The notes beneath the pieces are model-generated. The model was not told the origin of the DNA, searched no databases, and saw only the letters and a list, made by a program, of their open reading frames with translations. Below, piece after piece: positions 1 through 25,944 of a DNA stretch of 25,944 nt; the first letter of the stretch is position 1, and each line of letters begins with the position of its first letter. The DNA is taken from assembly GCA_020137815.1 (NCBI GenBank), contig WFME01000022.1, positions 1 through 25,944 on the forward strand, given 5' to 3'. The DNA is from Hormiphora californensis. Taxonomy: Eukaryota; Animalia; Ctenophora. The position numbers were made by a program, and so were the translations under genes.

Positions 1-78
1 TTAATATAACAATATATGTATAATGTAAAAACCCTGGAGACATTTAACAAAATAAAAATTTAAAGATGCTAAACTTAC

Positions 79-575
79 TGCTAGACCTTGGCGTTGTACT
101 TGTAGCATCATTTTGCCTCAGCTGCTTTTCCGTAGTTAACGGCGTCTCAATGGTGTCCTGCACAATTGCATCCATCCGTTTCTCTAAAGTGAAACAAATA
201 ATGGGTTTTGAGGACGTCCAGGGTATGGTGGGAGGTTGCAGATTTCGCGACATTCTGACCCCCCCACTCTGACATCATATAGGGGTAGGGGGGTGACGCA
301 ATTCGGACTGTCCCAGGTTTTGAAGAAACATTTTTACTGATTTTATTAAAACTCGGACAGGGGGAGGGAGGGGGTCTACCGTCTGGCAGATTCGGACAGG
401 CCTGGACAGGTGGAGAGGGGGTGTAAAAAAATGACCAAAAATCATGGACTTCCTTTTTGTAGAAAAAGGTGACAATGCAACAAACTAATAAAAACACAAA
501 GAGTCGTACACACAAGAGAATAAAGTTTTGACAGTGAAAAGAGTAGATGAAAAGAAAGAGAGAGGGGGCCGGGGG

Positions 576-624
<49 letters not shown>

Positions 625-739
625 GAGAGAGAGAGAGCAGAGAGAGAGAGAGATAGAGGAGAGGGAGAGAGAGGGGAGAGAAGAGAGAGTGAGAGAAGAG
701 AATGAAACGCGAGGTGAGAGAGAGTATGAGAGAGAGAGC

Positions 740-813
<74 letters not shown>

Positions 814-2394
814 TATTTCCAGGAGATAGTAATTGACAAGATGACAAAACATGAAAGGGGTGAGCGAGAGCGAGTGTAATTTTACAGACTGGTCATGGTA
901 TTGTGTGCCACTGTGAATTGTCGTAATCATATTCTGTGTTTGTGTTTGATAAAGGTGTATGTAAAAGAGAGGAAAAGGGGTTATAGTCATACCTGGAGTC
1001 ATTGGCAAACAAAGCATTGCTCTGGAGGGTGTCCTTCCCCTACCATAATTTGTTGAGGGTAGGCCCGTCGTCAATGTTGTGGCCACCCCAGCCCAGTAGC
1101 TGGTCCATTTCCCTATGTGGCCCAGCTTTATATTCACCTGTAAAATTAAGGTCAGGCATGGGTTTTTGGAATTGTATATAGAAAACAGCAGTTTAGGAGT
1201 GTAGGACGTAGGTACATAAAAGGGAATTTAGGGATGCGAACCCTATCAATCTATCATACTTTTTTCTGTTATCTTCCTCTATTCCTCTGGCGAGGACAGT
1301 AGTCAGAGTGGTCAGTTTGTCCTTCAGAAAACTAACTGAAAGAATTCCTGGATTACGATAACAGTATACTGCTGCCCAGTTTGTAGCGGCCGGGTGATCC
1401 GCTACAAACTGGGCAACATTTGTTATTCTGAATATAAAAAACTCGCCATTTTTGGGGGAAACTTACATTTTCTTTTTGCATACCCTTCTTTAAAGAAGGC
1501 TTCGGTGTAAGGAAGCTCCGGTTTAAGGGAGCTACCATCACCATACGACTTGTTAGAGAGAGCCTTCTCCTCGGCGGCCATCACTCGCTTGGTGAACTCT
1601 TTCCTAGTAGGCTCCATTGCAGATGGATGTTGTCGGATCTTTGGATCTGAAATGATAAGGTTGATCATAAAAATACATATTAAAACAAATTTGTCGACAA
1701 ACAATTGTCTTTTTTTGTTTGTTGGGATGATATCTCCTTCCGGCTTCAATCAATCAGGACAAAATGAAAAGCGGTGTTTTTATAACGAACAGTTTCGATG
1801 TTACAACATCTTCCTCAGCCTCAAATTAATTTGTTTAAAGTAGTGTTGAAAAGTTTCAAACTTTTCAACACTACTTTAAACAAATTAATTTGAGGCTGAG
1901 GAAGATGTTGTAACATCGAAACTGTTTCGTTAATAAAAACACCGCTTTTATTTTTGTCCTGATTGATGAAGCGGAAGGAGATATCATCCCAACAAACAAT
2001 TATCATGCGGCTCATAAACAATTATCCGATACTTATCCTGTGAAACAATTGTCTGTATCGTTACTTTTCCGGCGACAGACCCCGACCGAGAGACAGAATT
2101 TAAGTAGGGCCGGGAACTCCAGTCTCGAAATTTGCACAGTGTTGGAGTGGGCAGTAGGTTATATTCAGTTTTCGATCCGCCTGCACCCTCATTTGAATAT
2201 TTCTACCTTATGCTGAACCCCCTCTTTCGACTTTCGACCACTCTTTTGTGATCGTATCTCTAATCATACCCTATACTTGATAGTAAAACAGTGCAAGACT
2301 TACTGGTGACGTCGACAATTTCGGGCATTCCCACTGCAACATCCGCCAGTAAGTAGGCAAACGCCCCTTCAAATCGTCTTTTGGTTTGGGTCAT
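79..2394 (-). CDS. Putative spliced gene of unknown product (candidate exons 2394-2304, 1646-1467, 1427-1260, 1137-993, 183-79; continues off the window); possibly a pseudogene
   Basis: GC-richer open blocks bounded by GTAAGT/GTATGA donors and polypyrimidine-AG acceptors (MTQTKRRFEGAF..., DPKIRQHPSAMEP..., ITNVAQFVADHP..., VNIKLGHIGKWTSYW..., EKRMDAIVQDTIE...). Only the last junction is clearly supported; at least two others need 1-bp corrections. No domain recognised. Confidence 0.35.
550..810. repeat. (GA)n microsatellite, imperfect
   Basis: Long AG dinucleotide run; source of the spurious SLSLSL ORFs. Confidence 0.97.
1784..1822 (-). ncRNA. Mirror-image hammerhead motif in the other palindrome arm
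   Basis: Reverse complement of 1892-1930 (CTGAGGA at 1818-1812). Confidence 0.55.
1892..1930 (+). ncRNA. Minimal type I hammerhead ribozyme motif (weak helix I)
   Basis: CTGAGGA-A-GATGT(TGTA)ACATC-GAAA-CTGTT: CUGANGA/GAAA core with perfect 5-bp helix II and a vestigial helix III. Confidence 0.6.
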
Positions 2395-2738
2395 TCTAGT
2401 ACGGATAATTGATGTTTGCAATTACATATAATATGTAATGATAATAAGTAGACCCTGGTACTGAGAGGTGATCTGAGCGAGGACCAAAATAGGTTAGCCC
2501 AAAAACACTGGAGGAAACAATAGAATAATACTCAATAACATAATCGAAGCAATTGCTATTTATTAATGATATTTATTTATTTTATGTTTAACTCAACATT
2601 TAATTCACATATATTCAATATACAAAATATGGAATGAATGGGTCGGAAAGGTTGCCCTATTAATTGAGCGACATTTCACGTTCACGGGATACAAATAGTG
2701 CCCAGGGAAAAGGAATGTACTGTTACAAAGGTAAGGTA

Positions 2739-2906
2739 CAGTCGGACCCCGATTTAGGGGCCCCCGATTTAGTGGCACCCCGATTTAGGGACAGGATTTT
2801 TTACCCCCGATATAGGAAATTAACCTTATTGACCCCGATTTAGTGGACACCCTATTTAGTGGACAGAGCACGTCCCCGAGGGTGTCCCTAAATCGGGGTC
2901 CGACTG
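2739..2906. mobile_element. Tc1/mariner-pogo-type MITE, family A (168 bp)
   Basis: TIR CAGTCGGACCCCGATTTAG/CTAAATCGGGGTCCGACTG, TA on both sides, repeated subterminal CCCCGATTTAG(T/G)GG motifs. Confidence 0.9.
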
Positions 2907-3002
2907 TACATTTAATTTTTCATGCAATTTTGACGTCAACTTGGTGATACAATTACTCATTTCTAATTAGTCATTATATTTATTGTTTTATCAATTCTCA
3001 GA

Positions 3003-3573
3003 AGGGCCTAAAAACCCAACTTTTATTTAATTATTTTGAACACTTCATCGTAACAAGCATGCTATTGGAGTCCCAAAACATAGGTTCACGCCCCACCCCG
3101 CCCAATGTGAGCCCCTCAAGTTGGGGCCAGTGGGGTCACCTTGTAAACGCGCTTGTGTACTCTTGAAATGCTAACAATATGATCCTCTCTAAAATTTGAA
3201 GTTTTGGGGTGAAATTTAGCCTTGTGCTTCGAGGGGAGTACCAATTTTCTTGTCTCTGTATTCTGGTAATTTTCTCTCTAGTTTTGATATGCTTAAATAA
3301 TAATAATTGATGAGAAAGATTATGAAATCTACAAAACACAAGGATAGTTTTCTATCCTAAATTTTATATTTGAGAGAGGATCATATTGTTAGCATTTCAA
3401 GGGAGTACAAGCGCATTTACAAGGGGAACCCAAATGGGCCCCATACTGAGGGGCTTCCCCTGGGCTCACATGGGGCGGATGGGGCGTGTACCTATGTTTT
3501 TTGGGACTCAATAGCATGCTTGTTACGATGGAGTGTTCAAAATAAATAAATAAAATTTGGGTTTTTAGGCCCT
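3003..3573. mobile_element. Foldback/MITE with ~200-bp imperfect TIRs
   Basis: AGGGCCTAAAAACCCAA...TTGGGTTTTTAGGCCCT; inverted homology extends to ~3200/3365. Right flank is TTAA, left TSD not preserved. Confidence 0.8.
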
Positions 3574-3782
3574 TTAATGTCTACTGATTTACGTCCTCAT
3601 GCTCAACCTCCTGAAATACTGCTTCAACTTGTTCCTGACTATATCGCCTTCTTTTCTGATGTTTGCTGGAACACGTACGACTGTGGACTCTCCGGATGCA
3701 GATGTGGACTCTCCGGATGCAGATGTCTGACTAAAAATTTGTATCATAATGATTGATTTAGCAAACCAAGTATATCATAGTA

Positions 3783-4972
3783 CAGGGTGTCCCACTGTCT
3801 TTGCGTGACCTGTGATTTTGGGTGATGAGTGGGTTCCATTCAAATGCTCATAACTCATCGAAAAATTGGTCAAAACGGCTCAACCAAAACATGTGTTGTA
3901 GAGAATTGTCAGGCGAACATCTGGGTACAAAGATTGATGTTCCAAGTTTTACACAACCGTCAGATATATCGTCTTAAGTCAAAAATACGTGTTAATGAAA
4001 TCCGACCGGGGTTCACGTTTTGAAAAATTCACATATGCAAAATTGCTCGTCAGGATCACATTGCATCCTCTAAGAGCTGTAGAAAATTGTCTGGCGGTCA
4101 CTTTGGTACCCGGGTTTTTGTCCAGCTTAATGTTTAGACTGTCTTATGACTGTCTAAAGACGAAATTCAACCAACATTTTTGAGGGGATCACGTGTCATC
4201 AACAAATGGGAAAATGGTTTGAAATTATAAGCAAGGCTTCATTGGAATCGTCTAAGGTCAGTTTGATACACGATTTTATCCATAGCTCTACGTTTTAGTT
4301 GCGTTATGACTGTAGGGACATAAAGATTTGTCTACGCTGAGTCTAGTTGGTATCGGCTCACAACGCCTAATTAGGTGGCAGGTGTCGTGTGTAATCCCAT
4401 GATAATCAGCACATATCGTCTCAATTCATCTAGACACTTGACAGGGTTGTTTATGACGATTTGGCAAGCCCCTGTTAATGTGTAGGATACGCAAGTGGCT
4501 ATCTCAACCCTATCATGCACTAAGATGTTATCAAGCAGCAATGAGCTTCATAACAGGGCAAAATGTAATGCGATACTGAGACCACTTTGTGGAAAATTCC
4601 AGTTCTGACATTCATAAGACACTCTAAACATTGAGCAGGACAAAAACTCGGGTACCAAAATGACCGCCAGACAATTTCCTACAACTCTCATGAGGGAGCA
4701 ATGTGATCCGAGCAATTTTGCATTTGTGAATTTTTCAAAACGTGGAATCCTGTCGGATTTCATGAACACGTATTTTTGACTTAAGACGTATATCTGACGG
4801 TTGGTAAAGACTTGGAACATCAACTTGTACCCAAATGTCGCCTGACAATTCTCTACAACACTGTTTTTGGTTGAGCGCCGTTTGACCAATTTTTCGATGA
4901 GTTATGAGCATTTGAATGGAACCCACTCATCACCCAAAATCATAGGTCACGCAAAGACAGTGGGACACCCTG
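3783..4972. mobile_element. Tc1/mariner-type non-autonomous DNA transposon, family B, ~370-bp TIRs
   Basis: TA|CAGGGTGTCCCACTGTCTTTGCGTGACC...GGTCACGCAAAGACAGTGGGACACCCTG|TA; lies in the last intron of the Harbinger gene. Confidence 0.92.
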
Positions 4973-5208
4973 TAAATCTCCCTCATTCGACCCTTTATAT
5001 TAATCTTACTTGTTTTGGTCTCTAATGTAGAACTCGTCTCGAGCTCCGACATCTTCTGGCTGAGATTGATGTAGTTGAAGAGAAGAACCGCACACTCCAC
5101 AGTGGCGTTAACAGCCGTCTCCTCTCCAACTAGGCTATCTAGCACAGGGAAGACCTGTACTAGTTGCCCGAAGGCACATTCGACAGCCATTCTGTTGCTG
5201 AAACGAAG

Positions 5209-5798
5209 TGTAAACATATTGAGACCCTCTGTCTCAATAAGTTATACTTCTAGATAATATGCATATCGGGTTCAGTAAGAGACACAATTTGCGGGTGGGA
5301 GAACTAAGTAATACTAAAATCACAGAGACAAAGCTTTCATCACACTATAACACACTCTCGCTAGCTCACTCGAGTGGAAGCTGACTGGGCTAGACTGGAG
5401 GGCGGAGGCAAAGTCTGAGGGCAACCAAAAAGCCCCCTAAGACCCTAAACTCCTCCCCTTATATAGTCTTGGTTGCACAACCGTCCTCCTGTGGTTGTGC
5501 AACCAACCGCTGGGGTTGCGCAACCATCACTCTATGGTTTCACAACCATCCATGTGGTTGCCACAACCACCTCCACATGGTTGTGCAACCAACCTCTCTG
5601 ATCTATCTTCTCTCTCTCGGCCGACAGAGTACCACACACACTACATGTCATATCATTTCCGGCCAAGAGATGGAGAGTATAGAAACACAGGCTCATAGGA
5701 ACATGAAAGTCACGAACAACCACAGCATCCCCGACAGGGGTTCGAGGTAGGATAAGTCAGAATGCTGCAAGCGTGGGAAAAGTAGCCCCACGCTTACA
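5209..5798 (-). repeat. 3' LTR
   Basis: Direct repeat of 8040-8629; differs by about one substitution and about eight 1-bp indels. Confidence 0.95.
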
Positions 5799-5810
5799 CT
5801 CCCACACTCT
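5799..5810 (-). other. Polypurine-tract-like plus-strand primer site
   Basis: Minus strand AGAGTGTGGGAG abuts the 3' LTR; imperfect (two T). Confidence 0.55.
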
Positions 5811-7279
5811 GAACAATATCCTCTCCCGTCGAAAACAGCTGATTGCTCGAACCATCAGGTTCCCACCGCCACTTCCGAAAAAATATCAAGTACAGCAAAT
5901 CCAAGCTCACAGTCAAGTCCTCAACTCGAGTATTGAAAGTTCTACTCAAATTATAATACACACTAATGACTAACTAACCCACATGCACACGAACTCACAA
6001 ATTTTAAAATACCTCTAAAGATTTATCTAAAAATTGAACTTAAAGTTCCTCTAAAAACGTTCAATTTAAACTCCAACCAAAATTAAAACTATCTCTTCAG
6101 CCACTCACAGCATTGCGTCCTAATAGCTATCCACCCCGACCACATCATCAAACTTTTCTCATCTTGAATTCTTATTCAATTAAGATTACGCCACAGCAAA
6201 AACATTCACACTAATTATTACTATCTGAAGTTGATGATGTGGTCTTAGTGGGGTAATACTATGACCTAATTAAACAAGGTCACTGCTCACTCTGCCCAGC
6301 AACAAATTTACACTCATGTGAGTGATGCTCGGGTCAGTCTATTTCAGCGCTAACACTGGGAGCAATGGGAGTATTCTTGTCCAAGAGATGATGCAGCCCC
6401 GGTCAAAATTGCCACGCCTTCCACAATCAATGTCCAGGTTTGGAATAGGTATGATGTGATGTTCCTTCCATCCGGGTTGTTCTGTAGCATTCATGCAGAG
6501 GCACCCAATATTGGAGGGATAGGCCAGGTCGCGGGAGGAGGATCGTGATCATTGATCCTCCAAACCGATGAAGTAGAATCGTAGACGGGACCGTATGGAC
6601 TTGTACGGAACCTGCTGACAGCCAAAATGTATAGTCTTTCTTTGGAGCTTAACTAGGCAGCCCCTCTGTTCACGACCTTTCTTTGACCTATCTCTCCATT
6701 TTCAAATCCTGATCCATCAAGTTTGAATACGCAGGGTCTTACCATCTGATTCCAGAACCATCCATTCCTCAGCTGAAGGCGATCGACATAGTTCATTCGA
6801 AAGCTACTGATAATTGTTTTGCGACATCCAGTAAAAGTGGCGGGCGTTAGATCAGCTACAAAGATCCATCATTGGCTGATATTTTATTGTCCTTTGCCTC
6901 CACACACATTTAACACACAGATTCTCCCACCCATTATTGGTTATATATTACAAAATTAAAACCCTTGCCTAAATAAAATGTTTCCCACTCTTAATCACAT
7001 CCACACGTTACCCACAAACTAAGCAGTATACTCACACAGAGCAATCACACCACTGCAACTGCCATCTCACACAGAGTAATAGCACCACTGCAGTAGCTGT
7101 GAACATCAATAATCTTCGAATCGATTGTATCAAACGGGGGCCACAGCACACGCCGAGAGCCGCAAACATCCCGTCACATGACGTATCACATCATCCATCA
7201 CACATGATCAAGTCAGTACCCATTGATTTTGGTCACCAACCGTATGACGGTACGAGAGAGCCATCACTAGTCCAATCAA

Positions 7280-7701
<422 letters not shown>

Positions 7702-7962
7702 TACCACTCCCCACAATGTCCAAAAAGTGAGAGGAGCCATGATACTACCTCCCACCGAAATTTCCAGAAGAAATATTATTACAACGTAGTGCCCCCCTCG
7801 AGGGCACAGCCCTAAACGGGAGGGGGAGCATGGGCGGGGTTCACAACAACAAGAGGAGCGAAGAGGGGAAAGGAAGAAACGAGACAAGAGAAAGACAGCT
7901 TGAAGAGATAAGAAGAAGAGATGATAATAATTAGCCTGCCCGGGCTTGGCTTGTGAGGACGG

Positions 7963-8038
7963 GCCCGGTTAGCTCAGTCGGTAGAGCACGAGACTCTTAA
8001 TCTCGGGGTCGCGGGTTCGAGCCCCGCATCGGGCTCCA
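7963..8038 (+). tRNA. tRNA-Lys(CTT), full length with encoded CCA; its 3' end is the element's PBS
   Basis: GCCCGGT TA GCTC AGTCGGTA GAGC A CGAGA CTCTTAA TCTCG GGGTC GCGGG TTCGAGC CCCGC ATCGGGC T CCA: 76 nt, all four stems pair, anticodon CTT at 7996-7998, intact A and B boxes. Confidence 0.97.
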
Positions 8039-8039
8039 T

Positions 8040-8629
8040 TGTAAACATATTGAGACCCTCTGTCTCAATAAGTTATACTTCTAGATAATATGCATATCGG
8101 GTTCAGTAAGAGACACAATTTGCGGGTGGGAGAACTAAGTAATACTAATATCACAGAGACAAAGCTTTCATCACACTATAACACACTCTCGCTAGCTCAC
8201 TCGAGTGGAAGCTGACTGGGCTAGACTGGAGGGCGGAGGCAAAGTCTGAGGGCAACCAAAAAGCCCCCTAAGACCCTAAACTCCTCCCCTTATATAGTCT
8301 TTGGTTGCACAACCGTCCTCCTGTGGTTGTGCAACCAACCGCTGGGGTTGCGCAACCATCACTCTATGGTTTCACAACCATCCACTGTGGTTGCACAACC
8401 ACCTCCACATGGTTGTGCAACCAACCTCTCTGATCTATCTCTCTCTCTCGGCCGACAGAGTACACACACACTACATGTCATATCATTTCCGGCCAAGAGA
8501 TGGAGAGTATAGAACACAGGCTCATAGGAACATGAAAGTCACGAACAACCACAGCATCCCCGACAGGGGTTCGAGGTATGGATAAGTCAGGAATGCTGCA
8601 AGCGTGGGAAAAGTAGCCCCACGCTTACA
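8040..8629 (-). repeat. 5' LTR
   Basis: Adjacent to the PBS/tRNA; TG...CA termini. Confidence 0.95.
8290..8422 (-). promoter_or_regulatory. LTR U3 promoter: TATA box plus six phased 12-bp palindromes (second copy at 5459-5590)
   Basis: Minus strand GACTATATAAGGGG; GGTTGCACAACC-type motifs start at 8303, 8325, 8346, 8368, 8389 and 8411. Confidence 0.7.
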
Positions 8630-9101
8630 GAAGTAAACAACATTACATGTCTCAAACATTGAACATAGCCTCGTGTTATATATTCAAATAACGCCCATGA
8701 ATATAATATATGAAACAGGAAACTTAACTTCATACTTTAAAAACTTACCCACTCAATGCTTTATTGAATGGCAGCTCGTCCGCTATTTCCGTTTTAAATG
8801 GCTTCATAATAGTGTTCCTCAATGGGAAGGCGTCATCTGCCAGAAAGTATATAATAGTATGGGATTTTTCCAAATATCTCCTAAAAATGAGAATTTTTTA
8901 AACCGCATTTAAATATGCATACTTATTTTTAGTACACGATGTTTGATTATCACTTATAACAACACATTTTACCATTACGCCCCCATTGATTTAAGTCACT
9001 ATTCAGTGATCTCACCACCACTCGGCTCACACCCTATTGACTATCCTCAACCCCCATTGACTCCCCCTGTTGACCCCCCCCCCTCATCTCCTATTGTATC
9101 C

Positions 9102-9299
9102 GGTAAGCGGACTCTAGTGCTAAAATCACGAAAAGCGAACTCGAGATTTAGGCCTTTAGGCCGGAAACGAGAGTTTGCAGTGCCTCCATACTCATTTATA
9201 AGTGTTAGGGCCGTCAATCGTCATTTGGGTTCGAGTTTAGGGGTTAATGTAAAGGTTAGGGTTAAATATAGAGTTCGTTAGCACTAGAGTCTGCCTACC
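9102..9299. mobile_element. Small MITE with 22-bp TIRs and internal TTAGGG-like repeats
   Basis: GGTAAGCGGACTCTAGTGCTAA...TTAGCACTAGAGTCTGCCTACC; TSD unclear. Confidence 0.65.
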
Positions 9300-9660
9300 C
9301 TATGAATTCAGAGCAATGTGTTTCCCTGTCTATTCGACTGAGGTTATAACCGCTCCAAATAGAGCGGAAGATATATACTAAATAACTTACATTTCCTTTT
9401 CCTTTTAATAGCTCGGGTTGGGGAATCCAGTCTCCTCCTTCAAGCAATTCGATGCCCAAAACGTCAGTAGCCAATATACCACCGTCCGATCTTCGACCAC
9501 AAGACCCAACACTAAAATGGACGAACCTGGAGAATGGAGCTACAAATATTAATATGATCGATCAATGATCTGTTCAACGGTCAAAGCTTAGAAAATTGTC
9601 ATTTATGCTAACGCCTAACTCCTTAATGATGAGTCCGCAGAAGGAATTACGGTGACGCAT

Positions 9661-9707
9661 TAACTGCCTGGGGGTTAACTGTCTGGGGTAACTGCCTGGG
9701 GGTAACT
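9661..9707. repeat. Short ~14-15-bp tandem repeat at an intron 5' end
   Basis: TAACTGCCTGGGGG-type unit three times. Confidence 0.6.
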
Positions 9708-10065
9708 TACCGGTACTCAGAATCGACGACTGCAAGTAGCACAGTACTGTGAAAGTGTTTATAGTTATAATTCCTGGAACCATCACCAGGATAATTTTGT
9801 ATACGACAGTGTTTTCCATCGATCGCACCGATAACGTGAGGGAATCCCCATCGATTCTCGATCCGTCAGCTATCTTTTTCCAATCGTGGACATCTTTTGG
9901 TCGGCAATCGACAAGTTTCTCCACATTCCCGATAATGATTTTCAAAGTCTGAAAATATAGCGGTATAGGTACGCGTGTTCTCGAAACCATATAAGGTTGA
10001 TGGCAATATCAAGAAGCTACGTGAAATTTGAAGACCGTAAGTCTCAGGAATAGGCGATATATATA

Positions 10066-10924
10066 CAGTCGGACCCCGATTTAGTGGCATCCTCGGGGGG
10101 AAAAAATCCTGCCACTAAATCAGGGTGCCACTAAATCGGGGAGATCCATATTTGGCCCATAAAAATCTATTTTATGCCCAAAATGCTATACTAAGACTAA
10201 AAACACCTCTAACTGTTATATGCAATATTCATGTATTGATGACATGATAATTTCTGATTAGAAATAGAAAACTTTAAAATAATTTTTTCAAAAAAAATGT
10301 GAAAAATTTTCTAAGTTATACCAGCCCGTCCGATTTGTGTTTCGAATCGGTGCAGCTTACTGGATGTCCTGTCTAATTAGCAGGTTCGAAACGAACCGAT
10401 TCGTGATACCATGCCGAATCGGGGCACCCTAAGCGGGTGAGGAAGTATCAAAATTTCAAAATAACTTTTTCTCTCAAAATTTATGGGGAGCACCGATCAA
10501 AGCATTGACAATCGTACTGTAAAAGTTTGCAAAAAATTTTTAAAAGTATACCAGCCACTTCCGAATCGTGTTTCGAATCGGTGCATCTTATCGCATGTCC
10601 TGCTGCTAATTAGACGGTTCGGAACGTGATCCCCATCGAATCGAAATCTTGACTCTTGGTGACCTTGTGATTCAATGGCCCCATGGGGATCACGTATCGG
10701 TTCGTTCCGAACCGTCTAATTAGCAGCAGGATATGCGATAAGATTCACTGATTCGAAACACGATTTGGACGTGGCTGGTATTCCTTTGAAAAATTTTCAA
10801 AAAAATTTCAAAAAAAATTTCAAAAAAAATTCACAAAAAAATTCAAAAAATTTTTGGGGGAAAAAATCGTGCCACTAAATCGGGGTGCCACTAAATCGGG
10901 GGCCACTAAATCGGGGTCCGACTG
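10066..10924. mobile_element. MITE family A, long variant (859 bp)
   Basis: Same CAGTCGGACCCCGATTTAG TIRs and TA TSD; interior has a ~100-bp unit twice in direct (~10317, ~10547) and once in inverted (~10683-10781) orientation. Confidence 0.9.
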
Positions 10925-10971
10925 TATAAGTCATTGTACAATTTGTTGTGAAATTTCCCATTAGTATTGTA

Positions 10972-11048
10972 CAGTCGGACCCCGATTTAGGGCCCCCCGA
11001 TTTAGTGGCACCCCGATTTAGGGACAGGATTTTTCCCCCCGATTTTTG
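10972..11048. mobile_element. MITE family A, one-ended fragment
   Basis: TA|CAGTCGGACCCCG..., near-identical to 2739-2811; no right TIR. Confidence 0.8.
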
Positions 11049-11847
11049 TAATACAGCAACTGTAGATTAAACCCTACTACCTTAGTACTTTCACTTACTG
11101 TTCACCAACCTTAGAGTAATCACAAGTTGATCGACTGGTCTGAGTGATCCTTGCCTTGCTCGTAACTTTGGTTTCAAATGTTCCTCACAGACAAGTAAAA
11201 TATCCTGAAACTCTTCTTTGTATAACCCAGTAGCTGTCCTGAGATTGCATACATGTGATTAGTCATTAGCACTGCAATATCCCTTGTTGTTCGTCGGGGC
11301 ACAGGGGGCTACAAGAAATAGTTGATGCCATTCCCAATAAAAAGGGATGTCTGTGGCGGGTGGCGACTGGCCTTACCGAAACTGCTCTCCATGGTAAATA
11401 TTGAAAAGTTCATCTGTTTGCTTTTGTATCGTCTCATTATTTTGGCGAGTTCGGTACAGTCTACAAACAGGTGCTCTGCAAGAATGAATTATAAAATTAT
11501 TAGAAAACTATTTTAATTGGAACATTGTGCGGTACTGGGAGTTAAAAAAATACGTACCTTCTCTCAGCTCGAAGGCCAACGTGGCTCCAAAATAATATTT
11601 TAGCTCTTGATTCAGCTTCCTGACTTGCATCTTCTAACGTGCTTGTCATTGGCTTGCTACAAGAGTTTGGGAAAGGTCAGTTTTGTTTGGCAAGCGTGAT
11701 TATAACCTGGGTGCCTCGACGCCTAGTAACAAGCGATTGGCGCACAAAACAAATCTGTGGACGAGAAGGGGCAGTGACTACTTCAAAAAATAGTATCTTA
11801 AAGAGGCGTACAAAGTCCTTTTTTCAACTGTTCACTCCCATTCACTC

Positions 11848-11899
11848 CGACGTCGTATTTGAGCGTCCGACGTCGTATTTGAGCGTCGTATTTGAGCGT
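11848..11899. repeat. Short tandem repeat CGTCGTATTTGAG x3
   Basis: Seen directly upstream of the Harbinger ATG. Confidence 0.6.
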
Positions 11900-12276
11900 G
11901 AGTCACACCACAGCAAAAAAAGTAAAAACCGCGTATCACCGGAAAGACCACAGATTTCTGAGCCCGCGAAAATTTGGTTTTGGTCTTAGGAGTAATTGAG
12001 AAACAAAGTTGAGAACAAGTTTTTGACTCTAAAATAAAAATAGCACGCCACCAGGGGCAGGGGGCTGCAGTCTGCACAACTCACCACTCTTGGTTTCTGT
12101 TTTTAAAAATTTTCTCAGTTTCGGAACTTAAAAAATGTGCAAAATTTATAATAAAAGAGTAATAAAAAAAGCCACATGCATCTGGCCTAACAATGTCAAT
12201 AATAGTATATATAAATTGTTTTTGCCTGACTGGCTACACGAAGAAAATCACATAAAATACATGCAACAGTTAAAGA

Positions 12277-13667
12277 CTAGTATGTATGGTACAGATCTGA
12301 TGAAGAGCCATCATTCTTGTTCCTTCCTCTGTAACCCCGAATAGAACAAGTTATGGAGCGGACCATTGAAAATGATAGACGAACACGGAGGTATCGAATA
12401 CACTCCTGGTAGGTATAGCCAGTTTTCCGCGATTTCTTGGTTGCGAGTTGCTTCAGAGTTCTGCTGAACTCTTGACCAAGTCCACCGGTCGTTGACATAA
12501 CGAGGGGAGTAAAAGAAGCTTTTTCCACCTCGAGAATGCGATGTAGATAGTTCTTCTTCTTCCCTTCCTCGTGCTTGATATACGTTTGAGGGATATCCTG
12601 AGTCTCATTAGACTGTGCCCTTGGGTTAAAAACCCTTACGTCAAAATAGGTGCAGTCCATTGGTCCCCAGAATCCCCTCGTTCGAATGTCAAGGCGCGCT
12701 CCATCCTCTGTAATGGTCCCAGGTGGTAGTTTTGCTCCTCTAACTTCCAGTAGGTGGGGTTCAGCCTTAGTGTCGTAGCACACTTTGTCCAGCTCCGCAG
12801 TTAGAAAGTCTCGAACGCAATCGTGTCTGACCGCAACAAATCCCCCGCGTTTGCATGACATGGAGTGATCGTTGCTGTTTTCCTCCCCACAAACGCACTG
12901 TGTTGCTCTCGGCTGTCCCACTAGTGGGAGATCGTATCGTGCTGAGATTGAATCAAAGAACTCCTGGCGATTGAGTGTGAGCTTCAATGACTCTAGGGGT
13001 AGACAAGTGAGCCATGTTGATGCCCCTTTCTCGCTGAGTAGATCAAGGTTCCTCGCCTCTCTTGGCTTGATTGACTGAACGATTTTTTCCCTGCATTCCT
13101 TGTGGTAATTAGCTTTGCCAGTTTTGATGCTGAGGGCTATGGCTTTCTCAGTCTCAGGATTCGGTATATATTCTACGTCTTGTTTCTGGATGGCCTTCTG
13201 AAGTTCTTCTGTCGCTTTCAGCAAGTTCTGGTACTCCAGGTCAGCCATGTGACAGGGGTTTTCGACACCCAGCCCTCCCATTCTCGTAGGAAGTGCCATT
13301 ATGGATCGTAGCGTATCAGGAATGAATGGTTGTCCTGTGATAGTCGGGAGGAATTTCTCTCTGATTGCCTTCTCGATGGGCTCTAGTTCTGTAGCGATCC
13401 CTGGTGTTGTCCGCAGCAAGTAGTTCCACTTCTTACTCAACCCGATTGTGTAGGCTGAATAGGCTAGTTGGGGTTCGTTGCAGGCAATGTCGCTCAGTTG
13501 TTCTATCTCCTCGACCCATGTCTTAACTTCATTCTTCACCCACTCCTTCATTCCATCATCGCTCCCAATGAAGGAACCCAGGTAACGGTGACCAACAGTT
13601 GTTATGTTGACATCTGGAAACAGTTCCTTGGCTCTTTCCTCCTTGTCTTCTTTCACAATCAGCCAAC
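12277..13667 (-). mobile_element. CRE-clade non-LTR retrotransposon, 3' part (RT thumb, CCHC-type finger, restriction-like endonuclease)
   Basis: WLIVK...HRYLGSFIG...ALPTRMGGLG...CVCG..DHSMSC..GG...RHD..RD...RLDI...FDVRV...K...Y...FTPLVMSTTGGLG; open to the stop. Confidence 0.9.
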
Positions 13668-16589
13668 GCAAGGAGCTTAAGTCCAGCAGGTGATACAGGC
13701 TGGAAACTCGGTCTTATAAGAGACTATGTTACGCAAGAGAAAACTCCCATAGTAGCCATTGCAGTAACTGAGACTTGGTTTAAGGGTTATCATTCTGATG
13801 CTCAGGTTCAGATACCAGGGTATGACGTATATAGAAGTGATAGAGAAAACCGAGTTGGCGGAGGCTGTGCCTTATATGTTCAATGTTCGCTGGCTGTTTC
13901 TGACAGTATATATTTTGCGAGTGCGAATAACAATATGTGTGCTGTCTATGTTGAACAAATAAACACTATTTATGCTGCTGTGTATCGCTCCGAGTCAAGT
14001 GTGTTAGACTTTCAAAAGCTGATGGACAATTTACAGACTTTTATAGATAAACACAGTGATGGACGATTATCAGAGGTCGTAATTTCTGGGGATTTTAACC
14101 TTCCTCTTTTTCAGTGGTCTGATGGTTCGTCTGTCCCGGTTGATCAGCCTAACTACAATGTTGTTGCTGATTTCATGGACGCAAACTTTCTATCCCAAGT
14201 TGTTGAGGGCCCTACAAGAGGCAACAACACGCTAGACCTTGTGTTTACCAACCGTCCAGAATATTTCAGCGATATTGTTATTACGGATGGGGGTATCTCG
14301 GACCATTCCTGGGTATCATGTGAACTATCTTTCAACCCTCTCGGTCCTAAAAGTTTATTTCTTCCCAGTACACTTGAGGGTTATCGTCAATTGGATCTTC
14401 AGTCGGCTGACTTCACTAGTATTGATGCGGAACTAGCGGCTACTGATTGGGATCGAATGTTGACGGAATGTGAAGAACTGGGAGACGAGGATGGTTCCCT
14501 TTTTGTGGAGGCCATGCGTGACAAAGTGTTCAAAGTTGTAAAGTCACACTGTCGGTTGAAGAAAATCAGGAAAGAGTTTGTGGACAAAGAACTGAAACAC
14601 TTAACCAGCAGGAGACGGAAATTGGTTAAACGAAAGGACGATTCAAACAAATGGAAATCACTGATGGACTGTATTATTGGAAGGATAAAGGACCATTTGA
14701 TATCAAGGGACAAGAAGGCAGAGAGGAAGGCTGTCGACGTAATTAAAGAAAACCCGAAGTACTTTTATTCACACGTCAAGAGGAAATCAAAGGTCAAATC
14801 TTCAGTTGCACCCCTTGAGCGTGAAGATGGTTCACTAACTGTGGATCCTCAAGAGAAGGCTGGATTACTCCAACACCAGTTTTCCAGCGTTTTTAGCGAC
14901 CCTTCCGCTATCGACCCCGCAGAGGCAGCTGGTAACGTGGAGGACCTTGGGGAGATCCTGACAAGTTTGGAGTTTTCCCAGGAATGTATCCAGACTGGCT
15001 TGAAGGAACTTAAGCCATTCTCAGCATCCCCTCCTGACTGCATTCCTTCTTTTGTTCTGAAACAGTGCAGCAGCAGCCTGGCATACCCGATTTGGATGTT
15101 GTGGAACAGGTCATTTGAAGACGGATCTGTCCCTAGTTGCTTAAAGCAACAGTTCATAACACCATTATTCAAGAAGGGGGCTAAATCGAAACCTGTGAAC
15201 TATCGCCCAGTGTCTATAACAAGTCACCTGTCTAAAGTGTTTGAGCGGCTGGTGAGGAAACGGATCAGTGACTACTTGGACGAGATGGAGTTGCAGAGTG
15301 ACACTCAGCATGGGTTTAGGAAGGGGCGCAGTACCATGACACAGCTACTAACCCATGTTGACATCATCCTATCTGATCTATGCGGTGATCAGGAAGTTGA
15401 TGCTATCTACTTAGATTTTAGTAAAGCATTTGATTCCGTGGATATCAATGTTCTGCTAGCTAAATTGAGGCGATATGGTATTGGAGGTCAACTCCTTCAG
15501 TGGATCAGTGCGTGGATCCTGGGCAGGAATCAGTGTGTAATGGTGGATGGAGTGAGGTCACCCTGGGCCGAGGTACTTAGTGGGGTTGCCCAGGGTAGTG
15601 TGCTCGGACCACTTCTTTTCCTCATATATATTCTTGATCTGGAGTCAGTGCTAGACGGTAGCATGTGTCTAACTTTTGCTGACGATACTAAGTTGGTAAA
15701 AGCTATTTCGGATATGACTAGCCAGGCGTGCCTACAGAACGATCTTTTAAGAGTGGCAGAATGGGCAAAGAAGAACAATATGAAGTTACATGAGGATAAA
15801 TTTCAGCTCTTGAGCTATAGTCTGAATAAGTCTGCTATCCTCAGACAGTTTCCTTTCGCAGCTGAAGTGTTTACATATACTACAAGCTCAGGTGTGCAGT
15901 TGACCCCCGAACCTGATGTTCGTGATCTGGGTGTCCAGATGTCTGCAGATGGGTCATGGACGAGGCACATTTCTATCATAGTGCGGAAGGCTTCCCTCTT
16001 GAGTGGCTGGATATTCAGCGTTTTTCGGGACCGTTCTCCGGAGGTTATGGTACAGCTTTTCAAGTCCTTGGTCAGGCCTATTCTTGAGTACTGTTGCCTA
16101 GTCTGGAACCCTTCCAAGGCTGGTGATATCAAGGCTATTGAGAATGTCCAACGTTGTTTCACCAGACGTCTTGATGGTATGCAGGGTCATGACTATTGGG
16201 ATAGACTGAAATTGCTCAATCTTATGTCCCTTCAGCGTCGGAGACAGCGCTACATTCTGATTCATGTGTGGAAGACGATTCATGGTTTTGTACCTAACTC
16301 TGCCAACCTAGTATTTCAACAGCACGCTAGACTGGGTATGCGGATAGTCCCACCACCTTACCCCTATAGAGCAGAAACGAAACGAGCTAATCAATTTCAC
16401 TGCTCATTTGGTCCAAGAGCAGCTCATTTATGGAACACTCTACCAGCTGCTGTCAATTCTTGTGTGAGCTTGAATCAGTTCAAATCATCATTGGGCAATT
16501 ACTTGACAGGATTTCACGATCGTCCTCCAGTCAGAGGGTACCCGCCACTTCCAAATGACCTTTCGCCTCAATGTGCTGTGCTGTGCTGA
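13665..16589 (+). CDS. CR1/L2-group LINE ORF2 (APE endonuclease + reverse transcriptase), uninterrupted, truncated at EN motif I
   Basis: Frame is open from AAC GCA AGG AGC TTA (NARSL) via VTETWF, YRSDR...GGG, GDFN, TRGNNTLDL, SDH, NYRPVSIT, QHGFRKGRS, YLDFSKAFD, GVAQGSVLGP, FADD. Confidence 0.93.
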   Translation, partial: NARSLSPAGDTGWKLGLIRDYVTQEKTPIVAIAVTETWFKGYHSDAQVQIPGYDVYRSDRENRVGGGCALYVQCSLAVSDSIYFASANNNMCAVYVEQINTIYAAVYRSESSVLDFQKLMDNLQTFIDKHSDGRLSEVVISGDFNLPLFQWSDGSSVPVDQPNYNVVADFMDANFLSQVVEGPTRGNNTLDLVFTNRPEYFSDIVITDGGISDHSWVSCELSFNPLGPKSLFLPSTLEGYRQLDLQSADFTSIDAELAATDWDRMLTECEELGDEDGSLFVEAMRDKVFKVVKSHCRLKKIRKEFVDKELKHLTSRRRKLVKRKDDSNKWKSLMDCIIGRIKDHLISRDKKAERKAVDVIKENPKYFYSHVKRKSKVKSSVAPLEREDGSLTVDPQEKAGLLQHQFSSVFSDPSAIDPAEAAGNVEDLGEILTSLEFSQECIQTGLKELKPFSASPPDCIPSFVLKQCSSSLAYPIWMLWNRSFEDGSVPSCLKQQFITPLFKKGAKSKPVNYRPVSITSHLSKVFERLVRKRISDYLDEMELQSDTQHGFRKGRSTMTQLLTHVDIILSDLCGDQEVDAIYLDFSKAFDSVDINVLLAKLRRYGIGGQLLQWISAWILGRNQCVMVDGVRSPWAEVLSGVAQGSVLGPLLFLIYILDLESVLDGSMCLTFADDTKLVKAISDMTSQACLQNDLLRVAEWAKKNNMKLHEDKFQLLSYSLNKSAILRQFPFAAEVFTYTTSSGVQLTPEPDVRDLGVQMSADGSWTRHISIIVRKASLLSGWIFSVFRDRSPEVMVQLFKSLVRPILEYCCLVWNPSKAGDIKAIENVQRCFTRRLDGMQGHDYWDRLKLLNLMSLQRRRQRYILIHVWKTIHGFVPNSANLVFQQHARLGMRIVPPPYPYRAETKRANQFHCSFGPRAAHLWNTLPAAVNSCVSLNQFKSSLGNYLTGFHDRPPVRGYPPLPNDLSPQCAVLC

Positions 16590-16703
16590 TGAGTGTGAGT
16601 GTGAAGGGATAGTTTTTCAACTTGATTTTATTTAGGTGGACCCATTCAGGGAAGGCCTGTTTCTTTATAAATAAAACTTTAATTGTAAACTTGTAAACTT
16701 GTA
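13668..16703 (+). mobile_element. Young 5'-truncated CR1/L2-group LINE inserted antisense into the CRE element
   Basis: ORF above, short 3' UTR, AATAAA and (TTGTAAAC)3 tail; AAC at both junctions; removing it restores CRE ...PLKSWLIVK. Confidence 0.92.
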
Positions 16704-17660
16704 AACTTTTCAAAGGCTCAGGGTAGTATCCAAAGCTTGGACCCTTCTCTTTCACCTTGCTCCACCACTTCTCGATAATGGCTAGAGTGCCTCCGCCACC
16801 TGCATCATCTGCATAGAGGATCTGAAAGAGTTCATCATCTAAAGAATTTTCAATGTTACGGAGAGAATTAGCTAATGGCATAAGGCCACATGCATACATG
16901 GGCATGGCAGTGGTATCACCCTGTGTTGTTCCTTCTTTTGATAGTAGGGTGTCATGTGAATTTCCATCAGATATGAATAGTTTGGCTGGCAAGCCGTAAG
17001 TGTTAGATAAATACATGCTAAAATCACGACATAAATAATCAATATTGCTTAGAGCTATCTTTCGGTTTAAAGAATTAAAGGCATTGGACGCATCAATTAA
17101 CAGTATACATTCACATTTATCATCATTAAATTTTTCTCTTAAAGCATGCACTGCAGCTTCAACACCACTCTTCAGTCCCCCACACAGTTGTATTGGGGCT
17201 GTTGCCTCTATATGTCAGGTTTTAGGACCGTTACAACAACTTTCCCCACGAGCCTTCGAATCACTTCACCCACACCGATCGGCCTGATACCTGCTGGCTT
17301 TTTCGATAAGGGAATCAGTCTGCTAGCAACGAATGCTTCAAGGTAAATGGGATCAGTTTTTTCAGTTGCCAGTTTGGTTGCACAGGTGGCAATCGCCCGT
17401 GCTAGATCATACGATTTGGGTTTGAACTTCTTGCACAGCAGAATGTGTTTCCAGAGTCCAGCGTCAGCTCCAGACGGACCACCTGATCCCGTAAGGTGTT
17501 TGGCAGCACGGAGCACTGATTCAGGGGTAATACTGGAGAAAATCACGTCGTTGGTGGGCAGCACAGGGCCATGAAGGAAGTAAGTTGAATCAGCCGGCTC
17601 AGGGTGTTTAAGTTTGAGCTGATTGACAACTGCCGAGGTGATAGGAACCGGTGCTACTCC
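16704..17660 (-). mobile_element. CRE-clade element, RT part (5'-truncated, one frameshift near 17210)
   Basis: SGGPSG, RLIPLSK, GIRPIGVGEVIRRL, QLCGGLKSGVEAAVH, LLIDASNAFNSLNR, EGTTQGD, YADD, GPSFGYYP. Confidence 0.9.
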
Positions 17661-17664
17661 ACAT

Positions 17665-18130
17665 GCAGAGTTTTTGATAGCTCGGAGTTCAGTTTTAAAA
17701 ATTCGGACTGATTCAAGCTATGATTTTCGTCCGAGCGAAAAAGACCCTGCGCGCGTGCGCGGCGTAAACTTTGGTTTTGCGCGTTACCCAGATTTAACGC
17801 CGCGCGGCCCAGAACTGAGTTTTTATTTTTTAGCTCACGAGCGCAGCTGTGAATTCACATTTTTTTTTCGTCTCAGGGAAAATTGAAAAGCGCTTCACTA
17901 AAGTCCGTTTCAAGCGACTTGACCCGTAATTCTTGGAATTTGGCGCATTGCGCGTGTATTTACAAAGGGGAAATCCTGAATTTCCAGGAATCTCAGGTCA
18001 AGTCGTTTGCCAAGGACGTCCGTCGCGTAGTGTATACCAGGAGTGGTGAATTATTGAGCCATTCTTATGAGGAGGCTCGCCCACCAATCACAGCTTAGAA
18101 CGGCTCTTGCGATCCGCGCGTTTCTCCCCT
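17665..18130. repeat. CpG-rich unclassified segment, probably a transposon end or internal region
   Basis: Many GCGCG motifs and a CCAAT box between two LINEs; no termini identified. Confidence 0.25.
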
Positions 18131-18133
18131 TAT

Positions 18134-19958
18134 CTTGATAAACTTGATAAACTTGATAAATAAACTTCATTACAGAATCGTAAACGGTGTCAGTCTTTCA
18201 GCATCCCCCTTTTGCTCGAACCTCCAAAACCCAGTCCATGATAGAATTGTTGTTCCGGGTAGAATAACCCTTCACAGGTGGATTGTCAGGGAAGTGGTCC
18301 AGCCAACGGCCCAGCAGGATCTTGAACGTGTCTAAGGTCACTGCTGTATTAACCTCTTTCGGTAATGTGTTCCATAACCGAGCGGCCCTCACAGTAAAGG
18401 AGTGGAAGTATTTTGTTGAGAATGATTTCTGTGCTCCACTGTATAGGGTAGGTACCTCAGCTCGGATGCCGAGCCGTTGATGATGGTAAAACCGGGTATT
18501 CGTGCTGTTTGGTGCTGCACCATTATAGATTTTCCACATTTGTATTATCGTATATCGCTCCCTGCGACGTTGCAATGACATCAGTCTTAACATTTTTAGC
18601 CTTTCCCAATAGTCAAACTGTGCCATGTTATCGATCCTTCTGGTGAACTGTCTCTGGATACTTTCCAGAGCTTGAATGTCCCTAATCTTGTAGGGGGACC
18701 AGAGGGGAGAACAGTATTCTACTTTGCACCTTATGAGTGACTTGTAGAGTGTCAGCATAGTGGTGACTGATCTGTCCTTAAACGCTCTCAGTGCCCAGGC
18801 AGCCATCCTTCGTGCTTCTGAAGAAATCCTCATGACATGGTCTGTCCAAGAGCCACTGTTTGAGAGAATGATGCCAAGGTCTTTCACAGTATCCGCTGGT
18901 TGTATTTCATTGCCGGCTGGTGTCTCGTAAGAGCTGAACTCATGAGTGAACGGCAGTTCCCGTAGAAGGAATGTTTTATTCAGGGTGTAGTGAATGACTT
19001 CAAACTTGTCCTCGTGGAGTGTCATACAATTTGCTGCCGACCATTCCACCACCCGCTGAAGATCCTCTTGCATTTCTGCCCCTGATGTTTCCGAGTTGAC
19101 GCTCTTTTGGAGTTTTGTATCATCCGCAAATGTTCTGATTTTACTGTGTATCACTTGGCTTTGGAGATCAGCTACGTAGATGATAAAAAGGATTGGTCCA
19201 AGTACAGTCCCTTGAGGGACCCCGCTTTTAACTAGCTCAAAGTTCGATTTTTCACCGTCGACAGTAACTGTTTGGTACCGACCAGTAAGGAAGTCTTTTA
19301 TTCACCTTAGTACTTTCCCTCTAATGCCTAGCTTTTCTAGCTTGGCGATGAGAATGGTATGGTTGACACGGTCGAAGGCTTTTGAATAGTCCAAATAAAT
19401 AACATCAACTTCGTTCCCGCTGTTTAGCTCTCGAAAAATTCTATCCATGTGATCGAGTAGCTGTGTGAGGCAGCTCCGTTGCTTCCTGAATCCGTGTTGG
19501 CTATCTGGTATGAGGTTATTACTTTCCAGGTGTTCCACCAACTTGTTTCGTACAACTCGCTCAAATGTTTTCAGCAAGTTAGAAGTCAACGAGACAGGGC
19601 GGTAGTTAACAGCAAGAGTTTTATCACCACGTTTGAAGATTGGCGTGATGTACTGTTTTTTCAGGTTAGGGGGTGTTATTCCTTCTTCAAAAGACCGCTC
19701 CCAAAGAAGAAAGAGTGGAACAGCAAGAGTAGTTTTACAAGCACTGAGAATTTTAGCAGGGATGTCACCATCTGGTCCGGCAGAGGAAGGGTCAAGTTCT
19801 GAGAGGGCATCTTTGATATCCGCTGACGTAAATGTGAAATCCTCTAGAATCGCATTGGTATCCTCAACCCAAGAGAGACTTTTCAGCAAGTCTCCGCCGT
19901 CTGGATCACTGAAAGCCCGGCAGTACTGTTTTTGCAGGAGTTCCGCTTTTTCAGTTGT
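18134..19958 (-). mobile_element. Second CR1/L2-group LINE, 5'-truncated (RT only), one premature TGA
   Basis: ORFs 19302-19889 and 18198-19154 are one frame joined at KVLR*IKDFL (TGG->TGA); NYRPVSLT, LDYSKAFD, GVPQGTVLGP, FADD; (TTTATCAAG)3 tail. Confidence 0.92.
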
Positions 19959-20004
19959 TAATTAAAGAGAAACAACGATTTTGCAGTACTAATATTCAAT
20001 TAAG

Positions 20005-20048
20005 AACAGGAGCTTTCGACTGATCTATGTCAGACGTCTTCAGCTATA
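20005..20048 (-). ncRNA. Minimal type I hammerhead ribozyme (Penelope pLTR-like segment ~19960-20173)
   Basis: ATAG-CTGAAGA-C-GTCTGA(CATAGA)TCAGTC-GAAA-GC-TC|CTGT: helix I ATAG/CTGT, helix II with one U-U mismatch, palindromic AGCT helix III; predicted cut between 20010 and 20009. Confidence 0.7.
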
Positions 20049-20174
20049 ACAACAATGAAAATGAAAGTGTTTATGTAGTGGAGAAGAGGATATGGGATCC
20101 GGGGAGGGGAGAGGAAGGGATGAGATCCGAGAAGGAAGATGCGATCCGAGAGGAGGGGATGGGGGAGGTTTTCA

Positions 20175-21043
20175 GTTGTTGTTGTTTGTGCCTCCCACTT
20201 CCAATCCCACAGCTGCTTCATGGTCCAGCGTGACCAGATCATCTACCCGAAGGTGAGATCAAGATTCATAGATATGTATCCCAGATCGGTCAGCTTTCGT
20301 TTCCTGAGGTCACAACACCAGGTAAGGTGTCGTTTCCCCAGGAGGCGGAGCTTCCTTCTCCATGACCTCTGGATCATAAAGCATGTTGCTGTAGTTTTGC
20401 ACCTGTACTTTATTGTACAGGTCTTGGGTTTCACTCATAACTGGGGTTCCCTTTATAAGAGATGTAGCTTTGGACAGGATGAAAGCTGCCTTTTGACAGA
20501 GGTTACTTTCATTTTTGCGTACTTACCCTCTGGTTTAACGAACCAGTACATCCCGTTTGGGTTAACGGGCAGGGGTTTTGGCCCCTGTGGGTATTACGTC
20601 CCCTCCGATCTTGCTGTGTTGGTTGAGCACCTTTCCTCCCCATCTTAGCGGAATCGGTTGCTTCTGTTTATTAGTTTTGTGAGTTTGTTTAGGTTAAGTG
20701 TCTCGTTTCGAATTTGTATAATTCTTCGCTTATTGTGACTCACAATAAGAGGTGTCCGAGTTTATGTTTTGCCTCGTCTAGGTCCGGGCAAAACATGAGG
20801 ACATGTTCTGAGTTCTCTTTTACCTTACGGTGTGCAATTTGGTCGATTTTGTTGTCGTTGATTTGTTGGGCTGATGCCAGATTGTTTTGTCCTGATATGG
20901 CTTGTGTTAGTTGTCTTAGGCTTTTTGTCTTTAAACTTTATCATGTTGTACTGTTTGTATAGTTTTGGTAGTACTGCTGTAGTGAAAACGTTATACTTTT
21001 TCGTTTGTATTTCTTTGATGATCGTTTTATTTAAGTGTATCGA
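20175..21043 (-). mobile_element. 3' fragment of a non-LTR retrotransposon (I-group-like CCHC knuckle, structured 3' UTR, (CAA)n tail)
   Basis: HIRTK...PNCTPCKVKENSEHVLMFCP (CX2CX7HX4C; intact in the second copy), hairpins such as CCTGTAC-AATAAA-GTACAGG, and CAAACAACAACAAC at 20188-20175. Confidence 0.6.
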
Positions 21044-21052
21044 CCAAGATAA

Positions 21053-21928
21053 TACCCTCCGTCCCTTCTAAATACCCTCAAAGACCGCTATATACCCCTA
21101 ATAATATACTCGATGCCACTCAGACCGTTCTAGATACCCCTCAGACCCTACTAGATACCTCCAGAGCCAAGAGTCGGCTACAAGATACCACTCAGACTTT
21201 ACTAGATACCCCTCCGACCCTTCTAGATACCATTAGAGCCCGCTAGATATCCCTCAGAATGCCACTGAGACTCAACTGGATATCCCTCAGACTGCACTAA
21301 ATACCCCAAGACCCTTCTAGATACGCCTTAGACCGAATCTTTGCTCTGGACTCTGGAGGTATTGAGTAGGGTCTGAGGGGCATCTCGCACGGTTTGAGTG
21401 ACATCAAGTAGATTCTGAGGGGTATCTAGCACGGTCGGAGGGGTATCTAGTTGAGTCTCAGCGTTATCTTTTAGTCGACTCTTGGCTCTGGAGGTGTCTA
21501 GTGGGCTTTGATGGTATCTATAAGGATCGGAGTCGATTCTGAGGGTTATATAGCGGTCTTTGAGGGTATCTAGAAGGGTCGGAGGGGTATCTAGTCGATT
21601 CTGAGGGCTATATAGCGGTCTTTGGGGGTATCTAGAAGGGTCTTTGGGGTATCTAGCACGGTCTGAGTGGAATCTAGTATATTAGTAGGGGTATATAGCG
21701 GTCTTTGAGGGTATTTAGAAGGGACGGAGGGGTATCTAGTCGATTCTGAGGGCTATATAGCGGTCTTTGGGGGTATCTAGAAGGATCGGAGAGGTATCAA
21801 GTCGATTCTGAGGGCTATATAGTGGGCTCTGAGGGTATTTAGAAGGGTCTAAGAGGTATCTAAGAAGTTCTGATGGAGTTTTATGAAAGTTTAAGGGGGT
21901 ATTTAAGTGGAATTTAGAGTGTATCTAG
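21053..21928. repeat. Foldback minisatellite: ~22-bp unit (CCCTCAGACCCTTCTAGATACC) in two opposed arrays
   Basis: Forward array ~21053-21335, inverted array ~21350-21928; 21053-21110 closely matches the reverse complement of ~21677-21734. Confidence 0.85.
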
Positions 21929-22413
21929 TAAGATAAGATCTGGTCAATGTACCCAATTAAGCCCAATTATGTTAAATTAAGACATTTTTCACACCTCTGA
22001 GTTCCATTATATGCTCATAATCGTATTCACCGGTCAAAAACAGGTCATTATTCATGGCTGAGCCGTATAAATCGCATAATATCAAAGATTCGGCTATGCG
22101 CACATCCAATTATCCAATTAACCAATTAACCAATTGAGATAGGAACTTTTCATGGGTGTCTACCCCCACTAATGCGAGGACGCTACATATTTTAATGTCC
22201 TTAGATTTGTCTCTACTCATTTCCTAAAGAAAGTTACGTTTTTGGAATCAGGCTGAAAATACTGGTGCCGCGCCCACCCGGAAATGAGGGTCTTCCTCAC
22301 CTCCGATCGGCTGGAACTTTTTTTTGGTTATTCACAAGACCCATTAGGGTCACTTAGTGAAGGAATTAGCTTGTAAAGAATTTTGCCACTAATTTCGGCT
22401 ATCTTGCCCTAAC

Positions 22414-23136
22414 TAAGGTGTCGTTTCCCCAGGAGGCGGAGCTTCCTTCTCCATGACCTCTGGATCATAAAGCATGTTGCTGTAGTTTTGCACCCGTACT
22501 TTATTGTACAGGTCTTGGGTTTCACTCATAACTGGGGTTCCCTTTATAAGAGATGTAGCTTTGGACAGGATGAAAGCTGCCTTTTGACAGAGGTTACTTT
22601 CATTTTTGCGTACTTACCCTCTGGTTTAACGAACCAGTACATCCCGTTTGGGTTAACGGGCAGGGGTTTTGGCCCCTGTGGGTATTACGTCCCCTCCGAT
22701 CTTGCTGTGTTGGTTGAGCACCTTTCCTCCCCATCTTAGCGGAATCGGTTGCTTCTGTTTATTAGTTTTGTGAGTTTGTTTAGGTTAAGTGTCTCGTTTC
22801 GAATTTGTATAATTCTTCGCTTATTGTGACTCACAATAAGAGGTGTCCGAGTTTATGTTTTGCCTCGTCTAGGTCCGGGCAAAACATGAGGACATGTTCT
22901 GAGTTCTCTTTTACCTTACACGGTGTGCAATTTGGTCGATTTTGTTGTCGTTGATTTGTTGGGCTGATGCCAGATTGTTTTGTCCTGATATGGCTTGTGT
23001 TAGTTGTCTTAGGCTTTTTGTCTTTAAACTTTATCATGTTGTACTGTTTGTATAGTTTTGGTAGTACTGCTGTAGTGAAAACGTTATACTTTTTCGTTTG
23101 TATTTCTTTGATGATCGTTTTATTTAAGTGTATCGA
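22414..23136 (-). repeat. Near-identical direct duplicate of 20323-21043
   Basis: Only one substitution and a 2-bp indel noticed. Confidence 0.95.
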
Positions 23137-23307
23137 GATGACAGGTTACTAGTCATTTTATAGTTTAAATTTGATATGTGTGGTCGTCACTCCATTCAAG
23201 AGAGGTATGCGTAGTAAACTCCCCAAATGACGTGGGCTACGAAAGAAGTACCATGATGGTTTTTCTCCTACTCAGTCTGGAATTTTGCTGAGTAGTAGTC
23301 CCAGATA

Positions 23308-23490
23308 TCCCTTTATCCTGACCCAAGGCTGGGCAGCCAAGGCTGGGCGGTCAGGAGGGTGGTATGCCACCAGCTTGGAATTCCCTTTATCCTGACCCAA
23401 GGCTGGGAGGTCAGGAGGGTGGTATGCCACCAGCTTGGATTTCCCTTTTCCTGACCCAAGGCTGGGAGGTCAGGAGGGTGATGTGCCATC
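23308..23490. repeat. ~60-bp tandem repeat x3
   Basis: TCCCTTTATCCTGACCCAAGGCTGGGAGGTCAGGAGGGTGGTATGCCACCAGCTTGGA unit. Confidence 0.9.
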
Positions 23491-23894
23491 TTCTGTTTCT
23501 CCCACCCTTTGCCTGATGGGCTTTAATGGCAAAGGACGGGTTTTGGCCGGTATTTAGCCATCTACTTTGGCCCAGTGCACAAGGCTGGGGAGATGGTGTA
23601 ATATCGGCCGGGGGGGGGGGGGTATCTCTATTCAGAGAGAGATGAGTCATGAGCGGATTAGAGAAAGGAAGAGAGAAAAACACACCACCCAAGGAGGGCA
23701 GCTCTGTTTCCTTGAAGTGGTATGTGAGATGCTCCAGGCAGTTCAAGAGCTTCATGGTTTACCCCGGGGTATGCCGGGTCACCCCTGAAGATTCCCTGCC
23801 TGGTCTGTAGGACACTATTGCTATCTAAAAAAATAGACATTAGCCGCGGCCTGCATCTCAAGGGCGTGGGAAGGAATCTCACCCTCCTAGTGTC

Positions 23895-24437
23895 ACACTT
23901 GACAGGGTTGTTATGACGATTTGGCAAGGCCCCTGTTAATGTGTAGGATACGCAAGTGGTCTATCTCAACCCTATCATACACTAAGATGTTATTCAAGCA
24001 GCTATGAGCTTCATAACAGGGCAAAATGCAATGCGATACCTGAGACCACTTTTGGGAAAATTCCAGTTCTGACATTCACAAGACATTCTAAACATGAGTA
24101 GGATAAAAACCCGGGTACCAAAATGACCGCCAGACAATTTCCTACAACTCTTATGAGGAATTCAATGTGATCCGAACAATTTTGCACTTGTGCATTTTTC
24201 AAAACGTGAACCCGGTCGGATTTCATGAACACGTAATTTTGACTTTACGACGATATATCTGACGATTGGTAAGACTTGGAAAGTCAATCTTGCAACCAAA
24301 TGTTCGCCAGACAATTCTCTAGAACACTGTTTTTGTTAGAAACCATTTTGACCAATTTTTCGATCAGTTTTTTGTCGTTTAATGGAGCCCGGTCATGACC
24401 CAAAATCGCAGGTGATGCAAAGACAGTGGGCCACCTG
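23895..24437. mobile_element. Family B DNA transposon, right-end fragment (diverged copy of ~4434-4972)
   Basis: Colinear similarity ending CAGTGGGCCACCTG|TA. Confidence 0.88.
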
Positions 24438-24927
24438 TATATCTAAAGTGGACTCTTTATCTACACTTACACTTTGAAAAAGTTTGGATAAAGAGTCCGC
24501 CTTTGCAGACTCCTAACCTCACCCATTTCAACGATTAGGTCACATATACACATGCCCCGTTTTTGTTGTTGTTTAGTCTCCACATCCAGCTTATTCAACT
24601 CCCCATATTTACCATAAACACCGTCATCTCTCACTCTTGGCCGGATCAATTTTCAATACTTTGTCACCATGCACCCAATGATCTGAGAAACAAAGGGCCC
24701 CTCTTAAAAAATACCCACTTAAGAGCCAACTGAAGTTGATATCTCTTATAGATCAAATCCTTGTGTTTCAATAACATCATTCCCCTCCAACTGTGCGAGC
24801 CTCAGATTTTACTATTTATTAATACAGGGTGTTCTCACAAACCACTATTATTTTAATACCTCAACTTTCTCATCACTCACTCAACATCGTTTCACCTACC
24901 AGTACCAATTACCATCCTATCTCCAAT

Positions 24928-25944
24928 ATGAAGTTCATCCAGCACAACTGTAGAAAGACCACTGTAGCTGCAACTGAGATTAGGATCAGATTAGAACACA
25001 ATGAAGCCGATATTGCCCTGGTTACAGAACCACCTATAAAAGGTCAGGGACTGAAAGCGGACGGGTTCGGCGCCCTCACTAGCCATGTTGGATCCAACGG
25101 GGGCAGAATAAGATCAACCGTCATCACAAAAGGATCGGGCTTAAGGCAAATACCTCAATTCAGTTCCGCAGACATGGTCGTGGTGAAGAGAGACAAACTG
25201 ACAAACTGACAAACTGGTGGTATGTTGTGTTTACTGGGCATCTGGTGAACCGTTGCCCGGGGCCCTTGGAGACCTGGCCTCATGGTGCGGTCTCGACTTG
25301 ATTATCGGAGGTGACTTCAACTGCCACGACTACCGCTGGGGAAACAGATCGGACAAACGTGGCGGAGATCTAGTAGACGTCATGGACAAGTACAACCTAA
25401 AATTGGTTAACACCCCAGGGGCTATGAAAGAAGGTCTATTACCGTAGAATCTAGAGGTCAATCGGTAACTCTCAACGACCTACCTGGTGGAGCCCAGGGT
25501 ACTATAGGTATGCCTCCAAAATGGAATTGTGTCACTACAGAGGTACTTTACCAGGTCAATGCAAAAGAATACGCCCAGGCAGTAGCGGAAGATTTTGCAG
25601 CGGTAGTCCCAGGGACATTGATCGGTAACATTATGGAGAGAGGACAATGGGTACTCAACACGATAGCATCATGGGCAACGAAACATGAGCATTGAGCTTG
25701 AGCTAAACCCTGAAAAAACCCGATTTGTGTTATTCGCCCACAAAAGGTTACCACCGATAGGACGAACTCTTTCCTATAATGGGCACCAGATAGAGGAGGC
25801 AAGTATCTACAAATATCTTGGGGTCACTCTGGACAACCGCCTATCATGGGTCCCACACTTTGAAGGGGTTATCAGGGATGCTAGGCGGATCGAAGGCGCA
25901 GCACTCTGCATATCGAGGGATGATTGGGGGTCCGGCATGAGAAC
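24928..25944 (+). mobile_element. Degenerate R1/LOA-like LINE ORF2 with a large internal deletion (runs off the window)
   Basis: MKFIQHN...DIALVTEP...IIGGDFNCH...WG...RG..L...LVN, then jumps (~25420) to late RT: QGTIGMPPKWN, AQAVAED, LNPEKT, KYLGVTLDNRLSW; frameshift at (GACAAACT)3. Confidence 0.75.

Follow-up and report, generated by a model that had tools for sequence, protein, structure and literature searches.

A complete tRNA-Lys at the primer-binding site of a ctenophore LTR retrotransposon, probably copied from the host primer by reverse transcriptase read-through

How does a whole tRNA come to stand where a retroelement keeps its primer-binding site (PBS)? An LTR element of the ctenophore Hormiphora californensis (GenBank assembly GCA_020137815.1, contig WFME01000022.1, positions 1 to 25,944) raises this question; we refer to the whole 25,944-nt stretch that was analysed as the window. 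According to the original prediction, the element may transcribe its own primer from the tRNA, and a one-off read-through of a host tRNA by reverse transcriptase (RT) was offered as the alternative.

The element is 3421 nt long (about 3.4 kb), with an interior of 2.2 kb (Table 1). GAAG at both of its outer ends is a 4-bp target site duplication (TSD), and a pair of 590-nt LTRs lies just inside, which bears out that the tRNA sits within a TSD-bounded element. Since the LTR has a TATA box on the minus strand and a purine-rich tract precedes the left LTR, the element lies on the minus strand; the tRNA is therefore antisense to it and constitutes its PBS. Indeed, the reverse complement of the whole tRNA lies 1 nt from the 5′ LTR, with the purine-rich tract at the opposite end. 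Between the two LTR copies there are 1 substitution and 8 single-base indels; sequencing error probably accounts for the indels, and the insertion would therefore be very young. A Pfam search for gag and pol in nine short frames and two stop-read-through frames of the interior gave no match, a possible decayed frame at 6342–6868 had no Pfam match either, and the interior did not match the Gypsy proteins taken from the metagenome loci described below. With direct LTRs, a TSD, a PBS, an inferred polypurine tract (PPT) and no intact gag or pol, the window element belongs among the non-autonomous LTR retrotransposons, as had been thought.

Table 1. Anatomy of the Hormiphora californensis element (5205–8633 of the window)
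Feature	Position	Strand	Evidence
TSD, left copy (GAAG, 4 bp)	5205..5208	.	sequence
3′ LTR, 590 nt, TG..CA	5209..5798	-	repeat comparison
Purine-rich tract adjoining the 3′ LTR, likely PPT	5799..5828	-	sequence; function inferred
Internal region, no recognisable gag/pol; CT/GA microsatellite at about 7280-7700	5829..7962	-	
All-A/T 10-mer, -39 to -30 relative to the tRNA, faintly TATA-like	7924..7933	+	
Complete tRNA-Lys(CTT) with encoded CCA (8036-8038)	7963..8038	+	ARAGORN, Rfam
A box of the tRNA	7970-7981	+	
Anticodon of the tRNA	7996-7998	+	
B box of the tRNA	8014-8024	+	
1-nt spacer between PBS and 5′ LTR	8039..8039	.	
5′ LTR, 590 nt, TG..CA	8040..8629	-	
TATA box of the 5′ LTR	8290-8296	-	
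Hairpin close to the U5 end of the 5′ LTR, beside the PBS			
TSD, right copy (GAAG, 4 bp)	8630..8633	.	sequence

Elsewhere in the window, an intact 992-aa LINE ORF with endonuclease and RT (13611–16589, plus strand) lies within 12277–19961 of the minus strand, between minus-strand RT fragments (16531–19961) and a 478-aa minus-strand frame (12277–13713). This frame has no Pfam match; by eye we take it to be like the C-terminus of a restriction-like-endonuclease non-LTR element, and 12277–19961 is possibly one non-LTR element inserted in another. The neighbouring LINE RT is, among named matches, most identical to those of the ctenophores Bolinopsis and Mnemiopsis (51–52%); bird matches score higher but at 34–41% identity, and further matches reach 81%. 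A 723-nt direct repeat (20323–21043 and 22414–23136), whose copies are 99.6% identical and have neither TG..CA ends nor an evident TSD, flanks a partly palindromic 21/62-bp minisatellite at about 21055–21880. MITE-like inverted-repeat elements occupy 1715–1999, 3002–3574, 3781–4974, 10058–11043 and 23895–24444, some of them in at least two copies.

The tRNA itself proved to be as intact as had been claimed. ARAGORN makes a single tRNA call in the window, and Rfam RF00005 scores the same interval at 68.7 bits (E = 2.9e-13). The copy is 76 nt long, forms 21 of 21 standard stem pairs, has A and B boxes (positions 8–19 and 52–62) that fit the consensus, and runs exactly from position 1 to the CCA, the limits of a mature tRNA. 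We measured differences and ends against the copy in metagenome locus L002, which is itself a long PBS-type copy and not a verified gene, and to which the ctenophore-type lineage of the host is distant. Identity is 89.5%, and the eight differences (U7-A66, C27-G43, C50-G64, C68 and U73) bear out that the changes keep pairing and that the discriminator is U. Three pair-keeping double changes have a probability of about 1e-5 under random decay (200,000 simulations). Since they would so rarely arise by decay, this comparison suggests that the window tRNA is either a real host isodecoder or structurally selected within the element. The 66/68 and 27/43 variants recur among L003, L005, L009 and L017, which favours a copy of the host primer; C50-G64 and U73 occur in 0 of 20 metagenome loci, though the scan pattern permitted them, which tells against it.

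These loci come from a scan of metagenome contigs for tRNA-Lys positions 30–76, with CCA and then TG within 3 nt. It returned 20 loci, of which 19 are distinct (L013 and L020 are the same element); having been chosen by exact match over positions 30–64, they show that long copies exist, not how frequent they are. One dataset prefix is common to 5 of the 20. The tRNA-Lys copies in the 19 distinct loci are 54–76 nt long and stand before an LTR-like TG. Eight of the 19 have independent evidence of an LTR element: gag, protease, RT, RNase H or integrase sequence lies downstream on the expected strand in seven (by Pfam in L003, L004, L008, where it is weak, L013/L020 and L019; by tblastn in L010 and L017), and L007 has an LTR-like repeat pair. 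The other 11 were recognized by the junction signature alone, which the scan pattern forced. Copies of 54–76 nt are thus present at the same place in other LTR elements. Outside the tRNA, the metagenome loci and the window element do not match. Among viral contigs, no relatives of the L004 RT were confirmed, and its protein homologues named no clade. Two loci hold further insertions. In L012 (4061–4937) the tRNA-Lys copy is split (1–23 / 22–76) where about 230 nt with LTR-like ends have been inserted, and a second tRNA-Lys lies on the opposite strand; in L017 (497–982) a palindromic, MITE-like insert, about 480 nt long, directly adjoins position 1 of a full-length tRNA copy and stands between this copy and an RNase H-like fragment.

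Where the copies end is informative. In the 19 loci, the 5′ ends fall at tRNA positions 1, 1, 1, 4, 7, 8, 8, 11, 13, 14, 17, 19, 19, 20, 21, 21, 22, 22 and 23. No end falls at 24–30 although the pattern allowed it (rough P 0.006, assuming uniform and independent ends), and positions 23–29 match in 15–18 of 18 loci. Together, these two patterns are better explained by RT stopping in the D arm than by a gradual decay of the copies. Direct joins of the copy to distant element sequence are found in 4 of the 19 loci: to pol in L004, to integrase in L019, to the PPT and LTR start in L013/L020, and to the LTR repeat in L007. Misdirected strand transfer would give this pattern. L003 and L010, by contrast with these joined loci, align in the same order throughout, from U5 across the long copy and on into a common reading frame with 39–41% protein identity. 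Their copies, of 66 and 69 nt, lie at a homologous position; 17 of 19 unforced tRNA positions (11–29) agree, with the flanks at about 50% identity and a shuffled baseline of 45%. In this one pair, the comparison points to inheritance plus refreshment or selection.

We then sampled PBSs without selecting for length, using an 18-nt tRNA-Lys pattern in viral contigs and in prokaryotic genome contigs. The viral contigs gave 38 loci, 27 with an RT/pol match, and 37 of the 38 match the tRNA over 18–23 nt. In the prokaryotic contigs all eight loci match over at most 23 nt (by eye), and four of them have Gypsy proteins; two show 45–50% RT identity to L004 and have sites of ordinary length. Both scans together put 45 of 46 sites at 18–23 nt, the exception being L055, and a long degenerate tRNA-Lys pattern had no match in viral contigs. 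Long sites are thus exceptional, also among the Gypsy relatives that have 45–50% RT identity to L004. The Gypsy elements with tRNA-Lys PBSs in prokaryotic bins (L060, L063 and L065, all from one Dysgonomonas MAG, and L064) are most likely contamination from eukaryotic hosts.

The exception shares a retrovirus-like record with another locus, L054. L054 has a normal 19-nt match; L055, on the reverse strand, is a second copy, 64 nt long, that covers positions 13–76, is altered at A58 and precedes the 122 nt that also come after the L054 site; 268 nt lie between the end of this tRNA copy and the end of the locus. A base change is the known sign of misreading at m1A58. We read L055 as a read-through product of the tRNA type seen in the metagenome copies, with its end in the region where they end too. 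It stands before a repeat of U5-side sequence and looks like a cloned read-through product. In the window copy A58 is unaltered, without the misreading scar seen in L055, a point against read-through there.

What do retroviruses tell us about such copies? In the accounts of primer copying in PMC8599865 and PMC11251516, plus-strand synthesis normally halts before m1A58; without this stop, more of the tRNA is copied, and the tail, having no match, prevents completion. In retroviruses, read-through follows when m1A58 is lost, according to the same accounts, and lentiviral complementarity between genome and tRNA is described as reaching the second RT stop, position 54 (PMC8599865). The 22–23-nt matches in our retrovirus-like loci fit this second stop.

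Against this background, we consider it probable that the window PBS was written by an RT that ran past position 58 and copied the whole host tRNA-Lys(CUU) primer. The read-through alternative of the original prediction is the better fit; its "one-off" qualifier falls, since long copies recur across loci. During plus-strand strong-stop synthesis, RT would copy the primer to its 5′ end, and an invertebrate Gypsy RT may sometimes continue on tRNA-Lys(CUU) as far as the D arm or run off its 5′ end. Maps of tRNA modification place one common RT block at position 26; tRNA-Lys(CUU) has A there and so lacks it. At the second strand transfer the over-long strand could be rescued if it joined sequence inside the element, often with deletion of genes. 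In the window element the junction probably lay downstream of gag-pol, and the absence of genes would thereby be explained. After fixation, a long site would be fully paired by the read-through products of later cycles and hence be harmless, and it would probably be refreshed from the host tRNA in those cycles. Re-templating from the primer had been proposed for the CCA and the last 18 nt. The idea is plausible, and L003 and L010 suggest that its reach extends well beyond 18 nt in some lineages. An ordinary host tRNA would still prime with its 3′ end, and Gypsy-type proteins would be borrowed in trans. The prediction is then that the window tRNA is identical to a normal tRNA-Lys gene of the host with CCA added, and the window element would be the full-length end of the read-through series, with gag-pol lost.

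Could the long site instead be something that the family requires? The helper RT would routinely pass position 58, or the primer would be under-modified, and the family would need the match for plus-strand transfer or for extended pairing. L003 and L010 have kept their long copies next to flanks that are close to saturation, the D arm holds a cluster of 5′ ends, and the matches of retrovirus-like genomes reach the second stop that PMC8599865 describes for lentiviruses, all of which speak for a requirement. However, the Gypsy relatives sampled without length selection have ordinary sites in eight of eight cases, several long copies lie at deletion junctions, and inheritance is backed by one family pair only. 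We consider a requirement unlikely.

The original prediction goes further: the element would transcribe the tRNA by RNA polymerase III (Pol III) and spread working tRNA genes. The perfect cloverleaf, the intact boxes and the three compensatory stem changes relative to L002 would suit such a gene, as would the A/T-rich 10-mer upstream. Exact pieces of the window tRNA had no match in the metagenome or viral contigs, both of which hold little animal DNA, and this too agrees with a variant of the element's own. From the internal boxes and the A/T stretch, Pol III binding to the window copy is possible. However, the 10-mer is at a chance level of 5% (all-A/T 10-mers among windows of the same size in the internal region), and equal perfection is to be expected of any young host-tRNA copy. 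Among the features of a functional nuclear tRNA gene, the cloverleaf and both boxes are present and a nearby oligo-T terminator is absent: the first run of at least four T after the tRNA is at 8792, 754 nt downstream and outside the LTR. Two general facts also count against a self-supplied primer, namely that an encoded CCA hinders eukaryotic tRNase Z and that tRNA-Lys(CUU) is abundant in cells. Finally, 15 of the 19 comparable copies begin at position 7 or later; they have no acceptor stem and so cannot be primer genes. As the reason for long PBSs, a self-encoded primer is not supported, given these truncated copies and the distant oligo-T, and as an account of the window element we find it quite improbable. 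Just as doubtful is the compound proposal that some invertebrate Gypsy lineages have moved the plus-strand stop from m1A58 to the D arm or 5′ end, with the PBS rewritten in each cycle, and that the window copy is in addition transcribed by Pol III as a mobile, CCA-encoding self-primer gene.

That recombination or insertion brought a tRNA gene to the PBS, whether a genomic one or a foreign one that encodes CCA, or else a tRNA-derived SINE, is very unlikely. The window copy is full length, and in the Culex element cqgypsy_1 a tRNA dimer with a 26-nt duplication is interpreted as inserted (PMC3286476). But the window copy has no flanking duplication or poly(A) tail, its CCA end is flush, 1 nt from the LTR, and capture would not yield ends within the D arm. 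A prokaryotic origin of the window tRNA was considered and rejected: among the matches listed, the best phage and plasmid sequences reach 77–83% over most of its length, against 89.5% for L002, and the annotated phage matches listed are non-Lys tRNAs. An assembly chimera of a tRNA gene and an LTR is hardly credible: the eight LTR indels suggest imperfect polishing, but the TSD copies match, the PBS spacing is correct, the CCA is encoded, and the same arrangement is found in unrelated loci.

Related arrangements are described in other systems. Cer elements of C. elegans and Gypsy elements of Chlamydomonas reportedly carry complete or near-complete CCA-bearing tRNAs beside the LTR, and circular retroviral DNA can hold tRNA sequence between its LTRs. 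A self-encoded primer has reportedly been suggested for a Cer element; if so, the idea is already in print. In the literature searched, which mostly left older and subscription papers outside, we found no description of recurrent 50–76-nt PBSs or of a self-encoded tRNA primer.

The nearest likeness is cqgypsy_1 of Culex quinquefasciatus, of the Osvaldo lineage (Marsano et al. 2012, PMC3286476), which has a whole, foldable, CCA-ended tRNA at a Gypsy PBS and a tRNA-Lys primer; reverse transcription of a mature tRNA is what its authors propose. It carries a 149-bp tRNA-Lys/tRNA-Glu dimer with a 26-nt LTR duplication and is coding, whereas the window element has one tRNA and no duplication and is non-coding. 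The Osvaldo rows of the table in PMC3286476 list a 4-bp TSD, as in the window element, and the tRNA-Lys PBS and 4-bp TSD together are suggestive of a Ty3/Gypsy Osvaldo-like lineage, without being diagnostic. In retroviral strong-stop synthesis RT likewise copies the primer to a modified base, and genome complementarity extends to the stop; read-through past 54 is described as a dead end (PMC8599865 and PMC11251516), whereas in the window a full-length copy is fixed, integrated and flanked by a TSD, and at least one pair of distant families among the long-PBS loci shares a long copy. Helenus, Ajax and Cassandra, as characterized in Kojima 2024 (PMC10886601), are also non-autonomous LTR elements with sequence derived from a small RNA, and animal Helenus elements have 4-bp TSDs, often a tRNA-Lys PBS, and a presence in a ctenophore. 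In these elements, however, the tRNA or 5S sequence lies inside the LTR, has a promoter role and is not complementary to the PBS, the PBSs listed are short and the length is below 1 kb. The window element is different from the Cassandra type, as had been recognized: its tRNA is the PBS. Membership in Helenus or TRIMp3 was rejected, as the sole tRNA found by ARAGORN and Rfam lies outside the LTRs and the length is 3421 nt, not below 1 kb.

The window feature is real, and as a single element it is most simply a read-through copy of the host primer. The more interesting result is the wider pattern of recurrent 54–76-nt PBSs with ends in the D arm, in one case common to distant families. Such over-long PBSs would record where RT stops on its primer tRNA in vivo, and this record would reveal tRNA modification in organisms for which there is no tRNA biochemistry. 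They are also a route by which LTR elements produce intact, CCA-bearing tRNA look-alikes, which can raise counts of tRNA genes falsely, and non-autonomous elements may arise when a wrong jump follows read-through. Should a lineage depend on its long site, the textbook 18-nt rule would have a real exception; if the copy is expressed and used, the element would supply its own tRNA primer.
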